From the NCBI GenBank assembly GCA_002840275.1, contig PHAB01000011.1, forward strand, positions 25,886 through 89,885: a DNA stretch of 64,000 nucleotides. The letters run 5' to 3'. How positions within the stretch are numbered: the stretch's first letter is position 1; every line of letters starts with the position of its first letter. Below the pieces are notes generated by a model that did not search any database, was not told where the DNA came from, and saw only the letters and a program-made list of their open reading frames with translations. The translations under genes and the position numbers were made by a program. Shown here one piece after another: positions 1 to 64,000 of this stretch. Source of the stretch: Firmicutes bacterium HGW-Firmicutes-14 (GTDB lineage: Bacteria; Bacillota; Thermincolia; Thermincolales; UBA2595).

Positions 1-1
1 T

Positions 2-148
2 TATGAGGTCCGGGCAGCGGTATCTTTCTTCGGGGTAAAAAGCATGGATTTCCTGGTGGTTTCCGAACCCTTTGATTTCAATAAGACTAAAATTGAACTT
101 CCTAAGGGGCTTGTAGATAAGATGAACCAGGGGAGCGCTGCAAAGTAA
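2..148 (+). CDS. 3' end of an unidentified gene entering from outside the window
   Basis: Frame is open from the window edge (...VSFFGVKSMDFLVVSEPFDFNKTKIELPKGLVDKMNQGSAAK) to TAA 146-148. No family recognised. Confidence 0.3.
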   Translation, partial: YEVRAAVSFFGVKSMDFLVVSEPFDFNKTKIELPKGLVDKMNQGSAAK

Positions 149-153
149 AATGG

Positions 154-358
154 GCATATGTTCCGGTTTTAACCTTATACCATGGGAGGGGCAGATATGT
201 TCCTCCAGAACGAGTCTGATGTCCGTTTGTCCAACATAGCAGCTCTTAGCGCTTTAGCGCTTAGAGCTGTTATGTTGGGTAACAAACTGAATCGTAGCCG
301 TTCTGGAGGAATATATCTGCCCCTCTCTCGGTATTAAAGTTAAAACCGGAACATATGC
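154..358 (+). repeat. Hairpin-element family, copy 1 (inner unit 186-325 nested in a perfect 20-bp outer palindrome)
   Basis: 154-173 is the exact reverse complement of 339-358. The interior shares the core motifs GAACGAGTCTGATGTCCG (208-225) and GGGTAACAAACTGAATCGTAGCCGTTC (277-303) with copies at 46130, 52327 and 34959. Confidence 0.8.
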
Positions 359-367
359 ACCGTTTAC

Positions 368-709
368 TTATGTATTGTTCCCTTTGAAAGCGGCCATAGA
401 TGTGACCAGTGTTGAATTTGCTTTGGTAAAATATGTAATTCTAAGGATTTCGGCAATTGTATCATCAGATACACCCATGTGCCGCAGGACATTGGAAATT
501 GATTTGACCCCTTCATCGGCTCCTTCAGCTGCGTCTACAGCCAGGGAAATCATCAGTTTAGTCTTGATATCCAGTGTACTGTCCGAATAAACAAGTTCCT
601 GCAGTCCCTTCATCAGCTCAAAAAACTTCTCATCCCTGTCCTTGATAGCCGAGATAAATGGCAATAAATCCATGTTTGATACCCCTTTCGTCAAATTATT
701 TGTTGTCAT
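368..709 (-). CDS. Carboxymuconolactone decarboxylase / AhpD-like family protein
   Basis: 113-aa ORF with the typical CMD-family pattern (...DIKTKLMISLAVDAAEGADEGV...HMGVSDDTIAEIL). Confidence 0.65.
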   Translation of the reverse strand: MTTNNLTKGVSNMDLLPFISAIKDRDEKFFELMKGLQELVYSDSTLDIKTKLMISLAVDAAEGADEGVKSISNVLRHMGVSDDTIAEILRITYFTKANSTLVTSMAAFKGNNT

Positions 710-905
710 TGCTGCAAGTATTCTACACTTATTCAGTATATCCTGTTACCTGACACTGAATCAAAGGTTTTTAGCTTTATCTAAAACAAAGGTTTTAATT
801 TTTTCAGCTATCGTCCGTGCGAACATGCCCACTTTGCCTGTGTAGTGGTGGAATAGAACGGCATTGCTCAACTCGCAATATTATGATATTATATAGACAT
901 AAATA

Positions 906-1202
906 TTGATAGCAGGAGGGTTGATTATATTGCCGAACATCAGACCTATATCAGATTTAAGAAATAACTCCAACGAGATATCGGAATTCTGTCATAAAGA
1001 GCGTGAACCGGTTTTTATTACAAAAAACGGGGTTGGGGATTTAGTAGTTATGAGCATTGAAGTTTATGAACAGCAACAATCGCTGATTGAGCTTTATGCG
1101 AAATTGGCTGAAGCTGAAGCAGAAATTGCAAATGGCGATATTGGTGAGGATTTCTTCGAAGTAGCAAGAAAACTGAGAGGAAGTATTCATGCAAAAGTAT
1201 AA
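906..1202 (+). CDS. Type II antitoxin, Phd/YefM family
   Basis: N-terminus ...PISDLRNNSNEISEFCHKEREPVFITKNGVGDLVVMSIEVYE is typical of Phd/YefM. It overlaps the downstream toxin by 14 nt. The true start is possibly the internal TTG near 930. Confidence 0.75.
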   Translation: MIAGGLIILPNIRPISDLRNNSNEISEFCHKEREPVFITKNGVGDLVVMSIEVYEQQQSLIELYAKLAEAEAEIANGDIGEDFFEVARKLRGSIHAKV

Positions 1203-1491
1203 TATTAAGATTTTTTCCGCAGCAAAGAAAGACTTGGCTGATATAGTTGACTACATCAATGTGCATTCCCCACAGGCAGCAATGCATCAATATGATAATC
1301 TTATTGAGAAAATCGGAAGTCTTCAGAATATGCCGGAAAGATGTCCTTTGCTTAAAGATAATTTACTTCGGATAAGAGGTTATCGTATGCTTATTGCAGA
1401 TAATTACATGGTCTTTTTTATGATTACAGGCAATACGGTACAGATTCGGCGTATTCTCTATGGAGGAAGAAAATATGAGTGGCTGTTATAA
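1189..1491 (+). CDS. Type II toxin, RelE/ParE family
   Basis: 100-aa ORF (...AKKDLADIVDYI...RGYRMLIADNYMVFFMITGNTVQIRRILYGGRKY) with ParE/RelE-like layout, overlapping the upstream antitoxin. Confidence 0.75.
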   Translation: MQKYNIKIFSAAKKDLADIVDYINVHSPQAAMHQYDNLIEKIGSLQNMPERCPLLKDNLLRIRGYRMLIADNYMVFFMITGNTVQIRRILYGGRKYEWLL

Positions 1492-1691
1492 CACTCAGTC
1501 TCTCTGGTTTGGGCATTGCAGTTAAACGTATTTCAAAGCAGGAAAACATTTAACTCTCCCAATATGGGGGAGTTTATTATTATGTTGTAGAATTGCGCCG
1601 AAAAGCATATCCAGGGGCATATTATGCAGGAATATTCTTACTTCCATTGAATTATACTACTTTAGAGAGTCGAAAGGAGCAGTGATACCAA

Positions 1692-3035
1692 ATGACAGGG
1701 AGTTACGGTGAATTGGCAGGCCAGGTGGTTGATAAGGCCCAAAAACTTGGGGCCGATCAGTCAGAGGCCTTTTTAATTAAATCAAAGGACCTGACCATCG
1801 ATGTCCGGGAAGGCCGGGTGGAGACCCTTAAGCTGGCGGAAGACCGGGGGTTGGGACTTCGTGTGTTTAGAAAAGGAAGGATCGGATTTGCCTATACTTC
1901 TGATTTAAGCGATACTGCCATAGATGAAATCATCAGACAGTCTCTGGCCAACTCGGAAAAGACCAGTCCTGATGAGTTCAATATCATGCCTGAACCGGTG
2001 GGCAAATATGCCCAACTGGACCTTCTGGACCCGGAAATCAAAAGGATTTCCACTGACCGGAAAATAGAGATTGCTAAATTGATCGAAAAAACAGCCAGGG
2101 ATTTTGATAAGAGGATAGCTATTACAGAGAGGGCATCATATTTTGATGCTGAATATGAGGTTATCCTGGCAAACTCCCTGGGGGTCTCTGCCGGGTACCA
2201 GGGCGCCTATTGCGGGTGTTATGCCGATGTGGTGGCAGAAGAAAACGGGGATAACCAGACAGGGTTTGAATTAAAGATGACCCTTAATTTCAAGGACCTG
2301 GATCCCGAAAGAATCGGCCGGGCAGCGGCTGAAAAGGCGGTGAGGAAACTGGGGGCCGGTACGATAGGTACCCAGAAGGCGGTTGTGGTATTTGATCCCT
2401 ATATCGCCACCAGCTTCTTGGGAGTGATGGCACCGGCTCTGTCAGCTGAATCAGTGCAGAAAGGGAAATCTCTGTTTGCCGGGAAGGTGGGCAGGAAAGT
2501 TGCTTCAGATAAGGTTACCGTGGTGGATTACGGTTCAATGCCGGGAGGAATAGCTTCAGCTCCTTTTGACGGGGAAGGAGTGCCTACTTCTAAGACTGTC
2601 CTGATAAAGGACGGGGAACTGAAAGGGTATTTACACAATAATTATACGGCGGCAAAAGATAACGTAACATCCACCGGCAACGGGGTTAGGAGTTCTTTTA
2701 AGAGCGCACCGGAGGTTGGGACCACCAATTTCTATATTGAACCCGGAACTATAAGTCCTGATGACCTGGTCAAAGATATTGGGACAGGATTGTATATAAC
2801 AGATGTCATGGGTATGCATACGGCAAACCCTATTTCAGGGGATTTTTCCGTAGGGGCGGCCGGGATCTGGATAGAAAACGGCGGGTTTACAAAACCGGTA
2901 CGTGGTGTTGCCATTGCCGGAAATATTCTTGAACTGCTGAATGAGGTGGAAGGAGTCGGCTCAGACCTGACATTTTTTGGCAGCAAGGGGGCTCCTACCC
3001 TAAGGATTTCGAGAATGGTGGTCAGTGGGTCTTAA
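1692..3035 (+). CDS. pmbA: TldD/PmbA family metallopeptidase
   Basis: 447 aa. PmbA-like N-terminus (...ADQSEAFLIKSKDLTIDVREGRVETLK...GLGLRVF.KGRIGFAYTSDLS) and C-terminal GDFSVGAAGIWIENG motif. Confidence 0.85.
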   Translation: MTGSYGELAGQVVDKAQKLGADQSEAFLIKSKDLTIDVREGRVETLKLAEDRGLGLRVFRKGRIGFAYTSDLSDTAIDEIIRQSLANSEKTSPDEFNIMPEPVGKYAQLDLLDPEIKRISTDRKIEIAKLIEKTARDFDKRIAITERASYFDAEYEVILANSLGVSAGYQGAYCGCYADVVAEENGDNQTGFELKMTLNFKDLDPERIGRAAAEKAVRKLGAGTIGTQKAVVVFDPYIATSFLGVMAPALSAESVQKGKSLFAGKVGRKVASDKVTVVDYGSMPGGIASAPFDGEGVPTSKTVLIKDGELKGYLHNNYTAAKDNVTSTGNGVRSSFKSAPEVGTTNFYIEPGTISPDDLVKDIGTGLYITDVMGMHTANPISGDFSVGAAGIWIENGGFTKPVRGVAIAGNILELLNEVEGVGSDLTFFGSKGAPTLRISRMVVSGS

Positions 3036-3120
3036 TGATGATACAGTAGAAAACACTATTCAAATAAAAAAAATTGTGTTAAAATTTCAGAGTGGAATAT
3101 CATGACTTGGAGTGATAATT

Positions 3121-3576
3121 TTGGTAAAAATTCTGGTGGTTAACGGACCTAACCTAAATCTGCTGGGGACGAGGGAACCTGAGATATATGGTTCTATGGG
3201 CCTGGATGAGATAAACCGGCAGGTGGACGGGCTGGCCGGCCGGCTGGGACTCGAGCCGGAGTTTTTTCAGTCCAACCATGAGGGTGAAATCATAGACCGG
3301 ATCCAGGGATGTGGTTCTGAATGTAAAGGCATTCTTATCAATCCCGGGGCTTTTACCCATTACAGTTATGCCATAAGGGACGCGATTGCATCAATTGGAC
3401 TGCCTTGTGTGGAGGTACACCTGTCCAATATCCATGCCAGGGAAGAATTCAGAAAACAATCTGTTATTGCTCCTGTCTGTCTGGGTCAGGTTTCGGGTTT
3501 TGGCAGGCAGAGCTACCTGCTGGGTCTCCGGGCCTTAGCTGATAAGCTGAATAGCCGGGGTATTTCTGATGAATAA
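3121..3576 (+). CDS. aroQ: Type II 3-dehydroquinate dehydratase
   Basis: [23 protein letters not shown]...[16 protein letters not shown]...[15 protein letters not shown]. Start chosen at TTG 3121 after GGAGTGA; the ORF track starts at 3112. Confidence 0.92.
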
Positions 3577-4636
3577 CAGAATTGAGGCGGTCAGGGCTGT
3601 TGTTAGGGAAAAGGGGCTTGACGGCCTGATAATTTCAAAGCAGGAAAACCGGCAGTACCTGAGTGGTTTTACCGGTACGGACGGGGTTCTGCTTATAACT
3701 GCAGCAGATAATCTGCTGATTACTGATTTCAGATATCTTGACCAGGCGGCTGAAGAAGCGCCGGAATTCAGGGTAATCAGGCCATTGAGTCTCGTTGAAG
3801 ATGCCCTGAGCGAGCAGGTCAAAGGACTCGGACTTAAAAGAATTGGGTTTGAAGATGAGAATATCGCCTTTAGTACTTATTATAAATATCAGGGAAAAAT
3901 GCCGGGGGTGGAACTGGTACCCCTGAGCCAGGCCGTTGAAAAGGTAAGATGGATAAAGGATGGCAGGGAACTGGATTACATAAGAAAGGCGGCTGCTATA
4001 ACTGACATTACCTTTGATCACCTGCTGGATTTTATACGCCCCGGGGTAGCCGAATCCGAGCTGGCCCTGGAAATTGAATATTTTATGAAGAGAAAAGGGG
4101 CGCAGAAATCTGCATTTGATATAATTGTGGCTTCAGGACCCAGGGCAGCCCTTCCTCATGGAACAGCTTCAGATAAAAAGCTGGAAATTGGAGAGTTTAT
4201 AGTCCTGGATTTTGGCGCTGTTGTGAACGGATACCACTCGGATATGACCAGGACCGTAGTTCTTGGTGACGCTGATAACCAGCAGCGGGAAATCTATGAC
4301 ATTGTTCTGAGGGCCCAGGAGAAGGCTGTCAATATGATAAAACCGGGAACAAAATGTTCCGGGATAGACCTGGCAGCCCGTGACCTGATAAGCCTGCACG
4401 GTTATGGGGCAAATTTCGGTCATAGTCTTGGTCATGCTGTTGGCCTTGAAATTCATGAAAAGCCCGGCTTTTCCCCTAAAGATGAAACACTTTTGGAACC
4501 GGGCATGGTTTTGACAGTGGAGCCCGGCATATATCTTAGCGGTTGGGGCGGGGTACGTATAGAAGACCTGATTGTTGTAACAGAAGACGGCTGTGAGGTA
4601 CTGTCAGGTTCTTCCAGGGCTTTAATCAGTTTATAA
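3569..4636 (+). CDS. pepP: Xaa-Pro aminopeptidase (M24B)
   Basis: 355 aa with creatinase N-domain plus M24 metal ligands ([18 protein letters not shown]...[14 protein letters not shown]...VEPGIY...RIED). Classic position upstream of efp. Confidence 0.9.
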
Positions 4637-4686
4637 AGTATCGTCTGCAAATAAATTTCCACTAAATGAGGGAGGTATGCTGACAA

Positions 4687-5244
4687 ATGATTTCTACCAA
4701 TGATTTTAAAACAGGGTTAACAATTGAACTGGACGGTGACGCATTTACCGTGGTGGACTTCCAGCATGTAAAACCCGGTAAAGGTTCGGCATTTGTGCGT
4801 TCCAAACTGAAAAATGTCCGTACAGGTGCTGTCATTGAAAAGACTTTCAATGCCGGTGAAAAAGTTCCCAGGGCACACCTCGAGAGAAGGCAGATGCAAT
4901 ACCTCTATAATGACGGAGAATCATATAATTTTATGGACAACCAAAGTTATGAACAGCTGAACATTACCAAAGAACAGCTGGGGGATGCAGTGAAATTACT
5001 CAAAGAAAACACTGATGTCCATGTACTGGTTTACCAGGGCAAAGTGATTGGGGTAGAACTTCCCAATTCGGTGGAACTCGAGGTGACTGAAACAGAACCT
5101 GGTATCAAGGGCGATACTGCTTCAGGCGGGTCGAAACCGGCCACCCTGGAAACAGGCGCTGTTGTACAGGTGCCCTTCTTCGTAGAAATTGGGGACAGGC
5201 TTTTGATTGATACCCGCACAGGGAGCTATTTAAAACGGGCTTAA
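4687..5244 (+). CDS. efp: Translation elongation factor P
   Basis: [17 protein letters not shown]...[22 protein letters not shown]... Confidence 0.97.
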
Positions 5245-5341
5245 CCTTAAGTTGGTTGTATTAGCGATTATTTGGTTTAAATTGCCCCAAAACAGATATA
5301 CTAATATAGCAGAAGACATATAAAATAAAGGGGGTAAACCG

Positions 5342-5770
5342 ATGAAACATCTCAAGGAAAAAGTAGCATACCTCCAGGGTTTGGCCCAGGGGTTGGATAT
5401 TGGGGATGCCACCAAAGAAGGCAAGGTATTGTCGGAAATCATCAATGTCCTGGGTGAGATGGCCGGCCAGATTGAAGACATCGAAACTGCCCAAAATGAC
5501 CTGGAAGACTACGTGGAAAGCATTGATGAGGACCTTTACGACCTGGAAGACGACCTGCTTGGAGATTTGGATGAAGAGGACCTGATTGAGATTGAATGTC
5601 CAAACTGCCGGGAAATTGTGTGTTTTGAAGCCGACATAGTGGATGACGAGGACTTAATCGAAGTAACATGTCCTAACTGTGATGAAGTTGTTTATATAAA
5701 CGATCAGGACATCCTGAACGGAACCAATGACGGAGAATCCATGGTCGGGTTAAAAGACGAAGATTTATAA
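5342..5770 (+). CDS. Acidic protein with C-terminal double CxxC zinc-ribbon (conserved clostridial gene upstream of spoIIIA)
   Basis: 142 aa with a very Asp/Glu-rich centre and two CPNC motifs (IECPNCREIV, VTCPNCDEVV). Confidence 0.6.
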   Translation: MKHLKEKVAYLQGLAQGLDIGDATKEGKVLSEIINVLGEMAGQIEDIETAQNDLEDYVESIDEDLYDLEDDLLGDLDEEDLIEIECPNCREIVCFEADIVDDEDLIEVTCPNCDEVVYINDQDILNGTNDGESMVGLKDEDL

Positions 5771-5821
5771 GCATACAACCCACGGACTTTTTAACTGCAT
5801 ATACGGTAGTGCTGCATAAAC

Positions 5822-5875
5822 AGTCAGACTGCTTGATTCAGGGAATAACCTGAACAGTGGTCTGACTTTTTTCTT
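5822..5875 (+). terminator. Rho-independent terminator
   Basis: AGTCAGAC (5822-5829) pairs with GTCTGACT (5860-5867), followed by a T-run. Confidence 0.7.
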
Positions 5876-5934
5876 TCTGTCTATCATAATTAACCCCGGC
5901 TCTCAATATGTATATAAGGAAGGGGGGACAAAGT

Positions 5935-7005
5935 ATGACTGCAGGCATTACCGACACGAAGCAGTGTAAGAAAAATGTTGATACGATGGTCTGCCTGATG
6001 TCCCGGGATATCCTCCCTGTCCTTCCCAACAGGATCAGGGAGATGGTCACAGAACTTCCGGGTGATATCCTTGACCAGGTCGAGGAAATCCGCCTGCGCC
6101 AGGGTAAACCCCTGCTAGTGGGTCTGAATGACCGGGATGTTATTGTTACTCCCCTGGGACAAATGACAACAGTGCCTGAATTTGGATATACAGTAACTGA
6201 TAAGGACCTTATGAGGGCGCTGCAGCTTATCAGCAGTTCCTCGGTATATGCCTTTGAGGAAGAAATCAGGAATGGATTTATTACTGTCAGGGGCGGGCAC
6301 AGGGTAGGGATATCGGGAAAAGTCATTGTGGACAAGGGCAGGGTCAGGACTTTTAAGTATATAACAGGATTGAATATCAGGGTTGCGCGGGAAATAACCG
6401 GTGTGGCCGACAGGGTTGTTTCTTATCTGTTAAACGCAGAAACCGGGGATGTATACCATACCCTAATAATTTCACCTCCACGGTGTGGAAAGACCACACT
6501 CCTCAGGGATATTATCAGGCAGCTAAGCTGCGGCATCCCGAAGCTCGGTTTCGGGGGCTGTACCGTGGGGGTTGTTGATGAAAGGTCTGAAATTGCCGGA
6601 TGCTACTATGGTGTACCCCAGAAAGATGTGGGAATCCGGACCGATGTGCTGGATGGCTGCCCCAAAGCGGAGGGAATGATGATGCTTATCCGTTCCATGG
6701 GACCCGCGTTAATAGCTGCTGATGAGATAGGCAAACCCGAGGATGCAACTGCCGTAGAAGAGGCCCTGAATGCGGGGATAAAGCTGCTTACCACCGCCCA
6801 TGGTAAAGACCGGGAAGAGATTGCCCAAAGGCCGGTTCTCAAATATATAATTGAACAGGGTATTTTCGAACGGCTGATAATCCTGGGAAGGTCCAGAGGG
6901 GTTGGGACAGTGGAAGACATAATTGACTGTAAAAACAGCGGGTCACTCATATATAACAACAGAACCGGGAGGGCAGTAACTGACAGGGAAAACATTAACG
7001 AATGA
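5935..7005 (+). CDS. spoIIIAA: Stage III sporulation protein AA (ATPase)
   Basis: Walker A (SPPRCGKTTLLRD) and Walker B (LIAADEIG). First gene of an eight-gene spoIIIA operon. ATG 5935 follows GGAAGGGGGG; the ORF track starts at 5908. Confidence 0.9.
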   Translation: MTAGITDTKQCKKNVDTMVCLMSRDILPVLPNRIREMVTELPGDILDQVEEIRLRQGKPLLVGLNDRDVIVTPLGQMTTVPEFGYTVTDKDLMRALQLISSSSVYAFEEEIRNGFITVRGGHRVGISGKVIVDKGRVRTFKYITGLNIRVAREITGVADRVVSYLLNAETGDVYHTLIISPPRCGKTTLLRDIIRQLSCGIPKLGFGGCTVGVVDERSEIAGCYYGVPQKDVGIRTDVLDGCPKAEGMMMLIRSMGPALIAADEIGKPEDATAVEEALNAGIKLLTTAHGKDREEIAQRPVLKYIIEQGIFERLIILGRSRGVGTVEDIIDCKNSGSLIYNNRTGRAVTDRENINE

Positions 7006-7006
7006 G

Positions 7007-7537
7007 GTGTGTACAGTGGTGTTGAAACTGATTGGGGCATGTATGACCCTGGGCGCCTGTGGGAGCATGGGCCTGGTCTGGGCGGGGGTACATGAAAAAC
7101 GGCCAAGACAGCTGACTGCCCTGGAAGGTGCGCTTCAACTGCTGGAAACCGAAATAACTTACGGCGCTACTCCTCTTCCGGAGGCAATGGAACAGGTGGC
7201 AGGACGTTGTGACCCGCAGGCGGCCGGATTGTTCATGATGACTGCCCGGGAATTTGCGAAAATGGGCGGGGTTACCGCTGCCGAGGCATGGGAAAGGGCG
7301 CTCGGACGGTTCTTTCCGGCTACTGCTCTGGATGAGACAGATTTGAATATTCTTATCAGGTTTGGGGCATCCCTCGGCATATCGGACAGACAGGATCAGG
7401 CGAAACACCTGAAGCTGGCCATGAACCAGCTCAAAGCCGCTGCAGGCAGGGCAGAAGCAGAGGCCAGGAAAAACTCGAACATTTTTAAATACCTGGGGTT
7501 TTTGGGTGGAATGCTCCTGGTTCTGATCCTTTACTGA
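7007..7537 (+). CDS. spoIIIAB: Stage III sporulation protein AB
   Basis: 176 aa, N-terminal TM segment, operon position 2. Confidence 0.85.
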   Translation: MCTVVLKLIGACMTLGACGSMGLVWAGVHEKRPRQLTALEGALQLLETEITYGATPLPEAMEQVAGRCDPQAAGLFMMTAREFAKMGGVTAAEAWERALGRFFPATALDETDLNILIRFGASLGISDRQDQAKHLKLAMNQLKAAAGRAEAEARKNSNIFKYLGFLGGMLLVLILY

Positions 7538-7561
7538 CAACTAAAAAAGGAGGAATAGTTT

Positions 7562-7759
7562 ATGGATACAGAACTGATTTTTCAGTTGGCCGGGATAAGC
7601 ATTGTCATAACAGTTATCTATACTGTCCTGAAACAGGCCGGCCGGGATGAGTTTGCCTTTTCCACCCTGCTGCTGGGTATAGTAGTTGTCCTGGCCATGG
7701 TTATTCCCAAGATTGCGAACCTGTTTGAAACCGTCCGGTCAGTTTTCCGGATATATTAG
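7562..7759 (+). CDS. spoIIIAC: Stage III sporulation protein AC
   Basis: 65-aa two-TM protein (...FQLAGISIVITVIYTVLKQAGRDE...), operon position 3. Confidence 0.9.
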   Translation: MDTELIFQLAGISIVITVIYTVLKQAGRDEFAFSTLLLGIVVVLAMVIPKIANLFETVRSVFRIY

Positions 7760-7778
7760 TTTCCCGGGAAAATAAGAG

Positions 7779-8174
7779 GTGAATGCCTTGGAAATCTTAA
7801 AAATTGTCGGATTAGGCCTGGTGGTCACAATCCTGGTAGTAATTATTAAACAGCAGAGACCTGAACTTGCGATTCAGCTGAGTATCGTGGCCGGAGTTGT
7901 CATTTTCTCCATGATGCTGGGGAAAATCAATTCTGTTGTTACCCTTATGCATGAACTGGCCCAAAAATCCAGTATAAGTATCCTCTACTTGGGGACAATC
8001 CTTAAAATTGTCGGAGTTGCTTATATCGCTGAATTCGGAGCCCAGGTATGCCGTGATGCCGGTGAGGGCACGATTGCAGCAAAAATTGAGTTTGCCGCTA
8101 AAGTGATAGTGATTGTCCTGGCTGTTCCCATAATTGTGGCGGTTTTTGATTCCCTCCTGAAATTATTGCCATAG
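7779..8174 (+). CDS. spoIIIAD: Stage III sporulation protein AD
   Basis: 131-aa polytopic membrane protein (...AYIAEFGAQVCRDAGEG.IA.KIE.A.K), operon position 4. Confidence 0.9.
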   Translation: MNALEILKIVGLGLVVTILVVIIKQQRPELAIQLSIVAGVVIFSMMLGKINSVVTLMHELAQKSSISILYLGTILKIVGVAYIAEFGAQVCRDAGEGTIAAKIEFAAKVIVIVLAVPIIVAVFDSLLKLLP

Positions 8175-8240
8175 AAGCATAAGGATTGGGAGTTGACAGG
8201 CCGGGATAGGTAAAAAACAGGGCGGGTCAGGAGGCAGAAA

Positions 8241-9494
8241 ATGTGGAATCAGGCCAAGACAAACAAAAGAACGATAACAGGTATCCTCATCATAATCTGT
8301 CTGTCAATATTCTTCCCGGCGCTCCCGGGTTGCGGGATGCAGAAAGCCCTGGCGGCAGGAACCGCAGGGAGCGGTATTCCGGGGGAAGATTCTGAAGCAG
8401 TTGTTTCCCAGAGCCTGGAGGAATATATGCCGGGTGTGGACCTGGAAACAGTGGAAAAGTTCCTGGAAGAAATGGACAGGGACATTAAAGCCTATATGCC
8501 TGAGCTGGATTTGAAAGAAATGGTCTACAAACTTGCCCGGGGTGAGCTGGGAATAAGCGCTGTGGAAATAATGAAAGGCCTTATTAAATACTTATTTAAA
8601 GAATTGGTTGCCAACTCGCGGCTGCTGGGGCAGCTGCTGATATTGGCTGTATTGTGTGCAATCCTTCAGAATGTCCAGTCTGCCTTTGAACAGGGCACAG
8701 TAGGTAAAATCGCATGGTTTGTATGTTTCCTGGTCCTCCTGTCCCTGGCCCTGGGTTCCTTCACCATCGCCTTACAGACCGGCAGGCAGGCAATCGAAGA
8801 TATGGTTGCCTTTATGAATGCTATGCTGCCTGTCCTGATAACATTGCTGACTGCGATGGGAAACGTAACATCTGCCGCACTTTTCCATCCCCTGACTATT
8901 GTAGTGCTCAGCACCATCAGTACCCTGGTAAAGAATGTGGTTTTTCCCCTCATATTTTTTGCTGTGGTCCTGGGGCTTGCCAATAATATCACTTCCCGGG
9001 TTGAAGTATCCAGGCTGGCAAGCCTGCTTAAGGAATGGAGTGTGGGTCTTCTGGGCCTGTTTTTTACAGTTTTCATCGGTTTTATGATGGTTCAGGGAAT
9101 CGCCGGGGCAGTTGCCGATGGGATCGCCATGAGGACGGCAAAGTTTGGTATCGGGGTTTTTGTACCGGTTGTCGGGAAGCTTTTTTCCGATGCCCTGGAA
9201 GCGGTAGTTGGAACCTCTTTGCTGCTGAAGAATGCAGTGGGACTGGTAGGGATTCTGGCGGTTTTTTTTATATGTGCTTTCCCGGTATTAAAGATTGTAT
9301 CAATCATGATTATTTATAAAACTGCAGCGGCTGTCATCCAGCCAATCGGCGACAAATTAATAGCAGATTCCCTGAATGTTATGGGGAACAGCCTTACAAT
9401 AGTGTTTGCCGCCGTGACAGCGGTGGGTATCATGTTCTTTTTTGTTATTGCCATAGTGGTGGGCGCCGGGGATTTCAGCCTGATGTTGAGGTAA
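8241..9494 (+). CDS. spoIIIAE: Stage III sporulation protein AE
   Basis: 417-aa polytopic membrane protein with signal/lipobox-like N-terminus, operon position 5. Confidence 0.9.
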   Translation: MWNQAKTNKRTITGILIIICLSIFFPALPGCGMQKALAAGTAGSGIPGEDSEAVVSQSLEEYMPGVDLETVEKFLEEMDRDIKAYMPELDLKEMVYKLARGELGISAVEIMKGLIKYLFKELVANSRLLGQLLILAVLCAILQNVQSAFEQGTVGKIAWFVCFLVLLSLALGSFTIALQTGRQAIEDMVAFMNAMLPVLITLLTAMGNVTSAALFHPLTIVVLSTISTLVKNVVFPLIFFAVVLGLANNITSRVEVSRLASLLKEWSVGLLGLFFTVFIGFMMVQGIAGAVADGIAMRTAKFGIGVFVPVVGKLFSDALEAVVGTSLLLKNAVGLVGILAVFFICAFPVLKIVSIMIIYKTAAAVIQPIGDKLIADSLNVMGNSLTIVFAAVTAVGIMFFFVIAIVVGAGDFSLMLR

Positions 9495-9509
9495 CGGGGG
9501 AAAAGAAAT

Positions 9510-10121
9510 ATGGATACTGTGAGGGTGATAGTAAAAAGTATATTAATAATAATAATGATGACGGCGTTCCTGGAGATAGTTCTCCCCAGAAGTGACATGA
9601 AGCGCTACATCAACCTGATAATCGGGTTGTTTGTCATTATAGCTGTATTGAACCCATTCTTAAGCCTGGTCAGCAAGCCCCTGGATTTTGACGTACTTGG
9701 TCTGGAGGGTGCCCAGGGGAGCAGTGATACAGAATCCCTGATCAAGAAGGGAAAAGATATTGCCCAAAAGGGCCGGGAACAGGCCGTAAGCAGTTATAAG
9801 GAAAAGCTCTCCGGGCAGATTATGGCCTTGTCTGCATTTTACCGGGATGCAAATGTCACCCGGGCAGATGTTGATATTGTGGAAGACCCGGGTGATGAAG
9901 ATTTTGGACAGATACGGAAAGTGGTGCTTATTGTCGGCGGACCTGATGACAGAGTTTTGGACAGTTCCCCGGTGAAAGTGGATGAAATAGATGTAAGCGC
10001 CGGGCCTGGGGATGAAAAAAAAGAGGAATCAGGGCCTGCTTCAGAGGGGTATGGGGAGTTGAAAGAACTGGTTGCCGGTTTTTATGGACTGACCCCGGAA
10101 CAGGTGGTCATAAGGAAATAG
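9510..10121 (+). CDS. spoIIIAF: Stage III sporulation protein AF
   Basis: 203 aa with two N-terminal TM segments (...ILIIIMMTAFLEIVLP...YINLIIGLFVIIAVLNP), operon position 6. Confidence 0.8.
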   Translation: MDTVRVIVKSILIIIMMTAFLEIVLPRSDMKRYINLIIGLFVIIAVLNPFLSLVSKPLDFDVLGLEGAQGSSDTESLIKKGKDIAQKGREQAVSSYKEKLSGQIMALSAFYRDANVTRADVDIVEDPGDEDFGQIRKVVLIVGGPDDRVLDSSPVKVDEIDVSAGPGDEKKEESGPASEGYGELKELVAGFYGLTPEQVVIRK

Positions 10122-10124
10122 GAG

Positions 10125-10847
10125 GTGCCGATATTGGTAAATTTTATTAAATCCATTAAGAAGTTGTTTGGCGCAGCGGATTCCGGCAGTGAGGAAGATA
10201 AAGGAGGACGGGCGGCCCGGCCCGTCTGGAAAAAGCTTAACAACCTGATAATTATTGCCGCTGCAGGTATCTTTCTGATTATCCTGGCTAATGTCTTTTC
10301 ATCAGATGGGAACCCGCCGGACGGACTCGGGGGAGGTGGTACTCCGGAAATCAAATCTCCCGGAATTGTCTCCCCCGGACCTGAGGGTTCCGGGTCAGGA
10401 GAAGATAAGGGGACCGGCGTTGCCTATACCCCCGGAATTACGGAACTGGAAAACCTGTTGGCAGAAAGGCTGGAAAAGGCGCTTGTCCAGATCAGCGGCG
10501 CCGGTAAACTGGAAGTAACCGTTAACCTTGCCTCAACCCTGGAGAAAGATTGTGCCGTCAATACTGTAACCAACAAAAAGACGACTGAGGAGCACGACCA
10601 GAAAGGGGGCAACCGGACAATTACAGAACTTAATGAAAACGGGCAGATGGTGCTGATCCGTGAAAGCCAGGGCAGTACGGAACAGCCGGTTGTTGTCAGG
10701 GAAGTAAAGCCTGAAGTAAAGGGTGTTATAGTGGTGGCAGAAGGAGCCCATGACCCTGCGGTTAAAGCAGATCTGATGAATGCTGTGCAGGTCTACCTTG
10801 ATGTCCCGCTTTATAAGGTTATAGTACTGCCGAGAGAAAGCAGGTGA
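10125..10847 (+). CDS. spoIIIAG: Stage III sporulation protein AG
   Basis: 240 aa. TM anchor, Gly/Pro linker, and C-terminal ring-forming domain ending ...VKGVIVVAEGA.DP.VK..L..AV...LDVP.YKV.V.P. Confidence 0.85.
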   Translation: MPILVNFIKSIKKLFGAADSGSEEDKGGRAARPVWKKLNNLIIIAAAGIFLIILANVFSSDGNPPDGLGGGGTPEIKSPGIVSPGPEGSGSGEDKGTGVAYTPGITELENLLAERLEKALVQISGAGKLEVTVNLASTLEKDCAVNTVTNKKTTEEHDQKGGNRTITELNENGQMVLIRESQGSTEQPVVVREVKPEVKGVIVVAEGAHDPAVKADLMNAVQVYLDVPLYKVIVLPRESR

Positions 10848-11482
10848 AAGGGATGAGGTCTTTGTTCATTAACAGAAGAAACCTGTGGGTCGCTATACTG
10901 TTCTTAGGTATCATTATGATGGGAGTGGGGGTATACCAATTGTCGGCGGAGATTGGGGAAGCCCCTGAAGGGACCGGAGGGGCCTTAGAAGGCACCGGAG
11001 CAGTTTCAGATGGCACCGGAGCAGTTTCAGATGGCACCGGAGCAGTCTCAGAAGGAACAGGGGGGAACCCCCTGATTACCGGTGGGGCTGTTGAGGTAAA
11101 GGATACGGGAAACAATCGGGCGAAGACTGAGAAGAGCGAGTTTTTCGTGGAATACAGACTGGAAAGAGACAGGACGCGGAGCCAGCAGATTGACCTGCTC
11201 AGGGAAATTGTCGATAACCAGCATTCACCGGAAGAAACCAGGAAGGAAGCCCAAAGGCGGATGTTGGCGATTTCACAAGCCATAGAAACAGAGATGAAAC
11301 TGGAGAACCTGATCAGGGCGGAAGATTTCAAAGATGCCGTGGTATTTATCCAGGAAAAATCAGTTACGATAATTGTCCAGACTCCGGCTTTGACCGCCCT
11401 GGATAAGAAAAGCCTGGCGGAAACTGCGGTCAGGGTGACCGGATTAAACGTGGAAAACATAATCATTATTCCAAAGATGTAG
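10844..11482 (+). CDS. spoIIIAH: Stage III sporulation protein AH
   Basis: 212 aa with TM anchor and C-terminal YscJ/FliF-like domain (FFVEYRLERDR.RS...). Last gene of the operon. Confidence 0.8.
   Translation: MKGMRSLFINRRNLWVAILFLGIIMMGVGVYQLSAEIGEAPEGTGGALEGTGAVSDGTGAVSDGTGAVSEGTGGNPLITGGAVEVKDTGNNRAKTEKSEFFVEYRLERDRTRSQQIDLLREIVDNQHSPEETRKEAQRRMLAISQAIETEMKLENLIRAEDFKDAVVFIQEKSVTIIVQTPALTALDKKSLAETAVRVTGLNVENIIIIPKM
10970..11053 (+). repeat. Four tandem 21-bp coding repeats inside spoIIIAH
   Basis: Units at 10970-10990, 10991-11011, 11012-11032 and 11033-11053 (GGCACCGGAGCAGTTTCAGAT and variants) encode GTGGALE/GTGAVSD/GTGAVSD/GTGAVSE. Confidence 0.85.
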
Positions 11483-11614
11483 AATCTGTAAACCGGGTTT
11501 TGTGTCCCATTGTATATATCTATAATATTGTATACTTGGCTGAAAGATATTGAAATAGAGCATATCAGAGAATATAATATTAAAAGCAGGGTCTTCGCCC
11601 TGAAATGTTACACT

Positions 11615-11652
11615 CTCAGGTTGTCTGCGCCACAGCCTGAGATTTTGTGTTG
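11615..11652 (+). terminator. Possible terminator of the spoIIIA operon
   Basis: CTCAGGTTGT...ACAGCCTGAG hairpin (11615-11641) followed by the T-rich ATTTTGTGTTG. Confidence 0.45.
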
Positions 11653-11704
11653 TAAATCACCGGACTGCATTTGTGATATAACGGACAAACACGGAGGGAT
11701 AAAT

Positions 11705-13651
11705 ATGGTTAAGGCACACAAAGTCGAAATTACTGATACTACCCTGAGGGACGCCCATCAGAGCCTGTGGGCAACCCGTATGCGTACTGATGATATGCTC
11801 CCCATTGCAGAAAAACTTGACCAGGTGGGATATCATTCCCTGGAAGTATGGGGAGGCGCCACCTTTGATGTATGCCTCAGATACCTGAATGAAGACCCGT
11901 GGGAGAGGCTGCGGCAGTTAAAGAAACTGATAAAAAAGACTCCCCTGCAGATGCTTCTGCGGGGACAGTCCCTTGTCGGGTACCAGCATTACCCGGATGA
12001 TGTGGTGGAATCTTTTGTCCATAAGGCGGTTGAGAACGGAATAGATATCATCAGGATATTTGATGCCCTGAATGATATCAGGAACTTCGAAGTTCCGGTA
12101 AAGGTTGCCAAAAAGGCAGGGGCTCATGTCCAGGCAGCCGTGGTCTATACGGTAAGTCCCGTACATACGATGGAACATTACCTTGACACTGCACGCCAGC
12201 TGGCTGACATGGGGGCTGACTCCATATGCATCAAGGATATGGCCGGTCTCCTATCACCTTATATGGCCTATGACTTGGTTAAGCTGTTTAAAAAGAACCT
12301 GAAAATTCCCATTCAGCTGCACAGCCACTACATCGGTGGATTGGCACTGGGGGCTTACCTAAAGGCGGCCGATGCCGGGGTGGACGTAATTGATACAGCT
12401 TCGGTACCCCTTGCCTTCGGCGCTTCCCAACCGCCGGTGGAGACTGTGGTCAGGGCGCTTCAGGAATCCCCTCATGATACAAGGCTGGATATTCATACAC
12501 TGTTTGTTGTGTCAAAATACTTTGAAGAACTTAGGAAGAAACACGGTTTTGAACGGGGTGTGACAAGGATTACCGATATGAGGGTCTTTGAGCACCAGGT
12601 CCCCGGTGGAATGATCTCCAACCTGGTTTCCCAGCTGGAAGAACAGAAGGCCCTCCACCGCATCCATGAAGTCCTTGCAGAGATACCCCAGGTGAGAGAG
12701 GACCTGGGCTTTCCGCCCCTGGTCACACCGACCAGCCAGATTGTTGGCATCCAGGCCGTATTAAATGTCCTCACAGGGAAACGCTACAAGCTGGTCCCCG
12801 GAGAGGTGCGAGCATATATTCAGGGTCAGTATGGCAAACCGCCTGCCCCCATCAAGGAGGAGATTATCCAGCAGATTCTGGGGGACTGTGATGTTAATCT
12901 GATAAAATGCCGGCCAGCTGATTTGCTCGAACCGAAAATGGATACAATAAGGAGAGAAATCCAGGATTTGGCTGCTTCCGAGGAAGACATTTTATCTTAT
13001 GCCCTTTTCCCGTCAGTGGCCAGGAAGTTTTTTGAATGGCGGCTTAATAACGGTCTTGACACCGAAGATGCAAATACTATTCCTGATGTAATAGTGAAGC
13101 AGGAAGAAGTGGCGCTCCCGGAAAACGGTGTAAACCAGGATAAACCGAATGTCAAAGACCTGAAAAAAGACATCCTTAAGGGAGGAAAGAGCATGAATCT
13201 AACAGAGATAAAAGAACTTATCAAGATGCTGGACGAAACAGATATCTGCGAACTTCATCTGGAAAGCGCCGGTGTAAAGGTGTCTATCAAAAAGGCAGGA
13301 GCAGGTCCGTCAGCCGGGTTCCCGCCGGCAGGTTCCCCATCAGCCGGTGAAGAGGTTTCCGTGCCTGTTGAAGAAAGCAGGGAGAAACCAACCAGGGATA
13401 TTGATGAAAACCTTATTCAGATAGTTGCCCCCATGGTAGGGACATTTTACCGTGCCCCATCCCCGGAAGCCGCACCCTTTGTGGAAGTGGGGCAGATGGT
13501 TACTGAAGGGCAGACCCTCTGTATCATTGAGGCTATGAAGCTGATGAACGAAATCGAGGCTGAGATTTCCGGACGTATAGTGGATATCCTCGCAGAGAAC
13601 GGCCAGCCGGTTGAATACGGCCAGACGCTTTTCCTCCTCGAAAAAGCATGA
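11705..13651 (+). CDS. 5S-type carboxyltransferase (pyruvate carboxylase subunit B / oxaloacetate decarboxylase alpha-like) fused in frame to a complete biotin carboxyl carrier protein
   Basis: The N-terminus [22 protein letters not shown]... is the HMGL-like 5S carboxyltransferase domain. From ATG 13193 (preceded by AAGGGAGGA) the sequence is a full AccB ([15 protein letters not shown]...[15 protein letters not shown]). No stop codon lies between the two parts. The ORF-track start at 11510 adds an implausible AT-rich leader. Confidence 0.85.
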
Positions 13652-13735
13652 GCCGGCAGCCTGCAGCATAATTCGCAGCGGAAATCTGAAAGATTCAGCC
13701 GGAGAAGAAGATGTAGCTGATAGCGGAGGTGCACA

Positions 13736-15082
13736 ATGTTTAAAAAAATATTAATAGCAAACAGGGGAGAAATAGCTCTGCGCATTATCCGGGCCTGTAA
13801 AGAGATGGATATTGCAACAGTGGCTGTTTATTCCGAGGCTGACCGTGACTCATTGCATGTAAAGTTTGCCGATGAAGCTTTTTGTATCGGGCCGGCCCAG
13901 TCCGGCAGCAGTTACCTGAACAAGGCAAACATTATCAGTGCTGCCGAGGTATCGGGAGCAGACGCCATTCACCCGGGATACGGGTTTTTGGCTGAGAACG
14001 CCAATTTTGCCGAGATATGTGAGAGCTGTGGCATTAAATTTATCGGCCCCACCCCGGAAGCGATGGAAAAGATGGGGGCCAAGGCCGTTGCCAGGGAAAC
14101 TATGATCAAAGCCAAGGTTCCGGTGGTCCCAGGTACCGAAGGCATTATAAAGAATACCGATGAAGCGCTCAAAATAGCCAGGGAGATTGGATATCCCGTA
14201 ATGGTAAAGGCATCGGCCGGCGGAGGCGGCAAGGGAATGAGGGTTGCCCAGTCAAAGCATGATGTGGTGAAAGCCGTACAGACAGCTCAGGCTGAGGCTG
14301 AGGCTGCCTTTGGAAACGGTGAGGTATATATCGAAAAATATGTGGAGGAACCGCGCCATATAGAGTTCCAGATCCTTGCCGATAATTACGGTAATGTTGT
14401 CCACCTGGGGGAACGCGATTGTTCCATCCAGCGCAGGAATCAGAAGCTTTTGGAAGAAGCTCCTTCTTCCGCTTTGACCCCGGAACTGCGGGAAGAAATG
14501 GGTGAGACCGCTGTCAGGGCTGCAAAGGCAGTAGATTATACCGGTGCAGGCACAGTGGAATTCCTTCTTGATAAACATAATAATTTCTATTTCATGGAGA
14601 TGAATACCCGGATCCAGGTCGAACACCCTGTGACGGAATATGTTACCGGGATAGACCTGGTTAAGGAACAGATAAGGCTGGCAGCCAATGAAAAACTGGG
14701 TTATTCCCAGGAAGATGTAAAAATCAACGGCTGGGCGATGGAATGCCGTATCAATGCCGAAGACCCCCACCGCCATTTTATGCCCTCACCCGGGAGAATT
14801 ACCGGATACCTTGTTCCCGGGGGAATCGGTGTGAGGGTTGACAGTGCAGCATACCATGGATACCATATTCCGCCTTATTATGATTCCATGATAGCCAAGC
14901 TGATTGTCTGGGGCAAAGACAGGAATGAAGCGATCTCCAGGATGCGGAGGGCCCTCGAAGAATTTACAATTGAAGGGGTTAAAACCACAATTCCCTTTCA
15001 CCTGCGTATTCTGGAAAACGCCTTCTTCCAGAGGGGTGAGTATTACACCAATTTTGTCCAGAGAAGGCTCGAAGACCAGTAA
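13736..15082 (+). CDS. accC: Biotin carboxylase (acetyl-CoA carboxylase AccC and/or pyruvate carboxylase subunit A)
   Basis: [26 protein letters not shown]...GGGGKGMRV...[14 protein letters not shown]. Confidence 0.95.
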
Positions 15083-15149
15083 TTTGCATTTGCACAGGTT
15101 TCTGGTATAATATTCATATAGCTGTTACCGGAGAAAAGGAGGTAACCCG

Positions 15150-15551
15150 ATGGAAAGCAAAGATATCATTGAACGACATGATACCGAACTTGGAAGTATC
15201 CGGATTGCTGATGAAGTTGTGGCTATTATTGCAGGACTGGCGGCTACCGAAATAAATGGAGTTGCCGGGATGAGCGGCGGACTGGCCGGCGGTATTGCTG
15301 AAATGCTTGGCCGGAAAAACCTGTCCAAGGGTGTCAAGGTGGAAGTGGGAGAAAAAGAAGCAGCAGTTGATATGTTTATTATCGTTGAATACGGGGTAAA
15401 GATTCCAGATGTTGCCATCAATATCCAGGAAAATGTCAAGAAAGCCATTGAAAGCATGACCGGACTCAATGTAGTGGAAGTAAATGTCCATGTCCAGGGT
15501 GTGGTCTTCCCTCAGCCGGAGTCCAAGGACGAAGAACATAGGGTCAAATAA
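15150..15551 (+). CDS. asp23: Asp23/Gls24 family alkaline-shock protein
   Basis: ...LGSIRIADEVVAIIAGLAATEINGVAGM... is a typical Asp23 fold signature. Confidence 0.9.
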   Translation: MESKDIIERHDTELGSIRIADEVVAIIAGLAATEINGVAGMSGGLAGGIAEMLGRKNLSKGVKVEVGEKEAAVDMFIIVEYGVKIPDVAINIQENVKKAIESMTGLNVVEVNVHVQGVVFPQPESKDEEHRVK

Positions 15552-15557
15552 AATCAA

Positions 15558-15583
15558 CCCCCTGAATCTTTTTCAGGGGGTTT
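15558..15583 (+). terminator. Hairpin / weak terminator after asp23
   Basis: CCCCCTGAA (15558-15566) pairs with TTCAGGGGG (15572-15580), followed by TTT only. Confidence 0.45.
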
Positions 15584-15604
15584 AAGCAGTTTAGACGAAG
15601 GGAG

Positions 15605-16165
15605 ATGACCCGGTTGAAAATATTTGACAAGGTCCTTCTTGCCTTTTACAGCCTGGGGGTAATGGCTGCGCTGTTCCTGATCGGCCTGGTGGCTGCCGGG
15701 TGGACAGCCCCTGCCCAGATATTCAGGATATACATGGCACATCTTAACGGGCGCACTGTTGTGGGAGTGATTGTTTTAATATACCTGGCCACGAGTGTCA
15801 GGTTCTTCCTGATGTCCCTGTCTGTTGAAAGGCGTCCTGCTCAGGCTTTAGTACACGAGACGGGGATGGGCCAGGTAAGGGTTTCTGTGGAAGCCATTGA
15901 AAACATGGTCCGCAGGGCTGCGGGCCAGATAAAAGGTGTGAGGGATATCAGACCCAGGGTAGTATGCCTGCCTGAAGGTATAAATATCTTTATCAGGGTG
16001 GTACTGGCCCCTGAAACAAATATTCCGGAGGCCACGGACCAGCTTCAGAGGTCGGTTGCCGATTATGTATCCGAAATAGCCGGAGTCAATGTACAAACAG
16101 TAAAGATACTGGTGGACAGCATATCCTCTGAAACCGCTCCCGGAGCAACCCGCAAGTTGAATTAG
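15605..16165 (+). CDS. amaP: Alkaline shock response membrane anchor protein AmaP
   Basis: 186 aa, two N-terminal TM segments, standard position after asp23. Confidence 0.75.
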   Translation: MTRLKIFDKVLLAFYSLGVMAALFLIGLVAAGWTAPAQIFRIYMAHLNGRTVVGVIVLIYLATSVRFFLMSLSVERRPAQALVHETGMGQVRVSVEAIENMVRRAAGQIKGVRDIRPRVVCLPEGINIFIRVVLAPETNIPEATDQLQRSVADYVSEIAGVNVQTVKILVDSISSETAPGATRKLN

Positions 16166-16172
16166 GAAAGGG

Positions 16173-16397
16173 GTGGTCATCTTGGCCGGAAAGACCTGGC
16201 AGGAGTTTTTTGCCAATAACCTGGGCAAGATTATCGGTGTTACCATCGGCCTGCTTTTGGGCTGGATGATTATCGAGTACGGTTTGCTGAAGACCCTTTT
16301 CGTTATTATCCTGATTATTCTGGGTTACCTGTTTGGTAAACAGGCGGATGATGGGGAAAGCCTGAGTGCGCTTGTCAACAGGATATTTCGGCGGTAG
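16173..16397 (+). CDS. Small integral membrane protein (DUF2273-like)
   Basis: 74-aa two-TM protein, third member of the asp23-amaP cluster. Confidence 0.7.
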   Translation: MVILAGKTWQEFFANNLGKIIGVTIGLLLGWMIIEYGLLKTLFVIILIILGYLFGKQADDGESLSALVNRIFRR

Positions 16398-16439
16398 CAA
16401 GGGGAAACTACTCTATAGATGTGTTATCAGGAGGTTTTC

Positions 16440-16862
16440 ATGAGCAGAAGGGCGGCCCGGGAAGCGGCTTTACAGGCGTTATACCAGATGGAAATCGGAA
16501 AAGTAAAAGAAGAAACTGCCATTGCCTTTGTTGTCGAGGAAAACATCCTGAACGAAAAACAGGAAAAGTTTGTCAGGGGCATTGTGTCAGGTGTCTTACA
16601 GAATATGGACCGTCTGAACGGCATAATCAGGGAAACTGCCATTGAATGGAACCTGGAGCGGATGGCCGTGGTGGACCGTAATATTATCAGGATTGCCCTG
16701 TTTGAGATATGCTATTCTGATGATGTCCCCCCCAATGTTGCCGTTAATGAGGCAATAGAAATGGGGAAGACCTTTAGTACTGCAGAATCAGGTAAATTTA
16801 TTAACGGTATTTTGGGTAAAGTGCTGTCAAGCCTCCAGGATTACCGTGTTGGGGTGAAATAA
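16440..16862 (+). CDS. nusB: Transcription antitermination factor NusB
   Basis: MSRRAAREAALQALYQMEI...VDRNIIRIALFE...NEAIEMGK.F.....KFINGILG. ATG 16440 follows CAGGAGG. Confidence 0.95.
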   Translation: MSRRAAREAALQALYQMEIGKVKEETAIAFVVEENILNEKQEKFVRGIVSGVLQNMDRLNGIIRETAIEWNLERMAVVDRNIIRIALFEICYSDDVPPNVAVNEAIEMGKTFSTAESGKFINGILGKVLSSLQDYRVGVK

Positions 16863-17818
16863 TGGGATTGTACCTTGGAATAGATACAAGTTGTTATACT
16901 ACTTCCCTTGCTGTTATGGATGGTGGGGGAAGTTTGTTATGTGAGGAGAGAAAGGTTCTGTCTGTTCCGCAGGGAGGCCGGGGCCTGGCCCAGAACGAAG
17001 CGGTTTTCCAGCATATTAATAACCTTCCGGTACTCATTGAACGGGTGTTAACTGCGGCTCCATCCGGCGTGCTGCTGGGAGTTACAGCCAGCACCCGGCC
17101 CAGACCTGCTGCAGGGTCATATATGCCTGTATTTAAGGTGGCGGAAAGTTACGGCAGGTCAATTGCTTCAATGCTTAAAATCCCTTTTGTGGAAACATCT
17201 CACCAGGAAGGTCATCTGGCTGCCGGGATCTGGTCTGCCGGAGGTCCGGGAGGGCAGGAATTTCTGGCTGCCCACATATCGGGAGGTACAACAGAAATTC
17301 TGAGGGTGGCAAATGCAGGGGAAGGACAGTTTGATATCAGCATCCTGGGCGGTACTGCGGATTTACATGCCGGGCAGTTTGTTGACCGGGTGGGTGTGAG
17401 ACTCGGGCTGCCATTCCCGGCCGGCCCGCATCTGGAAGACCTGGCCGGGGAAAGCAGGGCTGAAATTTCAATTCCGTCATCGGCCAGGGATTATACTGTC
17501 AGTTTTTCCGGGCCGGAGGCAGCTGCCATGCGGCTGGCTGAACAGGGCGCCAAGCCTGCTGATATTGCCAGGGCGGTTGAGAAGTGTGTTGCCAACACCC
17601 TTGAAAAAGTGATCAGAAAAGCCGTTTTGGAAACAGGCCTGAAGGATGTCTTAATTGTCGGGGGTGTTTCAGCAAACCGGTATATCAGGGAACGGCTGCC
17701 GGCCAGACTGGGACACAGTGCAATAGGGGCAAAACTGTTTTTTGCCTCCGGTGCGTTAAGCAGTGACAATGCCGTAGGGGTGGCCCTGGTAGGGATGAAA
17801 AAATTAAGTAGGTATTGA
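16862..17818 (+). CDS. TsaD/Kae1 (M22 glycoprotease) family paralogue
   Basis: GIDTSCYTTSLAV ASKHA-fold N-terminus and HQEGH metal motif. 318 aa. Confidence 0.65.
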   Translation: MGLYLGIDTSCYTTSLAVMDGGGSLLCEERKVLSVPQGGRGLAQNEAVFQHINNLPVLIERVLTAAPSGVLLGVTASTRPRPAAGSYMPVFKVAESYGRSIASMLKIPFVETSHQEGHLAAGIWSAGGPGGQEFLAAHISGGTTEILRVANAGEGQFDISILGGTADLHAGQFVDRVGVRLGLPFPAGPHLEDLAGESRAEISIPSSARDYTVSFSGPEAAAMRLAEQGAKPADIARAVEKCVANTLEKVIRKAVLETGLKDVLIVGGVSANRYIRERLPARLGHSAIGAKLFFASGALSSDNAVGVALVGMKKLSRY

Positions 17819-17890
17819 GTATTGACATAAAAAGGGGAAAAGGGATAAAATTGCTAATAACGAGGGAGTTGATTTCCGGAGGGATAAAAA

Positions 17891-20233
17891 TTGGATAATG
17901 AAAAATTGCTGTCAGAATATGTGGATTATTGGAATTATAGTTATCCTATAGCTAAAAGGAAAGAAATTTTAACTGGTTTTAAGGATAAGGCTAGGTTGGA
18001 AGGAAGGAAGTTATACGAAAAAATTTTTGAAGGATTGTTGTTACTGGAAAAGGGTGAATATGAAGATGCTGCAAAAGAGTTCAACTCTATCATTGAAGAA
18101 GATGACACATGTTTTTTGGCTTGGCGGGGGTTAGCCAAGGCTAATTATTTGCTTAAAGATTGCAACCAAGCGGTAGCTCCCCTTAAAAAAGCACTAGAGA
18201 TTCAACCTGACTTTTTTCCAACACTGTGTCTAAGTGCCTGTCTCAAGGTTGAAATGGAAGACATCAGCGGAGCTTATAACGAAGCAAAAAAGGCATTAGA
18301 ATTGGATATAGAAAAAAAATCTGTTCCTTGTCGGATAATCTTAGGACGTATACTAAGTATTCAAGGTAAATATAACAAGGCAGAACATTATTATAAAGAA
18401 GCTCTTTTAATTAACAGTCAAAGCGCGCAAGCGTTCAATGCACTGGGAAATCTATATTTACACTTAAAAAAGTATAATCAAGCAAAGGATAATTATTTTA
18501 AGGCAATAAATTGCGACAAAGACTTTGCGAATCCTTGGAACGGGCTGGGCTCTTTATATTGTCAGTTGCGTAATTACGAGAAAGCGGAGGATTTTTATAT
18601 TAAGGCATCGAACTTAGACCCTAACTATATTACTCCATGGCTCAATTTAGCTGAAATGTACACTGATTTAAACAGGATAGAGGATGCAATCTATTGCTTT
18701 CAAAAACTTAATTCTATTAAATTCAATCCAGATTATTTAACAAAGATTGGTTCCAGTTATCTGGGTCTTAGGCGATATAAAGAAGCTAAAGACTATCTTT
18801 TTAAAGCTTTAGAGAGTTTTCAAGAAACAGATAATTTCCGTGCATCTATCGCTGAATCAATAATTAAAGAAGCAGAATTTCTAGAGCTTATGGAGAAGGA
18901 AGAAAATCGCGATGAGGATGACAAACTAAGAAAAATTTTAATTGAAACAAGAGAAATAGAAGAAAAGTCTGAAAAGAATAAGGAGTCTTTTTTAAAGTTT
19001 ATTGGTCCTCAAGACATTAAAGATTTTTATCGTGAAAAGCCAGAAGAAAAAAATGCGGAAGCATATTTAGAGGTTTTAAGAAAATGGAACTCTTATACAC
19101 CTATCATTGCAGATGATTATCAAGTGAGTAAAGGCGGAGGATACTTCCTAAAAATTAATAACAGGGGAATCGTTATAGATCCAGGTTTTAATTATATCCA
19201 CAACTTTAAAGCTGCCGGATATAAGTTCTACGAAATAGATGACGTATTTATTTCTCATGCGCATAATGACCATACTGCGGACTTAGAATCAATTTTAACC
19301 TTGGTGTATAAATATAATGAAGAACTCAAGGGAATGGAAAATTATTCTAATTTTAATACAATTCGCGCAGAGTTGGCAAGAAAACATAACAAAAAGATTC
19401 ATTCTATTACAAGGCAGGAAATAGAACAAGAGTTTAAGATATCCCCAAGGCAAAAGAAAATAAACCTCTATATGACATCCAGCGTATTTAAAAAGTATGC
19501 AGGTCTTTTTGATCTCTGCTCTCATGCATATTACAATGTATATTTTTTAGAAAGAGACTCAGTTATTCCAATAGGGACTAAAAGCAGGGTAAAGGTTCTT
19601 AGGGCTAAACATTTTGACACTATTTCAGATGTAAAATCATGTGGATTTTTAATTGAATATTATGATAAAGCCATTATATACACAGGTGATACCGGTTGGG
19701 ATAGTGATGCTATAATTCAACAGTACAATAATATCAAAAATTATAAGTATAAGTTACTTATCGCTCACATAGGTGGATTTAAAGAATACGAGTGGAATTA
19801 CATCAGACGGCAAGGGGATAAAACATACTATACCAATCATCTTGGCAGACTGGGATTAGTTGAACTAAACCAGGCACTCCAACCCAATGTTTGTTTGATT
19901 TCGGAATTTGGAGAAGAATTTAAAGATTTTAGGAGGAAAATAGCTGGAGCTTTTAGTGAAGTATTTAAGAATGACAAAATCACGTATATACCGGCAGATA
20001 TTGGATTAAAATTCGATTTACGATTTGAGAAGATTAAAGCGATAACAGATATAGACCCTGATAAATACGCTTTTTCCGAAGACTATATTGAACCATCTGA
20101 AGTTAAAGTCGGTGAACTAAGAAAGTTTTTCTCTTTGTTTTACTTCTGTAAGAATGATAAGTTTTCTGAAAGCGATTTAGTTCAAGTATTATTAGACAGG
20201 GCCTCGGGTCAGAGATTTATAAAACAACCGTAG
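17891..20233 (+). CDS. TPR-repeat protein with C-terminal metallo-beta-lactamase-fold hydrolase domain
   Basis: 780 aa. There are multiple TPR-like units up to about residue 330, then a Glu/Lys-rich linker, then MBL motifs VIDPG, HAHNDH (19256-19273), KHFD, YTGDTG and AHIGG/TNHLG. The gene is AT-rich with A/T-ending codons, unlike its neighbours. Confidence 0.8.
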   Translation: MDNEKLLSEYVDYWNYSYPIAKRKEILTGFKDKARLEGRKLYEKIFEGLLLLEKGEYEDAAKEFNSIIEEDDTCFLAWRGLAKANYLLKDCNQAVAPLKKALEIQPDFFPTLCLSACLKVEMEDISGAYNEAKKALELDIEKKSVPCRIILGRILSIQGKYNKAEHYYKEALLINSQSAQAFNALGNLYLHLKKYNQAKDNYFKAINCDKDFANPWNGLGSLYCQLRNYEKAEDFYIKASNLDPNYITPWLNLAEMYTDLNRIEDAIYCFQKLNSIKFNPDYLTKIGSSYLGLRRYKEAKDYLFKALESFQETDNFRASIAESIIKEAEFLELMEKEENRDEDDKLRKILIETREIEEKSEKNKESFLKFIGPQDIKDFYREKPEEKNAEAYLEVLRKWNSYTPIIADDYQVSKGGGYFLKINNRGIVIDPGFNYIHNFKAAGYKFYEIDDVFISHAHNDHTADLESILTLVYKYNEELKGMENYSNFNTIRAELARKHNKKIHSITRQEIEQEFKISPRQKKINLYMTSSVFKKYAGLFDLCSHAYYNVYFLERDSVIPIGTKSRVKVLRAKHFDTISDVKSCGFLIEYYDKAIIYTGDTGWDSDAIIQQYNNIKNYKYKLLIAHIGGFKEYEWNYIRRQGDKTYYTNHLGRLGLVELNQALQPNVCLISEFGEEFKDFRRKIAGAFSEVFKNDKITYIPADIGLKFDLRFEKIKAITDIDPDKYAFSEDYIEPSEVKVGELRKFFSLFYFCKNDKFSESDLVQVLLDRASGQRFIKQP

Positions 20234-20393
20234 ATTGGAATATTAAAAGAATATTAACAATAAAATACAATATAGAAGAATCTTCCATGGTTACGGAAAA
20301 TTATGGTGCTAAACAGAAGGAAGTTACAGGTAAATGGCGAATGTAAAATTAGCCACGTTGTGAAATTAGCAATAATTGAATGGAGGTTTTAAA

Positions 20394-20543
20394 ATGGTAG
20401 AAGTGAAGGAATATCCGGTAATAAAGGGGACGGATGCTGAAAAGCTTCTTAAAGAATTAAAAGAAAACGACCGACGTTTAATTGAAAACGCTATAAAACA
20501 GGTTAGCAATAAACTAACCAATATCGAAGAAAAGCATGCCTGA
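20394..20543 (+). CDS. 49-aa ORF, candidate antitoxin of the downstream GNAT
   Basis: Absent from the ORF track because it is under 60 aa. RBS TGGAGG at 20381-20386 precedes ATG 20394. Product is MVEVKEYPVIKGTDAEKLLKELKENDRRLIENAIKQVSNKLTNIEEKHA. The stop overlaps the GNAT start (ATGCCTGA). A paralogue lies at 21141. Confidence 0.55.
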   Translation: MVEVKEYPVIKGTDAEKLLKELKENDRRLIENAIKQVSNKLTNIEEKHA

Positions 20544-21096
20544 AGATTTTAAATTTAATCCCTCCTCCATGATTTTGAGATGTATGAGGTGGGACTTAGA
20601 CAAAACAGCTATAGTTAATTTCCGGTGTGGCGACAAAAAAATGGAAGAATTCTTAGTAGAGGAAGCCTGGGAAGCACATTGTTCAAGAGATGGCAGCACG
20701 ACCGTTTTGATTGACAAAGAGGCCCCTTTTAACGACAATATAATGGGTTTTTATACCTTAATAGTACCTCAGGTTGTTAAAGTTGAAGAACAAGGCACTA
20801 TAGATGAATTAAGTACTGTTGGTATAGCGAGAATTGCAGTTGCTTTGAGATGCCAGAATCAAGGGGTTGCCAGATATTTAATTCGAGACATATTGTTCCT
20901 TGCAGAAAAGATAAACCAACGACTCGTATCAACTTATGCCGCTTTTGAATATAAACAACTTTATGAAAGATTAGGTTTTAAAAGTATTATTCGTAACGAA
21001 GTAGAAAATCCGGAACCTAATGAACCTAAGGTGCTTATGCTGACACACCTTGCAGATATAATACTCGGTCCCGGAAAAACTTATATCGATGATTAG
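20536..21096 (+). CDS. GNAT family N-acetyltransferase, TacT/KacT-like toxin candidate
   Basis: 186 aa. FRCGDKKMEEFLVEEA resembles the F-x-CG-x3-L/M-x2-FL motif of GNAT toxins. The acetyl-CoA motif is RCQNQGVARYLI. Confidence 0.75.
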   Translation: MPEDFKFNPSSMILRCMRWDLDKTAIVNFRCGDKKMEEFLVEEAWEAHCSRDGSTTVLIDKEAPFNDNIMGFYTLIVPQVVKVEEQGTIDELSTVGIARIAVALRCQNQGVARYLIRDILFLAEKINQRLVSTYAAFEYKQLYERLGFKSIIRNEVENPEPNEPKVLMLTHLADIILGPGKTYIDD

Positions 21097-21140
21097 TAAT
21101 AAGTAACGCAACTGGGCATAATCATTAATGAGGTGGTTAT

Positions 21141-21290
21141 ATGCCAGTTGATATTAACATACCAGTTGTTCGGGGTGAAGATGCGAGGAAGCTAAGACAA
21201 TGGCTGCAGAAAAACGACAATAGGCTTAAAGCGCAAATACAGGTTTCTAAGAATGATTTACACCGGGGGAGTCAAGCAGAAAATTCCTGA
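21141..21290 (+). CDS. 49-aa ORF, orphan paralogue of 20394-20543
   Basis: RBS GAGGTGG, ATG 21141. Product is MPVDINIPVVRGEDARKLRQWLQKNDNRLKAQIQVSKNDLHRGSQAENS. It shares P-V-(I/V)-(K/R)-G-x-D-A-x-K-L...L-x-x-N-D-x-R-L with the first ORF. Confidence 0.5.
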   Translation: MPVDINIPVVRGEDARKLRQWLQKNDNRLKAQIQVSKNDLHRGSQAENS

Positions 21291-21310
21291 TTTTATCAGG
21301 TTTTTTTTTA
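21281..21310 (+). terminator. Rho-independent terminator closing the AT-rich islet
   Basis: CCTGAT/ATCAGG stem (21286-21300) followed by a run of at least 10 T. Confidence 0.55.
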
Positions 21311-21349
21311 TTTTTTTCATTACTTTCAGGCAGGAATTTATGACAGTAA

Positions 21350-21366
21350 TGTCGAAATTTGTCGAA
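21350..21366 (+). promoter_or_regulatory. Two tandem perfect Spo0A-box heptamers (TGTCGAA) 10 bp apart
   Basis: TGTCGAA at 21350-21356 and 21360-21366, about 100 nt upstream of the decahaem cytochrome gene. Confidence 0.4.
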
Positions 21367-21467
21367 AGTACTTTTACACAGTAATTATGTTCATTTGTCA
21401 GGGGGTGAAGAACAGGGCTTTTTAAGGGCAAGGGATTAAAATCAACTTAAGAAGGGGCGAAATCAGG

Positions 21468-23243
21468 ATGGGAAAACTGTTGTTATACTTCAGGAAACCT
21501 TTTTTGCTTCAGGTTATCTTATTATGTATCCCAATGATTCTCTTGGCTTCCGGTCCCGCCTTTGCCGATTCAGCCGGCCCCGCCCTGTCAGGGATATCTC
21601 CTGCTGACGGAGCGGTCATAAATGTGAGTAAGATTACCATATCAGTTACTGCTAAGGACCCGGACAAGGTAAATGCCCAGTCTGTGGTTATGAAGGTTAA
21701 CGGGAATACAGTGTCAACCATAAAACAATATGGCTGGAAAGATGAATATACCGATGATCTCACACTCCTGTCAATTTATTACTCTGCCAGTCTTGGTGAA
21801 GGAACACACAATGTATACATATCAGTGAAGGACAGCTTAGGAAATTTAACAGAGCATGCCTGGTCTTTTACCATCTCCGCACCACCCCAAATATCCTCCC
21901 TGACCCCGGCCGACGGGGCCACTGTTTCCGGGAAAAAGCCGGTTATATCGGCTGTTGTCACCGATAATACGGCCATAGACGAAACCTCTATAAATATGAC
22001 CCTTGACGGGAATACTGTTCCGGCATCCTACGACCCGGTCACCGGGACAGTATCATTTGTCCCCCAGAATGACCTGGCCAATGAAACCACCCATAGTGTT
22101 GTTTTAAATATTCAGGACACTGCCGGGAATCCGGCCCGGGCTGAGTGGAGCTTCAGGGTTGTTACATATGATGAAATGCCGTTTTCAGCAGATGATAATA
22201 CCTGTCAGGCCTGCCACCTTCGCAGTACACATCCGATGAACAACTGCGCCAAGTGCCATGGTATTAATGTCAGCGCTGACAACCCGACATACCCGCTGGA
22301 TGATTGTTATAACTGTCACTTTGGAACTTCTGCTTATCCGTCTGCTTATCATGCAAACGGCCTCCCGTACCTGGCGACACCGGACCACCCGGTACAGGCT
22401 ACCGACAGTTGTGTTACATGCCATACGAAAAACTGGAGTACGGGAATTCCCTATTATCATACTGTTACCAATACCGCGGAGAGGCACCTTACCACTTCTG
22501 AAGGATGTGAGAACTGCCATTCCGCCAGCCTTACCAGGGAACACTACCAGAGGACAGACGATTCCGGCAGCAGCCTGGATTGTTTCACCTGTCACACCAA
22601 TACAGAACCGCGCATACAGGAAGCCATCATTGCCAGGGATTCATCCTGTTCGGCCTGCCATAATCTTGGCGCTGACGGGGGGCACCCGGCCCACAACAAC
22701 GGTCTGGACTCTTATTGCCAGACATGCCATTCAGATTCAATCCTCACAGAATCCCAGTTCCATCAGGACAACGGGTGTCAGGTATGCCACAGCAAAACCG
22801 CACCTGAAATAGCCAAGTATTCTATAAATATAAAGGATACAAGCTGTTTTTCCTGCCACAACCAGGGACATAACGTGAATTTCGTTCAGAGAGTCCCTGA
22901 AGACATTCCCCTTTACCCCGGTTTTAAGTGGACAGTGCCCCAGGATGCCGGGATTTTCGCAGGGGAGCCGTGGGTTGACCCCGGATATGATATTACAGGC
23001 GCCAAAATTGTTATTTCCAACCGGCTTCAATCGGTTGACGGGTCACAGGTCTATTCATGGTATGAAGGAGAGATGGCCGCAAATGGCTGGGCCAAGTCTG
23101 CCGATATGGCCGGGGAGAACGATAATTTTACAATAACCTTCACCAAAGGCATCCGTACAATGACGGTGAATTTATATACCGGAGAGACCCATGACCCTGG
23201 TTCGCCGTTTGTTGGGTACAAGCTGGAAATTTTGTACAGATAA
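21468..23243 (+). CDS. Secreted decahaem c-type cytochrome with two N-terminal Ig-like domains
   Basis: Signal peptide and two repeated Ig-like modules (SGISPADGAVINVSK.../SSLTPADGATVSGKK...). There are ten CxxCH motifs: CQACH, CAKCH, CYNCH, CVTCH, CENCH, CFTCH, CSACH, CQTCH, CQVCH, CFSCH. Confidence 0.85.
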   Translation: MGKLLLYFRKPFLLQVILLCIPMILLASGPAFADSAGPALSGISPADGAVINVSKITISVTAKDPDKVNAQSVVMKVNGNTVSTIKQYGWKDEYTDDLTLLSIYYSASLGEGTHNVYISVKDSLGNLTEHAWSFTISAPPQISSLTPADGATVSGKKPVISAVVTDNTAIDETSINMTLDGNTVPASYDPVTGTVSFVPQNDLANETTHSVVLNIQDTAGNPARAEWSFRVVTYDEMPFSADDNTCQACHLRSTHPMNNCAKCHGINVSADNPTYPLDDCYNCHFGTSAYPSAYHANGLPYLATPDHPVQATDSCVTCHTKNWSTGIPYYHTVTNTAERHLTTSEGCENCHSASLTREHYQRTDDSGSSLDCFTCHTNTEPRIQEAIIARDSSCSACHNLGADGGHPAHNNGLDSYCQTCHSDSILTESQFHQDNGCQVCHSKTAPEIAKYSINIKDTSCFSCHNQGHNVNFVQRVPEDIPLYPGFKWTVPQDAGIFAGEPWVDPGYDITGAKIVISNRLQSVDGSQVYSWYEGEMAANGWAKSADMAGENDNFTITFTKGIRTMTVNLYTGETHDPGSPFVGYKLEILYR

Positions 23244-23334
23244 CTTGCATAACTGAAAATAATTATGATATACTGTATGTAAAGGATCAGGCGGCCGGTT
23301 TTCCGGTGTGCCGGGCTCTTAAGCAGCAGGTAAG

Positions 23335-23368
23335 GCCTGTGGGACCTAGAGAACCACAGGCTTTTTTT
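23335..23368 (+). terminator. Rho-independent terminator
   Basis: GCCTGTGG (23335-23342) pairs with CCACAGGC (23354-23361), followed by T7. Confidence 0.75.
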
Positions 23369-23426
23369 AATATGTTGAGCATTATCCATGTTAGTGAATA
23401 TTACCCATATCAAAGGAGAATTTCAA

Positions 23427-24596
23427 ATGGGTTTTATAGAAGATAAATCGGGAGAAAAAGTGTCGGTTGCGCTGAGTTCGGTTATTGCGTCGGCATTTCT
23501 GACCGTGGGCAAGCTGGTTGTCGGGGTCTTGACAGGCAGTCTTGGCATCCTTTCAGAGGCTGCCCATTCAGCTCTGGATTTTGCTGCCGCATTTATTACA
23601 TATTTTGCTGTTAAGGTGTCTGACAAACCGGCTGATGATAAGCATCACTATGGATATGCAAAGGTTGAGAACCTGTCGGCCCTGATAGAAGCTGTACTGC
23701 TGTTTTTAACCTGTGGCTGGATTATCAGGGAGGCTGTCAGCCGGCTGCTTTTTGCCGAAGTACACATTGAAGTTAATTTCTGGAGTTATGCGGTAATAGT
23801 TATATCCATAATAATAGATTTCTCCAGGTCAAGGGCTTTATCCAAGGCGGCCCAAAAATACAACAGCCAGGCCCTGGAGGCTGATGCCCTGCACTTTTCC
23901 AGTGATATTCTGAGTTCTGCGGTGGTTCTCGCCGGCCTGGTCCTGGCTCGGTTTGGTATCATATATGCAGACCCAGTGGCTGCACTGATAGTTGCTGTAA
24001 TAGTAATCAGGGCCAGCTGGAAACTGGCCAAAAAGACGGTAGAGGTATTGCTGGACAGGGCACCTCACGGTCTGGACCGGGTTATAGCCAACCAGATAAT
24101 GGAGACACCGGGAATAGTCGGTGTGCACAAAGTCCGGCTGCGGCAGTCGGGAGGGCGGATTCACGGAGACCTACATGTGGTGATGGACCGGAACATTTCT
24201 TTTGTCGACGGGCACAAAATAGCAACCACTGTGGAGGAGAAGCTCTCTCAGCACAGTGGTGACATAGTGGTGCATTTTGAACCCGAAGATAACTGGGAGG
24301 AAGTCCAGTCCGAAATGGAGAAAACACGAAAGACGGTTAAAAAAGTTATGGACCGGAACATGACAGATATAATGAATTATCATGACCTGAAAGTTATCCG
24401 GGTTCCCGGGGGGATTTCGGTAAATGTCCATGTGGTGCTTCCTCAGGGTGTCTCTGTATTACAGGCCAGCCAGCGGTGTGATATGCTGGAAAAACTCATT
24501 AAAAAAGAGCTTCGTAACACCGATATTCTTTTTCATATTGAGCCGTGTGCGGGAGCATGCCATGAATGTGAAGGCCGGTGTGATGGCAAAATATAA
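23427..24596 (+). CDS. Cation diffusion facilitator (CDF) family metal efflux transporter with Cys/His-rich tail
   Basis: ...ILSEAAHSALDFAAA...HYGYAKVENL...ALHFSSDILSS... The C-terminal tail is EPCAGACHECEGRCDG. ATG 23427 follows AAGGAG. Confidence 0.9.
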   Translation: MGFIEDKSGEKVSVALSSVIASAFLTVGKLVVGVLTGSLGILSEAAHSALDFAAAFITYFAVKVSDKPADDKHHYGYAKVENLSALIEAVLLFLTCGWIIREAVSRLLFAEVHIEVNFWSYAVIVISIIIDFSRSRALSKAAQKYNSQALEADALHFSSDILSSAVVLAGLVLARFGIIYADPVAALIVAVIVIRASWKLAKKTVEVLLDRAPHGLDRVIANQIMETPGIVGVHKVRLRQSGGRIHGDLHVVMDRNISFVDGHKIATTVEEKLSQHSGDIVVHFEPEDNWEEVQSEMEKTRKTVKKVMDRNMTDIMNYHDLKVIRVPGGISVNVHVVLPQGVSVLQASQRCDMLEKLIKKELRNTDILFHIEPCAGACHECEGRCDGKI

Positions 24597-24604
24597 TAAC
24601 ATGC

Positions 24605-25570
24605 TTATATGACGCGGCTGGTTACCCCTTCCTTGGCCTTAATAAGTTTTGTGACAAATTCATTGACCGGGGTGGGAACCCCCAAATCATTGCCATACCA
24701 TACAATTCGCCCGTTAAGGGCATCAATCTCTGTGCGCCGGCCGCGTTCTAAGTCCTGCAGCATGGACGGACGGTGTTCTGCTGTCAATGGAATCAGCCTG
24801 CCGTAAAAATCAGTAATATATGCTTCCGGAGAATTCCATGGCATCTTGACCCCTTTTGCGCCGGCCACTGCAAATACTTCGGTAATGATCCGGTCCATAA
24901 TATCCCTGGTGTACGGATTATCCGCCAGTTTTCCATAGTTTACTTCCAGCAGGGCGCCCAGGGGGTTCAGGGCGGAGTTGTATACTGTCTTTGCCCATAA
25001 ATATGGATGAACATCTTCGACCCACTCCGTGGGGATTTTTGTTTGTTTAAGGGCAGATACCGCCTCCCTGATTTTATGATCCAAAACGGGATTCGGACCC
25101 GGTACTGCTTTGCCGGCCAGGACTGAATCGGCACATACGGTGACCTGTACACTGCCAGGTCCGGTAATTTCTGCGCCGAAAATAACCCTTGCTGCCGCTG
25201 CCCTGTCCTCTCCAACCTGCCCGGCGAGTATCTCTGCGTTTCCCAGTCCGTTCTGCAGTGAAATGGCAATACCTTCCCGGCTGAGGTATGGGGTGAATTG
25301 AACGGCAGCTTCCAGGGTATCCTGGGATTTTACCGAAAGAAACACCAGGTCAAAAACCGTTCCGGTGAAATCCGACACTTTTTCAGCAGCTATCAATCCA
25401 TGGGCGGTATAATCTCCCCACAGTCCGGAAATTTTTAGCCCGGACCGGCTAATTGCTTCAATGTGCTTTTGGCGGCCCACCAGGGCGACCCGGTGTCCGG
25501 CAAGACGGAGAAAACCACCAAACACGGAACCCAGGGCTCCTGCTCCCATGATAAGTATATTCAATGGCAT
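24605..25570 (-). CDS. panE: 2-dehydropantoate 2-reductase (ApbA/PanE family)
   Basis: MPLNILIMGAGALGSVFGGFL Rossmann N-terminus. 321 aa with the ApbA_C-type C-terminal half. Confidence 0.8.
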   Translation of the reverse strand: MPLNILIMGAGALGSVFGGFLRLAGHRVALVGRQKHIEAISRSGLKISGLWGDYTAHGLIAAEKVSDFTGTVFDLVFLSVKSQDTLEAAVQFTPYLSREGIAISLQNGLGNAEILAGQVGEDRAAAARVIFGAEITGPGSVQVTVCADSVLAGKAVPGPNPVLDHKIREAVSALKQTKIPTEWVEDVHPYLWAKTVYNSALNPLGALLEVNYGKLADNPYTRDIMDRIITEVFAVAGAKGVKMPWNSPEAYITDFYGRLIPLTAEHRPSMLQDLERGRRTEIDALNGRIVWYGNDLGVPTPVNEFVTKLIKAKEGVTSRVI

Positions 25571-25700
25571 AAACCTCCAACAAAATTATCCTGACAGAAA
25601 TTATTTTAACATTATTCACAAAAAAAAGGAAAAAAAATTCTATAAAGGAATTTGTCATAACCTGACGAATATTTTTAGTAAAACTGTTGGAGGAATAATC

Positions 25701-27302
25701 GTGCCTTTTAATAAGAAAAAAAAATCCAAGGGATCTGTAAGCTATACACTTCTGGAAAAAAGGGCAATAGAAGAGGTCCTGGACAAGCTAATGGACAGCA
25801 ACAAAGCACATGGCATCGAAAAAGCGGTTTCTTTTTTACTGGACAAAGACAGCACAATGGTTCTGAAGTCATCTCTTTCCCGGCTGAAAAATATAATCCA
25901 GTCCGACATATCCGGTCAGCATTTAATGAAAGTGACTAACTTGCTGACTGTCATCGCAGAAGTTTATACCGGAGAGGGATTTGTACCGGAAGAGATTAAA
26001 GCGGCAGCCCGGACACCTGGCTTGAGCAGGGGCGCCAAAATGCTTTTACTGTCCTTTTTAGTAAACCTTGGAACCGATGAAGAACAAATCGCTGCCCTTA
26101 TCGATATTGATGAACTGACAGAGATGGCTGAATTTGCTGCTGATAACCTGGCAGGAATGGCCAGAGGCAGCCTGTCTGAAAGACTTTTTTTCCTGCAGGA
26201 ATTCTCGGCCTTCGATCTGGATGACCAAGAAGAAATCATGAAAAAACTGGCTGAGGATAGGTCAGATGCGGCAGCTGAGATGCTGGGAACACTGGCATAT
26301 ACTTATGAACCAAGGATTGTTGAGACTGCTGTCAAACTGCTGGGACAGGATTTAAGAGCAAGAACTTTTGCAATATTACGGGAACTGGCGGAAAACAGGG
26401 AACCGGTTCCCGGGTCCATAGCTAAGCGCGAACTTGGCACAATAAGCGGCAAACCTGTCCGTGATTCAAAACGAAAGTGGAAAAAACCTTTCGGGGAAAT
26501 CTATGATGCTGTTGTGACCTCTTTCGACGGAAAGGGCAGCAGGGCTGTGTGGATGGCATGGAAACTGCCCGGGCGAAAGAACCGGCTGATAGGGGTTAAT
26601 TTTTTAATCAATAGCAGTCTGGGAATAAAAGACTGCTTTGGGACGCCTGATCTTACCCGGAAGGAATTTGACTCAATGGTTGAGGAAATTTCTCAAACTG
26701 CCTCAGTTTTACGGGGTAATCCCGAATACTGTATGTCTCTAATCAGAGGGGCTTTGGACAAATCACTGGCACAGGGATTGCCTGTTCCTGCAGAACTAGC
26801 TTTCTGGCGCAGATGCTTAAAAGATGAGATTTACTGCCGTGGGTATGTCCCCTCTGTCAACAGCCTCCTGCCCAAAACACAAAAAATGCTGCAGGAAAGT
26901 TTCAGCCGCACCGAGATGCTGTTGGATTACCCTGAGTTTACAGGCTGGTATGAAGAAACCCCTGAAGTTTATGATATTGCGGAAACCTTTCTTGACGTTT
27001 CCGGCAGGTTTGGAGATAAACCGATTTTTGAAGAACGGGTGGAACAATTGATTACCGAGGTTATAAACAGGGCAATCAGGCCTGTTATCCCCGAACTCAG
27101 GGAAAGGCTGCTGCTGACAGCTGATTTTATAAAGAAAACAGGCAACAGGAACCTGGCCGGTGATACCATGGTCTGCCTGGCATCCCTTGATTCGGTCCCG
27201 CCTGAACGGCATCCTTTTATAAGAAGAATGGCTTATGAGAGTATTTCTTCAGCGGCATACAACCTGGAAAACGGCATTGATATCAGGACCAAAACAAACT
27301 AG
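25701..27302 (+). CDS. Hypothetical protein (about 533 aa, no family recognised)
   Basis: The long ORF is trimmed to GTG 25701 after GGAGGAATAATC. The upstream part of the track ORF overlaps panE on the opposite strand. Confidence 0.6.
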   Translation: MPFNKKKKSKGSVSYTLLEKRAIEEVLDKLMDSNKAHGIEKAVSFLLDKDSTMVLKSSLSRLKNIIQSDISGQHLMKVTNLLTVIAEVYTGEGFVPEEIKAAARTPGLSRGAKMLLLSFLVNLGTDEEQIAALIDIDELTEMAEFAADNLAGMARGSLSERLFFLQEFSAFDLDDQEEIMKKLAEDRSDAAAEMLGTLAYTYEPRIVETAVKLLGQDLRARTFAILRELAENREPVPGSIAKRELGTISGKPVRDSKRKWKKPFGEIYDAVVTSFDGKGSRAVWMAWKLPGRKNRLIGVNFLINSSLGIKDCFGTPDLTRKEFDSMVEEISQTASVLRGNPEYCMSLIRGALDKSLAQGLPVPAELAFWRRCLKDEIYCRGYVPSVNSLLPKTQKMLQESFSRTEMLLDYPEFTGWYEETPEVYDIAETFLDVSGRFGDKPIFEERVEQLITEVINRAIRPVIPELRERLLLTADFIKKTGNRNLAGDTMVCLASLDSVPPERHPFIRRMAYESISSAAYNLENGIDIRTKTN

Positions 27303-27324
27303 CCCCCCGGGGGCTTTTTTTTTA
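27301..27324 (+). terminator. Rho-independent terminator
   Basis: Short GC hairpin AGCCCCCCGGGGGCT followed by T9. Confidence 0.7.
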
Positions 27325-27369
27325 TATTTACAAATTTACATAAAGAGTATAAAATAATATAAGAACATA

Positions 27370-27383
27370 TGAACAAATGTTCA
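27370..27383. promoter_or_regulatory. Candidate ArsR/CadC operator (inverted repeat TGAACA-AA-TGTTCA)
   Basis: Perfect 6-2-6 palindrome about 35 nt upstream of the cadC-like start. Confidence 0.5.
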
Positions 27384-27415
27384 AATGAGCGAATATATAG
27401 GAATGGGGGTTTAAA

Positions 27416-27775
27416 ATGTCCGGGGAGATCGATAAGTGTGATGTGGTCTGTATTAATCACGAAGCTGTCAGCAGGGTAATGGATATAATGCTGGATGAGA
27501 ATACTGCCAGGGATATGGCAGATACATTTAAAATCCTGGGTGACCCGAACAGGGTCAAAATTGTCCATTGTCTTTCCAGTGAAGAACTGTGTGTGTGTGA
27601 TATTGCCCAGGTGCTGGGAATGAGTACATCTGCGGTCTCGCATCAGTTAAGGGCCCTGCGGGACAGGAGGCTGGTCAAATTCCGGCGTGATGGCAAAATT
27701 GTTTATTATTCCCTGGATGATGACCATATTGTCAGCCTGTTTAACCAGTGCCGCAGCCATGTTAAGCATGATTAA
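27416..27775 (+). CDS. cadC: ArsR/SmtB family metalloregulator, CadC-like
   Basis: ...ELCVCDIAQVLGMSTSAVSHQLRALR... wHTH with the CVC metal site. Confidence 0.9.
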   Translation: MSGEIDKCDVVCINHEAVSRVMDIMLDENTARDMADTFKILGDPNRVKIVHCLSSEELCVCDIAQVLGMSTSAVSHQLRALRDRRLVKFRRDGKIVYYSLDDDHIVSLFNQCRSHVKHD

Positions 27776-27792
27776 TCAAGGGGGAAATTGAA

Positions 27793-29976
27793 ATGAAGGG
27801 CAGTTTGTTTCCAGAAACAGAGGCATCCGGGGCACGTCATCAGTATAAAGCCCAAACCCTCAGGTCCACCCTGGAGATTACAGGGATTGACTGACTGGAT
27901 TGTGCAGGGAAGCTTGCCGAAAAAATCAGGCGACTTCCCGGAGTGGCTGAGGTTCAGCTGAATTTTGGCGCCGGTTTGGTGAAGATTAACCACAGCGGAC
28001 CCCTGGAGGAGATTATCAGATTTATTTCTTCCAACGGTTATGAGGCAAAAACAACAGGTCCGGGTAAAAACGTAACCCAGTCCACCTCGAACAACCTGAG
28101 ACTGAAACAGGCCCTGACAGTTTTGTCAGGAGTCTTTGCCGGTGCGGGGATGGTGACGGAATGGGCCGGAAACGATGAACGGGCCGCGGTCTTATTATTT
28201 ATTGCAGCAATGGTTACCGGGGGCTTCTATGTGTACAAATCAGCGGTTAGTTCCCTGAAAAGTCTCGTCCTGGACATGAATGTCCTGATGACTGTTTCAT
28301 CAATTGGGGCTGTATTTATTGGAGAATGGTCGGAAGCGGCAACAGTTGTGTTTCTGTTCAGTGTGGGGAATATGCTTCAGGCATATACCATTGACCGGAC
28401 CCGGGATTCAATTAAAAAAATGATCCGGCTGGCGCCCCGTGAGGCCAGGAGACTGCTGCCCGGCGGAACAGAGGAAACGGTGCCGGTGGATGAGATTAAT
28501 ACTGGGGACCACATTCTGGTCAGGCCCGGGGAAAACATTGCTGTAGACGGTATTGTGATATCAGGCATTTCCTGGGCAGACCAGGCTTCCATTACCGGTG
28601 AGTCCAAACCGGTGGAGAAGCGGGAGGGAGACAGGGTTTTTGCAGGGTCAATTAACAATGAGGGCAGCCTCGAGGTTAAATGCAGCCATCCCGCTTCAGA
28701 CAGCACCCTGGCGAAGATGATTGAGATGGTTGAGGAAGCCCAGGCAAAAAAAGCCCCATCCCAGCAGTTTGTGGATGTTTTTGCCCGGTATTATACTCCT
28801 GCCGTTATTTTCGGCGCCGCAGCGGTAGTCCTTATCCCTGTGGCTGTCTTCGACAGGGCATTTGCGGACTGGTTTTACAAAGCCCTGGTGCTTCTGGTCA
28901 TCTCTTGTCCGTGTGCACTGGTTATATCCACTCCGGTATCGATAGTATCGGCGATAGGAAACGCTGCCAGGAACGGGGTCCTGGTGAAGGGCGGGGTCTA
29001 CCTGGAAGCTCTTGGTAAAGTAAAAAATATTGCCTTTGATAAGACAGGAACAGTCACATCCGGCAGGATGTCAGTTACTGATATTTTCCCTGCGGATGGA
29101 ATAACGGAAGAGGATCTGCTGGAGCTGGCCGGGGCAGTGGAAAGGTTTTCTGAGCACCCGGTAGCGAAGGCGGTTATGGCTGAAACCGATAATAGAAATC
29201 TTGCCTCTCCTTATGAAGGCACATTTCGTTCATATCCTGGCCGGGGCGCTTCCCTGGAGACGGGAGACGGTGTGATATATGCCGGGAACAAGCGATTTAT
29301 GAAGGAGACCGGCATTGATACAGGTCATACTGCCGGAAGGGAAGAAATACTGGAATCTGAAGGGAAATCGGCAGTATATATCGCCAGGGACTACCGGCTG
29401 CTGGGGGTACTGGCTGTTGCAGATACTCCGAGGTCCGGGGCGGGAGAAGCCCTTAATCAGCTGAGGAACCAGGGTATTGACAGGCTGGTTATGCTCAGCG
29501 GGGACAACGAAAAAATAGTAGGAAACATTGCAGGGAGACTGGGAATTAAACATTATAAGTCTAACTTGCTGCCGGGGGATAAAGTCAGAGAAGTTGAGCA
29601 AATGGCTGAGGACGGAGTGACTGTAATGGTGGGTGACGGGGTAAACGATGCCCCGGCATTGGCCGTTGCAACCGTCGGAATAGCAATGGGAGCGGCAGGA
29701 ACCGATACTGCCCTGGAAACGGCCGATATTGCCCTGATGAATGATGAACTTAAGAATATCCCGGCAGTGGTAATGCTGGGAAAACGAACCAGGGCTGTCA
29801 TCAGGCAGAATATTGCCTTAGCTGTTCTTTTAAAGCTTCTGTTTCTTGTCCTGACCTTTGCCGGGATATCAAACCTCTGGATGGCTGTTTTTGCTGACAC
29901 CGGCGCTTCTGTGATGGTAACCCTGAACGGGATGCGGCTGGCCCGCTTCAGGTTTCCGGACCGGCCTGTAATTTAG
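27793..29976 (+). CDS. cadA: Cd/Zn/Pb-type P1B heavy-metal ATPase; N-terminal HMA domain contains an in-frame TGA at 27892-27894 (candidate Sec, or a disrupted gene)
   Basis: RBS AAGGGGGA precedes ATG 27793. The product reads ...TLEITGID-TGA-LDCAGKLAEKIRRLPGVAEVQLNFGAG... in the same frame as the track ORF at 27943. Motifs present: CPC, DKTGT, GDGVNDAPAL. Confidence 0.85.
27907..27939 (+). promoter_or_regulatory. Stem-loop 12 nt downstream of the in-frame TGA (SECIS-like candidate)
   Basis: GGGAAG-C-TTGCC pairs with GGCGA-CTTCCC: 11 pairs including one G-U, with one bulged C. The loop is the 10-nt GAAAAAATCA. Confidence 0.35.
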
Positions 29977-30083
29977 CCGGCGGACAAGACCGTGTAACCA
30001 TCAGTCGGGCAGATTCATAAGCTGTTATTAACGAATTAGGGCAGGTTAAACAGAGAAAGCCCTAAACTGATGGAGGTCGAGAG

Positions 30084-30779
30084 ATGAAGTATACTGTAAT
30101 GTCAGGAGATTCCATGTACAGTATTGCCAGGAGGTTAGGTGTTCCTTTTGCCGAACTGGTCAAAGCCAATCCCCAGATAGCTGACCCCGATGTAATATAT
30201 CCCGGGCAGTATCTTGAGATTCCGGTTGAGAAAACCGCAGACTTTGATGACCAGCAGATTAAATCTCCATGCTGTCAGGATGTGCCCTCCGGCTTTGTTC
30301 CCGGATACTTACCGACAGGTACCCCGGCACCGGAAACAACCGGTGAATGGTCCGGGATGCCGGGAATGCAAGGGATGCCGGGAATGCAAGGGATGCCGGG
30401 AATGCCGGGAGTGCCGGAAATGCAAGGAATTCCAGGAATGCCAGGAATGCCAGGAATGCAAGGGTTGCCGTGGACACCCGGGATGCTGGGAATACAGGGG
30501 ATGCCCGGCCCGGGAACGGGTCAGCTTCCGTTTCAGGGATATGTTCCTCCGATGCCGCCCGGGTGGAATGCGGCCGGGGCACAGGAAAGGTTTAGTCCCG
30601 CAAATGGTCCATCCTGGGTCAATGTCTTACAGTCGGCAAAACCCGGAGAAGAAGGCCGGCATATTGAATACCTGCAGAAAACCTTAAAAGGGCTTGGATA
30701 TTACGATGGGAAGGTTACCGGCAGGTATGGCAGGAAGACCCTGAAAGCGGTGAAAAGGTTTCAGAAAGCATGCAAGTAA
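30084..30779 (+). CDS. LysM domain / Gly-Met-Pro repeat / peptidoglycan-binding (PG_binding_1) protein
   Basis: N-terminal LysM (YTVMSGDSMYSIARRLGV...YPGQYLEIP), central GMPGMQ repeats, and C-terminal ...LQKTLKGLGYYDGKVTGRYGRKTLKAVKRFQ. Confidence 0.8.
   Translation: MKYTVMSGDSMYSIARRLGVPFAELVKANPQIADPDVIYPGQYLEIPVEKTADFDDQQIKSPCCQDVPSGFVPGYLPTGTPAPETTGEWSGMPGMQGMPGMQGMPGMPGVPEMQGIPGMPGMPGMQGLPWTPGMLGIQGMPGPGTGQLPFQGYVPPMPPGWNAAGAQERFSPANGPSWVNVLQSAKPGEEGRHIEYLQKTLKGLGYYDGKVTGRYGRKTLKAVKRFQKACK
30354..30510 (+). repeat. Tandem 9-bp-periodic coding repeat (GGAATGCCN / GGGATGCAA)
   Basis: Encodes GMPGMQGMPGMQGMPGMPGVPEMQGIPGMPGMPGMQG... Confidence 0.85.
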
Positions 30780-30791
30780 AAATTTGATTAA

Positions 30792-30832
30792 ATAGCCCCC
30801 AATGGTATTACAACTGTTGGGGGCTATTTTTT
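30792..30832 (+). terminator. Rho-independent terminator
   Basis: ATAGCCCCCAA (30792-30802) pairs with TTGGGGGCTAT (30817-30827), followed by a T-run. Confidence 0.8.
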
Positions 30833-31029
30833 GGGGGCAGGCAGTCACGATAGACTGAAAAAAATTTTAAGTGATGCAGGGAATACAGCCTGTCATGTAT
30901 AAATATATATTGGATTAGGCTGTTTAGTTTTTTTGGCAAAACTCGCTTTGTCAAGCAGGAATCAGGGAGTTTTTGCCGAATATACTAAAAATTACGAATA
31001 CTTTATAAAAGGGGAGGGAATTGGTCTTT

Positions 31030-31872
31030 ATGTACAAGATTCTCAAAAAAGAAGTTTTGTCACCGACGCTAAAGTTATTTGAGATTGAAGCTCCAAAGAT
31101 AGCAAAAAAGTGTCAGGCGGGGCAATTTGTCATTCTGCGGATTGACGAAAAAGGCGAAAGAGTTCCACTGACCATTGCGGACTTTGACAGAGAAAAGGGT
31201 ACTATTACCCTTATTTTTGCGGAGGTAGGCAAGAGCACACAACAATTGGGCCGGATGGAAGCGGGGGATAGTCTGCTGGATTTCATTGGTCCCCTTGGCC
31301 GGCCGTCAGAAATAGAGAAATACGGCCGTGTAGTTTGTATTGGCGCCGGTGTTGGTATCGCGCCTGTATTTCCTATAACCCGGGCCCTCAAAGAGGCTGG
31401 CAATGAAGTTATCGGCATAGCCGCTGCCAGGACCAAAGAACTGCTGTTCTGGCTGGACGAATTCAAAGCTCAGTGCCACGAGTTCCATGTTTGTACTGAT
31501 GACGGTACTGCCGGGGAAAAAGGTTTGGTTACTGACGTGCTTAAGAAAATTATTGAAGAAAAAGGCAAAATTGATTATGTTATAGTTATCGGTCCCATTC
31601 CGGCGATGAAATTCACATCGAAAATGACCAAGCCTCTGGGCATTAAGACTATGGCCAGCATGAACTGCATCATGGTAGACGGTACCGGGATGTGTGGTGC
31701 CTGCCGTGTAACTGTAGGTGACGAAACTAAATTTGCCTGTGTTGACGGGCCTGAATTTGACGGGCACCTGATTGATTTTGACGAGGCTGCCCGCCGGGGT
31801 GAACAGTTCAAGGATGAAGAACAGCGCGCCCTAGCCGCAGCAAGTTGTGGAGGTGGTTGTGGATGTCACTAA
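31030..31872 (+). CDS. nfnA: Sulfide/dihydroorotate dehydrogenase-like FAD/NAD-binding protein (NfnA-type subunit)
   Basis: MYKILKKEVLSP....FEIEAP.IAKK...GQFVILR.DEKGERVPLTIAD... with a C-terminal Cys cluster (MCGACRV). Confidence 0.8.
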   Translation: MYKILKKEVLSPTLKLFEIEAPKIAKKCQAGQFVILRIDEKGERVPLTIADFDREKGTITLIFAEVGKSTQQLGRMEAGDSLLDFIGPLGRPSEIEKYGRVVCIGAGVGIAPVFPITRALKEAGNEVIGIAAARTKELLFWLDEFKAQCHEFHVCTDDGTAGEKGLVTDVLKKIIEEKGKIDYVIVIGPIPAMKFTSKMTKPLGIKTMASMNCIMVDGTGMCGACRVTVGDETKFACVDGPEFDGHLIDFDEAARRGEQFKDEEQRALAAASCGGGCGCH

Positions 31873-33260
31873 ACAAGAGTCCTAACAAAAACGAAATGCC
31901 TTGCCAGGATCCTCAGGCCAGGGCCAGAAATTTTGATGAAGTTGCCCTCGGCTATACTGAAGAAACTGCTGTAGATGAAGCTAATCGCTGTATGGGCTGC
32001 AAGAAGGAACCCTGCCGCCAGGGCTGTCCTGTACAGGTTCCTATTCCCGAGTTTATTGCCAAGATTCAGGAGCGCGACTTTGCCGGTGCTATCCAAATCA
32101 TTAAGACTAAGAATGCCCTCCCGGCTGTCTGCGGACGTGTTTGTCCCCAGGAAGCCCAGTGTGAAAAATACTGTGTTCGCGGTAAAAAAGGCGATCCGGT
32201 TGGTATCGGCCGGTTAGAAAGATTTGTTGCTGACCTGGAAAGGTCTCAGGGTGTCAAACCTGTGGATTGTGCTCCTCCTACCGGTAAAAAGGTGGCTGTC
32301 GTTGGTTCCGGACCAGCCGGACTGACTGTTGCTGCTGACTGTGCTCAAGCCGGACACAAGGTTACAATGTTCGAAGCCCTGCATGTGCCGGGCGGCGTAC
32401 TGATGTATGGAATTCCTGAATTCCGTCTGCCCAAGGCTATTGTACAGGCCGAAATAGATAACCTGAGGAAAATCGGGGTAGACATCCAGGTTAACTCAGT
32501 TATCGGAGCTATTGACACTGTTGATGAACTCCTGGAAAACGAAGGCTATGACGCTGTGTTCCTTGGCACCGGCGCCGGTCTGCCGTATTTCCTGGGCATC
32601 CCCGGGGAGAACATGAATGGTGTATATTCTGCCAATGAGTTCCTGACCAGGACCAACCTGATGAAGGCTTACCTGTTCCCCGAATATGACACTCCTATCA
32701 AGGTAGGAAAAGTTGTGGTTACCCTTGGCGGCGGCAATGTGGCCATGGACTGTGCCCGTACCGCTTTGCGCCTGGGAGCAGAGAAATCATATATTGTATA
32801 TCGCCGTTCCATGGATGAACTGCCTGCCAGGATTGAAGAAGTTCACCATGCTCAGGAAGAAGGTGTTATCTTCAATATCCTTACCAACCCGACCAAACTC
32901 ATGGGTAATGACAAAAACTGGGTGACTTCGATGGAATGCCTCAGGTATGAACTCGGTGAGCCGGATGCATCAGGCCGCCGTTCGCCGGTGCCCATTAAAG
33001 GTTCCGAATTTGTTATGGATGTAGATACCGTGGTTGTAGCCATCGGTCAGGGACCCAACCCGCTGGTTCCCAGGACGACAAAGGGCCTGGAAACCAACAA
33101 AAAGGGCAACATTGTAGCCAGTGAAGAGACCGGCGCCACCTCCAAGCCTAAATGCTTTGCCGGCGGTGACGTTGTTACTGGTGCTGCGACTGTTATCAAG
33201 GCCATGGGTGCAGGGCGTGTAGCTGCTACAAGCATCTGTGAAATGCTCAAGAACAGTTAG
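31863..33260 (+). CDS. nfnB: GltD-like NADPH-dependent oxidoreductase (NfnB-type subunit)
   Basis: Two Fe-S Cys clusters (C.GC....C...CP; CGRVCPQE.QCE..C) and the dinucleotide fold VAVVGSGPAGL. The start overlaps the nfnA end. Confidence 0.85.
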   Translation: MSLNKSPNKNEMPCQDPQARARNFDEVALGYTEETAVDEANRCMGCKKEPCRQGCPVQVPIPEFIAKIQERDFAGAIQIIKTKNALPAVCGRVCPQEAQCEKYCVRGKKGDPVGIGRLERFVADLERSQGVKPVDCAPPTGKKVAVVGSGPAGLTVAADCAQAGHKVTMFEALHVPGGVLMYGIPEFRLPKAIVQAEIDNLRKIGVDIQVNSVIGAIDTVDELLENEGYDAVFLGTGAGLPYFLGIPGENMNGVYSANEFLTRTNLMKAYLFPEYDTPIKVGKVVVTLGGGNVAMDCARTALRLGAEKSYIVYRRSMDELPARIEEVHHAQEEGVIFNILTNPTKLMGNDKNWVTSMECLRYELGEPDASGRRSPVPIKGSEFVMDVDTVVVAIGQGPNPLVPRTTKGLETNKKGNIVASEETGATSKPKCFAGGDVVTGAATVIKAMGAGRVAATSICEMLKNS

Positions 33261-33427
33261 TGAGGTTGAATTTAATGGGACAGCCACCGAAATAAACGTC
33301 GGTGGCTAGTCCTCCCAACGGGAAGTGAATGTTTTCACATGTGGCTGAAATTTTGGAAATCCGGCCTATTAATTAATTCTTAAGATTAATACCTCATGAA
33401 CTTAAAAATAATAAGGAGGAGTTTTTT

Positions 33428-34042
33428 ATGGCAATGTTAGACAAAACCTGTAAAGAATTTGTTGAAGTCCTGGCATCCAGTGCGCCTGTACCGGGCGGCG
33501 GTGGAGCGGCTGCCTTCGGTGGTTCCATTGGTATGGCTCTATGCAACATGGTGGGCAGTCTGACCGTAGGGAAGAAGAAGTATGCTGATGTTGAACCCGA
33601 AGTAAAAGAACTGCTGGAAAAAGGTTACAAGGTTATTGCTGAGCTGCAGGATCTGGTTAGCAAGGATGCCGAAGTGTTTGAGCCTCTCTCCAAGGCTTAC
33701 GGTATTCCCAAAGATGATCCGACCCGGGCAGAAAAACTGGAAGCCTGTGCTAAGGAAGCTTGTTCCGTTCCCCTGGAAATTATGCGCAAGGCATATGAAG
33801 GAATCAAGATTACCAACAGAATGGCCCAGATTGGCTCACTTCTGGTTATCTCGGATGCCGGCTGCGGTGTCGTCTTCCTGAAGGCTGCCCTGGAAAGCGG
33901 TATGCTGAATGTTACAATTAACCTGGGTATTATCAAAGACCAGGCTTATACGGACAGCGCCCGTGAAGAAATGAACAGGCTGCTTGAAGACGGCAGGAAG
34001 ATTGCTGACGAAACCCTGGCGCTTGTTATAAGCAAGCTTTAA
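33428..34042 (+). CDS. fchA: Cyclodeaminase/cyclohydrolase family protein (methenyl-THF cyclohydrolase FchA-like)
   Basis: ...FVEVLASSAPVPGGGGAAAFGGSIGMAL..MV..LT.GKKKY... is typical of the FTCD_C family. Confidence 0.85.
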   Translation: MAMLDKTCKEFVEVLASSAPVPGGGGAAAFGGSIGMALCNMVGSLTVGKKKYADVEPEVKELLEKGYKVIAELQDLVSKDAEVFEPLSKAYGIPKDDPTRAEKLEACAKEACSVPLEIMRKAYEGIKITNRMAQIGSLLVISDAGCGVVFLKAALESGMLNVTINLGIIKDQAYTDSAREEMNRLLEDGRKIADETLALVISKL

Positions 34043-34064
34043 TAAATAAGGAGGGACTACATAA

Positions 34065-34922
34065 ATGGCTGAAGTTTTAAAAGGAAAACCTGTGGCTGAT
34101 GCTATGAAGGAAGAGCTGGCCAAAAAGGTTGGGGAACTAAAAGCAAAGGGCATTACTCCGACTCTGGGCATAGTCCGTGTTGGAGCCCGGCCTGATGACC
34201 TTTATTATGAAGGCGGCGCCAAAAAGACCTGTGAAGCTGTCGGCATGGCATATGAAGTTTTTGAATATCCTGCAGATATTGACCAGGAGTCTTTTGAAAA
34301 GGCTGTCACTGAAGTCGGCGCTATGAAAAATATCAATGGGATTCTGATGTTTGCTCCCCTGCCCAAGCATCTCAACGAAAAGAAAATCCGCTCACTTATT
34401 CCGGTAGAAAAGGATGTTGACTGCCTGACCCTTGGCAGTGCTGCTAAAGTGTTTGCAGATGAGCCGGACGGGTTCCCACCGTGCACACCTACCGCATGTA
34501 TGGATATCATTCACTTCAATAACATCCCTATCAAAGGCAAGAAGTGTGTTGTTCTTGGCCGTTCCCTGGTTGTTGGCAAACCGGTTGCCATGCTGCTCCT
34601 GAGAGAGCACGGTACTGTTACCATCTGCCACTCCCGGACAGAGAATTTGCCTGATGTATGTAAAGAAGCAGATATCCTGATTGCCGCTGTAGGACGTGCT
34701 AAGATGGTCAAGGCAAACTTCGTAAGGCCCGGACAAATCGTTATTGATGTAGGAATCAATGAAGATCCCGATAACCCTGGCAAATACTGCGGAGATGTTG
34801 ACTATGCTGAAGTTGAGCCGATCGTTGAAAAAATAACCCCGGTACCCGGCGGTGTTGGTTCAGTTACCACTGTTGTTCTGTGCAAGCAAACTATCATGGC
34901 TTGCGAAATGCAGAATGCATAA
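34065..34922 (+). CDS. folD: Bifunctional methylene-THF dehydrogenase / methenyl-THF cyclohydrolase
   Basis: ...LKGKPVA......L...V..LK.KGI.P.L..V.VG..P.. and ...VVLGRS.VVGKP.AMLLL....TVTICHSRT... Confidence 0.95.
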
Positions 34923-34958
34923 AGAGGCTGATTGTCAAAAATCAGTTTCCTATAAATA

Positions 34959-35072
34959 ACATGAAGGGTGTATTCCTTTGAGCGGCAACAACTCAGCCGG
35001 TTAACCACTTCCGCTTCGCGGGTCGTGGACCGGCGGATGTCAGACGTGCTCTGAGGAATACACCCTTCATGT
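34959..35072 (-). repeat. Hairpin-element family, copy 4 (divergent, reverse orientation)
   Basis: A 19-bp perfect closing stem, ACATGAAGGGTGTATTCCT (34959-34977) with AGGAATACACCCTTCATGT (35054-35072). The minus strand reads GAGCACGTCTGACATCCGCCG ... GGTTAACCGGCTGAGTTGTTGCCGCTC, matching the family core. Confidence 0.7.
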
Positions 35073-35153
35073 CTTATTTTACGTAACATTTTTTGTCAAC
35101 AAGCCCCATTACGGGACGAACCACAGCTTACTATGGTGTTTTGTTGTAATCCT

Positions 35154-35921
35154 TTATATTTTCTTATATTCCTCTTCGATGACTTCCTTCAGCAATTTTG
35201 TAACCTTATCGGCATCCTTCATATTTTCATATGAAATCTTGAAGGTGACTGATCTTTCATCGAGATGAGCATCATGCAAGAGACTGCCCAGGTAACCCTT
35301 TTCTTTTTTGTCAAGTAAAAGGGCCACTGCCAGTTCTTCCTTATGTGAGATGGGGTAAATCCTGATTTTGTCAAGTTCCCGGACAAAGAAGGTCGTTGGC
35401 TGATATTCAAATTCCTGGTATCGGCCGTTGTAGTCACCTGAATCGTCTGTCTCCCGGAATCCCAGGTTGGCAATAGCATCAAAAAGCATTTTCAGGTATT
35501 TACACGGGAGTATAACTATTTCATCATGGTCGACAGGGTCAATGGCTTTTGGTATATCTAGGGCAATTTGCAGGTAATATGATGTCCGTCCTCTGGAAAC
35601 AGGCAGGTTCTGGCTGAACGGAATCTTAAAAGAAATGGGGATGATTAATTCCTGCTCAGGCTGCACAGTAAGTCCTTCCACAACCGCAGCCGTTTCCACA
35701 ATTTTATTTACCGGTCTGTTCTGGCCCCCTTCACTGTATAACGACTTTAGCATCAAATTAACGGCTATTTTATCTACCTGCTGTTCGAGGTTTCCACCCT
35801 TGATTTTTATTTCACCATTTAAGGTTTCTCCTAATTCTGCGAGGGGTTTTGGAACTTCCAAATCTACCGTGGCAGATCCAATGCCAATTCTGGCAAACAG
35901 CTTTTCAAACAAAAAATACAC
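35154..35921 (-). CDS. spo0M: Sporulation-control protein Spo0M family
   Basis: ...FEKLFARIGIGSATVDLEV......GE.L.GEI.IKGG...Q.VD.I...L... is an arrestin-like SpoOM family signature. Confidence 0.8.
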   Translation of the reverse strand: MYFLFEKLFARIGIGSATVDLEVPKPLAELGETLNGEIKIKGGNLEQQVDKIAVNLMLKSLYSEGGQNRPVNKIVETAAVVEGLTVQPEQELIIPISFKIPFSQNLPVSRGRTSYYLQIALDIPKAIDPVDHDEIVILPCKYLKMLFDAIANLGFRETDDSGDYNGRYQEFEYQPTTFFVRELDKIRIYPISHKEELAVALLLDKKEKGYLGSLLHDAHLDERSVTFKISYENMKDADKVTKLLKEVIEEEYKKI

Positions 35922-36193
35922 CTCCCGTATTTAGTAGAATGCAAAAAACAGATAAAGACCCAGATGCTGAAAGACAGTTCATACTTTTAATTCAACACTT
36001 ATCTGAAAATTCCTGCCATCATATTTACTACGAAAGTAATAATTTTACTTTGCCTTATTACTATTCTATATTCCCTAGTATATCAGGCAGGAATGTTCCC
36101 TTTGCACAGTGAATAATATATTGGTTTAATATTTTTATAAATTTTTTGGGTGATCCTTTAGTTTTTAGCGGAAAGGACGATAGGAACGGTCTA

Positions 36194-37408
36194 ATGAAAA
36201 TTATCTCTGTCAGTGATTTAAACGGGTATATCAAACAAAAAATTGATTCCGACATGTTTCTTAGAAACATATGGGTCAGGGGAGAGATTTCAAATTTTAA
36301 ACACCATTCCTCAGGGCATATGTATTTTACCCTAAAGGACAAGTCAGGTGCAATCAGGTGTGTAATGTTCAGGAGCAAAAACGGCAGCCTGCCCTTTCCG
36401 CCGAGGGATGGAATGGCTGTAATTGCCAGGGGTTATGTCACCGTTTATGAAAGAGACGGTCAGTACCAGCTTTATGTTGAGGAAATGCATCAACAGGGTA
36501 TCGGCGCCCTTTATGTTGCTTTTTTACAGTTGAAAGAGAAGCTGGAGAAGGAAGGTTTGTTTGACAGGGACCGGAAGAAGCCACTGCCGGCTTTTCCCGG
36601 GAAGATTGGGGTTGTTACTTCTCCCACGGGTGCGGCGGTCAGGGATATTATAAACGTAATTACCCGCAGGTTCCCCCAGGTTCAGATTGTTCTTATCCCG
36701 GTGGCTGTGCAGGGGGATGAGGCTCCCCGCCAGATAGCGGAAGGCATAAAGACAGCAAATTCCCTTGGAGGACTGGATGTGCTTATCGTGGGCAGGGGAG
36801 GGGGTTCTATTGAGGAACTCTGGGCCTTTAATACTGAAATAGTTGCCAGGGGCATAGCCGGAAGTCTTATCCCGGTAGTTTCGGCAGTAGGCCACGAAAC
36901 CGATTTCACCATTGCTGATTTTGTTGCTGATATGAGGGCCCCGACACCGTCTGCGGCTGCAGAAATGGTTGTGCCGGACTGTAACGAACTGATGAAAACC
37001 CTGGTCAGCCTGCAGCAGAGAATGGCTGCCGGAATGAACAACAGCCTGACATCTCTCCACTTAAGGTTGGCCAGGGCTGTTGAAAGTCCGGTGATGACCC
37101 GGCCCATGGACGGGATATACAGAAAAATGCAGGACCTGGATTACCTGGTCAGAAGACTGCATCAGACTGCTGTAATATACTTAAACAACAGGCAAAACAG
37201 CTTATCCCTGCAAATATCCCGGCTGGATGACCTCAGTCCCCTGGCTACACTGAAACGTGGTTACAGTTTATGTCTCGATGATGGCGGAAAGGTGATCAGG
37301 AATGTATCCCGGGTAAGTCCGGGGGATAAAGTTGAAATAGTAATACATGACGGTGTGATCGATTGTACTGTGGAAAGAGTAAAGGAGGGCGAGTATGGCA
37401 AAAAATAA
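36194..37408 (+). CDS. xseA: Exodeoxyribonuclease VII large subunit
   Basis: MKIISVSDLNGYIKQKIDSD..L.NIWVRGEISNFK.HSSGHMYFTLKD... Confidence 0.93.
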   Translation: MKIISVSDLNGYIKQKIDSDMFLRNIWVRGEISNFKHHSSGHMYFTLKDKSGAIRCVMFRSKNGSLPFPPRDGMAVIARGYVTVYERDGQYQLYVEEMHQQGIGALYVAFLQLKEKLEKEGLFDRDRKKPLPAFPGKIGVVTSPTGAAVRDIINVITRRFPQVQIVLIPVAVQGDEAPRQIAEGIKTANSLGGLDVLIVGRGGGSIEELWAFNTEIVARGIAGSLIPVVSAVGHETDFTIADFVADMRAPTPSAAAEMVVPDCNELMKTLVSLQQRMAAGMNNSLTSLHLRLARAVESPVMTRPMDGIYRKMQDLDYLVRRLHQTAVIYLNNRQNSLSLQISRLDDLSPLATLKRGYSLCLDDGGKVIRNVSRVSPGDKVEIVIHDGVIDCTVERVKEGEYGKK

Positions 37409-37652
37409 GGAAATGCAGGAACTAACTTTTGAGCAGGCACTAAACGAATTGGAATCCATCGTCAAACTGATGGAGGATGGGAACCTGGAACTTGATGATA
37501 CACTGAAAATGTTTGAAAAGGGTATTGTTTTGTCAAGGATATGTTCAGACAAGCTCAAAAAGGCGGAAAAAAAGATAAGTGTACTCATGGCTAATGAAAA
37601 CGGAGAAATGGTTTTACAGCCTGCAACCATCCCGGAGGAACAGGAAGTGTGA
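37395..37652 (+). CDS. xseB: Exodeoxyribonuclease VII small subunit
   Basis: ...LTFEQALNELESIVKLMEDGNLELDDTLKMFEKG. It overlaps the xseA end. Confidence 0.9.
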   Translation: MAKNKEMQELTFEQALNELESIVKLMEDGNLELDDTLKMFEKGIVLSRICSDKLKKAEKKISVLMANENGEMVLQPATIPEEQEV

Positions 37653-37660
37653 GGAACAGT

Positions 37661-38560
37661 ATGAATAAAGAAGACCTTAAAAGGGAAATAAATGATAAAG
37701 TCAGGTCAATAGACGAGGCTTTGGAAAAGTACCTTCCCGGGGGTGAAGAAATACCGTCTGAGATACACCGGTCGATGCGTTACAGCATTTTTGCCGGGGG
37801 AAAACGTCTCAGGCCGGTTCTTTGCCTTACAGCTGCCGAAGCTGTGGGAGGGGATTCATCCTCATTGCTTCCGGCTGCCTGTGCCCTTGAATTAATCCAT
37901 ACCTATTCTTTGATTCATGATGACCTGCCGGCTATGGATAATGATGACTTCCGGCGCGGAAAGCCGACTAATCACAAGGTTTACGGTGAAGCCATGGCCA
38001 TACTGACAGGCGATGCCTTGCTGACTATGGCATTTGGCCTGATTGCGGAATGCAGCACATCAGGGGATATAACACCGGAAACCGTAATCCGGGTCATCCG
38101 CGAAGTCTCCGCAGCTGCAGGTTCTCAGGGGATGATAGGCGGACAGGTTGTAGATATTCTGTCAGAAAACAAGTCTGTGGATCAGGATAGATTGAAATAT
38201 ATCCATGACCATAAGACAGGGGCGCTTTTTAAGGCATCCATCCGTACAGGAGCCTTATTGGGGCGTGGTTCCGAAGAACAGGTTGAGAGCCTTTCCATTT
38301 TCGCTGAGAACCTGGGACTTGCTTTTCAGATAACAGACGATATCCTGGATATAGAAGGGGAATTCCAGAAGATTGGCAAAACCCTGGGCAGTGATGAACG
38401 AAAACACAAATGTACCTATCCGGCTGTCTTCGGGTTGCAGGAATCCAAAGCCCTGGCAGGAAAAGCTGTTGAGCGGGCCTTATTGTCTCTGAGGGACTTT
38501 GACGGCAGAGCGGATGTTTTAAGATATATTGCTAAGTACTTACTGGATAGGGACAGATGA
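37661..38560 (+). CDS. ispA: Polyprenyl (farnesyl/geranyl) diphosphate synthase
   Basis: First and second Asp-rich motifs (LIHDDLPAMDNDDFRRG; FQITDDILD). Confidence 0.9.
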   Translation: MNKEDLKREINDKVRSIDEALEKYLPGGEEIPSEIHRSMRYSIFAGGKRLRPVLCLTAAEAVGGDSSSLLPAACALELIHTYSLIHDDLPAMDNDDFRRGKPTNHKVYGEAMAILTGDALLTMAFGLIAECSTSGDITPETVIRVIREVSAAAGSQGMIGGQVVDILSENKSVDQDRLKYIHDHKTGALFKASIRTGALLGRGSEEQVESLSIFAENLGLAFQITDDILDIEGEFQKIGKTLGSDERKHKCTYPAVFGLQESKALAGKAVERALLSLRDFDGRADVLRYIAKYLLDRDR

Positions 38561-38593
38561 AAATTCAGGCCACATAAAATTCAGGCCACACTA

Positions 38594-39055
38594 ATGTCTG
38601 GAGGACTTTATTTGAATAAAGCCCTTGATCAATTTCTGAATAATTCTATCCTGACAGCAGCAGTTTTATCATGGGTTTTGGCACAGCTGATTAAATTCTT
38701 CATTAGCATGATAAGGGATAGAAAAGTTGATTTTATCCTTTTGACCAAAAGTGGCGGAATGCCCAGCGGTCATGCTGCCCTTGTAACGGCCTCTGCCTTG
38801 GGAATAGGCAGGAAAATCGGATTTGATTCAGGTGAGTTTGCCCTTGCCTCGGTGATTGCTTTTATCGTTATGTATGATGCGGCTGGGGTCAGACAGGCCG
38901 TGGGAATCCAGGCTCAAATCTTAAATGAACTCATTCATGACATCTATCACGGTACAGGCATAAAACCCGTGAAAATAAAAGAAATACTCGGACATACCCC
39001 CATCGAGGTACTGGCGGGTTCTTTTTTAGGCATAGTAATAGCGCTGCTGTTTTAG
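38594..39055 (+). CDS. Divergent PAP2 / DUF212 family membrane protein
   Basis: ...SGGMPSGHAALVTA... and ...YDAAGVR...G with several TM segments. Confidence 0.8.
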   Translation: MSGGLYLNKALDQFLNNSILTAAVLSWVLAQLIKFFISMIRDRKVDFILLTKSGGMPSGHAALVTASALGIGRKIGFDSGEFALASVIAFIVMYDAAGVRQAVGIQAQILNELIHDIYHGTGIKPVKIKEILGHTPIEVLAGSFLGIVIALLF

Positions 39056-39066
39056 AAAAGGAGTAA

Positions 39067-39095
39067 TTGAACATTAATATATATTATGATATAAT
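39067..39095 (+). promoter_or_regulatory. Candidate sigma-A promoter upstream of OLE RNA
   Basis: TTGAAC (39067-39072), 17-nt spacer, TATAAT (39090-39095). Confidence 0.4.
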
Positions 39096-39147
39096 TACTT
39101 TCACAATTTGATAAAGTAATTTTAATCAAATGTGTATCAGTATCCTG

Positions 39148-39758
39148 GTAGGTGGCGCAGTATCCTAGTCAGGACCGGCACTTTGAGGGCGGGCCTAAAA
39201 ATCCGTCAAAGGGCATATCGATGAAGTTCCTGGTTCCGGCTGCTGACGCCCAGTTGGGGGTCGGTTCTGGGAGTAAGGGGGAAGGGCGATCTACAATGGC
39301 ATGTAGGCGTGGACCCAGCCCCCGTGGAGGCCCGGAAGCTGTAGTACAAGATAGTGGGAATTACCTTATACTACGATTCGGGATAAACCTGCCTAAGATG
39401 TTTTATTTTATATAATTCGTCAGAAGCAGTGTAGCCTGCCTTGAGTGGTGCTGGTGGATTATGGGTTACCGGGGTACCGGATGCGGGCCCGCGTCCGGCA
39501 ACTCCGCTATTTGAAACCACCACTGCAAAAGAGGCTAGAAGTATCCCGGTACTGTTGAGGAAAACTCCTAGGCTGTTTAGGTTAAACCTAAGACATGATG
39601 GGGATTAAAGTGTGGACTAAGTGGTAATCCAGCCCCGTATTCGGTGACGGTACGGATTCATCATAAAGGGAAACCGCCGGCACGGTAACGTGGCGGTGAT
39701 GATTGGGAAAACCAGCTGGACCTAAGCTACAACATTTACTCATCATGTTGCCACCTAC
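39148..39758 (+). ncRNA. ole: OLE (ornate, large, extremophilic) RNA
   Basis: A tract of about 611 nt with no credible ORF lies exactly at the ispA-side / oapA / dxs position typical of OLE. It is closed by a long-range helix, GTAGGTGGC (39148-39156) with GCCACCTAC (39750-39758). There are many internal GC-rich helices (e.g. CCGGATGCGGGCCCGCGTCCGG, CCGCCGGCACGGTAACGTGGCGG). Confidence 0.8.
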
Positions 39759-39785
39759 TGTTACATTTACATGAGGTGAAACTAT

Positions 39786-40379
39786 TTGGGAAACAATAAG
39801 CCTGGCTCTCTTAAATTTGCAGTTTTTACAGGAGCCGGCGCGTTTTTAGTGGCTGTTTTTTTTAGTATATTTTCTGAAATATTGTTGCCAAAACTGCAAA
39901 TACTTATACTATCTTTTTTTGTTTTACTCCTGGTTATTTTTATTGGGATAATATTTGACATGATTGGGGTTGCCGCAGCTGTTGCAGATGAACGGGCGTT
40001 TCATGCAAAAGCCTCTAAGAAGCTTAAGGGAGCAAGTCACTCCCTGTTTCTGATAAAACATGCTGACAAGGTGGCAACTTTTTGTAATGATGTGGTGGGG
40101 GATATATGTGGAACTGTCAGCGGCGCCTTTGGAGTGGCCATAGGTCTCCAGGTGGTTACCGGTAAGCCTGACTGGAATGAAAGTATCCTTACCATGATAA
40201 TGACCGGACTCGTTGCTTCATTGACCGTGGGCGGGAAAGCTGCGGGGAAGAAGACCGCTATGGATGATTCTGAACAAATTATTTATGCCGTTGGCAGAAT
40301 AATCGCCTGGTTTGAATCAGTGACAGGGATACGGATTATTGGCGGCGGCCAGCGTAAGGGCAAGGATAGAAGAAGGTGA
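39786..40379 (+). CDS. oapA: OLE-associated membrane protein OapA
   Basis: 197-aa protein with four hydrophobic segments immediately downstream of the OLE-like RNA and upstream of dxs. TTG start. Confidence 0.75.
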
Positions 40380-42322
40380 ACAAAACAGTGGATACTCCAC
40401 TATTGGACAAGGTAAACGGCCCTTCAGACCTGAGGGGTTTTTCTATAAGCCACCTGCACAGACTGGCGGAAGAAATCAGGGCGTTTCTGATAGAATCGGT
40501 TTCCGGGACAGGAGGACATCTTGCCCCCAATTTGGGGGTTGTAGAACTGACTATTGCCCTGCACAGCGTTTTTAGCTGTCCCCATGACAAACTAATATGG
40601 GATGTGGGTCACCAGTCATATGTGCATAAGATCCTGACAGGAAGAAAGGAAGAGTTTTCAACCCTCAGACAATATGCCGGGTTGAGCGGTTTTCCCAAAA
40701 GGGCGGAGAGTAAATGTGACCCTTTTGATACAGGACACAGCAGTACATCCATATCAGCTGCCCTCGGAATGGCGCTGGCCCGGGACCTAAACGGAGAGGA
40801 TTATAATATAATCGCAGTAATAGGCGATGGGGCAATGACAGGCGGAATGGCTTTTGAAGCCCTCAACCACGCAGGTCATATGGGCAAAAACATGATTGTG
40901 GTGCTGAATGATAATGAGATGTCAATCTCTGAAAACGTAGGGGCCCTTGCCGGCTATTTAAGCCGGATGAGGACTGACCCGAAGTATTATAAACACAAGG
41001 AAGAAATGGAACTGATGTTAAAGAAGATTCCTTCCATCGGTCCGACGGTCGTCAAGGCTATTGAAAGGATAAAGGACAGTTTTAAGTACCTGGTGGTACC
41101 GGGAATGATTTTTGAGGAACTGGGGTTTACCTATCTGGGACCTATCAACGGGCATGACATAGCCCTTATGAAGACTGTTCTGGAGCGGGCAAAGAAGAGC
41201 CATGGCCCTATTATTGTGCACGTGGTTACACGGAAAGGCAAGGGTTATAAACCGGCTGAGGATAACCCCGACAAATTCCATGGTATCGGACCTTTCGACA
41301 TAGATTCCGGAAATGGGAAGGGAACTAAAAAAGCATCTTATACAGATGTTTTCGGCAGTACCCTCTGTGAAATAGCTGAACAAAATGAAAAGGTTGTTGC
41401 TATTTCAGCTGCCATGCCATCAGGGACGGGACTCACCAAGTTCCAGGACCGGTTTCCAAAAAGGTTTTTTGACGTGGGAATAGCCGAGCAGCATGCAGTA
41501 ACAATGGCTGCCGGGTTATCTGTAAATGGATATATTCCTGTTGTGGCTATTTATTCCACTTTTCTGCAGAGGGCTTATGACCAGATTCTTCATGATGTCT
41601 CCTTACAGGGCCTGCACGTCATTTTTGCCATTGACCGGGCCGGGTTGGTTGGTGAAGACGGGGAAACACACCAGGGAGTGTTTGATGTTTCTTATTTGAG
41701 GCATATTCCCGGCATGACGGTGATGGCCCCAAAGGATGAAAACGAATTGCGCCTGATGCTTAAGGCGGCAGTTGAAGCGAAAGGCCCCGTGGCTGTCAGA
41801 TATCCCCGGGGAGCCGGTATGGGAGTACCCTTAACAGATATTGATTGTCCTGATAACAAATTACCGAGGGGTGCAGATCTGTTGAGGGAGGGTTCCGATA
41901 TTACCATAGCTGCCATAGGGCCTCTTGTTTATACAGCTCTTGAGGCCGCAGAATCACTTCACGAAGAGGGGATTTGTGCTGCTGTAATAAACGCCAGGTA
42001 TATTAAACCACTTGATGAAGAATGTCTTATAGAAAACATTTTGAAGACCGGAAGCCTGCTGACCGTTGAAGAGAATGTCCTGCAAGGTGGGTTTGGAAGC
42101 GCGGTTCTTGAGATGCTGAACCGAAAAGGAATAAATATACAGGTGAAATGTATGGGAATTGCCGATGAGTTTGTCAGTCACGGCACCCCTGACATTTTAA
42201 GGCAGAAATACGGTTTGACAAGTCAGGGTATAATTTCACATGTAAGGGAAATGTTATCAGGGGAGGACGAGCCGAAAAAGCTCAGAAAAACTGCGCGGAT
42301 TAAGGTTTTGACTAAGCCTTAG
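40376..42322 (+). CDS. dxs: 1-deoxy-D-xylulose-5-phosphate synthase
   Basis: ...[18 protein letters not shown]....[18 protein letters not shown]... and [15 protein letters not shown]. Confidence 0.97.
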
Positions 42323-42380
42323 GAAATAAGTCCTGGGAAATAAGTCTGGGAAACGGTCAATCTTGCGGAAGGTGTCATAT

Positions 42381-43193
42381 ATGGCTAATAAAAAGCGTTT
42401 AGATGTGATGTTAGTAGAAAAAGGCCTTTTCCCTTCGCGGGAAAAGGCCAAATCTGCGATTATGGCAGGTTTGATTAATATTGACGGCAGGCTTGTTGAT
42501 AAGGCAGGTACAGAAATCAGTGTTGATTCACAGATTGAAGTTACCGGTCCGGCCAATCCGTATGTAAGCCGGGGCGGTTTGAAACTGAAAAAGGCGCTGG
42601 ATGAATTCGGAATCAGCCTGGCGGGGAAAGTTGTGGCAGATATCGGAGCATCAACGGGCGGCTTCACTGACTGTGTCCTTCAGCATGGAGCTGTAAAGGT
42701 ATACGCTATAGATGTCGGGTATGGCCAGTTGGACTGGAAACTGAGACAGGACCCGCGGGTTGTTAATTTGGAACGGACCAATATCAGGTATTTTGACCCC
42801 GGACTGCTTAATGAAACCCCAGACCTGGTTACCGTTGATGTTGCTTTTATTTCCCTGGAAAAAGTGCTGCCCAAAATCAGTGAGATACTTGAGCCGGGAG
42901 GACTACTGGTAACCTTGATAAAGCCCCAGTTCGAAGCGGGGCGTCAACAGGTTGGCAAAAAGGGGGTTGTCCGGGATCCGGACATACATATAGAGGTCAT
43001 TGACAGGATAATAGCTTTTGCCGCAGGCTGTGGCATTGATACTGTACATCTTACATATTCCCCCATCAAGGGACCGGAAGGTAATATCGAATACCTGGCC
43101 CTGATGAGAAGAAGTGAAGGGATTACACAAAAGCCTGTTCCCGGGGAAAACCTCATCCGCTCCGTGGTTTCCGCTGCCTTTTGTGAATTGTGA
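42381..43193 (+). CDS. tlyA: TlyA family rRNA (cytidine-2'-O)-methyltransferase
   Basis: MANKKRLDVMLVEKGLF.SREKAK..IMAG S4 domain, followed by the FtsJ-like DIGASTGGFTD motif. Confidence 0.9.
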   Translation: MANKKRLDVMLVEKGLFPSREKAKSAIMAGLINIDGRLVDKAGTEISVDSQIEVTGPANPYVSRGGLKLKKALDEFGISLAGKVVADIGASTGGFTDCVLQHGAVKVYAIDVGYGQLDWKLRQDPRVVNLERTNIRYFDPGLLNETPDLVTVDVAFISLEKVLPKISEILEPGGLLVTLIKPQFEAGRQQVGKKGVVRDPDIHIEVIDRIIAFAAGCGIDTVHLTYSPIKGPEGNIEYLALMRRSEGITQKPVPGENLIRSVVSAAFCEL

Positions 43194-43414
43194 ATTGTTA
43201 ATTGAAACAGTAGTACCGGTCAAAAAAGTTTCCAAGAATTGTAGCATTATTTAGAGGATATTGAAAAAATTTGGCGAAACATTTAATATGATTCCTCGAG
43301 GACAGTAGACCTTTCTTCAAGTTGTAATATCAAAGGGGAAGGGTTTTTTTTGTTAAGTGCATTCTATCACGTTCTCAGGCATCCTGGAAATGGGATTCTG
43401 GAAGTCCAACGGGG

Positions 43415-45136
43415 GTGTGGCTGTTGGAGTCAAGATTTAAAATTAGTGATATTACTCTTAAAATATTATTGGGTTATCTGGGTGTGGTTATTATGCTTAC
43501 TTTTATAATGATTGTGGCAGACACCAACATGGCCCGTACCCAGCAGGCCATTGATGTCAGCACCACGAAATTTATGCCCCAGCTTAACATCGCCGGTGAT
43601 ATAAAGTCAATAGTCCAGGAACAACAGGTTCTCGTCCGTGACTTTACCGCCGGCAACAAAAACATAAAACAGAAATACAGGGAACTGGACAGGCTCTTCC
43701 TGGCCAAAATCAAGCAATTTGAAGAGTATACCTGGGATGGGGACACGGATTCGGTCTCCCTGCAGACCATGTACAGGGTTAAAAGAGAACACGACAACTT
43801 TAATTTGGTGGCCAACCATATTTTCAAGTACGAGGAGGCCGAAAGGGACAGCCTTGTTGATACCCTTTGGCAAAATTATAAACTGGCCGGAAATAAGATG
43901 ATTGAATCGGCAAATCAATTGGTAATGGATTCCAACTCCAGGGCGCAGGATGCCCAGGCCAGGAGCAGGGATATCCTTACAACTTCCCGGCGGATTATGT
44001 ATTCTATTGCTTTTGTTGCTATCTCCGCATGTTTTACCCTGACCTTTATTACCTCCAAAAACATTACTACTCCTCTGAGCAGACTGGTCCGGGTTTCCAG
44101 GGATATTGCCGGGGGAGACCTAACCAAAAGAATCGAGGATAATTCTATAGGTGAATTCAGTGAACTGGCAAAATCTTTTAATACGATGGTTGACAATCTG
44201 CAGGCCATAATTGAACGGATTGCCGGTTGGAGCCGGGAAATAGCATCTTCCAGTGAGGCTTTTGAATCTCATACCCAGCAGAGCGCTGCAGCATATGACA
44301 CCATCAATGCATCCATTGAGGAGGTATCTTCCGGGGCCAGACAGCAGGCTGATGGGATTAAAGACCTGCAGGCTTCTGCCGAAACTGCCATGAGTGCAAT
44401 TAATAATATAACCCAGAGCATCCAAATGATTGACCGGACTTCAGCATCTGCTGCCGAAATGGCCAGGGAAGGCGGAGATTCTCTCAGAGCTGCAATCAAA
44501 CAGATGAGACAGATAGAACAAAAAGTAGACCAGCTTTCCCTGGATGTAAAGTCCCTGGTTGACGATGTCAATAAGATTTCAGGTATTATAGATATGATTT
44601 CGGGTTTTGCTAAGCAGACTAACCTGCTGGCCTTAAATGCGGCCATAGAGGCTGCCCGGGCCGGTGAACAGGGTAAGGGTTTTGCTGTAGTTGCCGAGCA
44701 GGTTCGCAAGCTCGCCTCCGGGTCGGGTCAATTAGTTGAAAAAATCCGGCAGATTATCGCCCAGATTCAAAAGAGGTCTCAGGAGGCTGTGATCTCCATG
44801 GACGAAGGGCGTCAAGTTGTAGCAGACGGTACGGTTGTTATAAATGAGACCGGGAAAACACTTACAGAAATTATTGAAATGGTCCAGACAGCTTCTGCCC
44901 AGACCCGTGAAGTGGCCAACAGTACTAAGCAGATTACCAGCAGCAGTGAATATATGATTCATGAGATTTTTGAAAATGTAACGATATCAAAACAAACTGT
45001 TAAAACATCTGACGAGATGCTTGACCTGGTAGCTTCTCAATCCCGTGCCGTAAACGAATTATTTGAAGCTGCCAATAACTTGTCCAAGATGACACACCAG
45101 CTTGAAGAAGCTGTTTCAAACTTCAAGACAAAATAA
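43415..45136 (+). CDS. Methyl-accepting chemotaxis protein
   Basis: Two TM segments, HAMP (...ITTPLSRLVRVSRDIAGGDLTKRI...), and the highly conserved signalling hairpin (...FAKQTNLLALNAAIEAARAGEQGKGFAVVAEQVRKLA...). Confidence 0.9.
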   Translation: MWLLESRFKISDITLKILLGYLGVVIMLTFIMIVADTNMARTQQAIDVSTTKFMPQLNIAGDIKSIVQEQQVLVRDFTAGNKNIKQKYRELDRLFLAKIKQFEEYTWDGDTDSVSLQTMYRVKREHDNFNLVANHIFKYEEAERDSLVDTLWQNYKLAGNKMIESANQLVMDSNSRAQDAQARSRDILTTSRRIMYSIAFVAISACFTLTFITSKNITTPLSRLVRVSRDIAGGDLTKRIEDNSIGEFSELAKSFNTMVDNLQAIIERIAGWSREIASSSEAFESHTQQSAAAYDTINASIEEVSSGARQQADGIKDLQASAETAMSAINNITQSIQMIDRTSASAAEMAREGGDSLRAAIKQMRQIEQKVDQLSLDVKSLVDDVNKISGIIDMISGFAKQTNLLALNAAIEAARAGEQGKGFAVVAEQVRKLASGSGQLVEKIRQIIAQIQKRSQEAVISMDEGRQVVADGTVVINETGKTLTEIIEMVQTASAQTREVANSTKQITSSSEYMIHEIFENVTISKQTVKTSDEMLDLVASQSRAVNELFEAANNLSKMTHQLEEAVSNFKTK

Positions 45137-45164
45137 CCCCGGAAGAATTGGAGGGTGAAATATT

Positions 45165-46103
45165 ATGATGCTGACAAAAAAATGGATTACAGCCGTACTG
45201 TTAGGCTTGATGGTGACAGTGCTGTTTACCGGTTGCCGGGACTCCGCTCCGGAAATGGGGGAACGAAAGAAGGTAACTGAAGCACAGGTTAAGGCTTTTC
45301 AGGCTCAAAAGGAGCAAAAAATGGTTGATATATATGTGCCTATTAAGGAACAGTATGAGACCAGCGGGCACTCTGAATCCCTTAAAACTCTGAGGGAATA
45401 CCAGGGTACTATAGAGCCAAGATGTTATTCTTGTATGTCAGCGGAATATTTTCTCGCCCCCCCGGAACAGAAACCTGAACCTGCAGCAATTAGCCATTCC
45501 ATAACATGTGCAGTATGCCATGAAATGACACTGTCTGAATTTAAACTCAGACTGGAACCACTGGAAACCTGTACTACCTGCCATAACAACGGGGGTGACA
45601 TTGTCGCCGGACAACAGGTCCATCACCCGCAGAAAGAGATGTTTCTGGGATATGGCGCTATCGGGGTCCCCAACACACCTGATACAAAGTACAGTTCCGG
45701 ACTGACCTGTATTGAATGTCACATGCCTAATGAAGCCCACACCTTTAAGGGCAAGACTCCTGCCGATGCTCTTAAGGAGCATACGGAAAGCATTTGTGTC
45801 ATGTGCCATGCGGACAGATCTGAAGAACAGTTTGCCAAGGAAGTTGCCAAAATGCAGTCACAAATTGAAAAAAGCTGTGATTCAATCGAGAAAAGCCTAA
45901 AGCTGTCAGAGCAAAAGATGAGGACTTTTGGACAACAGGGAAGAGATGTTACGAAAGCCTGGGAAGTTTACAATGTTGTTTATACCAATCTGTCTTTTGT
46001 GGTTTCTGACGGGAGCAAGGGCATACATAATTTTGGGTATGCCACCAAGATTACCGAGTATACGGAAAAACGGAACCGCGAGCTCGAGGAACTGCTCAAA
46101 TAA
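45165..46103 (+). CDS. Multihaem c-type cytochrome lipoprotein (4 CxxCH plus an NrfA-like CxxCM)
   Basis: Lipobox LFTGC. Haem motifs CAVCH, CTTCH, CIECH, CVMCH. CYSCMSAEY (C87-M91) resembles the NrfA CWSCKSPD active-site motif. Confidence 0.8.
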   Translation: MMLTKKWITAVLLGLMVTVLFTGCRDSAPEMGERKKVTEAQVKAFQAQKEQKMVDIYVPIKEQYETSGHSESLKTLREYQGTIEPRCYSCMSAEYFLAPPEQKPEPAAISHSITCAVCHEMTLSEFKLRLEPLETCTTCHNNGGDIVAGQQVHHPQKEMFLGYGAIGVPNTPDTKYSSGLTCIECHMPNEAHTFKGKTPADALKEHTESICVMCHADRSEEQFAKEVAKMQSQIEKSCDSIEKSLKLSEQKMRTFGQQGRDVTKAWEVYNVVYTNLSFVVSDGSKGIHNFGYATKITEYTEKRNRELEELLK

Positions 46104-46129
46104 AACATAATTTTTGCACCTAAATATAA

Positions 46130-46300
46130 GGAGTGGCAGATATGTTCCGGAAGAACGAGTCTGACATCCGCTTGTCCAACATGGCAGCTCTTGGCGCTTT
46201 AGCGCCTAGAGCTGGCGGTACCCTTGGGGTAGAGCGCGCAAGCGCGATTGGGTAACAAGCTGAGTTGTAGCCGTTCTGGAGGAACGTATCTGCCACTCCC
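46130..46300 (+). repeat. Hairpin-element family, copy 2 (most complete reference copy)
   Basis: The closing stem is GGAGTGGCAGATA with TATCTGCCACTCC. The core motifs are at 46153-46170 and 46250-46276. An apical hairpin with a GCGC-TTTA-GCGC tip is present, plus an extra GC-rich branch at 46215-46249. Confidence 0.8.
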
Positions 46301-46331
46301 TTGTATTTATGACAAAAATTATGGAATGTCT

Positions 46332-46844
46332 TTAGATGCTTATTTTCATTTCAGTTGGAAACTTGACCGGAATCTCGTGACTTTTGTTATCTGCATAGAT
46401 CAGGCTATCGGGGATTGTGCCTTTTTTAAGTTCAAATATCAGCAGTCCGCCTCCCCGGTAATCGGGAGGAAGGGTGACTTCTTTAAAGGCAGCCTTACTG
46501 GTTATGGTTTGTGTCAATTCAGGGGAATACTTATATTCAGTTCCGTCTGTCATTTTTAATGTGACAAATTCAGGGGAAATTGGCACATTATCTTTCGTAT
46601 TGTTGTCGACTGCTACCTGAATGCTCACAACTTCGTAACCGTCTTTACCACTGATGTTCATTCCTGATAAAGAACGGATCTCCCGGCTTATTGACAGCGC
46701 CAGTCCATTATCTTCTGCCGTAAGGTGGGCGGTGTCAGGTTGTTCAGGCGGTGGCTCAGGGGCCGAACCCTGCTGTTTTGTTTTTGAACAGCCAATAAAT
46801 GCAGTCAATGAAATGATTATGACCAATATCAAAAATTTTTTCAT
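46332..46844 (-). CDS. Lipoprotein, DUF4352-like
   Basis: Signal peptide and lipobox MKKFLILVIIISLTAFIGC, followed by a beta-rich domain of about 130 aa. Confidence 0.7.
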   Translation of the reverse strand: MKKFLILVIIISLTAFIGCSKTKQQGSAPEPPPEQPDTAHLTAEDNGLALSISREIRSLSGMNISGKDGYEVVSIQVAVDNNTKDNVPISPEFVTLKMTDGTEYKYSPELTQTITSKAAFKEVTLPPDYRGGGLLIFELKKGTIPDSLIYADNKSHEIPVKFPTEMKISI

Positions 46845-47008
46845 GATTAATCAACCCCTTAGAGTTTGTAAGATATGCAATATTATATATTTGTATCGGC
46901 AATGTTTTATATTCGACAACGGATTTTAATATCCTTGATTCTGCAAAAATATTTCAGACAGGAGTTCAAATTTTTCTGTAGAATAGTAATTCCGAAGGAG
47001 GAAATGCA

Positions 47009-47866
47009 ATGGATTCCATCGGACTTATTATAAATTACGAAAAAACCGAAGCCCGGGTCATTACTAAGCAGATTGTTGACTGGCTGAAAAAGCACGGCAA
47101 AAAGGTCATGATTGCCGGGGTTAGTTCAGAAGTTGCCGGCAGCGGGGTCATCACATGTGCCGAGGCTGACCTGGCCAAAGAAGCTGAATGTATAATCGTC
47201 CTTGGCGGTGATGGTACGCTTCTTAACTCTGCCAGGGCGATAGCCGGCTGCGGGATACCTCTCTTTGGCGTTAATCTGGGGCAGCTGGGTTTTCTGACAG
47301 AAATAGAGCAGCCAGACCTTGCCCCGGCTATGAAACAGCTTATTTCCGGCGATTATCAGATTGAAGAACGGATGATGATTGAAGCGTCAGTGATTAGAAA
47401 AGGTGAGGAGATTAGCAGGTTTTGCGGCCTGAATGATGCTGTGGTGACTAAGGGCGCATTTGCCAGGCTGATAAGGCTGAAGACTTTTGTAAATAATGAA
47501 TTTGTTGACATTTATCCTGCAGATGGGCTCATTATTTCCACTCCCACCGGTTCAACGGCATATTCACTGTCGGCGGGAGGACCGCTGGTGGTCCCTGACC
47601 TCGAACTGATGATAGTTACCCCAATCTGCCCTCATACTTTATATGCCCGGCCTATTGTCATAAATAATAACAGTGTCGTCCGGGTCGAACTTCAGGCCAC
47701 CCAGGCTGAAGTCATGCTGACTATTGACGGGCAGAGCGGTTTTCCCCTAAAACCTTTTGACGAGGTGATTATCAAAAAAGCACCGTTCTGTGCCAGGTTC
47801 ATGAAACTTAACCAAAGGAGTTTTTTTGAAATCCTGAGAACCAAGCTAAAAGAAGGGGACACATAG
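47009..47866 (+). CDS. nadK: NAD kinase
   Basis: ...IIVLGGDGTLL..AR.....IP..GVNLG.LGFL.E... and ...DG.I.STPTGSTAYSLSAGGP. Confidence 0.93.
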   Translation: MDSIGLIINYEKTEARVITKQIVDWLKKHGKKVMIAGVSSEVAGSGVITCAEADLAKEAECIIVLGGDGTLLNSARAIAGCGIPLFGVNLGQLGFLTEIEQPDLAPAMKQLISGDYQIEERMMIEASVIRKGEEISRFCGLNDAVVTKGAFARLIRLKTFVNNEFVDIYPADGLIISTPTGSTAYSLSAGGPLVVPDLELMIVTPICPHTLYARPIVINNNSVVRVELQATQAEVMLTIDGQSGFPLKPFDEVIIKKAPFCARFMKLNQRSFFEILRTKLKEGDT

Positions 47867-47869
47867 AAG

Positions 47870-48490
47870 ATGTTTGGCATATTGGCAAACATAGTGGAAA
47901 TTGCTCACAATTATATCAACATAAACCTTAAACCAGGCGGAGTAGCTGTGGATGCCACTGTCGGCAATGGCAAAGACACTCTTTTTCTGGCCCGAAGGGT
48001 CGGCAAATCCGGACGGGTATACGGCTTTGATATCCAGCGGCAGGCTGTCGAAACAACCGCTGAGCTTTTAGCCCTCCATGGATATGTAGATAATGTCAAA
48101 CTGTTTAATGAAAGTCATGAACTGGTCCGGAAAAAAATTCCGGAACCGGTTGATACGGTCGTTTTTAATCTGGGGTACCTTCCGGGCGGGGACCATGGCA
48201 TTGTTACCCGGGCTGAATCAACGGTCAGGGCTGTGGAAGACTGTCTGGAAATATTAAAACCGGGAGGATTAATCTGCCTGGTTGTATATACCGGACATCC
48301 CGGCGGGCAGAAAGAACAGCTCCGCCTGGAAACCTTGCTGCAGGGACTTGATAAAAGGAATTTTTGTGTGGCAAAAATTAATTATATAAATCGGGAAAGG
48401 GCGCCTTATCTTCTGATAATTGAAAAGAGCGCCCGGAAAACCGCTGGGGGGATTACCTGTGAAAACCGGGAGACACCGGAAAATAATTGA
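47870..48490 (+). CDS. Class I SAM-dependent methyltransferase (YtqB/MnmM-like)
   Basis: ...VAVDATVGNGKDTLFLARRVG..G.VYGFDIQ..A...T resembles the YtqB family. Confidence 0.75.
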   Translation: MFGILANIVEIAHNYININLKPGGVAVDATVGNGKDTLFLARRVGKSGRVYGFDIQRQAVETTAELLALHGYVDNVKLFNESHELVRKKIPEPVDTVVFNLGYLPGGDHGIVTRAESTVRAVEDCLEILKPGGLICLVVYTGHPGGQKEQLRLETLLQGLDKRNFCVAKINYINRERAPYLLIIEKSARKTAGGITCENRETPENN

Positions 48491-48911
48491 GATAATTGAG
48501 CGCATGAGAATAGAAACCCAGGAGGAACTGGCCGAGGAGCTTAAACGGGAGGGATTTGACGTTACCCAGGCCACGGTCTCCCGGGATATAAAGGAACTGC
48601 GCCTGGTAAAGGTCGCTGCCGGAAACGACCGGTACCGGTATGCATTACCGGGTGAGCGGCTGATGGGGAAGAACCCGCAAAAGTCCATGCGGGTATTCAG
48701 GGACTCTGTTATTGGCCTGGATTCCAGTGAAAACATCATTGTGGTCAGGACAACTCCGGGTGCTGCCCAGGCAGCAGCCCTGGTCATAGACAATGAAGGA
48801 TGGGAAGAAATTATCGGGACCGTTGCCGGAGATGACACGGTTCTGGTGGTAGTTAAACCCAAATCTGCCGTTGCCAAAGTGATGGACCGGTTTAAATCTT
48901 TTTTGACTTGA
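48459..48911 (+). CDS. argR: Arginine repressor
   Basis: VKTGRHRKIIEIIE....ETQEEL...L...GF.VTQATVSRDIKEL.LVKV... and ...GTVAGDDT.LVV. GTG 48459 chosen; the ORF track starts at 48420. Confidence 0.9.
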   Translation: MKTGRHRKIIEIIERMRIETQEELAEELKREGFDVTQATVSRDIKELRLVKVAAGNDRYRYALPGERLMGKNPQKSMRVFRDSVIGLDSSENIIVVRTTPGAAQAAALVIDNEGWEEIIGTVAGDDTVLVVVKPKSAVAKVMDRFKSFLT

Positions 48912-48921
48912 GGTGAATGAA

Positions 48922-50619
48922 TTGCTGGAAAAGCTGTTCATCCGGAACTTTGCCATAATTGACCGGCTGGAAATCGACCTGCCGAAGGGATTTACAGTCC
49001 TTACAGGAGAAACAGGCGCCGGAAAATCGATAATTATCGATGCTGTAACGGTAGTTACCGGCGGGCAGGGTTTAACGGAATTTATCAGAAGCGGAGAGGA
49101 AAAGGCAGTTGTAGAAGCTGTTTTTGATATTGGAGTAAACGCCAAGGCAAAAAAGATTCTGGAAGAATACGGATTGCTCCCTGAAGAAGGAGATTCCCTT
49201 ATACTTACCAGGGAAATTGTTAAAACCGGAAAAAATCTTTGCCGGGTCAACGGAAGGCAGGTCAACCTTTCAGTACTAAAAGATATTGCCAAAACCCTTG
49301 TTGATATCTACGGCCAGCATCATCAGCAGTCCCTTCTTGATCCCCTTAAACATATTGAACTACTGGATGATTATGGCGGAGATCAGATGCGGGGACTCAG
49401 GAAGAAACTGTCGTCTGCTTACAGGGACATTGCCGCATTGGAAGCCAGAATCAGGGAAATGGAGGCCGATGAAAAGGAACGGGTCAGAAAGATTGATATA
49501 TATAAGTACCAGCTGGAAGAGATAGACGGCATAGGCCCCGTGGAGGGAGAAGATTCTTCCTTGGAGGAGGAGAAGAATATTCTGGCCAATGCCGAAAGAC
49601 TTTCTGTTCTTTATAATACTGCCTATGAACTGTTATACGAGGGTGGACGGCAAAAAGCTGTCACTGACTTGCTTCACGAGGCGGCCAGCAACCTTAAAGA
49701 GGCGTGTTCGGTGGACCCTGCAGCCGGTCCTCTGACTGAAACCGTTGAATCAGCCCTGTATCAGTTAGAAGAAGTTGCAAGAGACATTAGAAAACGATGC
49801 AGCAGCCTTGAAACTGACCCCCTTAAGCTGGACGAAGTGGAAAACAGGTTAGCCCTGATAAGGCAGTTGAAGAAAAAATATGGAGATACAATAAACGAAA
49901 TCCTGAAATACCGGGAAGAGGTAGCATCATCCCTTATTGTTCTGGATAATTTTGATGAAGAGCTGAGCAGGACAAAAAAATTTATGGAGGAAGCCAAAAA
50001 ACATTATGACAGTATAGCAGGCGAGACATCCTCCCAGAGAAGGAAGACGGCTGATACTATCAGGGAACTGATAACACGGGAACTGATTGAACTGAATATG
50101 CCTCATGTTACGTTTGATATCAGTATAACATCCGGAAACCGGCCGACTGAAAACGGGTATGATGAAGTGGAATTTTTAATATCCCCAAATCTGGGAGAAC
50201 CTCTCAAACCTCTGGCGAAGATTGTTTCCGGAGGCGAAGTGTCCCGCATTATGCTTGCTTTTAAAAAAATCCTGGCCAAAATTGACTCGGTATTTACCCT
50301 GATTTTTGATGAAGTTGATGCCGGGATAGGAGGTAACGCCATTCAGGCGGTGGCTCAAAAGCTTTCATCAATTGGGACTGACCGGCAGGTTATTTGTGTG
50401 ACCCATTCGCCACAGATTGCAGCCCGGGCTGATAACCATTTTATTATTACCAAGGAAACCGGTGAATCAAGGACTTTTACCAAAATATACGGCCTGTCTC
50501 CGGAGGAAAGGATTGATGAAATTGCCAGGATGCTGGGTGGTGGTAAGATTACTGCTGTTACCCGGAAACACGCCGAGGAAATTTTAAAAGAAAAAGATAC
50601 TCTAAACTTATTGTTCTAA
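48922..50619 (+). CDS. recN: DNA repair protein RecN
   Basis: (M)LEKLFIRNFAIIDRLEIDL.KGFTVLTGETGAGKSIIIDA... TTG 48922 gives the canonical ML..L.I.NFA N-terminus; the ORF track starts at 48913. Confidence 0.95.
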   Translation: MLEKLFIRNFAIIDRLEIDLPKGFTVLTGETGAGKSIIIDAVTVVTGGQGLTEFIRSGEEKAVVEAVFDIGVNAKAKKILEEYGLLPEEGDSLILTREIVKTGKNLCRVNGRQVNLSVLKDIAKTLVDIYGQHHQQSLLDPLKHIELLDDYGGDQMRGLRKKLSSAYRDIAALEARIREMEADEKERVRKIDIYKYQLEEIDGIGPVEGEDSSLEEEKNILANAERLSVLYNTAYELLYEGGRQKAVTDLLHEAASNLKEACSVDPAAGPLTETVESALYQLEEVARDIRKRCSSLETDPLKLDEVENRLALIRQLKKKYGDTINEILKYREEVASSLIVLDNFDEELSRTKKFMEEAKKHYDSIAGETSSQRRKTADTIRELITRELIELNMPHVTFDISITSGNRPTENGYDEVEFLISPNLGEPLKPLAKIVSGGEVSRIMLAFKKILAKIDSVFTLIFDEVDAGIGGNAIQAVAQKLSSIGTDRQVICVTHSPQIAARADNHFIITKETGESRTFTKIYGLSPEERIDEIARMLGGGKITAVTRKHAEEILKEKDTLNLLF

Positions 50620-50676
50620 TAATCATTTCGTTATATACAGTTATGTTAAAATTAAAAATTATCTTCATGTGAAATA

Positions 50677-50709
50677 AAAGGTCAAATGTGAATCATTTGA
50701 CCTTTTTTC
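50677..50709 (+). terminator. Rho-independent terminator after recN
   Basis: AAAGGTCAAATG (50677-50688) pairs with CATTTGACCTTT (50694-50705), followed by a T-run. Confidence 0.8.
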
Positions 50710-50867
50710 GTTAAAATTTCCTTGAATAATGCCAATAAATTAAAATAACTTGCGATATGGAAATATAACGTTATATTTCTTGGCATAAAAGAGATTTATT
50801 CAGGTTAACTTAGATTCAGACCCATAAAAACACCATGGTGGCTAAACCTCTTTCTAAGAATCGTAAA

Positions 50868-50896
50868 GTATAAAAACATCCACTGCCGGTAGAATA
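50868..50896 (+). promoter_or_regulatory. Candidate forespore (sigma-F/G-type) promoter of spoIVB
   Basis: GTATA (50868-50872), 15-nt spacer, GGTAGAATA (50888-50896). This resembles the GYATA-N15-GGnnAnAnTa pattern, and spoIVB is forespore-expressed in Bacillus. Confidence 0.5.
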
Positions 50897-50942
50897 TGGA
50901 GGTGAAGTAATTTAAAGGAAAAACCAGGAGAGTGATAATTGG

Positions 50943-52277
50943 GTGTCTGATCAAATGCGACGAAAAGCCTTTGGTTTGTTTTTGTCCCTATTGATAATTG
51001 TCGGAACACTCAACCCACAGGCCCGGAGTTTTTTTTCACTCCCTACTAACCAGCGGGTTTCAGTCGGTGACCATATCAGACTAGAATTAAATTTTTCTGA
51101 ATGGCTGTTAAGCCAGTTCAGTGTCTATGTTAATTCCAATTCAAGACAAGTCCTGCTTCTAAACGGGACTGATGCCAGCGGCAAGGCCTTTAGTTTTCTG
51201 GAAGGCTGGCCTGTAGCCACATCCCCGGGAAAAGCTAATATACAGATCAGACTCTTTGGCATATTTCCCATAAAAAATGTCAGAGTCGAAGTCTTGCCCC
51301 AGACCAGGTTGGTCCCGGGAGGTCAATCGGTAGGTGTGCTTCTTCATTCAGAAGGAGTCATTGTCGTCGGACAGTCTATAGTTGAGGACAAACAGGGTCA
51401 TAGATTTAACCCGGCCAGAGAGGCAGGTATTGAAGTAGGAGATGTGATCATGACAATAAACGGTCAGGCGGTTAAGAGTGATGAACAGGTAGCCAGGATA
51501 ATTAACGAATCCGGTAAAAACGGAAAAAAAGTCAAAGTCCTGGTAAAACGCAATAAAACTACTTTTCAAACTCATATACAACCGATACTATGTAAAGAAA
51601 CCGGAAGATACCGGGTGGGATTGTATATCAGAGACAGTGCGGCAGGAGTTGGCACCCTGTCTTTCTACAATCCCAAAACAGGGAAATACGGGGCTTTGGG
51701 ACATGTGATAACAGATTCCGATACAAACAAGCCTATTGATGTCAGTGACGGCAAGATAGTACGTGCATCTATACAGGGAATCCAGGCCGGGCAGAGTGGA
51801 CAGCCGGGCGAAAAAGTAGGTATGTTCATAAGTGATGCCGGTTTTTCAGGAAGTATTGAGAAAAATACCAAGTTCGGTATTTATGGAACCCTGAAAAATG
51901 ACTTAAGTAATCCTTATTACCGGGAGCCGGTGCCAATTGCGCTTCCGGACCAGGTTAAAATAGGACCGGCTGAAATGCTTACTGTACTGGATGGTGAAAA
52001 AATCGAAAAATTCGCAGTTGAAATCATAAAAGTCCTTCCTCAGTCTGTGCCGGACAGTAAAGGCCTGATTGTAGAGGTGACTGACCCCAGGTTATTGAAA
52101 AGAACCGGGGGGATTATTCAGGGCATGAGCGGCAGTCCTCTGCTCCAGGATGGCAGGATTGTCGGCGCCGTGACCCATGTTTTTATCAATGACCCGACCC
52201 GGGGTTATGGGTGTCTGATAGAATGGATGCTCATGGAATCCAATGATGCCAAGGGTTTACAGCAAAAAGCAAGTTAA
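50943..52277 (+). CDS. spoIVB: SpoIVB peptidase (S55)
   Basis: TM anchor, PDZ (...GIEVGDVIMTINGQ.V...), and S55 catalytic region (...YGALGH.I.D.DT... and ...IIQGMSGSP...G...GAVTHVF). Confidence 0.9.
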   Translation: MSDQMRRKAFGLFLSLLIIVGTLNPQARSFFSLPTNQRVSVGDHIRLELNFSEWLLSQFSVYVNSNSRQVLLLNGTDASGKAFSFLEGWPVATSPGKANIQIRLFGIFPIKNVRVEVLPQTRLVPGGQSVGVLLHSEGVIVVGQSIVEDKQGHRFNPAREAGIEVGDVIMTINGQAVKSDEQVARIINESGKNGKKVKVLVKRNKTTFQTHIQPILCKETGRYRVGLYIRDSAAGVGTLSFYNPKTGKYGALGHVITDSDTNKPIDVSDGKIVRASIQGIQAGQSGQPGEKVGMFISDAGFSGSIEKNTKFGIYGTLKNDLSNPYYREPVPIALPDQVKIGPAEMLTVLDGEKIEKFAVEIIKVLPQSVPDSKGLIVEVTDPRLLKRTGGIIQGMSGSPLLQDGRIVGAVTHVFINDPTRGYGCLIEWMLMESNDAKGLQQKAS

Positions 52278-52326
52278 ACACAGGGAGACAAAAGTTCGAT
52301 TAATTAAGTGAAAAAACTATAATAAA

Positions 52327-52399
52327 ACAGGGAGAGGAAGATATTTATGCGCGATTGGGTAACAACTGAGTTGCTGCCGTCGTTTATCTGCCTCTCCCT
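52327..52399 (+). repeat. Hairpin-element family, copy 3 (73-nt mini version retaining only the 3' core)
   Basis: CAGGGAGAGG (52327-52336) pairs with CCTCTCCCTG (52390-52399). The interior ...GCGCGATTGGGTAACAACTGAGTTGCTGCCGTCG matches copy 2 at 46243-46275. Confidence 0.6.
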
Positions 52400-52426
52400 G
52401 TTTTCATATTATAGGGAAGCTCTTTG

Positions 52427-52888
52427 TTATTTGTTTAGATCTTTGTTCGTATTAAAAGCCGCTTTACCGGTAGGCCCCATTTCCTTGCCGAACTCAAAAC
52501 CAAACTGTCCACCCATCTGTCCACCCATCTGTCCTTCCTGTTGCCCAGCCTGCTGTCCGATAAAGGCATTCCCGGTATTAACCGGTATATTTGCCCAATG
52601 GCTGGCGGGCTGTGTGCTGCCTGACTGGCCTGATCCGGCTGACTGACCGTATCCTGCTGACTGACCCATACCGGAGAACTGGCCGGACTGGGAAGGACTG
52701 GCCATCATCTGAATCTGCTGGGAAACCTGGCTGCAGAGCTGCACAACTTGATGAAGCTGCTGGCTGGCTGTCTGTTCTGATTGCATGATCTGCTGCAATC
52801 TTGCTGCATTAGTTTGCTCAGACTGGCTCAGCTGCTGGCAGATCTGGACGATTTGGTTCAGGTTTTGGTGTAATGACTGGTTTATCAC
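52427..52888 (-). CDS. Gln/Gly/Ser-rich low-complexity protein of unknown function
   Basis: The ORF is trimmed to GTG 52888, 10 nt after GGAGGTG. It contains repeated Q..L.Q(I/V)VQ(I/L)C.Q.SQ segments and a GQMGGQMGGQFG tail. Confidence 0.5.
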   Translation of the reverse strand: MINQSLHQNLNQIVQICQQLSQSEQTNAARLQQIMQSEQTASQQLHQVVQLCSQVSQQIQMMASPSQSGQFSGMGQSAGYGQSAGSGQSGSTQPASHWANIPVNTGNAFIGQQAGQQEGQMGGQMGGQFGFEFGKEMGPTGKAAFNTNKDLNK

Positions 52889-52980
52889 GTTTTTAAAACA
52901 CCTCCAAATAAAATATTTGTATTCAAAATTATTATTGGGCAATGGCCTCCCAAATATACCCGCAGATACCCCTTTTTACA

Positions 52981-53009
52981 TTGACAGGTTTTGCCTTTTT
53001 TAATAAAAT
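52981..53009 (+). promoter_or_regulatory. Candidate sigma-A (vegetative) promoter of spo0A
   Basis: TTGACA (52981-52986), 17-nt spacer, TAAAAT (53004-53009). Confidence 0.4.
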
Positions 53010-53020
53010 AAGCAATTATC

Positions 53021-53027
53021 TTCGACA
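53021..53027 (-). promoter_or_regulatory. Spo0A box (TGTCGAA on the minus strand) between the two candidate spo0A promoters
   Basis: TTCGACA at 53021-53027. A second 6/7 match, GTCGAA, lies at 53120-53125. Confidence 0.4.
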
Positions 53028-53101
53028 AACATAATTTGTAAATGCTGGATTTATGTCTGTATTTGTATTAAAATAATTACCAATTTTTTTAATGTTTGGG
53101 C

Positions 53102-53128
53102 AGGATTTCTTTAACATGCGTCGAAAAT
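53102..53128 (+). promoter_or_regulatory. Candidate sigma-H-type sporulation promoter of spo0A
   Basis: AGGATTT (53102-53108), 14-nt spacer, GAAAAT (53123-53128). This resembles the AGGAwwT ... GAAT pattern. Confidence 0.35.
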
Positions 53129-53173
53129 CTTTGTAAGAGAAACAGATAGAAAAATTTATCAGGAGGGAAGGCA

Positions 53174-53944
53174 ATGAGTTTAAGAAGTACCAAAATACTG
53201 ATTGCAGATGATAACAGAGAGTTCTGCGATTTGCTGAAAGAATTTATTTCCCAGGAAGATGATTTTGTCCTGGTGGGAATTGCCAATAATGGCGTTGAAG
53301 CTATGGAAATTATCGACAGGGAAAAACCCGATGTGGTTGTGCTCGATATTATCATGCCACATCTGGACGGCATCGGTGTACTGGAGAAACTGGTTTCCTC
53401 CAATATGCAGCCCAGGCCGAAGGTTATTATGCTTACCGCTTTTGGCCAGCAGAGCGTAACCCAGAGGGCTATTGAGCTGGGAGCCGATTACTACATACTT
53501 AAACCCTTTGATTTTGCAGTCCTGGCAACCCGGATCAGGCAACTGGTTGAGGGGGAAACTGTTCCCCAATATACTCCGCCTGTAAAGACCCGTAACCTTG
53601 ACGTAGCTGTGACCAATATTATTCATGAAATGGGTGTCCCTGCCCACATTAAAGGATACCAGTACCTGAGAGAGGCCATCAAGATGGTTGTAGATGAAGT
53701 CAACCTTCTGGGTGGGGTGACAAAAGAACTATACCCACTTATTGCGCAGAAATATTCTACGACCCCAAGCAGGGTTGAACGGGCCATCAGGCATGCCATC
53801 GAACTGGCGTGGGACCGTGGGAACACTGAGATGATGAACAAATTTTTTGGTTATACCATTAACCTCGAGAGAGGCAAACCTACCAATTCCGAATTCATTG
53901 CCATGGTGGCCGATAAACTCCGGATAAGCACCAAAGTCAGCTAA
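53174..53944 (+). CDS. spo0A: Sporulation master regulator Spo0A
   Basis: Receiver domain ([10 protein letters not shown]...[22 protein letters not shown]) and Spo0A-specific C-terminus (...[21 protein letters not shown]...[19 protein letters not shown]). Confidence 0.97.
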
Positions 53945-53950
53945 AGACAC

Positions 53951-53981
53951 AAAGAACCTGACGGACAGTCAGGTTCTTTTT
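53951..53981 (+). terminator. Rho-independent terminator after spo0A
   Basis: AAAGAACCTGAC (53951-53962) pairs with GTCAGGTTCTTT (53968-53979), followed by T. Confidence 0.85.
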
Positions 53982-54102
53982 AATCCGGCAGCTAATCACC
54001 GCCGGTAACTATTGCAGTTAACTTTTTGCCCCTCAGCCGGGTGCTTTTTTTTACTGCCAAATTATGATATAATATTGCGGTAACAGCGCAGGGAGGGACA
54101 AT

Positions 54103-56757
54103 ATGGAGATTATCGTCAGCCACAATAATACCGATTTGGATGGACTGGCTGCCATGATTGCAGCAAAAAAACTTTATCCCGATGCCGAACTGGTATATTC
54201 GGGGAAGCTGCATAGAAATGTCAGGGAGTTTATGGCGCTGCATAAAGACACCTTTAATTTCAGGCTGGCTAAGGATATTCCCCTGAATGAGGTGAAAACC
54301 CTGATAATGGTGGATACCAAAAGCCCTTCCCGGATTGGAGATGTCCGGAATGTATTTAATAACCCGGGGCTGGAAATCCATATTTATGACCATCACCCCC
54401 GGGCTGTTGACGATGCCAAAGGGGATTATGAAATTGTCGAACAGGTTGGCGCTGCCACAACCATTCTTGTGGAACTGATCAGGAAAAAAAGGCTGCAGGT
54501 AAACTCTTTTGAGGCGACTGTTTTCGCCATGGGCATTTATGAGGACACCGGTTCCCTTACATTTAGTACCACAACTCCAAGAGATGCCCGTTCTGTAGCT
54601 TACCTTTTATCAAAGGGGGCAAAGCTTTCAGTTGTGGCAGATTTTATCGACCGCCCCTTGTCTGACCGTCAGAAAGGACTGCTTAACACCCTGATTGTAT
54701 CTTCAGAAACCCTTGATATAAATGGGATAAAGGTATTGATTTCCAGTGGAAGTATAGATGAATATGTGGGCGGACTGGCCTTGCTGGTCCATAAACTGCT
54801 TGACATTACCAATTCAGATGTGGCTATTGCGGCAGTGCGTATGGATGACCGCATACATGTTGTGGCCAGGAGCCAGGATGATGCAGTAGACGTATCCAAG
54901 ATTGTGTTGGGGTTTAACGGGGGAGGACATTCTACAGCGGCCTCTGCAACGGTTAGGGAAGGCAGTGTGGATGAGATTGTTCTTAGGATTAAAAAACTCC
55001 TCAGGGAAAATGTCAGGCCTGAGACAACTGCAAAAAAGATAATGTCAGCGCCGGTTAAAATTGTGCCTGCAGACACTACTATAGAGGAGGCCGGAAAAAT
55101 ACTGCTCCGGTATGGCCACACAGGACTTCCTGTGGTTGACGGGGAAAAGATGGTGGGCATAATATCCAGGAGAGATATAGACAAGGCTAAACACCACGGG
55201 CTTGGACATGCCCCGGTCAAAGGTTTTATGTCCAGGCGGGTCATAACCATTTCTCCCCAAACTACACTTCCTGAAGTCCAGCATCTGATGATTGACCATA
55301 ATATTGGCAGGCTGCCTGTAATTGACGGCGGAAAAATTGTGGGGATTGTATCAAGGACAGATGTTTTAAGGACCCTTCATGGAGAAAATTATCCGGAAAA
55401 ATATGAGCGGATCTACAACATTACCCAACCGGTCACAGGGAAAAACAGTGATAATGTTACTGAACTTATGGTAAAAAATCTGCCTCCTCATATCAGGGAC
55501 CTTTTGGGACAAGTCAGCTACCTGGCGGACCGGGAAAACTTTTCTGTGTTTGCCGTAGGGGGGTTTGTCAGGGACCTTATCCTGGGAGTGGAAAACCTTG
55601 ATATTGACCTGGTTGTGGAGGGAGACGGCCTGTCTTTTGCCCGCTGCCTGGCCGAATTTCTCTGCGGCCGGGTGAGGATTCATGAAAAATTTGGGACCGC
55701 CATGGTCATCCTGCCGGATAACTTCAGGATAGATGTAGCCACAGCCCGGACCGAGTATTACGAATACCCTGCGGCTCTGCCCAAGGTGGAAGTATCTTCC
55801 CTGAAACAGGATCTTTACCGCCGTGACTTTACCATCAATTCTATGGCCATCACCTTGAGCAGGAAGAATTTCGGCGGGTTGGTGGATTATTTTGGCGGGC
55901 GCCGGGACCTGGAGGAAGGTTCAATAAGAGTTTTGTATAACCTCAGCTTTGTCGAGGATCCCACCAGGATTCTCAGGGCAATCAGGTTTGAACAGAGATA
56001 TGATTTTGAGATAGAGAGCCAGACTCTTTCCCTGGCCAAAAGGGCTATTAAGTCAAAAATGCTTACGAAGCTGTCTGTGGACAGGGTCAGGGAGGAACTA
56101 AAACATATCCTGGGAGAGTCTTCAGCCGTTGGGGCAATTCTACGGATGAAAGAACTGGGTGTATGGCCCTTTATACTGCCTGAGGCCAATATTGAAGAAG
56201 AGACTATGGAAATTATGAGAAGGATACCACCTTCCACTGAATTCATTTTGAACATTGGTCTCCGGGGTATAAACAACTGGATTATTTACCTGGCAGTCCT
56301 GGTCCGGAAAACTGGCTGCCAGGTCGGCCTCATAGATGAGCGCCTAAGACTGACCAAGGATGAACAGAAAAAACTGGGTGAACTTTTATGCAGGTGCCCT
56401 GAAGTGATACAGGGGCTTTCCGGGGTGAAACCTATGAAAATGAGTGAAATTGCCTCTGTCCTCAGGGACATCTCCGGTGAAGGGTATGTATATATCCTTT
56501 CCGATTCTGCTTCTGATGTGGTGAAAGAGCGCCTGAGGAACTATCTTGCCCGTTCAATACACAATAAATTAAACATCAATGGGGATGATATTAAGGAGCT
56601 CGGTTTCGTTCCCGGCCCTCATTTCAAAGAAGTACTGGATGCCTTGGGGGAAGCCAAACTGGACGGGGATGTCAACACCAGGGAAGAAGAAATTAAATTC
56701 GTGAAACAACACCTGAAAAAAATGGGGATCAAGAAAGATACAAAAATTAAGAAATAA
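54103..56757 (+). CDS. DHH/DHHA1 phosphoesterase - tandem CBS - poly(A) polymerase/CCA-adding nucleotidyltransferase fusion protein
   Basis: N-terminus SHNNTDLDGLAAM and DHHP, GGGH (DHHA1), two CBS modules, then GGFVRDLILG...DIDLVVEG head domain. Confidence 0.85.
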   Translation: MEIIVSHNNTDLDGLAAMIAAKKLYPDAELVYSGKLHRNVREFMALHKDTFNFRLAKDIPLNEVKTLIMVDTKSPSRIGDVRNVFNNPGLEIHIYDHHPRAVDDAKGDYEIVEQVGAATTILVELIRKKRLQVNSFEATVFAMGIYEDTGSLTFSTTTPRDARSVAYLLSKGAKLSVVADFIDRPLSDRQKGLLNTLIVSSETLDINGIKVLISSGSIDEYVGGLALLVHKLLDITNSDVAIAAVRMDDRIHVVARSQDDAVDVSKIVLGFNGGGHSTAASATVREGSVDEIVLRIKKLLRENVRPETTAKKIMSAPVKIVPADTTIEEAGKILLRYGHTGLPVVDGEKMVGIISRRDIDKAKHHGLGHAPVKGFMSRRVITISPQTTLPEVQHLMIDHNIGRLPVIDGGKIVGIVSRTDVLRTLHGENYPEKYERIYNITQPVTGKNSDNVTELMVKNLPPHIRDLLGQVSYLADRENFSVFAVGGFVRDLILGVENLDIDLVVEGDGLSFARCLAEFLCGRVRIHEKFGTAMVILPDNFRIDVATARTEYYEYPAALPKVEVSSLKQDLYRRDFTINSMAITLSRKNFGGLVDYFGGRRDLEEGSIRVLYNLSFVEDPTRILRAIRFEQRYDFEIESQTLSLAKRAIKSKMLTKLSVDRVREELKHILGESSAVGAILRMKELGVWPFILPEANIEEETMEIMRRIPPSTEFILNIGLRGINNWIIYLAVLVRKTGCQVGLIDERLRLTKDEQKKLGELLCRCPEVIQGLSGVKPMKMSEIASVLRDISGEGYVYILSDSASDVVKERLRNYLARSIHNKLNINGDDIKELGFVPGPHFKEVLDALGEAKLDGDVNTREEEIKFVKQHLKKMGIKKDTKIKK

Positions 56758-56773
56758 GAAAGGGGCCGGATCT

Positions 56774-57391
56774 TTGCAACCTATAGATGTTGAAGGAATG
56801 TTATATTTAATTCCAGCCATGCTGATTGGCCTGACCTTCCATGAATTTGCCCATGCCTTTGCCGCGTATAAACTGGGTGATCCTACAGCCAAAAACATGG
56901 GCAGGCTGACTGTTAACCCATTAAAACACCTGGATGTGGTGGGCACCCTTTTTTTGCTGGTTTTTAGGTTCGGCTGGGCCAAACCCGTACCTTTTAACCC
57001 ACTTCACTTCAAAGGGGACAGGCAGCGGGGGATTCTGCTGGTTTCCCTGGCCGGCCCTGCTTCAAATTTACTTATTGCGATTGTTACCGCTTTCATATGG
57101 AAATTCACGGTCCCTCAGAGTGATATTATCAACCGTATTATAGGGAACATCTTCTATATAAATGTAATTCTGGCAGTCTTTAATTTTATCCCGGTCCCGC
57201 CCCTGGACGGTTCGAAGATACTGGCCGGAATACTGCCCAGGAAGTATAGTCATATCATGTACAATCTGGAAAAATACGGGTTTTTAATTTTGATTTTATT
57301 ACTGGTGTTCGGCATATTTGACTTAATACTTTGGCCATTGGTTGATTTTGTCAGGTTCATTATTTCCGCTATAGTCGGAATCAGATTGTAA
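56774..57391 (+). CDS. Site-2 protease family (M50) membrane metalloprotease
   Basis: HEFAHAF zinc motif and ...NFIPVPPLDGSKIL. Confidence 0.85.
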   Translation: MQPIDVEGMLYLIPAMLIGLTFHEFAHAFAAYKLGDPTAKNMGRLTVNPLKHLDVVGTLFLLVFRFGWAKPVPFNPLHFKGDRQRGILLVSLAGPASNLLIAIVTAFIWKFTVPQSDIINRIIGNIFYINVILAVFNFIPVPPLDGSKILAGILPRKYSHIMYNLEKYGFLILILLLVFGIFDLILWPLVDFVRFIISAIVGIRL

Positions 57392-57451
57392 CACTAAAAT
57401 GACAATAAAGTATAAAAGAAACAAATGCTGCTATAACAGGAGGGAACAAGA

Positions 57452-58675
57452 ATGACTAAGGGAACTATTTTAAGCGGGATGAGGCCGACAGGCAGGCTTC
57501 ATATAGGACACTTGAGCGTCCTGGAGAACTGGGCCAGGCTGCAGGATGAATATAAATGCTATTTTATGGTTGCCGACCTGCATTCCCTGACTACCAAGTT
57601 TGATGATACCGGAGACCTGCCTGAAGATACCAGGCAAATGGTTCTTGACTTTCTGAGTGTGGGTATTGACCCGGTCAAGAGCGCAGTTTTTGTCCAGTCT
57701 TCGGTCAGGGAACACGCGGAACTTCACTTGTATTTTTCCATGAATATACCACTCTCATGGCTGGAGAGGTGTCCGACATACAAGGACCAGCTGGTCCAGT
57801 TCGAGAAACAGGGTAAGGATATTACCACTTACGGTTTTCTGGGTTACCCCCTCCTGCAAGCCGCCGATATCCTTATCTACCTGGGTGATACCGTGCCTGT
57901 CGGGGAGGACCAGCTGCCTCATATCGAACTGACCAGGGAGATAGCCAGGAGATTCAATTTCCTTTATAAGACAGACCTGTTTCCTGAACCCCAGGCTCTT
58001 CTGGGAAGGTTTCCCATGGTACCCGGAGTGGACGGCAGGAAAATGAGCAAAAGCTATGGTAATGATATTGCCATATCGGCAAGTTCGGATGAAGTCAGAA
58101 AGATGGTCAATGCCATGGTCACAGACCCTGCCAGGATACATAAAGATGACCCTGGCCACCCTGATGTATGTATAGTTCACAAATACCAGGAGATATATAA
58201 TAACCCCCTGCTTGATTATGTCCAAAAAGCCTGCCGCGGAGCGGAACGCGGCTGTGTAGCCTGCAAACAGGAAATTTATGAGGTTGTGGAAGAAATGCTT
58301 AACCCCATCAGGCAGCGCAGGGCACATTTTGAAACCAATTCTTATGATGCACTGCGGGGATACCTGCTTCAACTGAAGGAAGCGGATGCCGCCGGTGAAA
58401 CCGGTGAAACCGTTGAACGGAATGCCGATCCGGTGATTGGGAAGTTCAAACAGTTTACCGGTACCCGCCGGGAAAAGAACTATTTACGGGAGATTGGGCA
58501 GGACATCATTGATGATTATTTACAAGGGACAATTTCAATGAGGGATGTCCTGGATATCCTTGATGCCCGGATGGACCTGGTAAATCTTATCCTTCTGAAG
58601 GGCAGGGACAGGGCTAAGGTCAGGGCTGCCGAGACGACGGCAAAGGTCAGGGAAGTAATGAATCTTAGGTATTAA
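57452..58675 (+). CDS. trpS: Tryptophan--tRNA ligase (Cys4 motif-containing, extended form)
   Basis: GMRPTGRLHIGHL (HIGH) and KMSKS. It has C-x20-C-x6-C-x2-C (DVCIVHK...KACRGAERGCVACK). It is 407 aa against about 330 typical. Confidence 0.95.
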   Translation: MTKGTILSGMRPTGRLHIGHLSVLENWARLQDEYKCYFMVADLHSLTTKFDDTGDLPEDTRQMVLDFLSVGIDPVKSAVFVQSSVREHAELHLYFSMNIPLSWLERCPTYKDQLVQFEKQGKDITTYGFLGYPLLQAADILIYLGDTVPVGEDQLPHIELTREIARRFNFLYKTDLFPEPQALLGRFPMVPGVDGRKMSKSYGNDIAISASSDEVRKMVNAMVTDPARIHKDDPGHPDVCIVHKYQEIYNNPLLDYVQKACRGAERGCVACKQEIYEVVEEMLNPIRQRRAHFETNSYDALRGYLLQLKEADAAGETGETVERNADPVIGKFKQFTGTRREKNYLREIGQDIIDDYLQGTISMRDVLDILDARMDLVNLILLKGRDRAKVRAAETTAKVREVMNLRY

Positions 58676-58696
58676 ATCAGTTGGAGGTGGAATAGC

Positions 58697-59458
58697 TTGG
58701 GTTACCAGATTAAGACAGAGGTTTTTGAGGGACCTTTTGACCTTCTGTTTCACCTCATAGAGAAGAATGAAGTTGACATCTATGATATACCGATAGCCGA
58801 AATAACCCAACAATACCTGGAGTACATTACAGCGATGCAGATGCTTGACCTCGAGGTAACAAGTGAATTCCTTGTCATGGCTGCCAGCCTTTTGGCCATA
58901 AAAGCAAGGATGCTGCTGCCCAAACCCCCGCCGGCCGGGGATGAGGAAACTGAAGAGGAAGTTGACCCCAGGGATGAGCTGGTGGAAAAACTGCTGGAAT
59001 ATAAGAAATTTAAAGCTATGGCAGAATACCTGCAGGAAAAAGAAACTTTCATGAACAAGGTCTATACCAGGCCCAATGAAGAGGAAATGTTTTTCCACCT
59101 GTTCAGTGAGGAAAACCCCCTGGAAGGAATCAGCCTGCCAACCTTGCTGAATGCCCTCCAGGAAGTTCTTGACCGGGCGGCAGAGCGGGAAATTACGGGG
59201 GAAATACCTAGAGATGAAGTTACCATCAGGGATAAGATGAAGGAAATAATGCGCAGGCTGTTTTTCCACAGCCGGGGAATAGCTTTTAAGGATTTGTTCA
59301 CACCCAAGGTGACAAGGGTAGAGGTTATTGTCACATTTCTTGCCCTCCTGGAACTTATCCGGATCGGCAGGATAAATGCATACCAGTCAAAGGCTTTTGG
59401 AGAGATAATGATTTATAGCAGTGAGAAAGAAATTGCCGAAGCATCAACAGAGTTCTAA
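58697..59458 (+). CDS. scpA: Segregation and condensation protein A
   Basis: ...FEGPFDLLFHLIEKNEVDIYDIPIAEIT.QYLEY... Confidence 0.93.
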   Translation: MGYQIKTEVFEGPFDLLFHLIEKNEVDIYDIPIAEITQQYLEYITAMQMLDLEVTSEFLVMAASLLAIKARMLLPKPPPAGDEETEEEVDPRDELVEKLLEYKKFKAMAEYLQEKETFMNKVYTRPNEEEMFFHLFSEENPLEGISLPTLLNALQEVLDRAAEREITGEIPRDEVTIRDKMKEIMRRLFFHSRGIAFKDLFTPKVTRVEVIVTFLALLELIRIGRINAYQSKAFGEIMIYSSEKEIAEASTEF

Positions 59459-59565
59459 TCGTCAGGTGGAGTTTGGACTCCAACTGACGATTAGAAATCG
59501 TTATCCAGGAGCTTAGCGCCGCTTACCTCCCGCCTGAAGAGGCGGGAGTGTTAGCGGCGGTTAGC
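59457..59565 (+). other. Two adjacent long hairpins in the scpA-scpB spacer
   Basis: Hairpin A is AATCGTCAGGTGGAGT-TTGG-ACTCCAACTGACGATT (59457-59492). Hairpin B is GCTTAGCGCCGCTTACCTCCCGCC-TGAAGA-GGCGGGAGTGTTAGCGGCGGTTAGC (59511-59565). Confidence 0.6.
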
Positions 59566-59590
59566 TATCGGACAAAAGGGGGGCTGCTCA

Positions 59591-60166
59591 TTGGGCCTTA
59601 TGTTTTCCCAGGAGACTAAAGCAATTATCGAGTGTCTCTTGTTTGTATCCAGGGAACCGGTGTCACTCAAAACCCTCGGCCAGATTCTTGAAATGCAGGA
59701 GGCTGATGTTAAAGTCCTGATGGAAGAATTATCAGAGGAATACAATTCCGGGCTCCATGGCATTAACATTCAGGTGGTGGCAAACGGGTACCAGATGTCT
59801 ACCAGGCCCGAATTTGCCCAATATATTGAGAAGCTTTATAAACCCCAGAACACTCACGGTCTCTCCAAAGCTGCCCTTGAAACCTTAGCGATAGTTGCCT
59901 GCAAACAGCCGGTAACCAGGGCTGAGATTGAGGCCATCAGGGGAGTAAAGGTGGACAGCGCCATAGGGACACTGGTGGAAAAGAATCTTGTTAAAGAGAT
60001 AGGACGAAAGGAAGGACCGGGGAGACCTATGCTCTTTGGAACAACACCGGGTTTTCTTCGGTATTTTGGGTTGAAAGACCTAAATGACCTGCCTGACCCG
60101 GAAGACTTTGCCCGTCAACACGGACCGGTAGAAGAGACTGACGCCGGGGATGAAAAAGAGATTTAA
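59591..60166 (+). CDS. scpB: Segregation and condensation protein B
   Basis: ...IIECLLFVS.EPVS...L........V...M..L..EY......GI.I......GYQM.TRPE... and LS.AALETLAIVA.KQPVTRAEIE.IRGV. Confidence 0.93.
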   Translation: MGLMFSQETKAIIECLLFVSREPVSLKTLGQILEMQEADVKVLMEELSEEYNSGLHGINIQVVANGYQMSTRPEFAQYIEKLYKPQNTHGLSKAALETLAIVACKQPVTRAEIEAIRGVKVDSAIGTLVEKNLVKEIGRKEGPGRPMLFGTTPGFLRYFGLKDLNDLPDPEDFARQHGPVEETDAGDEKEI

Positions 60167-60170
60167 AATT

Positions 60171-60203
60171 GCTGCTGATGAATTTTCAGCAGCTTTAACT
60201 TTT
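60171..60203 (+). terminator. Possible terminator after scpB
   Basis: GCTGCTGA (60171-60178) pairs with TCAGCAGC (60186-60193), followed by TTTAACTTTT. Confidence 0.55.
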
Positions 60204-60232
60204 CTGAAATTTTACCAGGTCCGGTATAGTTT

Positions 60233-60934
60233 GTGCCCGGAAGAGAGAAAATATGGATAAACAGGGTGTTTAAGGTGATTTCATTGACTACCGGAAGAAT
60301 AATAGCTATCTTATTTTTGCTGTTCCTCATCACCATAATGTTCCTGAGGATACGTTTCGATGTACGTTATAAGAGGAAAGGGGAAGACGATTTATTTGAA
60401 TTGCAGATGACAATGCTGAGGGGACTGGTTAAATTCAAAACAAAAATACCGATGGTTGAGATTGAAAGCAGACTGATAAAACCCATGGTAAAGGTTAAGG
60501 CTGAAGCAGAAGCTGGGATTCCACATCCTGTTACTGGTAAAGGAGCGATAATAAAAATACCCCTTTTAAGAATTTTTAAGGACTTCCCGCATTATCTTAA
60601 AAAGGGTCTGCAATATTTTAACCGTTATAAAACAGTGATTAAAAAAGTGATGAGATCCATCAGATTTCATTATTTCAGCTGGACAACCCAGATAGGTCTC
60701 GGAGACCCGGCTGATACGGGTATAGCAACAGGTGTGGTGTGGGCCCTAAAAGGGTTGTTTTTCCCCATAATAAACAGCAGTTTGGGTTCTATGAAAACAC
60801 CTCCGAAGCTGTTGGTCCAGCCCTGTTTTGACAGCAGGTGCCTGTGGCTTGATTTTCGTTGCATATTTGATATACGAATCGGTCATATTATTATTGCCGG
60901 ACTAAATATCGCCAGAATCCGCTTTATCTCATAG
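60233..60934 (+). CDS. ytfI: DUF2953 / YtfI-like sporulation membrane protein
   Basis: N-terminal TM segment, 233 aa, immediately upstream of the ytfJ/gerW homologue as in Bacillus. Start codon uncertain. Confidence 0.65.
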   Translation: MPGREKIWINRVFKVISLTTGRIIAILFLLFLITIMFLRIRFDVRYKRKGEDDLFELQMTMLRGLVKFKTKIPMVEIESRLIKPMVKVKAEAEAGIPHPVTGKGAIIKIPLLRIFKDFPHYLKKGLQYFNRYKTVIKKVMRSIRFHYFSWTTQIGLGDPADTGIATGVVWALKGLFFPIINSSLGSMKTPPKLLVQPCFDSRCLWLDFRCIFDIRIGHIIIAGLNIARIRFIS

Positions 60935-60955
60935 ACTTTGTAAGGAGGAATACTT

Positions 60956-61402
60956 ATGGCTGACCATCCGATTGAAGGTCTGATGAAGACCGCAATGGAA
61001 AGCATAAAGGAAATGGTTGATGTTAATACAATTGTAGGTGACCCGGTAGAGACTCCTGACGGAAGCGTGATAATACCTGTGTCCAGAGTAGCCGCAGGAT
61101 TTGCTGCAGGTGGCGGTGAGTTTGAAGCCACCGGAGGTGGGCAGCAAGAACAACAGGGTCAGGGAGGCGGACAGCAGGGACAGCAGGGAGGTAATGGCTC
61201 AGCACTGCCCTTCGGCGGAGGCAGTGGAGCAGGGGTTTCTGTTCAGCCGGTAGGTTTTCTGGTGGTAGGGCAGGGACAGATAAGGCTTTTACCGGTTGAC
61301 GGTAATGCCGTTGTGGACAGGATAATTGATGTCGCACCGAACCTTTTATCACAGATGCAGAATATGTTTAAAAGAGAAAGGAAGCAGCCGGAATGCCATT
61401 AA
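60956..61402 (+). CDS. ytfJ: GerW/YtfJ family sporulation protein
   Basis: ...HPIEGLMKTAMESIKEMVDVNTIVGDPVETPDGSVIIPVSRV..GF.AGGGEF... and ...GGGSGAGVSV.PV.FLVV. Confidence 0.85.
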   Translation: MADHPIEGLMKTAMESIKEMVDVNTIVGDPVETPDGSVIIPVSRVAAGFAAGGGEFEATGGGQQEQQGQGGGQQGQQGGNGSALPFGGGSGAGVSVQPVGFLVVGQGQIRLLPVDGNAVVDRIIDVAPNLLSQMQNMFKRERKQPECH

Positions 61403-61415
61403 ACCGGCTGTTTTT
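61385..61415 (+). terminator. Rho-independent terminator overlapping the ytfJ stop
   Basis: CAGCCGG (61385-61391) pairs with CCGGCTG (61404-61410), followed by T5. Confidence 0.65.
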
Positions 61416-61583
61416 AGTTGTGCGTACAATTTAATACCTCTTCGGCAATGTTAACCTATTTCCCAAACAGGTCAACGTTCCGGATAGGACGCTGGTTCAT
61501 TAAAACTAAATTAACTGCCGGTGCATATAATAATTAAGAGCTTGAAAAATGAAGAATACATCCGCATGAAGAAAGGGAGGTAG

Positions 61584-62861
61584 ATGATGAGGATAGTGGT
61601 TGTTGGCGGAGGGTGGGCAGGGTGTGCCGCAGCATATTCGGCTGTGTCTGCCGGAGCGGATGTTATCCTGATAGAAAAGACCGACCTGCTTCTGGGTACC
61701 GGGCTTGTTGGAGGAATTGTCCGAAACAATGGGCGTTATACTGCTGCTGAAGAAGCCATAGCGTTGGGAGCAGGGGATATGTTCAGGGTTATAGAATCGA
61801 CAGTGAGGCATAGAAATATTAATTTTCCGGGACACAGTCATGCTGCCCTTTATGATGTGCAGCGTATAGAATCTGCGGTAAGAAATGCGCTAGTGGCTGC
61901 GGGAGTAAAGGTACTGTTTCCTGCCCTGGTTAACCGGGTCACAGTCGGGGACGGGTTTGTTGAGGAAGTAATCACCGAAAAAGGTGAAACGGTAAAAGGT
62001 GATGTGTTTATTGATACTACCGGGACAGCAGGACCTATGAAGCACTGTATCAGGTACGGGACAGGCTGTGCAATGTGTATCCTCAGGTGTCCTTCCTTTG
62101 GTCCCCGCACCAGTTTAACCGGGATGGCAGGAATTATTGAAATAACAGCCGGGGAAGGCAGTCACCATTTTGAAGCGATGAGCGGGTCATGTAAAATTGA
62201 CAAAAGGTCCCTGAAGAGGTCATTGGTCAAAGAGCTTGACCAAAAGGGAGTGTTGATAATTCCACTTCCGGAAAAATTTCATAAGACCGGTTCACTCCGG
62301 CAAAAAGCCTGCCAGCAGTATGCCATGGAAGAGTATGCAACAAACCTTATAATCCTCGACACAGGGCATGCCAAACTAATGACACCGTTTTTCCCCATTG
62401 AGAACCTGAGAGTGATTGAAGGCTTCCGGGAAGCCCGTTATGCTGACCCTTATTCGGGCGGGCAGGGCAATTCTGTGCGGTTTATGGCTATGGCGCCCTG
62501 TGATGACACACTTCAGGTCAGGGGGATCAAAAACCTCTTTTGTGCCGGAGAAAAAACCGGACCCCTGGTCGGTCATACAGAGGCAATAATAACAGGGGTC
62601 CTGGCGGGGGATAATGCCGTTAGGCTGGCCAGGGGGATGAAACCCCGGATCCTGCCCCCTGAACTGGCTGCCGGAGACATTATTTCATTTATGCACAGGC
62701 AGATGAAAACTGAAGAAGGCCTGAAACAAAAATTCACCTATTCAGGTTCAGTATATTTTGAACGGATGGAAGCAAAAGGGCTGTATACAACTGATGCGAA
62801 AAAAATCCGCGAAAAAGTCAAAAAGCTGGGACTGACCGGATTTTTTGAACTTCACCGCTAG
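61584..62861 (+). CDS. FAD-dependent oxidoreductase (GidA/TrmFO-like N-terminus, Cys cluster)
   Basis: MMRIVVVGGGWAGCAAAYSA dinucleotide fold and CAMCILRCPSFG Cys motif. 425 aa. Confidence 0.7.
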   Translation: MMRIVVVGGGWAGCAAAYSAVSAGADVILIEKTDLLLGTGLVGGIVRNNGRYTAAEEAIALGAGDMFRVIESTVRHRNINFPGHSHAALYDVQRIESAVRNALVAAGVKVLFPALVNRVTVGDGFVEEVITEKGETVKGDVFIDTTGTAGPMKHCIRYGTGCAMCILRCPSFGPRTSLTGMAGIIEITAGEGSHHFEAMSGSCKIDKRSLKRSLVKELDQKGVLIIPLPEKFHKTGSLRQKACQQYAMEEYATNLIILDTGHAKLMTPFFPIENLRVIEGFREARYADPYSGGQGNSVRFMAMAPCDDTLQVRGIKNLFCAGEKTGPLVGHTEAIITGVLAGDNAVRLARGMKPRILPPELAAGDIISFMHRQMKTEEGLKQKFTYSGSVYFERMEAKGLYTTDAKKIREKVKKLGLTGFFELHR

Positions 62862-62943
62862 GTGGGGTTCTATTTATTCCCCTGTTTTCATAGTTATCAA
62901 TATGATTGGGGTATGTCTTATCATATGACGACGGGGGAAAACC

Positions 62944-63543
62944 ATGGTCAATTTAATCTGGGTTTGCATGCTGTTGATGGGGATAATAGTGGCGGCAGTA
63001 AACGGCAATATCGATGCGGTTACGACCGCTGCCCTTCAGGGGGCCCAGTGGGCTGTTGATTTTGCTCTCGGCCTTGTCGCGATAATGACTTTCTGGCTGG
63101 GAATTATGAAGGTTGCAGAGGAGGCCGGGATGGTAAGGCTTCTGGCAAGATTGGTAAGACCTTTGATGACCTTCCTTTTTCCCAGCATCCCGCGAAACCA
63201 CCCCTCCATGGGAGCAATAATCATGAACCTCTGTGCCAATGTACTGGGTTTGGGTAATGCGGCAACTCCCATGGGACTTATCGCTATGAAAGAACTGCAG
63301 AAGCTTAACAGGGGTGATCCCAAGACGGCCAGTGAGGCCATGTGCACCTTTTTAGCCCTCAATACATCATGTATAACTATAATTCCCGCGACAATTATCG
63401 GAATCAGGATAAAGGCCGGGTCTGTCAATCCTACAGAGATAGTCGGAACAACCATTTTTGCCACCGCCTGTTCTATGATAGTGGCGGTAATTGTGGACAG
63501 GATACTCCGGGGGATTTACAGGTCACACAGATGGAGGTGGTGA
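62944..63543 (+). CDS. spmA: Spore maturation protein A (nucleoside-recognition domain)
   Basis: MVNLIWVCMLLMGIIVAAVNGNI.AVT.A......AV...LGL...M..WLG.MK.AE..G... is a typical SpmA. Confidence 0.88.
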   Translation: MVNLIWVCMLLMGIIVAAVNGNIDAVTTAALQGAQWAVDFALGLVAIMTFWLGIMKVAEEAGMVRLLARLVRPLMTFLFPSIPRNHPSMGAIIMNLCANVLGLGNAATPMGLIAMKELQKLNRGDPKTASEAMCTFLALNTSCITIIPATIIGIRIKAGSVNPTEIVGTTIFATACSMIVAVIVDRILRGIYRSHRWRW

Positions 63544-63549
63544 CCGGAG

Positions 63550-64000
63550 ATGATTATGAATATGGTTTCTCTGGCAGCCAAATGGGCCATACCATCCATA
63601 TTGTTTTTTATTACACTGCTGGCTTTTGTCAGAAGGGTTAATGTCTATGAGAGCTTCATTGAAGGGGCCCAGGAAGGTTTTATGACGGCAGTCAAGACCA
63701 TCCCTTTTCTTGTTGCTATGTTTGTGGCTATCAGTGTTTTCAGGGCTTCCGGAGCAATGGACCTGTTTGTGGAAACCGTTTCCCCGGTTACCGGTTTTTT
63801 TGGGATACCTGCGGAAATACTGCCCCTGGGAATAATGAGGCCTCTTTCCGGAGGGGGAGCCCTTGGTATTACAGCGGAACTAATCAAGGTTTATGGGGCT
63901 GACAGTTTTCTTGGAAGGTTGGCTTCCACCCTTCAGGGCAGTACTGATACCACTTTTTTTGTCCTGACCCTGTATTTTGGTTCAATAGGGGTTTCCAAGT
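63550..64000 (+). CDS. spmB: Spore maturation protein B (3' end outside the window)
   Basis: Absent from the ORF track because there is no stop before the window end. ATG 63550 gives MIMNMVSLAAKWAIPSILFFITLLAFVRRVNVYESFIEGAQEGF...MRPLSGGGALGI. Confidence 0.85.
   Translation, partial: MIMNMVSLAAKWAIPSILFFITLLAFVRRVNVYESFIEGAQEGFMTAVKTIPFLVAMFVAISVFRASGAMDLFVETVSPVTGFFGIPAEILPLGIMRPLSGGGALGITAELIKVYGADSFLGRLASTLQGSTDTTFFVLTLYFGSIGVSK

Follow-up and report, generated by a model that had tools for sequence, protein, structure and literature searches.

An uncharacterised TPR-MBL fusion family with a candidate ligand-gated phosphodiesterase on an AT-rich islet

Introduction

Nucleases of the metallo-beta-lactamase (MBL) fold act as defence effectors in HamM, trypsin-MBL and canu, where they are ComEC-like MBLs encoded beside a protease gene (PMC12799240; bioRxiv 10.64898/2026.08.25.746987). 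In these systems the MBL immune effector is checked by an insertion and freed on signal, and TPRs occur in the sensing partners. Avs/STAND proteins instead carry an effector, an NTPase and a TPR array, in that order, within one polypeptide. Long divergent repeat arrays are typical of Avs-type sensors, and we saw none such in the protein described here. The same fold is found in Apyc1, a phage-encoded, stand-alone anti-Pycsar cyclic-nucleotide phosphodiesterase of 250 aa, and in proteins of radical-SAM (rSAM)-dependent peptide or metabolite pathways, namely PqqB, which acts on a peptide with the rSAM/SPASM protein PqqE, and PhnP, which acts with PhnJ.

Here we analyse a gene that fuses TPRs directly to an MBL domain, located in a window of 64,000 nt (the whole stretch of DNA analysed). 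The gene is a member of a widespread and uncharacterised TPR-MBL family. A first-pass annotation of the window had not recognised the combination as a named system, and we likewise found no PADLOC match and no solved relative; our literature searches returned no paper on a TPR-MBL fusion or on DndB combined with an MBL and a radical-SAM protein.

Results

Architecture of the TPR-MBL protein

The coding sequence at 17891..20233 (+) is intact and encodes 780 aa, as supported by the ORF itself, domain scans and public gene calls. It starts with TTG, the same start chosen by public gene callers on three independent contigs, and a Shine-Dalgarno-like GGAGGG can be read 7 nt 5′ of this codon (17878..17883, +). 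Further 5′, a consensus scan alone gives a promoter-like TTGACA-18-TAAAAT with 11/12 matches (17822..17851, +). Pfam scans of the protein detect TPR_1 (E=1e-28, also 3.6e-32) and Lactamase_B_2 (E=1e-13; 1.6e-13), and a full-length AF2 model (pLDDT 87.9) contains 18 helices that pair into 9 hairpins over aa 20-311. The TPR array, as delimited by TPR_1 and AF2 helices H20-H311, occupies 17948..18826 (+; aa 20-312). It is followed by an acidic, Glu/Lys-rich helical linker (18827..19057, +; aa 313-389), placed by the homologue alignment and AF2, and then by the MBL-fold phosphodiesterase domain (19058..20158, +; aa 390-756), placed by Lactamase_B_2, AF2 and a fold search. The linker is 36% Glu+Lys and 51% charged, with a pI of 4.7, and contains an invariant F370. 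Pfam and AF2 bear out the order given in the first-pass annotation, in which TPRs precede a Glu/Lys-rich linker and an intact MBL. The TPR-like character of the N-terminal region also stands, but its extent does not: because the AF2 hairpins span aa 20-311, the repeats make up ~40% of its length, more than the third or so stated earlier. These TPRs are near-consensus, with 30-32% identity to designed CTPR proteins, and Pfam and NCBIfam scans of the protein detected no STAND or P-loop NTPase domain.

The MBL domain groups with the ElaC/RNase Z–PhnP–YhfI branch by fold

Each MBL motif named in the first-pass annotation was found where it had been placed: VIDPG (aa 428-432), motif II HAHNDH (19256..19273, +; aa 456-461, supplying H456, H458, D460 and H461), KHFD (aa 573-576), YTGDTG (aa 597-602), AHIGG (aa 625-629) and TNHLG (aa 648-652). 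The five-motif set D, HxHxDH, H, D, H is complete, and the metal ligands D430, H456, H458, D460, H461, H574, D600 and H650, those of motif II included, are invariant in an alignment of 41 homologues. Pfam cut-offs were passed for both Lactamase_B_2 (51.2 bits vs 27) and Lactamase_B (32.6 vs 22.7). Because TPR proteins swamped the fold search with the full-length model, we folded the MBL domain separately for comparison with the PDB. This MBL-only AF2 model (pLDDT 91.4) adopts the alpha-beta/beta-alpha sandwich fold and gave 251 PDB matches at E<=1e-3, with MBL-fold proteins at the top. The best were 1zkp (ElaC homologue), 6kns (YhfI), 7u2s (Apyc1), 3g1p (PhnP), 1y44 (RNase Z) and 8gyg, and the top 50 consist of ElaC, YhfI, Apyc1, PhnP, RNase Z, PNGM-1 and RNase J. 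The RNase Z/PhnP-type assignment made from motifs agrees with these matches, which have TM scores of 0.65-0.78 on target at 11-18% identity. PDB sequence and profile searches found partial superfamily matches and no solved close relative. The C-terminal domain is a binuclear-metal MBL hydrolase with a complete catalytic site and belongs to the ElaC/RNase Z–PhnP–YhfI phosphodiesterase branch. It corresponds to no metabolic enzyme family that has been characterised; such a correspondence is what the first-pass annotation had named as counting against a defence role.

Several elements of the domain are specific to the family. Near its start lies the loop WNSYTP...SKGGGYF (19085..19147, +), within which WNSYTP-x8-SKGGG is invariant but flexible; a helical insertion of ~65 residues (about aa 480-545) separates motifs II and III; an SEFGEE motif lies at 19901..19918 (+); and there is a C-terminal beta-meander. 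The insertion sits about where RNase Z carries its flexible arm, a putative equivalence.

The domain scores below the curated thresholds of two neighbouring families. The NCBIfam RNase Z profile TIGR02651 gave a partial match (2.4e-8; 33.4 bits vs a cut-off of 293; profile positions 20-88 of 302) and no full-length match above its cut-off. The Apyc1 profile PF23023 scored 15.3 bits against a gathering cut-off of 50 (E=0.014; profile positions 25-86 of 250), with the match confined to motifs I-II, and Apyc1 membership was rejected on this score. Despite the sub-cut-off score obtained here, most family members carry PF23023 in precomputed Pfam tables.

The fold bears on one alternative that we regard as fairly unlikely, namely that the protein is a physiological, non-conflict phosphodiesterase, either an RNase Z-like nuclease of RNA processing or turnover recruited through its TPRs, or a TPR-regulated second-messenger hydrolase. 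The fold and partial profile matches to RNase Z, YhfI, Apyc1 and PhnP favour such an enzyme, as does the location of the insertion between motifs II and III near the putatively equivalent RNase Z arm, although the RNase Z and Apyc1 scores fall far below the respective cut-offs.

A conserved hydrolase joined to a variable repeat array

Profile searches with the TPR-MBL family returned 902 clusters, defined at 50% identity, at E<=1e-30 and 1,704 at E<=1e-10. Among the 150 best clusters, with only a handful of exceptions, the MBL is C-terminal, preceded by ~150-700 residues, and TPRs make up the N-terminal region in at least 85% of cases. Conservation is unevenly divided between the two halves. 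Across phyla, 105/361 MBL columns (29%) are at least 80% conserved, and pairwise identity among homologues is 45% in the MBL as against 25% in the TPRs, where conservation is confined to the structural Gly8/Ala20 positions. The N-terminal half forms a canonical TPR superhelix, and its ligand-facing residues vary across homologues, a variation that argues against a single conserved cellular partner and in that respect against a physiological enzyme recruited by one.

The family genes are GC3-poor relative to neighbouring genes (median -0.068, Mann-Whitney p = 2.5e-6), with a shift below -0.15 in 24% of family genes vs 6% of neighbours, and the gene tree mixes phyla, archaea included. This patchy, cross-domain distribution and the foreign composition at most loci likewise speak against a physiological phosphodiesterase. 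The sampled members occur in anaerobes, and culturable carriers include Desulfovibrio inopinatus, Oceanirhabdus seepicola and Methanosarcina. A tblastn search for the family in phage and plasmid collections was empty (50,697 phage records), two IMG/VR scans yielded no more than three weak matches, to generic MBLs, and the BFVD fold matches to the protein were generic MBLs only. On these searches of phage, plasmid and IMG/VR sequences, a phage or plasmid origin was rejected.

The gene was acquired on an AT-rich islet

The gene lies on an inserted AT-rich islet of 3.6 kb (17819..21467) between a TsaD-like gene and a multihaem cytochrome gene. Islet GC is 0.344, compared with 0.471 elsewhere in the window, the transitions near 17800 and 21450 being sharp, and islet genes have GC3 values of 0.29-0.31 (0.29 for TPR-MBL) vs 0.50-0.53 in the flanking genes, in keeping with the AT-rich islet described previously. 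It is absent from the closest relatives found: in the closest of these the TsaD-like gene is followed after 200 nt by a cytochrome homologue (locus L102), and in three others it leads straight into a CDF transporter (L103-L105). This absence from the organism's closest relatives also weighs against a physiological phosphodiesterase. As to mobile-element signatures, the islet has no flanking direct repeats and no tRNA, and gene tables and domain scans show no integrase in the surrounding 22 kb. The TPR-MBL gene is a horizontally acquired accessory gene.

Besides TPR-MBL the islet holds a divergent GNAT and two ORFs of 49 aa each. The first of these ORFs (20394..20543, +), a possible antitoxin-like partner that is also called on public contigs, overlaps the GNAT start by 8 nt and has no Pfam, NCBIfam, PHROG or PDB match; it is roughly half the length of TacA. 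The GNAT acetyltransferase (20536..21096, +; Pfam Acetyltransf_7 6e-7, phrog_1758 1.4e-14) is remotely TacT-like, its best PDB matches being weak ones to TacT-family chains (7ak7 at E=0.0018 and 5fvj at E=0.035, in a range to 0.04). It has no toxin match in NCBIfam or PADLOC, and a word-index search for homologues returned only the gene itself. The second ORF (21141..21290, +) is a paralogue of the first (BLASTP 55% over 22 aa, E=5e-8), and a terminator-like hairpin with a T-run, from a pattern scan only, closes the islet (21286..21310, +). As for a TacAT/AtaRT module, the upstream DUF1778/RHH antitoxin of such modules was not recognised here, the 49-aa ORF being without a family match. The toxin-antitoxin-like pair proposed earlier is weakly supported: the GNAT is remotely TacT-like (E=0.002-0.04), whereas the antitoxin half has no family match.

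We consider it very improbable that TPR-MBL, the GNAT and the two small ORFs form a single toxin-antitoxin or defence cassette of several genes, acquired together. All four are on one strand, have the same foreign composition and are bracketed by a single promoter-like and a single terminator-like site, and the remotely TacT-like GNAT overlaps the small ORF upstream of it. Yet a 160-nt gap with its own promoter-like site divides the islet into two units, the GNAT lacks detectable close homologues, no acetyltransferase family ranks in the 25 most frequent Pfam families when 150 neighbours at 25 other loci are counted, and GNAT-like genes form no recurrent neighbour cluster in the set of 80 loci.

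Neighbourhoods are mostly housekeeping, with defence genes at some loci

Most homologues have unrelated housekeeping genes as neighbours, and when 1,110 neighbour ORFs from 80 loci were clustered, no conserved partner gene emerged for the TPR-fused clade. At some loci, clear defence genes lie within 3 genes, including PARIS AriAB (2e-153), DRT (1.6e-105), AbiEi/AbiEii, HEC-05 and OLD/ABC-type ATPases; the PADLOC scan behind these matches covered 279 neighbours at 47 loci and records occurrence only. One further locus, L130, belongs to an integrative island that also carries DUF1156/DUF499/DUF3780, GmrSD, AlpA, an integrase, FRG and PycTM. In the window itself, PADLOC-DB v2.0.0 gave no meaningful match for TPR-MBL and its three islet neighbours, the best being generic TPR similarity (PDLC01171, E=0.0011; PrimPol, E=0.0051). 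A defence effector is a candidate reading of the gene: some copies sit beside clear defence genes, but most neighbourhoods are housekeeping.

Conserved housekeeping context had been named in the first-pass annotation as evidence against that reading. There is no single such context, but the position is fixed in some lineages. In Altiarchaeales the gene adjoins an archaeal dehydroquinate synthase II, in Desulfovibrionaceae its neighbour is an AAA_26/DRTGG gene, and one gut Oscillospiraceae species has an identical protein at a stable position on 24 contigs. Stability in these three lineages fits a physiological role, and neighbours with RecG, MiaB-like, YfbR-like HD, Tex, GGDEF/EAL, HDOD-HD and PAS/histidine-kinase products would also suit a physiological phosphodiesterase, although no neighbour is conserved across lineages. 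A sister clade that lacks TPRs sits in DpdB/DndB-like–MBL–B12-rSAM cassettes, with or without a SNF2 helicase or an Hsp90/MORC-like ATPase.

Radical-SAM genes recur beside the family

An association with radical-SAM genes, which the first-pass annotation had not foreseen, came out of the flanking sequences. Within 10 kb on either side, 18 rSAM CxxxCxxC ORFs reach 250 aa or more; 13 of them lie within 3 kb, where 5.4 would be expected under uniformity (binomial p = 2.7e-4). Co-oriented, peptide-maturase-type rSAM genes are found within 260 nt at 5/65 TPR-fused loci from several clades, and a common rSAM neighbour resembles 'geopeptide radical SAM maturase' (1.7e-79) and CefB (4.9e-74), both below the curated cut-offs. 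At L129 three rSAM genes and, after them, a 68-aa Cys-containing ORF lead to TPR-MBL, which overlaps by 4 nt; at L060 the order is a 48-aa Cys-rich ORF, an rSAM/SPASM gene and TPR-MBL; and at L024 three rSAM genes lead into TPR-MBL with gaps of ~15-35 nt and one short overlap. Members of the sister clade lie beside a B12-rSAM gene nearly always.

This recurrent link may point to a biosynthetic role instead, in which TPR-MBL would perform a tailoring or processing step in a peptide or metabolite pathway that depends on radical SAM: the TPRs would bind a precursor or leader peptide, the MBL would act chemically on what the radical-SAM enzyme produces, and the window copy would be an orphan with partners elsewhere in the genome. 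The clustering of rSAM ORFs, the maturase-type operons with their geopeptide maturase/CefB-like neighbour and the B12-rSAM gene of the sister clade all favour it, as do the occurrence of PqqB and PhnP among the fold matches and the anaerobic lifestyle of the sampled hosts. We nevertheless judge it unlikely, because ~90% of TPR-fused loci, the window included, are without a maturase-type radical-SAM gene nearby (in the 64-kb window, tblastn with rSAM representatives found none), no precursor peptide family is conserved, PqqB ranks well below ElaC, YhfI and Apyc1 in the fold search, and the rSAM-linked L130 sits in a defence island. That same locus indicates that an rSAM link does not preclude a conflict role.

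Discussion

We tentatively read TPR-MBL as a phosphodiesterase or nuclease under the control of a ligand, probably with a part in conflict; this preferred reading is plausible and unproven. Its TPR array would recognise a protein or peptide ligand, different from lineage to lineage, and binding, relayed through the charged linker, would gate or target the phosphodiesterase, with no NTPase switch involved. The MBL would then cleave a phosphodiester, most likely in nucleic acid, or otherwise in a nucleotide-derived molecule. With less confidence, we propose that the module may serve in genetic conflict, through phage defence or abortive infection; the TPRs could then sense a peptide or protein that comes from the invader or has been modified by a radical-SAM enzyme, with the MBL as the nuclease effector. 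Phage defence is a suggested role. The invariant metal ligands, fold, conserved architecture, variable TPR surface, mobility of the gene, conflict loci, sister-clade cassettes and the precedent of MBL nucleases in other defence systems are in favour of the preferred reading. Weighing against it are the empty PADLOC, phage and plasmid searches, the mostly housekeeping neighbourhoods, the stable position in some lineages, the near-consensus TPRs and closest folds that include small-molecule phosphodiesterases (Apyc1, PhnP, YhfI).

A bolder and improbable version would make TPR-MBL an unrecognised single-polypeptide immune sensor-effector, in which the TPRs gate an RNase Z-like nuclease directly and are triggered in some lineages by an rSAM-modified peptide, and would make the sister clade the nuclease arm of an undescribed DpdB/DndB-like–MBL–B12-radical-SAM DNA-modification/restriction system.

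Should the protein be a ligand-gated nuclease, it would offer a simple route for coupling repeat-based recognition directly to an MBL effector, and ~900-1,700 clusters from anaerobic bacteria and archaea would be opened to functional annotation. The link between this MBL clade and radical-SAM genes recurs in both RiPP-like operons and DndB-like cassettes, which suggests an unexplored partnership, either around a modified-peptide signal or in a new nucleic-acid modification pathway. If it is an ordinary phosphodiesterase, the analysis still yields a clean family definition with the diagnostic motifs WNSYTP, SKGGGYF, HAHNDH, SEFGEE and PADIGL.

By fold, the closest described enzymes are those of the ElaC/RNase Z and PhnP/YhfI type (1zkp, 1y44, 2e7y, 3g1p, 6kns and the ElaC-like 'arylsulfatase' 8gyg), which belong to the same MBL branch (TM 0.65-0.78) and share with TPR-MBL the five metal-binding motifs, a Gly-rich loop before motif I and, before motif V, an extra His after a beta-strand (AHIGG). 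The TPR-MBL domain is ~120 residues larger, with the WNSYTP...SKGGG loop, SEFGEE, helical insertion and beta-meander as additions, and unlike these enzymes it is fused to ~390 N-terminal residues of TPR and linker and encoded by an accessory gene rather than a universal one. Apyc1 (7u2r/7u2s) falls in the same MBL sub-branch by fold (TM 0.71-0.73 on target), but the TPR-MBL family is cellular, larger and TPR-fused, and its relatives were not found in phage collections beyond generic MBL similarity. PqqB (4z7r) belongs to the broad branch too but matches less well in structure (TM 0.60); its partnership with PqqE is echoed by the 5/65 TPR-MBL loci in rSAM/SPASM operons with small Cys-containing ORFs, whereas there is no pqq gene context and the window has no radical-SAM gene.

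Kinship with HamM and trypsin-MBL was rejected, the fold being ElaC/YhfI-like with no ComEC among the top 50 PDB matches; no trypsin-like or caspase-like protease adjoins the gene, whose neighbours are the TsaD-like gene, a 49-aa ORF and the GNAT gene, and the TPRs are fused directly to the MBL here instead of residing in sensing partners. Relative to Avs/STAND proteins, for which PADLOC gave no match, TPR-MBL is without an NTPase, has the repeats before the effector, and carries a short, near-consensus array of 9 hairpins. What it has in common with them is the union of a repeat array and an enzymatic effector in one polypeptide, with the effector conserved and the repeat surface variable in both.

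Domain architecture and fold of the TPR-MBL protein

The TPR-MBL ORF (17891-20233, + strand) is intact, with 780 codons, a TTG start and a GGAGGG sequence 7 nt before it, and the same 780-aa product is called in three independent public assemblies. [quoted passage not shown] The MBL motifs quoted in the first-pass annotation all lie where it placed them, including motif II, HAHNDH, at 19256-19273, and the homologue alignment shows no variation at any of the eight metal ligands of motifs I-V.

The same annotation had assigned the domain to the phosphodiesterase/nuclease branch, of RNase Z/PhnP type, and a fold search with an MBL-only model (pLDDT 91.4) bears this out. The best PDB matches, with TM 0.65-0.78 on the target and identity of just 11-18%, are the ElaC-like 'arylsulfatase' 8gyg, the B. 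anthracis ElaC homologue 1zkp, YhfI (6kns), Apyc1 (7u2r/7u2s), PhnP (3g1p) and RNase Z (1y44/2e7y). In this protein a canonical TPR array is joined to an ElaC/PhnP/YhfI-branch phosphodiesterase whose di-metal site is complete. Scores against curated thresholds place it outside RNase Z (33 bits vs 293) and Apyc1 (15 bits vs 50), and even with a family profile no solved relative was found beyond similarity at motifs I-II. The family has its own WNSYTP-x8-SKGGGYF segment, invariant yet poorly ordered in the AlphaFold2 model (pLDDT ~50-60), as well as an insertion after motif II, SEFGEE and PADIGL motifs and a C-terminal beta-meander.

The gene lies on an inserted islet

The drop in GC content, from ~0.50 to ~0.33, coincides exactly with the interval that separates the upstream TsaD-like gene (stop at 17818) from the downstream multihaem cytochrome gene (start at 21468). 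Third-position GC is 0.29 in the TPR-MBL gene and 0.31 in the neighboring GNAT gene (20536-21096) vs 0.50-0.53 in flanking genes. When metagenomes were scanned for the TsaD-like protein, 27 related loci with the Asp23–NusB–TsaD-like order came up. In the closest of these (67% identity) a cytochrome homologue follows the TsaD-like gene after ~200 nt, and in three others a CDF transporter follows it directly. The TPR-MBL and GNAT genes are in none of the related loci, so the 3.65-kb block is an insertion relative to every relative found. The islet contains neither an integrase nor a tRNA, and no direct repeats were found to flank it. At its two ends lie a site resembling a promoter (17822-51) and a hairpin resembling a terminator (21286-21300).

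The GNAT gene sits between two paralogous 49-aa ORFs (20394-20543 and 21141-21290; 55% identity over 22 aa). The first-pass annotation had described a toxin-antitoxin-like pair here; the GNAT protein is indeed remotely TacT-like, but the label is a weak inference, because that likeness reaches E = 0.002-0.04 only and a search for families or structures matched neither 49-aa ORF. The GNAT protein is very divergent, and a word-index search returned no homologue but itself. By eye, the 49-aa sequences suggest a strand-helix-helix (ribbon-helix-helix-like) layout. That the TPR-MBL gene forms a joint cassette with the GNAT pair is very improbable in our estimation; these genes share the islet and its composition, and clustering of 1,110 neighboring ORFs from 80 genome loci gave no partner gene conserved across the TPR-fused clade.

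Directly 3′ of the islet, the cytochrome gene (21468-23243, +) encodes a 591-aa protein with bacterial Ig-like domains and multihaem cytochrome c motifs, matching Big_5, Cytochrome_C7 and MtrC/MtrF-like families; the cytochrome homologue noted above in the closest relative corresponds to this protein. Elsewhere in the window, 39136-39770 (+) holds a full-length OLE (Ornate Large Extremophilic) RNA (Rfam RF01071; 502 bits, E = 2e-144). As a typical feature of anaerobic Firmicutes, OLE RNA would fit the host.

A sizeable and mobile family

With the MBL half as query we recovered 387 proteins, mostly TPR-MBL fusions of 650-720 aa with generic annotation only, and a family profile run against 1.84 billion representatives matched 902 clusters at E<=1e-30, or 1,704 when the limit is relaxed to E<=1e-10. 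With a handful of exceptions, the best 150 profile matches have the MBL domain at the C-terminus, preceded by ~150-700 residues, and at least 85% of the N-terminal regions of these matches are TPR. The sampled hosts are anaerobes from many bacterial phyla (Clostridia, Desulfobacterota, Nitrospirota, Planctomycetota including anammox bacteria, Ignavibacteria, Spirochaetes) and archaea (Methanosarcina, ANME, Altiarchaeales). Magnetotactic Nitrospirota are among them by organism title (loci L012-L091), and that every host in this set is anaerobic fits the radical SAM (rSAM) association described below but may reflect sampling.

The two halves differ in conservation: pairwise identity is 45% in the MBL domain, with 105 of 361 columns at least 80% conserved, and 25% in the TPRs, where only structural Gly8/Ala20 positions reach that level (10 of 167 columns). 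In a few members (P0071, P0078; 436-441 aa) a hydrophobic, signal-peptide-like N-terminus takes the place of the TPRs and motif II is changed to HEHSDH, which suggests a secreted sub-branch.

Family genes are compositionally foreign: their GC3 is lower than in neighboring genes, by 0.068 at the median (Mann-Whitney p = 2.5e-6), and 24% of them vs 6% of other genes lie more than 0.15 below their neighbors. No members were found in phage, plasmid or viral-contig collections. Altogether, the family is sizeable, uncharacterised and horizontally mobile.

Genomic contexts and possible functions

Pfam-annotated neighborhoods are chiefly unrelated housekeeping genes, and the gene's position is fixed in Altiarchaeales, Desulfovibrionaceae and one gut Oscillospiraceae species, which is evidence against rapid turnover. 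We give a physiological RNA or nucleotide phosphodiesterase a fairly low probability. Some loci adjoin clear defence genes. One of these (L130, 1-19950) is an integrative defence island with DUF1156/DUF499/DUF3780, a GmrSD-like protein, two unknown proteins, TPR-MBL with an rSAM gene, AlpA, an integrase, an FRG-domain protein and a PycTM (Pycsar effector-type) gene. Among 279 immediate neighbors at 47 loci, PADLOC identified, as individual occurrences rather than a measured enrichment, PARIS AriAB (2e-153), a DRT reverse transcriptase (1.6e-105), AbiEi/AbiEii, HEC-05 and several OLD/ABC-type ATPases.

Radical SAM genes are concentrated beside the family's genes, with 13 of 18 flanking CxxxCxxC ORFs within 3 kb (p = 2.7e-4). 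Co-oriented peptide-maturase-type rSAM genes lie <=260 nt away at 5 of the 65 loci with a TPR fusion, and these five represent several clades. Three arrangements look like operons (L129, 5141-11130; L024, 4764-12130; L060, 8219-11839), with two or three SPASM-type rSAM genes, then TPR-MBL, and small Cys-containing ORFs: in L129 one of 68 aa, the TPR-MBL start overlapping the preceding stop by 4 nt, and in L060 a Cys-rich one of 48 aa (MQIASLSVSDLIELDEFISDSECCGYEESCCSDSCDGSCPSDSCTCEE). A tailoring role in a radical SAM pathway seems unlikely to us.

A monophyletic sister clade without TPRs occupies a conserved cassette at 10 loci (L059, L067, L068, L069, L071, L072, L074, L076, L082, L083). A DGQHR/DpdB-like protein (TIGR03187, 6e-43; PADLOC DpdB, 1.7e-29) is followed by the TPR-less MBL, which is paralogous to the MBL domain in the window, and then by a B12-binding rSAM protein, with spacers of 12-15 nt (in L071, 8763-9797, 9812-11056 and 11068-12471). 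Optional additions are an Hsp90/MORC-like HATPase_c_3 protein or an SNF2 helicase (ZorD/DpdE-like), the latter version adding two 340-aa proteins and one of 135 aa. Our literature search found nothing on this cassette, which looks like an undescribed DNA-modification/restriction-type system. On contig DAINAU010000004.1 the whole neighborhood occurs twice (L071, 7751-28638; L072, 34153-52917) as the same series of ~19 genes over >18 kb, to be explained by a large duplication or else by misassembly.

Discussion

We infer that the TPR array, through its variable surface, recognizes proteins or peptides that differ between lineages, that this recognition gates or targets the conserved MBL enzyme, and that the substrate would be a nucleic acid or a nucleotide-derived phosphodiester. 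A gated nuclease, probably conflict-related, is a tentative reading to which we give a little less than an even chance. It fits the mobility, the pattern of conserved effector and variable repeats, the defence-island instances and the sister-clade cassettes, but several points count against it: many contexts are housekeeping, some lineages keep the gene in place, no switch domain is present, and the defence neighbors are individual cases rather than a measured enrichment. The family is well defined and testable, its biology suggestive but unproven.

Both domains are known, as is the logic of coupling a repeat array to a nuclease-type effector; the TPR-MBL fusion, its MBL clade and the rSAM and DndB-like associations appear to be undescribed. 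Protease-coupled defence systems use a ComEC-like MBL nuclease (PMC12799240; bioRxiv 10.64898/2026.08.25.746987), an identity we rejected for the MBL domain of this protein, which, in contrast to theirs, is ElaC/YhfI/PhnP-type by fold.

Follow-up and report, generated by a model that had tools for sequence, protein, structure and literature searches.

We conclude that positions 27793-29976 of the window, which is the whole 64,000-nucleotide stretch of DNA from Firmicutes bacterium HGW-Firmicutes-14 analysed here, very probably constitute a single cistron for a selenocysteine (Sec)-containing Zn/Cd/Pb (P1B-2) efflux ATPase, co-transcribed with a CadC-like repressor. An in-frame TGA in this gene most likely encodes Sec at the first metal-binding position of the predicted pump. 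Our sequence comparisons support the interpretation of the gene as a mis-annotated member of a putative selenoprotein family that has been computationally predicted since about 2007. The main outcome is the correction of a public gene call that was truncated; no new category is opened, as the family has appeared in selenoproteome lists since about that year.

The ATPase gene, its metal site and its regulator

The open reading frame list splits this gene into two parts, 27793-27894 (33 aa) and 27943-29976 (677 aa, with a GTG start), and the original prediction joined them across the TGA. The in-frame translation from ATG 27793 reads MKGSLFPETEASGARHQYKAQTLRSTLEITGID*LDCAGKLAEKIRRLPGVAEVQLNFGAGLVKINHSG... 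and continues to the stop codon at 29974-29976; the TGA was read directly in the sequence, where it is followed by CTG GAT TGT GCA GGG AAG. In profile searches, the Pfam HMA, E1-E2_ATPase and Hydrolase (HAD) domains are all present in the read-through product, which scores 607 bits with TIGR01525 (cut-off 346.25) and 517.6 bits with TIGR01512 (cut-off 313.5). The TIGR01525 score and the 181.6 bits obtained with PF00122 place the protein among the heavy-metal P-type ATPases. When Cys was put in place of the stop, the Pfam HMA model (PF00403) scored 31.4 bits (cut-off 24.8) over residues 26-84, across the TGA. The TGA had been proposed to fall on the first metal-binding Cys of the HMA domain, and this is where it lies: in the PDB alignments, which pair the HMA domain with those of B. 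subtilis CopA and human ATP7B, its column coincides with the first Cys of GMTCxxC. The matches in the PDB table also included the HMA domains 2aj0 (CadA of L. monocytogenes) and 1mwy (ZntA of E. coli).

In the Arguello classification, P1B-2 ATPases are characterized by CPC in TM6, N(x)7K in TM7 and DxG(x)7N in TM8. The translation contains these three motifs together with DKTGT and GDGVNDAP, and the corresponding signatures (ISCPCAL, QNIALAVLLK, ADTGASVMVTLN and FDKTGT), along with the N-terminal HMA domain, identify the protein as CadA/ZntA-type. Since its scores are below the ZntA equivalog cut-offs (608 vs 1005 bits for NF008262 and 546 vs 1240 bits for NF033775), we consider it to belong to the family without being orthologous to the characterised enzymes.

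The gene directly upstream is separated from the start of the ATPase gene by 17 nt, and because of this short gap the two genes probably form one operon. Its product matches Pfam HTH_5 (62 bits) and NF033788 (101.8 bits, cut-off 55), and its PDB matches include SmtB (1r1t, E 9e-27) and CadC (1u2w, E 9e-20). Judged by its predicted winged-helix ArsR/SmtB fold and its alpha-3N-type cysteines, which comprise an N-terminal pair (C8/C12) and a helix 3 CxC (C59-V-C61), the regulator is of the CadC/SmtB type. This arrangement, an ArsR/SmtB repressor with CadC-like cysteines directly upstream of the pump, resembles the CadC-CadA/ZntA systems (S. aureus pI258 CadCA, E. coli ZntA and L. monocytogenes CadA), as does an ATPase with CPC, N(x)7K, DxG(x)7N and a single N-terminal HMA domain. 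ZntA, which was matched as 1mwy, also has the Asp that precedes the first ligand (G-x-D-C/U-x-x-C). The difference is that the first thiolate ligand of the window ATPase is encoded by UGA and is predicted to be Sec; reading this codon as Sec would restore a complete cadC-cadA-type operon. In the same window, TGA is the ordinary stop of 10 of the 56 genes, and therefore no genome-wide reassignment of the codon has taken place. When the window was scanned for further ORFs with TGA read-through, no convincing case emerged, the matches being mostly antisense ORFs. The features of the locus are collected in Table 1.

Table 1. Features of the ATPase locus, in positions of the window.
Feature	Position	Strand	Evidence
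cadC-like ArsR/SmtB metalloregulator gene, 119 aa	27416-27775	+	HTH_5, NF033788, PDB matches
Shine-Dalgarno AAGGGGGA, 7 nt 5' of ATG 27793	27778-27785	+	Read directly in the sequence
Predicted selenoprotein CDS, P1B-2 (CadA/ZntA-type) heavy-metal ATPase, 727 aa, UGA = Sec34	27793-29976	+	Translation, profiles, motifs
N-terminal HMA metal-binding domain, residues 26-84, site G-I-D-U-L-D-C	27868-28044	+	PF00403
In-frame UGA, candidate Sec codon in place of the CxxC first Cys	27892-27894	+	TGA in 13 other loci; TGT in L028
Suppressed synonymous substitution, 25 codons directly 3' of the UGA, covering both hairpins	27895-27969	+	Pairwise codon comparison
Hairpin 1, bacterial SECIS candidate	27907-27939	+	Folding, RNAalifold consensus
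Hairpin 2, UGGCUGA-GGU-UCAGCUG	27944-27960	+	Orthologue folds, fixed codons

Orthologues and RNA-level constraint 3' of the UGA

In 13 other loci the codon of this column is likewise TGA; they represent about nine further distinct sequences and never carry TAA or TAG in its place. These loci belong to Thermincola (L001/L002), to the complete genome of Phosphitispora sp. TUW77 (L019) and to metagenomes (L020-L026 and L029-L031). With the window included they amount to about 10 distinct orthologues, with 60-67% amino-acid identity to the window protein, and the consensus around the codon in the TGA loci is G[ILV]D-TGA-[LP]DCA[GE]K. HMA residues are conserved on both sides of the codon. A Cys codon, TGT, occupies this column in L028/P0002, an orthologue that shares 64% identity with the window protein, and the site there reads GLDCLDCAEK; together with the GID-TGA-LDC of the window it makes up a Sec/Cys pair at a UxxC site. 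Gene order (TsaD, CDF, ArsR, ATPase, LysM, NfnAB-like) is conserved, and a megablast search of the plasmid collection with the locus returned no match.

The hairpin proposed at 27907-27939 was recovered by folding, with 11 pairs and a start 12 nt after the TGA. It consists of a 6-bp lower stem (GGGAAG/CUUCCC), a bulged C, a 5-bp upper stem (UUGCC/GGCGA) and a 10-nt loop that starts with G. For the window alone, the 72-nt fold is not significant (z = -1.42, with 21 of 200 shuffles as stable), and it is because of the comparison of orthologues, not the fold of the window, that we regard this hairpin as more than a chance structure. It folds in 11 of 11 sequences, with an energy of -17.0 kcal/mol for the window (the UGA plus 51 nt) and energies between -11.8 and -23.4 kcal/mol for the 10 orthologues, and it is present in the RNAalifold consensus of the 11 sequences with 95.5% of cells paired and compensatory changes in two pairs. 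The covariation in the hairpins is thin, as double changes occur in two pairs only, most pairs are invariant, and 14-25 of 500 shuffles equal the observed values; for this reason we relied on the suppression of synonymous substitutions instead. A lower stem that includes the UGA, seen in some single-sequence folds (L020 and L031), is not conserved and was rejected.

The mean pairwise synonymous codon difference is 0.295 in the 25 codons directly after the UGA vs 0.574 in the rest of the gene (z = -3.89). Only three of 411 equal-sized blocks are as low, all three starting at codons 21-24, and the ten lowest 12-codon windows of synonymous variation all lie within codons 24-52. The first hairpin, kept in all Sec-form orthologues, is thus located in the zone of lowest synonymous variation of the gene. 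The fixed codons in this zone are mostly non-preferred ones in the genome (GGG 0.25, CTT 0.20, CCC 0.28, GCT 0.25 and GAG 0.29). An Rfam search gave no match in 27850-28000 at E <= 10; the sole Rfam match at the gathering threshold was OLE RNA.

The same zone contains a second hairpin, which takes the form UAGCUGA-GGU-UCAGCUA in several orthologues and whose five inner pairs are invariant across all Sec-form orthologues. Its codons GCT GAG GTT CAG are shared by 9-10 of the 10 sequences, and in the Cys-form L028 they are changed to GCC GGG GTT AAA. This hairpin may contribute to recoding as an accessory element; the literature consulted on the family contains no description of it.

The bSECISearch model (Zhang & Gladyshev 2005), in the outline of it given in PMC13188914, specifies an apical loop 16-37 nt from the UGA, a loop of 3-9 nt, an upper stem of 4-16 bp, a minimum free energy (MFE) of <= -7.5 kcal/mol and a G at loop position 1 or 2, usually as G[G/U]. 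Relative to this outline, the position of the first hairpin is compatible with a bacterial SECIS, as had been suggested: it lies in the coding region just 3' of the UGA, and its loop starts at 27919, 24 nt after 27894. The length of its upper stem in the window is also within the outlined limits, as are its energies in the window and in all the orthologues. The fit is nevertheless not strict by the same outline, given that the window loop (GAAAAAAUCA) has 10 nt vs 3-9 and that its G at position 1 is followed by A, giving GA rather than G[G/U]. Among the orthologues the loops have 3-5 nt on weak A-U ministems, or 15 nt; the loop is GCAAA in L021 and L030, and several others have an AAAAA apical loop with no G, which starts with GU if the weak A-U ministem is opened. 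This variation of the apical parts is a further departure from the outlined model.

In a different division of labour between the two hairpins, which would depart from a standard single-hairpin bSECIS, the second, lost in the Cys-form orthologue, would be required for Sec insertion or would be the actual SelB-binding site, and the first would act as a spacer that brings it close to the decoding site. The GGU triloop of the second hairpin fits the loop rules as outlined in that review, but at 56 nt from the UGA it falls outside the outlined spacing. We consider such a two-hairpin recoding element improbable, in the requirement for the second hairpin as well as in the spacer role of the first. 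If it were true, synthesis of the pump would depend on selenium supply via an unusual SECIS architecture.

Probable selenocysteine decoding and the predicted selenoprotein family

The original prediction referred to Sec-containing heavy-metal-transport proteins in selenoproteome surveys, and this is correct for the heavy-metal ATPases: the family is listed as a predicted selenoprotein with UxxC (PMC1976440, PMC13188914). It is included in the lists of Zhang & Gladyshev 2007 (PMC1976440) and of the GOS selenoproteome (PMC2398784), and Peng et al. 2016 (PMC5029168) report it from 25 organisms with 32 sequences. A 2026 review (PMC13188914) still calls its members 'predicted', and Zhang et al. 2006 (PMC1794560) do not mention the family. 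Going by the published descriptions, the window protein resembles this family in being a heavy-metal P1B ATPase above the TIGR01525 cut-off, in having UGA in place of the first Cys of the HMA CxxC (U-x-x-C) alongside Cys-form homologues, and in its occurrence in anaerobic Bacillota. It differs in that all the members found here are truncated in public annotation.

As for the Sec-decoding machinery, the 64-kb window, about 18 kb of additional flanking sequence (some 8-10 kb past each window end, on a contig of 246 kb) and the related loci yielded no selA, selB, selD or tRNA-Sec gene, and ARAGORN detected tRNA genes neither in the window nor in 14 of the related loci. A search of the protein collection with the C-terminal part of Moorella SelB, taken from PDB alignments, returned only short fragments, none of them assignable to the source lineage, and a search of the PDB with E. 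coli SelA yielded no Firmicute query sequence. A gene in the flank for a CMD-domain protein (L033, 8677-8982), whose family has known CxxU forms, was considered as a second selenoprotein and rejected, since its stop codon is TAA and a CxxC/U motif is absent. Thermincola potens JR is credited with 10 selenoproteins in the literature that lists the ATPase family, and the NCBI taxonomy assigns strain JR to the species with which L001/L002 are labelled.

The UGA could also be decoded without Sec, either through read-through by a near-cognate tRNA (Trp/Cys) or through termination and re-initiation, with the hairpins acting as stimulators that do not bind SelB. Conserved RNA structure 3' of a stop is indeed also typical of read-through signals, and by the outlined model the first hairpin is only loosely bSECIS-like. 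However, the exact placement of the UGA on a Cys ligand, with Cys in one orthologue, is the signature of a Sec/Cys pair and not of read-through. In addition, no stop other than TGA occurs at this column, the family is already recognised as a predicted selenoprotein, and use of Sec is reported for the Thermincola species that has the TGA form. We consequently regard Sec-independent recoding as unlikely.

If the UGA is decoded as Sec, the ribosome would initiate at ATG 27793 and, on reaching the UGA at 27892, would meet SelB-GTP-Sec-tRNA(Sec), which we infer to be recruited by the stem-loop at 27907-27939; the invariant hairpin at 27944-27960 may assist the recoding. Sec would then become residue 34, and the metal site of the HMA domain would read Asp-Sec-x-x-Cys in place of Asp-Cys-x-x-Cys. 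In this regulatory, metal-receiving domain the selenolate could offer thiophilic divalent metals a softer, lower-pKa ligand, and transport itself would proceed via the membrane site formed by CPC, N(x)7K and DxG(x)7N. The protein would thus be among the few predicted cases in which Sec binds a toxic metal that is transported or sensed and does not act as a redox catalyst. Cultivable strains of Thermincola and Phosphitispora carry the gene.

Translation start and truncated gene calls

Both the ribosome-binding site AAGGGGGA and the ATG at 27793-27795, in frame with the ATPase, were found in the sequence as predicted. Another 10 of 10 orthologues examined have GGAGG or GGGGG 6-9 nt upstream of the ATG, and all orthologues combine a Shine-Dalgarno sequence and an ATG with 24-34 stop-free in-frame codons before the TGA column. 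The pattern h-x-h-x-G-h-D is conserved before the TGA while the codons for its Gly and Asp vary synonymously. Because of the Shine-Dalgarno sequence, the ATG, the open frame and this synonymously varying pattern, we conclude that the segment upstream of the TGA is translated.

It has to be considered that the TGA might be a nonsense mutation, with a dead HMA domain and translation of an ATPase lacking its metal-binding domain from a start further downstream, such as GTG 27943. P1B ATPases can retain transport activity when the N-terminal metal-binding domain is missing. Just such a truncated form is what public gene callers annotate (P0001 with 677 aa, P0003-P0012 with 636-688 aa), yet the called starts differ between genomes, GTA stands at the position of GTG 27943 in 6 of 10 orthologues, and the orthologues share no conserved downstream start codon. 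A properly spaced Shine-Dalgarno sequence is absent there as well, since the GGAG overlaps the GTG and its spacing is unusable; a product starting at GTG 27943 is therefore unsupported. Moreover, in about 10 distinct orthologues across genera the TGA is kept while the Shine-Dalgarno sequence, the ATG, the upstream codons and the HMA residues flanking the TGA remain intact, which makes pseudogenisation very unlikely. Although the window comes from a metagenome-assembled genome, an error at 27892-27894 concealing TGC or TGT has a negligible probability, as the identical TGA occurs in independent NCBI, JGI, ENA and Logan assemblies, including that of a complete isolate genome (CP156677.1). The conservation of the TGA across independent assemblies effectively excludes the two alternatives, nonsense mutation and sequencing error, that had been raised with the original prediction.

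Compared with the full reading frame, the public annotation of every Sec-form orthologue found, including the complete isolate genome, misses about 50 residues and with them the whole metal-binding site. In several records, an orphan ORF of 31-32 aa is annotated upstream of the truncated ATPase.

An in-frame TGA in the HMA domain of a CadA/ZntA-type ATPase

The in-frame TGA at 27892-27894 is real, and our analysis supports the reading of this codon as selenocysteine (Sec), which is very probable. The sequence description given in the original prediction matches the window exactly: the Shine-Dalgarno element AAGGGGGA at 27778-27785 precedes an ATG at 27793, from which 33 sense codons, the last ones encoding ...ITGID, lead to the TGA, and in-frame translation continues beyond it as LDCAGKLAEKIRRLPGVAEVQLNFGAGL... 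until a stop at 29976. The mechanical ORF list splits this gene into a 33-aa ORF and a 677-aa ORF from GTG 27943. This GTG is not a credible translation start, because a GGAG overlaps it, the matching codon is GTA in six of ten orthologues, and the starts that gene callers assign to the orthologous ATPases differ from genome to genome. TGA terminates 10 of the 56 genes in the window; therefore, the codon has not been reassigned genome-wide. The 677-aa call matches, at 100% identity, a protein that the MAG Firmicutes bacterium HGW-Firmicutes-14 encodes on a 246-kb contig.

For the protein domain search, Cys was put in place of the in-frame stop. The resulting 727-aa product contains three Pfam domains (HMA, at residues 26-84 and across the TGA, E1-E2 ATPase, and HAD) and passes the NCBIfam cut-offs of TIGR01525 (heavy-metal P-type ATPase; 607 bits vs 346) and TIGR01512 (cadmium family; 518 bits vs 313.5). 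In its translation, CPC, N(x)7K, DxG(x)7N, DKTGT, and GDGVNDAP are present, the motif set of the Zn/Cd/Pb (P1B-2) subgroup in the Arguello classification. The PDB alignments printed for B. subtilis CopA, human ATP7B, and another Cu(+) ATPase place the TGA on the initial Cys of GMTCxxC; the match table also lists L. monocytogenes CadA (2aj0) and E. coli ZntA (1mwy), for which no alignments were printed. The Asp before this column is invariant among orthologues, which resembles the D-C-x-x-C site of ZntA.

Conservation of the TGA among orthologues

In the protein collection, the nearest homologues (P0003-P0012, at 61-67% identity) were all called without an HMA domain, from assorted positions shortly past the CxxC site. 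In the DNA of every one of their genes, the frame runs upstream through a TGA in the same column, within G[ILV]D-TGA-[LP]DCA[GE]K. The alignment of orthologues at this column, a check proposed in the original prediction, gave the TGA form at 14 loci including the window (two Thermincola MAGs, the complete genome of Phosphitispora sp. TUW77, and 10 metagenomic loci; about 10 distinct sequences, with 60-67% identity to the window protein), with no other stop in that position. One orthologue (L028/P0002, 64% identity to the window protein) has TGT there and encodes GLDCLDCAEK, so that the two forms constitute a Sec/Cys pair; the HMA domains of more distant homologues (about 50% identity) are ordinary. 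Every orthologue has a Shine-Dalgarno element and an ATG 24-34 codons upstream of the TGA, with no stop or frameshift between, and the strand pattern h-x-h-x-G-h-D is conserved in this stretch, with synonymous variation in the Gly and Asp codons. The gene order (TsaD, CDF transporter, ArsR, ATPase, LysM protein, NfnAB-like pair) is conserved as well. Public records call the Sec-form ATPases 40-90 residues short, even in the complete genome CP156677.1, and orphan 31-32 aa ORFs among the public gene calls are their N-terminal pieces.

Read-through of the UGA independent of Sec is unlikely: it leaves unexplained that the stop always falls on a Cys ligand and corresponds to Cys in the sister orthologue. 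A pseudogene, and the alternatives raised in the original prediction (a nonsense mutation that leaves a truncated ATPase, and a sequencing error), are effectively excluded by the conservation of the TGA across independent assemblies.

Candidate SECIS hairpins and the predicted selenoprotein family

The stem-loop of the original prediction, 11 pairs with one bulge beginning 12 nt past the TGA (hairpin 1), was found again by folding. In the window sequence alone, it folds no better than shuffles (z = -1.4); therefore, this sequence by itself confirms the observation and not that the hairpin exceeds chance. The RNAalifold consensus of 11 aligned sequences, from 6 nt before the TGA to 81 nt after, contains two hairpins. 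Hairpin 1 folds in all 11 (-11.8 to -23.4 kcal/mol), and the five inner pairs of hairpin 2 are invariant in all Sec-form orthologues, synonymous sites included; in the single Cys form, both the sequence of hairpin 2 and its encoded residues have changed. Covariation is limited. In the lower stem, A-U replaces G-C once (L022), the upper part has two replacements of G-C by U-A, and several pairs wobble to G-U; the majority of pairs do not vary, and the observed values were reached in 14-25 of 500 shuffles of the columns. The synonymous-site evidence for an RNA signal is stronger. Among 10 full-length orthologues, the mean pairwise synonymous codon difference is 0.295 in the 25 codons past the TGA vs 0.574 in the rest of the gene (z = -3.9), and just 3 of the 411 blocks of equal size reach so low a value, all starting at codons 21-24 (the TGA being codon 22). 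The fixed codons GGG AAG ... CTT CCC and GCT GAG GTT CAG, mostly non-preferred in this genome, build both stems.

The published bSECIS model, as quoted in PMC13188914, allows a UGA-to-loop spacing of 16-37 nt and a loop of 3-9 nt. Hairpin 1 lies within it in spacing (24 nt), energy, and upper-stem length; its loop has 10 nt, and the placement of the loop G is not uniform across orthologues. Hairpin 2 follows the loop rules and, at 56 nt from the UGA, falls outside the spacing rule. An Rfam search gave no match to the hairpin region.

The mention of Sec-containing heavy-metal-transport proteins in the original prediction is borne out by the literature: the heavy-metal ATPase family was listed as known by Zhang & Gladyshev 2007 (PMC1976440), is included in the GOS analysis (PMC2398784), comprised 32 sequences in 25 organisms in Peng et al. 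2016 (PMC5029168), and is assigned to TIGR01525, with ABB15669.1 as representative, in a 2026 review that calls these transporters 'predicted' and states that their roles 'require further investigation' (PMC13188914). A TIGR01525 match, a UxxC motif, the Sec/Cys pair, and TGA-containing homologues, the sequence-level criteria of this family, are all found for the window gene, which is a new, mis-annotated member of this predicted family. The almost invariant hairpin 2 is its only feature without a description in the papers cited here. Thermincola potens JR has been credited with 10 selenoproteins (PMC5029168), and NCBI taxonomy places this strain in the species named on our two Thermincola loci. 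Searches of the 64-kb window, the related loci, and some 18 kb of additional contig turned up no tRNA or sel genes, and a SelB-based search of the protein collection returned fragments only.

Gene neighbourhood

The regulator upstream of the ATPase has CadC-like cysteines (C8, C12, C59-V-C61) and PDB matches to SmtB and CadC; with the ATPase starting so close behind it, the locus looks like a cadC-cadA-type operon. The CDF neighbour recurs in L020, L021, and L022 (metagenomic TGA-form loci), which suggests a conserved metal-homeostasis cluster. A 613-aa ORF probably starts later than called, because its 5' end overlaps a convergent panE-like gene; Phosphitispora and one metagenomic contig have a comparable Pfam-less gene immediately before cadC. 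CxxU selenoprotein forms are known in the CMD-domain (AhpD-like) family; the CMD-domain gene on the same contig was rejected as a selenoprotein because its stop is TAA and it lacks a CxxC/U motif.

Coordinates of features in the window and in related loci
Feature	Position	Strand	Remarks
Multihaem c-type cytochrome, 591 aa	21468-23243	+	bacterial Ig-like domains at the N terminus; matches: cytochrome c7/c3, MtrC-like
CDF-family cation efflux transporter, 402 aa	23388-24596	+	two to three genes upstream of cadC-cadA
panE-like gene	24605-25570		
613-aa ORF	25461-27302	+	no Pfam/NCBIfam match
ArsR/SmtB regulator, 119 aa	27416-27775	+	ends 17 nt upstream of ATPase start; Pfam, NCBIfam, PDB matches
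ATPase, candidate Sec34	27793-29976	+	
Hairpin 1	27907-27939		
Hairpin 2	27944-27960		stem up to 7 bp, GGU loop; 5 nt past hairpin 1; RNAalifold consensus
Genes flanking OLE RNA	36146-43193		
OLE RNA	39136-39770	+	502 bits
197-aa ORF	39786-40379		no Pfam match
Cytochrome c552-like protein	45165-46103	+	
Fusion protein, 884 aa	54103-56757	+	
CMD-domain gene, 101 aa	L033 (window contig flank) 8677-8982	-	~1 kb upstream of window start
Pfam-less gene, ~534 aa	L019 (Phosphitispora) 737-2341; L029 (metagenomic) 1-702		
Orphan ORFs, 31-32 aa	L020 2887-2982; L021 2854-2952; L022 2797-2892; L030 1318-1416; L031 1387-1482		public calls

The two cytochromes would fit a metal-reducing lifestyle like that of Thermincola. 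An OLE (ornate, large, extremophilic) RNA is present at full length in the window, and its gene neighbourhood is the classic one (xseA, ispA-like polyprenyl synthetase, DUF212, OLE, 197-aa ORF, dxs, FtsJ/S4 (tlyA-like)), in which the 197-aa ORF occupies the oapA position. An 884-aa fusion joins DHH/DHHA1 and CBS domains to a tRNA nucleotidyltransferase; its best NCBIfam match, A-adding tRNA nucleotidyltransferase, scores 788 bits, below the cut-off of 1440.

Follow-up and report, generated by a model that had tools for sequence, protein, structure and literature searches.

Which gene, if any, occupies the stretch of about 0.6 kb that separates a DUF212 gene from a small membrane-protein gene and dxs in the genome of a groundwater bacterium of the Bacillota, and are the partners that such a gene would need encoded by the same genome? 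In a preliminary description of the 64-kb window (the whole stretch of DNA that was analysed, 64,000 nucleotides), the tract 39148–39758 was read as an OLE (ornate, large, extremophilic) RNA, closed by a long-range helix, followed by its partner gene oapA, and embedded in an xseAB-ispA-dxs-tlyA-nadK-argR-recN operon. OLE RNAs are among the largest structured bacterial RNAs of still-unknown biochemistry, and in the model species their mechanism is known at the level of assembly and phenotype only. The features of the locus are collected in Table 1.

Table 1. Features of the OLE locus, in window coordinates
Feature	Position	Strand	Evidence
xseA	36146–37408	+	Pfam
xseB	37395–37652	+	Pfam
ispA-type polyprenyl synthetase	37649–38560	+	PF00348, E 1e-60
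DUF212 / divergent PAP2 membrane protein (YuiD-type)	38594–39055	+	PF02681, E 4e-46
Sigma-70-type promoter-like site, TTGAAC-17-TATAAT, TG before −10	39067–39095	+	10/12 consensus matches
OLE RNA gene, full-length type	39136–39770	+	RF01071, 502.5 bits, model 1–616/616
Closing helix, 5′ strand (GUAGGUGGC)	39148–39156	+	Exact complement, pairs with 39750–39758; covariation in 30 sequences
First Rfam-annotated hairpin, loop CUAAAAAU (A5 at 39197–39201)	39188–39207	+	Aligned to model positions 54–73
Putative k-turn 5′ segment CGAUGAAG, joining, before P5-type stem	39219–39226	+	Invariant columns, 30-sequence alignment
Putative k-turn partner segment CUGGGAGUAAGG	39267–39278	+	Invariant columns, 30-sequence alignment
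Palindromic GGCC loop, stem 39480–39485/39490–39495	39486–39489	+	Aligned to model loop uGGCCa
P13-type hairpin: GUGA tetraloop 39644–39647, single bulged U 39640	39635–39655	+	Model positions 479–499, bulge column included
Second GNRA hairpin, GUAA at 39685–39688	39676–39697	+	Covariance-model alignment
Closing helix, 3′ strand (GCCACCUAC)	39750–39758	+	Exact complement; covariation; MFE fold
oapA, 197 aa, TTG start	39786–40379	+	Homology to literature OapA; Shine-Dalgarno GAGGTG 39773–39778
dxs	40376–42322	+	PF13292, E 3e-126
tlyA-type FtsJ methyltransferase	42363–43193	+	Pfam
Methyl-accepting chemotaxis protein	43415–45136	+	Pfam
Multihaem cytochrome c	45165–46103	+	Pfam
DUF4352 gene	46332–46844	−	Pfam
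nadK	47009–47866	+	Pfam
PF06962 rRNA methylase	47870–48490	+	Pfam
argR	48420–48911	+	Pfam
recN	48913–50619	+	Pfam
spoIVB	50943–52277	+	Pfam

Identity and Extent of the RNA

In a scan of the whole 64-kb window with Rfam 15 at the gathering threshold, the OLE family (RF01071) gave the sole match, at 39136–39770 on the forward strand, with a score of 502.5 bits (E = 2e-144) where the gathering cut-off is 50. The OLE identity, which the preliminary description had staked on a significant match to the covariance model, is therefore borne out, and the tract that it had delimited is contained in the match. The alignment runs over model positions 1–616 of 616 and is not truncated; positions 198–384, the P7–P9 region, are aligned, the insertions are at the level of loops only, and the score sits inside the range of 441–551 bits found in the relatives. 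The view of the tract as GC-rich and structured was also upheld, with a G+C content of 51% versus 46% for the window, and the minimum free energy (MFE) fold of the region has a z of −4.83 relative to dinucleotide shuffles, the terminal helix being present in this structure. One stem, at about 39386–39424, fits the model poorly, with non-canonical marks and an 11-nt A/U-rich insertion, in a region that the 30-sequence alignment shows to be variable among the relatives too. A single OLE copy is present in the 3.65-Mb, 67-contig genome. Membership of the RNA family is thus established, and window 39136–39770 almost certainly encodes a full-length OLE RNA.

The Closing Helix

The 9-bp long-range helix proposed for the ends of the tract consists of 39148–39156 (GTAGGTGGC) and its exact reverse complement at 39750–39758 (GCCACCTAC), and it can be extended by two G-U wobbles (39146–39147 with 39759–39760); a 9-bp end-to-end helix arises in 57 of 20,000 mononucleotide shuffles of the region. 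Covariation was tested in an ends-only MAFFT alignment of 30 OLE RNAs, in which a 13-pair helix was counted and compared with 500 shuffles; one row (L029) was set one column out of register by MAFFT and was kept so, which makes the pair counts slightly conservative. In this helix, 79% of the cells are paired versus 67.5% in the shuffles, changes on both sides are found in 12 of the 13 pairs, and the covariation score is 0.423 versus 0.207, a value reached by none of the 500 shuffles; when the register is slid, pairing falls to 34–58%. Most of the covariation signal is held by the nine core pairs (39148–39156/39750–39758), the innermost of which is CG in 18 rows and UA in nine, with another being UA in 15 and CG in eight. 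The helix, an exact complement that the MFE fold recovers, therefore holds up, and its covariation across the 30 OLE RNAs, established here, makes it a conserved feature of the OLE family.

Both OLE ends, the strands of the closing helix included, are unpaired in the Rfam structure line. Published stem numbering has the resolved OLE domain begin at P3, and the 5′ and 3′ ends of OLE are reported to make up a joint second domain (PMC12265935), so that the closing helix is probably the published P1 or P2.

Binding-Site and Dimer-Bridge Elements

The sequence features of the binding and dimerisation sites are kept in this copy, as is, at the sequence level, each OLE element with a described role, both in the Rfam alignment and in the 30-sequence MAFFT alignment. 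The hairpin at 39188–39207, whose CUAAAAAU loop columns are invariant in the 30 sequences, appears to be of the L4 loop type, an A-rich loop reported as the A–A dimer bridge B1 (PMC12286853), and is thus a putative bridge B1; likewise, the loop at 39486–39489 may be a kissing loop of the L9.3 type, the palindromic GGCC of which forms dimer bridge B3 (PMC12286853). The segments CGAUGAAG (39219–39226) and CUGGGAG (39267–39273) flank P5 and lie in columns invariant across the 30 sequences; a k-turn flanking P5 is bound by OapC in Halalkalibacterium halodurans (PMC9723947), and 39219–39226 together with 39267–39278 are its putative counterparts here. The primary OapB site requires a GNRA tetraloop and a bulge (PMC7936274), and the hairpin at 39635–39655 is predicted to be this site, with the second GNRA hairpin at the position of a weak secondary OapB site (PMC7936274).

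The P6-type stem (39276–39282/39319–39325) reads GGGGG/CCCCC in this copy and GGAGG/CCUCC in most family members, a compensatory change common to a few relatives (L006, L010, L020, L034). This stem is described in the literature as a Shine-Dalgarno/anti-Shine-Dalgarno mimic bound by bS21; here, the mimic sequence is altered and the pairing is preserved.

Protein Partners of the RNA

The reading frame of oapA begins 16 nt past the OLE match, with a GAGGTG Shine-Dalgarno sequence 7 nt before the TTG start, and over 155 aa its product shares 41% identity (E 1e-28) with the OapA listed in the supplementary material of the cryo-EM study of OLE (PMC12286853). An oapA homologue directly follows OLE in 28 of the 30 loci of the relatives, and both the homology of oapA and its position directly after OLE, as first described, are thereby established. 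No Pfam model (E ≤ 0.001, CNNM included) or NCBIfam model matches the 197-aa protein, which is strongly hydrophobic at residues 7–69 approximately, with room for two spans, and at residues 103–125; a hydropathy scan gave three clear hydrophobic segments and a weaker fourth one below the threshold. OapA has been reported as weakly related to the CNNM membrane domain (PMC11332333), and the protein encoded here differs from the MpfA/CNNM Mg2+ exporters in its length of 197 aa and in having neither CBS nor CorC domains. The genome encodes one MpfA-type CNNM-CBS-CorC protein, and this single gene fits the published pattern, in which OLE carriers have at most one MpfA and MpfA anticorrelates with OLE (PMC11332333).

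The genome search for oapB and oapC that had been suggested found both, and the presence of the two homologues is established. For OapB, the Pfam KOW model (PF00467) gave only two matches over the genome, taken as L24 and NusG from size and contig context, and left OapB undetected; a KOW-like regular expression over small open reading frames, followed by comparison with the PDB, retrieved a 102-aa candidate on contig C34 (G000:C34), whose best PDB match is 7k9b, OLE-associated protein B (E 3.5e-10, residues 7–94 versus 5–92, which is almost the entire protein). This OapB (YbzG) candidate carries the Gly-Arg dipeptide in GRDKG. Two L7Ae-family genes are present in the genome. One, located between rpoC and rpsL, is oapC (ybxF): its product is 48% identical to the literature OapC, and its best PDB matches are to Bacillus subtilis YbxF, with E 1e-16, as against only 0.0055 for YlxQ. 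The other is identified as YlxQ by its place in the order nusA-ylxR-X-infB. At this locus (L002, on G000:C7, positions 2–1195 and 1845–3269), the flanking genes nusA and infB carry low-complexity extensions: nusA has an extended acidic C terminus made of EGDYA-type repeats, and infB an N-terminal run of GARPEGRPQGTRPP repeats.

Gene Neighbourhood and the DUF212 Gene

The order xseA, xseB, ispA, DUF212, OLE, oapA, dxs, and tlyA was confirmed, and the genes and the order of the operon originally proposed are borne out as a whole; the single uninterrupted operon is not. The adjacency of tlyA and nadK failed, because approximately 3.8 kb with a chemoreceptor gene, a multihaem cytochrome gene, and a DUF4352 gene on the opposite strand lie between them, and an rRNA-methylase gene (47870–48490) falls between nadK and argR. 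The insert at 43415–46844 breaks the gene order usual around ole, and its cytochrome shows weak NrfA/NrfB-type heme-motif matches.

The DUF212/PAP2-like gene reported between ispA and OLE is indeed there, with a PF02681 match of E 4e-46 at 38594–39055, and it recurs immediately before OLE in 14 of the 30 loci of the relatives (loci with DUF212 adjoining ole are L008, L009, L012, L015–L017, L020, L021, L023, L024, L026, L029, and L030). Among 60 oapA-anchored loci, OLE is immediately preceded by ispA in 30 and by DUF212 in 13. No mention of DUF212 or yuiD together with OLE RNA was found in the searchable full-text literature, a scope outside which the neighbour list of a 2023 review lies. The DUF212 protein might be an unrecognised functional accessory of the OLE–OapA particle rather than a mere passenger of the isoprenoid cluster, for instance as a polyprenyl-phosphate phosphatase that could link the membrane ribonucleoprotein to the flanking ispA and dxs, an idea that is nevertheless considered unlikely.

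Promoter and Transcription

The candidate TTGAAC-17-TATAAT site at 39067–39095 was found as described, with the TG of an extended −10 element; its −10 TATAAT at 39090–39095 implies a transcript start at about 39102–39105. In 18 of the 30 loci, the 160 nt preceding OLE contain a site that matches the consensus at 10 or more of 12 positions, in most cases with TATAAT unchanged and a spacer of 17 nt, and from this recurrence a proximal OLE promoter looks conserved among the relatives. On the forward strand, neither the DUF212–OLE gap nor the OLE–oapA gap contains a terminator-like site. Read-through from the upstream genes and co-transcription with oapA-dxs, which the lack of a terminator between OLE and oapA makes likely, are both possible from the sequence. 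In H. halodurans, the cluster is polycistronic and OLE is processed (PMC11332333, PMC12265935).

Contigs of relatives in two soil metatranscriptomes are 88–97% identical to this copy and cover only 39156–39723, with word depths of hundreds to thousands, which is suggestive of abundant OLE RNAs of relatives in the environment. Since only conserved RNA can recruit such contigs, they neither define the ends of the OLE RNA described here nor bear on its promoter. A search for RNA-seq runs of the organism itself gave none.

Distribution and Host

The host is represented by a groundwater metagenome-assembled genome (MAG), with Thermincola as its nearest named relatives, and it belongs to the Bacillota, in the anaerobic or extremophilic members of which OLE is typically found; 2,822 OLE matches in Bacillota species were obtained by an Infernal search of GTDB R214 (PMC11332333). 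The closest named OapA loci, at 69–72% identity, are those of Thermincola sp. and T. ferriacetica (MAGs). OLE is present in 33 of the 41 relatives sampled, including eight of 10 within the same family. Of 67 oapA-anchored loci whose flanks are long enough, 60 have OLE immediately before oapA, and dxs comes after oapA in 61 of 80 related loci. DNA of the window occurs in groundwater metagenomes. The groundwater sample from which the window derives (run X1) also contains a 717-nt contig with another, distinct OLE RNA, which points to at least one other OLE-bearing organism in the same habitat. Four oapA loci (L054, L055, L070, and L083) come from MAGs labelled Verrucomicrobiota, Betaproteobacteria, Victivallales, or Muribaculaceae, in agreement with the published remark that OLE matches outside the Bacillota probably stem from errors of binning or assembly or from horizontal transfer.

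Comparison with Known OLE Systems

This copy is like the full-length OLE RNAs studied in H. halodurans and Clostridium acetobutylicum in its end-to-end model match, in the immediate downstream position of oapA within an ispA/dxs neighbourhood, and in the L4 A-rich loop, the k-turn segments, the GGCC loop, and the P13 GUGA tetraloop with its bulge, and its host is like theirs in encoding OapB and OapC and in belonging to the Bacillota. The differences are not qualitative and concern lineage-level details only: AGUAAGG in place of AGUUAAGG after the P5-type stem, common to the whole family; the changed P6-type pairs (GGGGG/CCCCC versus GGAGG/CCUCC) and the A/U-rich insertion in the variable stem; and the DUF212 gene between ispA and ole, an arrangement seen in roughly a quarter to half of the loci. 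OLE variants 1 and 2 of the TANB77 and RF39 clades (Fernando and Breaker 2024) belong to the same RNA class and share the partnership with OapA; however, their P7–P9 stems are shortened or absent, the OapB site is often missing, and the hosts are mostly devoid of OapB and OapC (PMC11332333), whereas all model positions, the OapB site, and both proteins are present here. Within a well-catalogued RNA class, this is an ordinary full-length copy that comes with all the known partners.

Proposed Working and Alternative Readings

By homology to the systems of H. halodurans and C. acetobutylicum, the RNA would be transcribed from the promoter just upstream, by read-through from xseAB-ispA-DUF212, or both, and would fold into the conserved multi-helix architecture, its ends closed by the 39148–39156/39750–39758 helix. 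Dimerisation would involve the GGCC kissing loop together with the A-rich loop L4, and the protein tethering the RNA to the membrane would be OapA, whose gene starts 16 nt downstream, with OapB presumably binding the GUGA-plus-bulge hairpin at 39635–39655 and OapC (YbxF) the k-turn near 39219–39278. The resulting ribonucleoprotein may aid the cell in coping with such stresses as cold, excess Mg2+, short-chain alcohols, and poor carbon sources.

Other readings of the tract have to be weighed against that of a functional OLE RNA. An 87-codon frame with a GTG start does exist at 39152–39415, and it could be taken as a small protein gene to which the RNA match is incidental. This frame had been presented as the only one in the tract, which holds at a cut-off of about 60 aa; three others of 50–55 aa overlap. 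The implausible composition ascribed to it is confirmed: Gly, Pro, Ser, and Arg abound in its product, which is what translation of a structured RNA of high G+C content should give, and there is no NCBIfam match for the frame. Its start codon is part of the conserved GUGG of the RNA, and in the relatives the frame stops after 41, 53, 87, or 148 codons or fails to rank with the longest open reading frames, so that it is not a conserved reading frame. Conservation of the tract tracks base pairing and not codons, and a 502-bit OLE match is too strong to be incidental; with the frame not conserved and a match of that strength, the coding reading is rejected as refuted for practical purposes, the chance that it is correct being negligible.

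The poor pairing of the variable stem at about 39386–39424, with its A/U-rich insertion, might instead point to a decaying or non-functional relic of an OLE RNA. Nevertheless, the match is full-length and untruncated with a score within the range of the relatives, and the columns invariant in the 30 sequences are all intact, although by construction, as the alignment includes this copy. In addition, oapA is intact with its Shine-Dalgarno sequence and OapB and OapC are encoded, and defective ole genes have been reported mainly where oapA is missing (PMC11332333); decay was accordingly rejected as very improbable. The tract is immediately followed by oapA, no terminator-like site separates the two, and co-transcription is likely; this arrangement would also suit a cis-acting leader of the riboswitch or attenuator type for oapA-dxs in place of a stable trans-acting RNA. 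In the model species, however, RNAs of this family have been shown to be abundant and processed, to localise to the membrane, and to bind their own proteins (PMC12265935, PMC11332333); 635 nt with some 25 helices and dimer bridges are unlike any leader, and the forward strand showed neither an expression platform nor a terminator within 39136–39786. On these grounds a regulatory leader was rejected too, with next to no likelihood left to it, and a full-length OLE RNA is the reading retained.

Implications

Because gene callers miss OLE, labelling the gap correctly prevents a spurious open reading frame call at 39152–39415. For curators, two observations may be of use: the Rfam structure line lacks the covarying helix that joins the 5′ and 3′ ends, and ole often has a DUF212 gene immediately before it. 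How OLE is known to work is not affected by either, and the value of the finding lies mainly in correct annotation; to the family, this copy adds a groundwater example from the Thermincola lineage with a complete set of OapA, OapB, and OapC.

Follow-up and report, generated by a model that had tools for sequence, protein, structure and literature searches.

Four copies of a long imperfect hairpin lie in the 64,000-nucleotide window (the whole stretch of DNA analysed here), each in the gap between two convergent genes. Minus-strand genes end at 368, 24605, 35154, 46332 and 52427, and four of these five convergent gaps hold a copy while the fifth measures 8 nt, in agreement with a sequence-only reading of the same DNA. 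That reading placed the hairpins at 154–358, 34959–35072, 46130–46300 and 52327–52399, and all four were found in those places. Their extents had been underestimated: the hairpins occupy 143–369, about 34950–35080, 46106–46324 and 52313–52416, and they therefore span nearly all the space between the convergent stop codons. The copies, termed c1 to c4, and the main parts of the reference copy c2 are as follows.

143–369, plus strand: c1, a composite 227-nt hairpin with an inner unit (181–334) and an outer module (143–180 / 335–369)
34950–35080, minus strand: c3, a short subtype with a single apical hairpin, lying between folD (stop 34922) and spo0M (stop 35154); its sense strand is the minus strand of the window
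46106–46324, plus strand: c2, the reference copy, a core hairpin (46130–46301) extended by the outer stem CATAATTTTTG/CAAAAATTATG
46159–46165, plus strand: 5′ core motif GTCTGAC, also at 214–220 (GTCTGAT) and at 35045–35039 on the minus strand
46179–46249, plus strand: apical domain of c2, which varies between copies and here comprises three small hairpins (46183–46216, 46219–46231 and 46234–46246)
46264–46272, plus strand: 3′ core motif GTTGTAGCC, also at 291–299 (ATCGTAGCC) and at 34992–34984 on the minus strand (GTTGTTGCC)
52313–52416, plus strand: c4, a decayed copy that retains the closing stem AAAACAGGGAGAGG/CCTCTCCCTGTTTT and the 3′ arm

A degenerate core pattern, CGGCWRCRAYTCAGN{2,3}GTTAMCC (24-nt core), matches the window at exactly these four sites, against 0.00 matches expected from dinucleotide shuffles, and the 5′-arm motif GTCTGAYRTCCG has an exact match in all three full window copies. 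A repeat search recovered c1 and c2 as direct repeats of 87–88% identity and found the inverted arms of every copy, and each window copy folds far better than its shuffled counterparts (z of −6.8 to −21.7). The fold of c1 has a minimum free energy (MFE) of −151.3 kcal/mol (z −21.7), and its ends, AAGTAAA.../...TTTACTT, hold the stop codons of both convergent genes (146–148 and 368–370). The reference copy, with a DNA fold of −67.6 kcal/mol (z −11.2), takes up the space from the stop at 46103 to the one at 46332. Closing stems had been interchanged between the other two copies in the earlier description: GAAGGGTG/CACCCTTC belongs to 34959–35072 and GAGAGG/CCTCTC to 52327–52399. The last site, previously described as a 73-nt mini form, is a genuine copy, better understood as a deletion derivative that has lost its entire 5′ arm together with most of its apical domain, with a junction that joins ATATTT to ATGCGCG by comparison with copy L015 of a related MAG. 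It aligns to MAG copies by BLAST at 94.6% over 37 nt and scores only 17.2 bits with a covariance model of the family.

Further copies lie outside the window. A fifth copy, c5, is located about 1 kb past the window end at a co-directional junction and was detected by a covariance model not trained on it (68 bits sense, 31 antisense). When 185,579 species genomes were scanned with the core pattern, multiple copies appeared in one MAG alone, the related DAHVYW01, which carries at least five or six; all other matches in these genomes were single, at chance level and not recognised by the covariance model. A metagenome scan with the core pattern returned eight single matches, every one rejected by the covariance model, and a viral scan returned none. 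The reference copy is 88% identical to a MAG copy at locus L004 (3611–3777), and short-type relatives of c3 occur at the MAG loci L004 and L005. Downstream of folD, GCA_002840165.1 and its relatives hold a diverged relative, about 350 nt long, that shares the termini and the CTGACGTCGTYGGC core. Between copies the cores are 58–90% identical, with two MAG copies reaching 98%; L005 holds a 5′-truncated copy, and contigs terminate within copies in four independent assemblies (L003, L005/L008, L037 and L038). The MAG loci proved not to be syntenic with the window, and the nadE genes compared between the genomes are paralogues of 25% identity. Among the FolD homologues on record no strain is closer than 90% identity, and a record search for the CMD protein, sought for a leftward extension of the window, gave no result. 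In these searches the family is so far confined to few bacteria of one uncultured Sporomusaceae-like lineage, and we found no literature report of such repeats in Sporomusaceae-like Negativicutes. Consistent with the earlier expectation of no known RNA family, Rfam scans of the whole window at the gathering threshold and of c1, c2 and c3 by E-value yielded no family for the element; the E-value scans against Rfam 15 gave only chance miRNA-like hairpins of at most 25 bits, far below threshold. The sole gathering-threshold match in the whole window is an OLE RNA at 39136–39770.

The claim that differences between copies are compensated on the opposite arm is borne out. We aligned the cores of eight copies over 38 pairs and compared them with 500 shuffles and with slid controls. 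Stem cells are paired in 93.1% of cases, compared with 83.6% in shuffles, and compensated double changes affect 19 of the 38 pairs, a level reached in 0 of 500 shuffles and against a maximum of 5 in the slid controls. The fold is also strand-specific. The alignment contains 42 G·U cells and 8 A·C cells, MFE folds hold 39 G·U pairs on the sense strand and 12 on the antisense strand, and the sense fold is more stable by 4–17 kcal/mol in eight of nine copies. Eight full copies score about 67–83 bits with the covariance model on the sense strand and 19–45 bits on the antisense strand, including c1 (79.3 versus 39.2) and c3 (77.9 on the minus strand versus 43.2 on the plus strand). The sense strand of c2 was not returned as a full match, probably owing to the penalty for a 79-nt apical insertion or to a limit on hit length. 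Strand-specific G·U pairs do not discriminate between RNA and single-stranded DNA as the folded molecule.

Within this fold, the two conserved arm segments that had been described as non-complementary prove to be mostly base-paired with one another (GAY/RUY, UC/GA and GYNKG/CMNRC). The proposed asymmetric loop built from CUGA on both arms, with a k-turn or loop-E character, is not supported, as the region is mostly helix with one bulge and a C·U mismatch. In the 5′ motif C-T-G-A is invariant in all eight copies; two MAG copies have G in place of the first T, and c1 has T in place of the final C. The 3′ CUGA is not conserved and reads AUGGAG in L004b and ACGGCG in L004c. A kink-turn is recognised by a 3-nt bulge followed by conserved tandem sheared G·A pairs, and a loop-E module by its own conserved motif; in their place we find conserved tandem U·G/G·U pairs. 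The 3′ core motif pairs with the 5′ motif through these tandem wobbles and a small asymmetric loop, with pair 37–71 U·G in 8/8 copies, 38–70 G·U in 7/8 and 35–74 U·G in 6/8. The truly conserved non-Watson–Crick core is 5′-GUCUGAC / 5′-GUUGUWGCC with tandem G·U pairs.

Alignments and folds show that apical modules are recombined in varied sets between copies: of the three hairpins of c2, c1 has the first alone and L015 the third alone, and the short type carries a different single hairpin. Another reading is a free-standing small-RNA gene, or a gene for a small protein such as a type I toxin, that recurs in the genome. A 37-aa open reading frame with a plausible Shine–Dalgarno sequence is called in c2, and c1 has a 46-codon frame in the same register. 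The frame shifts between the long and short types, c5 and L015 lack the ATG, and c4 has no open reading frame at all; we rejected a protein-coding reading on this lack of conservation of frames and start codons. The 37-aa product has no homologue besides itself among 5.8 billion proteins, and there is no promoter-like site around c2, making a small gene of either kind very improbable.

The association with convergent junctions is strong, and it falls short of the exclusive one suggested by the window itself, because c5 is co-directional and two more convergent junctions past the window end are empty. Across the window and its extension, copies occupy four of seven convergent junctions, one of about 60 co-directional junctions and no divergent junction (Fisher p = 2e-4). 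Distances from copy to stop codon range from 0 to about 80 nt, and in c1 and c5 the TAA of the upstream gene lies within the end of the element. Such positions raise the possibility that the element is a functional cis-acting RNA, whether a bidirectional terminator in the 3′ UTR, an insulator between convergent transcripts or a stability element bound by RNase III or another protein, with its sense-strand fold under selection because it benefits the host and with dispersal as a secondary matter. We regard this as a minority possibility with several observations in its favour. The strand-specific structure is kept by compensated changes across copies that have diverged to 58–90% identity; c1, c2 and c5 begin at or a few nucleotides from the upstream stop codon, which means that transcription must run into them; c5 points in the same direction as its upstream gene; and c2 is the sole hairpin between its two convergent genes. 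REPs have been proposed to act as dual 3′-UTR regulators in E. coli (bioRxiv 10.64898/2026.03.23.713779; PMC3733652). Compensatory evolution is likewise known for terminator stems (PMC5381666), and the remnant c4 looks like a bidirectional intrinsic terminator. In both c4 and c5 a G+C-rich outer, or closing, stem stands directly after the stops between A-rich and T-rich runs (U-rich on either side when transcribed). Judged by eye these two closing stems fit an intrinsic terminator, and the tails of c2 and c3 are only moderately U-rich. A terminator scanner made no call on the copies, since its loop limit is 8 nt; promoter and terminator scans were silent at c2, and terminator-like sites between 50 and 64 kb were not enriched over shuffles. 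The element differs from an intrinsic terminator in its 40–100 bp stems and structured apex, compared with the usual stems of 5–15 bp, and in placing the same sequence family at many unrelated genes in two or three genomes.

Other features of the same junctions argue against a cis-acting RNA. Copies freely exchange, lose or triplicate the apical domain, and the whole 5′ arm is missing from one copy and the 5′ third from another. At the MAG loci and at c3, the genes on either side come with small terminator-like hairpins of their own, placed between stop codon and element. MAG copies differ in how they are oriented with respect to the nearest gene, and at MAG convergent junctions two copies stand tail to tail, placing each antisense to its nearest gene. 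The element is absent from three of the seven convergent junctions and matches no Rfam family. Finally, these sites carry unrelated repeats in relatives: sister genomes hold hairpins from at least four unrelated or very diverged repeat families at the same junctions, and other repeats occupy the folD-side junction in the closest FolD relatives.

Gene tables confirm the earlier statement that no transposase, reverse transcriptase or integrase adjoins any copy. Gene tables and Pfam scans of the loci read, about 150 kb of the relevant genomes, contain no Y1_Tnp domain (PF01797), transposase, RAYT or integrase, and neighbouring genes include no tnpA or tnpB. No direct repeat that could represent a target-site duplication flanks c1–c5. 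The flanks instead prolong the inverted repeat, as in TAAATGGGGCAG/CTGCCCCATTTA of c5, and a search through FolD homologues yielded no empty site, the closest relatives having other repeats at that position. These observations weigh on a classical MITE, an IS deletion derivative whose terminal inverted repeats would be bound by a DDE transposase moving it in double-stranded form, with the hairpin as a by-product. The terminal inverted repeats of the element follow a common consensus (GGGGCAGRYRTGTTCC...GGAATAYRYCTGCCCC), and the element is small, lacks a conserved open reading frame and forms several subfamilies with nested or composite copies. Pairing is kept over its full length, however, and its termini vary and covary between copies; the excess of G·U pairs on one strand is unexplained for a double-stranded substrate; and nothing similar occurs in 72,556 plasmids and 50,697 phages, where insertion sequences abound. 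We consider a classical MITE improbable. In hairpin MITEs such as Correia/NEMIS, RUP, BOX and bcr1, target-site duplications can be recognised and there is often a cognate insertion sequence (PMC3184786, PMC2229807). The element is like them in being small, non-coding, flanked by inverted repeats, dispersed between genes and capable of acting in termination or mRNA processing once transcribed, and unlike them in its covarying, unfixed termini and in the lack of a target-site duplication in c1–c5 and of a cognate insertion sequence among the plasmids and phages searched. Two further candidates were rejected. IS200/IS605 PATEs have distinct left and right subterminal hairpins, with tnpA or tnpB elsewhere, whereas here the whole element is a single hairpin. 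Integron attC sites have RYYYAAC...GTTRRRY boxes, which GGGTAAC and GTTGTWG do not fit, and the copies stand singly between housekeeping genes with no integrase near.

REPINs, which are REP doublets forming hairpins, are found in Proteobacteria and are mobilised by RAYT Y1 transposases. The element resembles REPINs and REP-containing BIMEs as an extragenic, multi-copy hairpin of about 100 nt or more in which two inverted units form one long compensated hairpin, and REPINs likewise carry compensatory changes on the two hairpin sides (PMC3116915). REPs strongly favour convergent and co-directional junctions near ORF 3′ ends, and their termini can give a stop codon (PMC3733652), as is also observed here. 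As in BIMEs, the element forms mosaics with other small hairpin modules, and in both cases folding has been proposed in single-stranded DNA or in mRNA. The high novelty first implied for the element is not upheld: where it lies, how it overlaps stop codons, its compensated changes and its variation in size all have counterparts described for REP/REPIN (PMC3733652, PMC3116915). A REP unit is defined as a G+C-rich palindrome of 20–40 bp, one end of which bears an unpaired tag, GTAG or CGTC (PMC3733652), whereas the arms of the element hold no autonomous palindrome of this size and no conserved unpaired tag, the corresponding bases being GTAG in c1, c2 and c5 and GTTG in c3 and all MAG copies. 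The element is also two to five times longer, resides in a Negativicute and not a proteobacterium, and has no RAYT gene in the loci read.

ERIC elements, or IRUs, are 127-bp imperfect palindromes of enterobacteria in which internal deletions and insertions at the apex produce shorter and longer variants, which occupy transcribed intergenic sites and which preserve pairing in diverged copies. The four properties cited above for REP/REPIN (location, overlap with stop codons, compensation and variable size) have also been described for ERIC. As ERIC is generally understood, the likeness includes a whole-length imperfect palindrome, a similar size, apical variants and a mobilising enzyme that is unassigned in both. 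Differences are the phylum, the conserved tandem-G·U core and the outer modules that carry stop codons, and ERIC and the element share no sequence similarity (a blastn search of 5,426 complete E. coli genomes gave no match). In kind, the element belongs with REPIN/BIME, ERIC and hairpin MITEs; it is a new family and not a new kind of RNA.

On balance, we think it moderately probable that these sequences form a lineage-restricted family of non-autonomous repeats, imperfect palindromes over their whole length of about 115–230 nt, which spread via a folded single strand and are tolerated at gene 3′ ends. The family is dispersed, multi-copy, non-coding and modular or mosaic, and it includes both decayed and near-identical copies. 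Among the three roles first proposed, a MITE- or PATE-like non-autonomous mobile hairpin fits best, with a passive 3′-UTR or terminator hairpin also plausible. Targeting of pre-existing terminator hairpins, an additional suggestion, is contradicted by the variable closing stems, which are homologous between copies (the outer modules of c1 and c5; c4 and L015) and thus belong to the element itself, not to terminators of the host. Some findings run against the repeat family: the copies are mostly old (58–90%) yet still paired, which selection for an RNA beneficial to the host explains equally well, and there is no mobilising gene in the ~150 kb read, no target-site duplication and mixed orientation in the MAG.

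In a repeat family of this type, copies would spread by copy-and-paste through a single-stranded folded intermediate. A trans-acting enzyme may read only the part that is conserved in sequence, the imperfect core 5′-GUCUGAC/5′-GUUGUWGCC with its tandem G·T(U) pairs, by analogy with IS200/IS605-type or RAYT Y1 enzymes acting on imperfect hairpins. Insertions would survive where a strong hairpin is harmless, downstream of genes and chiefly between convergent genes. Once inserted, the hairpin would become part of the 3′ UTR, supplying a TAA stop in two cases, and in practice it would probably act in both directions as a terminator or a stem that protects 3′ ends. A bolder variant, which we hold to be unlikely, is an undescribed replicator of Negativicutes whose one-strand hairpins present the tandem-G·U/asymmetric-loop core to a putative single-stranded DNA recombinase or to an RNA-binding or RNA-processing protein, with unrelated families competing for a ‘terminator niche’ and replacing each other between sister species.

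Repeats of this family break metagenome assemblies of the lineage and give rise to spurious small ORF calls, including a 37-aa ‘protein’ deposited in public collections, and a covariance model of the family would improve MAG annotation. Current concepts are unchanged unless a new mobilising enzyme or RNA activity is found. The family extends the class of long-lived, structure-constrained gene-end hairpins of the REPIN/ERIC type to uncultured Sporomusaceae-like Negativicutes, and the junctions at which hairpin families alternate offer a natural system for studying element turnover and the recruitment of elements as terminators.

The four sites in the window at which the sequence-only reading had placed a hairpin element, each at a convergent gene junction, all carry the claimed sequences. 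A degenerate 3′-arm pattern of 23 or 24 nt (CGGCWRCRAYTCAGN{2,3}GTTAMCC) matched exactly these four sites on the expected strands, with 0.00 matches expected from shuffles, and the 5′-arm motif GTCTGAYRTCCG is exact in all three full window copies. A repeat search of the window recovered inverted arms in four of four copies and direct similarity of 87-88% between two of them, c1 and c2, and every copy folds far better than shuffled sequence (z −6.8 to −21.7). The reported positions were right but the true hairpins are longer, and those of c1 (143-369) and c2 (46106-46324) fill the space between both convergent stop codons. The element is thus genuine and its limits are well defined, and its earlier description was accurate; the structural interpretation was over-read. 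Other repeats in the window include a 23-bp hairpin unrelated to the element (59450-59499, between scpA and scpB; 91% complementary, 4-nt loop) and two in-frame tandem repeats, one of 9-nt period and Gly-Met-Pro/Gln type (30318-30515, ORF 30084-30779) and one of 21-nt period (10967-11071, ORF 10844-11482).

Copies of the element and associated repeats (window coordinates unless a locus is named; MAG, DAHVYW01)
143-369 (+), c1
46106-46324 (+), c2, reference copy
34950-35080 (−), c3, short type
52313-52416 (+), c4, decayed copy
L040 ~11975-12235, c5, same genome ~1 kb past the window end, co-directional junction, found by BLAST
L004 3604-3777, L004a, copy in the MAG
L005 7143-7290 / L008 1-114, long copy in the MAG
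L004 4128-4248, L004 7594-7709 and L005 6949-7072, short-type copies in the MAG
L004 3552-3580, L008 135-165 and L015 1225-1255, small terminator-like hairpin beside long-type MAG copies
L024 10918-11272, L037 10915 to contig end and L038 2480 to contig end, ~350-nt palindrome in relatives
L027 10867-10990 and 18522-18650, 130-nt two-hairpin repeat in a relative, at the two junctions where the window has c3 and c2
L039 ~5975-6185, ~230-nt palindrome after folD in a relative with 90% FolD identity, ends GGTCATGGCATGAAA.../...TTTCATGCCATGACC

Stem regions from eight full copies, aligned with a tetraloop in place of the variable apex, gave one long helix of 38 pairs in RNAalifold. At least one compensated double change occurs in 19 of these pairs, and 93.1% of cells are paired compared with 83.6 ± 1.1% in column shuffles, none of 500 of which reached the observed value. 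When the partner column was slid by 1-3 positions as a control, 41-50% of cells were paired and 2-5 pairs had double changes, far below the alignment itself and confirming that differences between copies are compensated on the opposite arm. The unseen copy c5 shows independent compensation at the base of the apical domain (CCAA/UUGG to CGGC/GCCG). Compensatory changes across the hairpin are likewise common in REPINs, for which folding in ssDNA or mRNA has been proposed (PMC3116915). Core identity among copies is 58-90%, so they do not represent a recent expansion of identical MITEs, the result that the sequence-only reading had named as marking a simple recent MITE. Old copies of conserved structure would also suit the main rival explanation, a 3′-UTR RNA selected by the host.

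The proposed internal loop is not borne out. The conserved arm segments, described as non-complementary, mostly pair (GAY/RUY, UC/GA, then GYNKG/CMNRC), with one bulged purine and one C·U mismatch, and the GAY/RUY pairing covaries (GAU/AUC versus GAC/GUU). CUGA in both arms is not a conserved loop, as MAG copies have AUGGAG or ACGGCG in place of the 3′ CUGA, and in them the C·U mismatch is turned into a pair. The sequence conserved in all subfamilies is smaller, 5′-GUCUGAC against 5′-GUUGUWGCC, and can be drawn as G-C, U·G, a 1×2 asymmetric loop, tandem U·G/G·U, A-U and C-G, with the wobble pairs present in 6-8 of 8 copies. A 3×3 purine loop (GGA/GGA or GGA/GCA) beside a GUUCC/GGAAU stem also recurs, its position being fully paired in c1. 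No feature fits a k-turn or loop-E module, and the region is mostly helix.

Folding is markedly strand-specific. The eight-copy alignment contains 42 G·U versus 8 A·C cells. When nine copies were folded by minimum free energy, the sense strand gave 39 G·U pairs and the antisense strand 12, and for eight of the nine the sense fold was favoured by 4-17 kcal/mol. Under the covariance model, eight full copies score 67-83 bits in sense versus 19-45 in antisense, among them c5, absent from the training set, with 68 versus 31. Because MAG copies of opposite orientation on one contig show the same asymmetry, it belongs to the element itself, not to the replication strand, and the fold is constrained in one single strand, which could be RNA or ssDNA. 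GC skew on the window plus strand is +0.13 throughout (+0.10 to +0.16 in every 8-kb bin), which, with nearly all genes on that strand, places the window on one replichore, its G-rich plus strand being the leading-strand sequence and hence the lagging-strand template. Four of five copies have their sense strand on the plus strand, an orientation that does not discriminate since most genes are encoded on this strand too.

Of 185,579 species genomes scanned with the pattern, just one, the MAG DAHVYW01 (‘Bacillota bacterium clean791’), had several real copies; the scan also gave eight single matches, approximately the chance expectation. The covariance model, a search suggested by the sequence-only reading, rejected all eight single matches, as it did the only eight matches (8/8), also single, from a metagenome scan. 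The pattern had no match in a viral scan, and plasmid, phage and E. coli collections contained no similar sequence. BLAST with all copies as queries added the three short-type MAG copies. A ~350-nt palindrome lies directly after folD in GCA_002840165.1 and other relatives with 89% FolD identity; its termini (GGGGAAGGGGCGGGTGTGTT...) and core (CTGACGTCGTTGGC) are those of the short-type copies, making it a diverged superfamily member, and two assemblies (L037, L038) break within it. The element is a new, lineage-specific member of a well-known class, the palindromic intergenic repeats. As to the host, an OLE RNA, many sporulation genes and a FolD 83-86% identical to that of Sporomusa in the window indicate an uncultured Sporomusaceae-like Negativicute, represented by metagenome assemblies (ERZ27239243, JGI 3300029821). 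The OLE RNA is full-length (39136-39770, plus strand, 502 bits) and is followed by an oapA-like gene (39786-40379) and dxs (40376-42322), an arrangement matching the usual gene order ispA-OLE-oapA-dxs.

Copies are built as mosaics. The apex of long copies comprises three small hairpins, of which c1 has only the first and L015 only the third, and the short-type apex is a single hairpin unrelated to these. ERIC elements similarly combine comparable size, a whole-length imperfect palindrome and apex insertion/deletion variants. c1 and c5 have a common outer arm, AAGTAAA(A)TGGG(G)CA...TTTTAACCTT; in each case its TAA serves the upstream gene as stop codon (a pseudouridine-synthase gene for c5). 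MAG long copies have in common CCTGGCCTTCATGGACAAA and the small terminator-like hairpin, with a loop of CATAAGTAACTAG, giving stops in all three frames, at two of three loci and CATAAGTAACAGG, giving stops in two frames, in L015; MAG short copies share a different small hairpin module, located on the opposite side. Decay is evident: c4 (17 bits) lacks the entire 5′ arm, the deletion junction reading ATATTT|ATGCGCG when set against an L015-like copy. The L005 long copy, 98% identical to L004a, lacks its 5′ third and so cannot form the long hairpin, a loss that may stem from 5′ truncation during insertion or from deletion afterwards. Contigs end within copies in four assemblies. Dispensable modules, truncated copies, separate small terminators adjoining several copies and tail-to-tail copy pairs in the MAG all argue against a host-selected 3′-UTR RNA.

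The five minus-strand genes and their junctions lie where first described, and gene tables of the loci list no transposase, integrase or reverse transcriptase near any copy, as already described for those of the window. Across ~74 kb of the window genome, copies occupy 4 of 7 convergent, 1 of ~60 co-directional and no divergent junctions (Fisher P = 2 × 10^−4). REPs are described as distributed in the same way: most are found between convergent or co-directional ORFs, those at convergent junctions mostly <20 bp from both flanking ORF 3′ ends, and their termini sometimes provide the stop codon (PMC3733652). Transcription of c1, c2 and c5 is obligatory at such positions, in keeping with a host-selected 3′-UTR RNA; against it, unrelated repeats replace the element in sister genomes. 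In a relative with 89% FolD identity, the 130-nt two-hairpin repeat (AAAGTGAAACTTACTTCAGGTGGAG...GGCTAACCGCCACTTATCTCCCG...) follows folD and recurs at the FtsJ/DUF4352 junction. Unrelated repeats at the same junctions, decay and a modular apex are signs of a selfish, mosaic repeat and not of a dedicated RNA. A coding role was rejected, as the 37-aa ORF called within c2 (46142-46255) has neither conserved frame or start codon nor a homologue; it is probably a spurious annotation in public gene calls.

Taking the element as a selfish repeat, we infer that the family propagates, or did recently, non-autonomously by way of a folded single-stranded form, possibly ssDNA, with the conserved imperfect core as a putative recognition site for a trans-acting factor. 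Copies would persist at gene 3′ ends since a 40-100-bp hairpin would be harmless nowhere else; transcribed there as 3′ UTRs, they may act as generic terminator or 3′-protecting stems and would very likely be RNase III substrates. Only a new mobilizing enzyme or RNA activity would raise the importance of the family above moderate to low.
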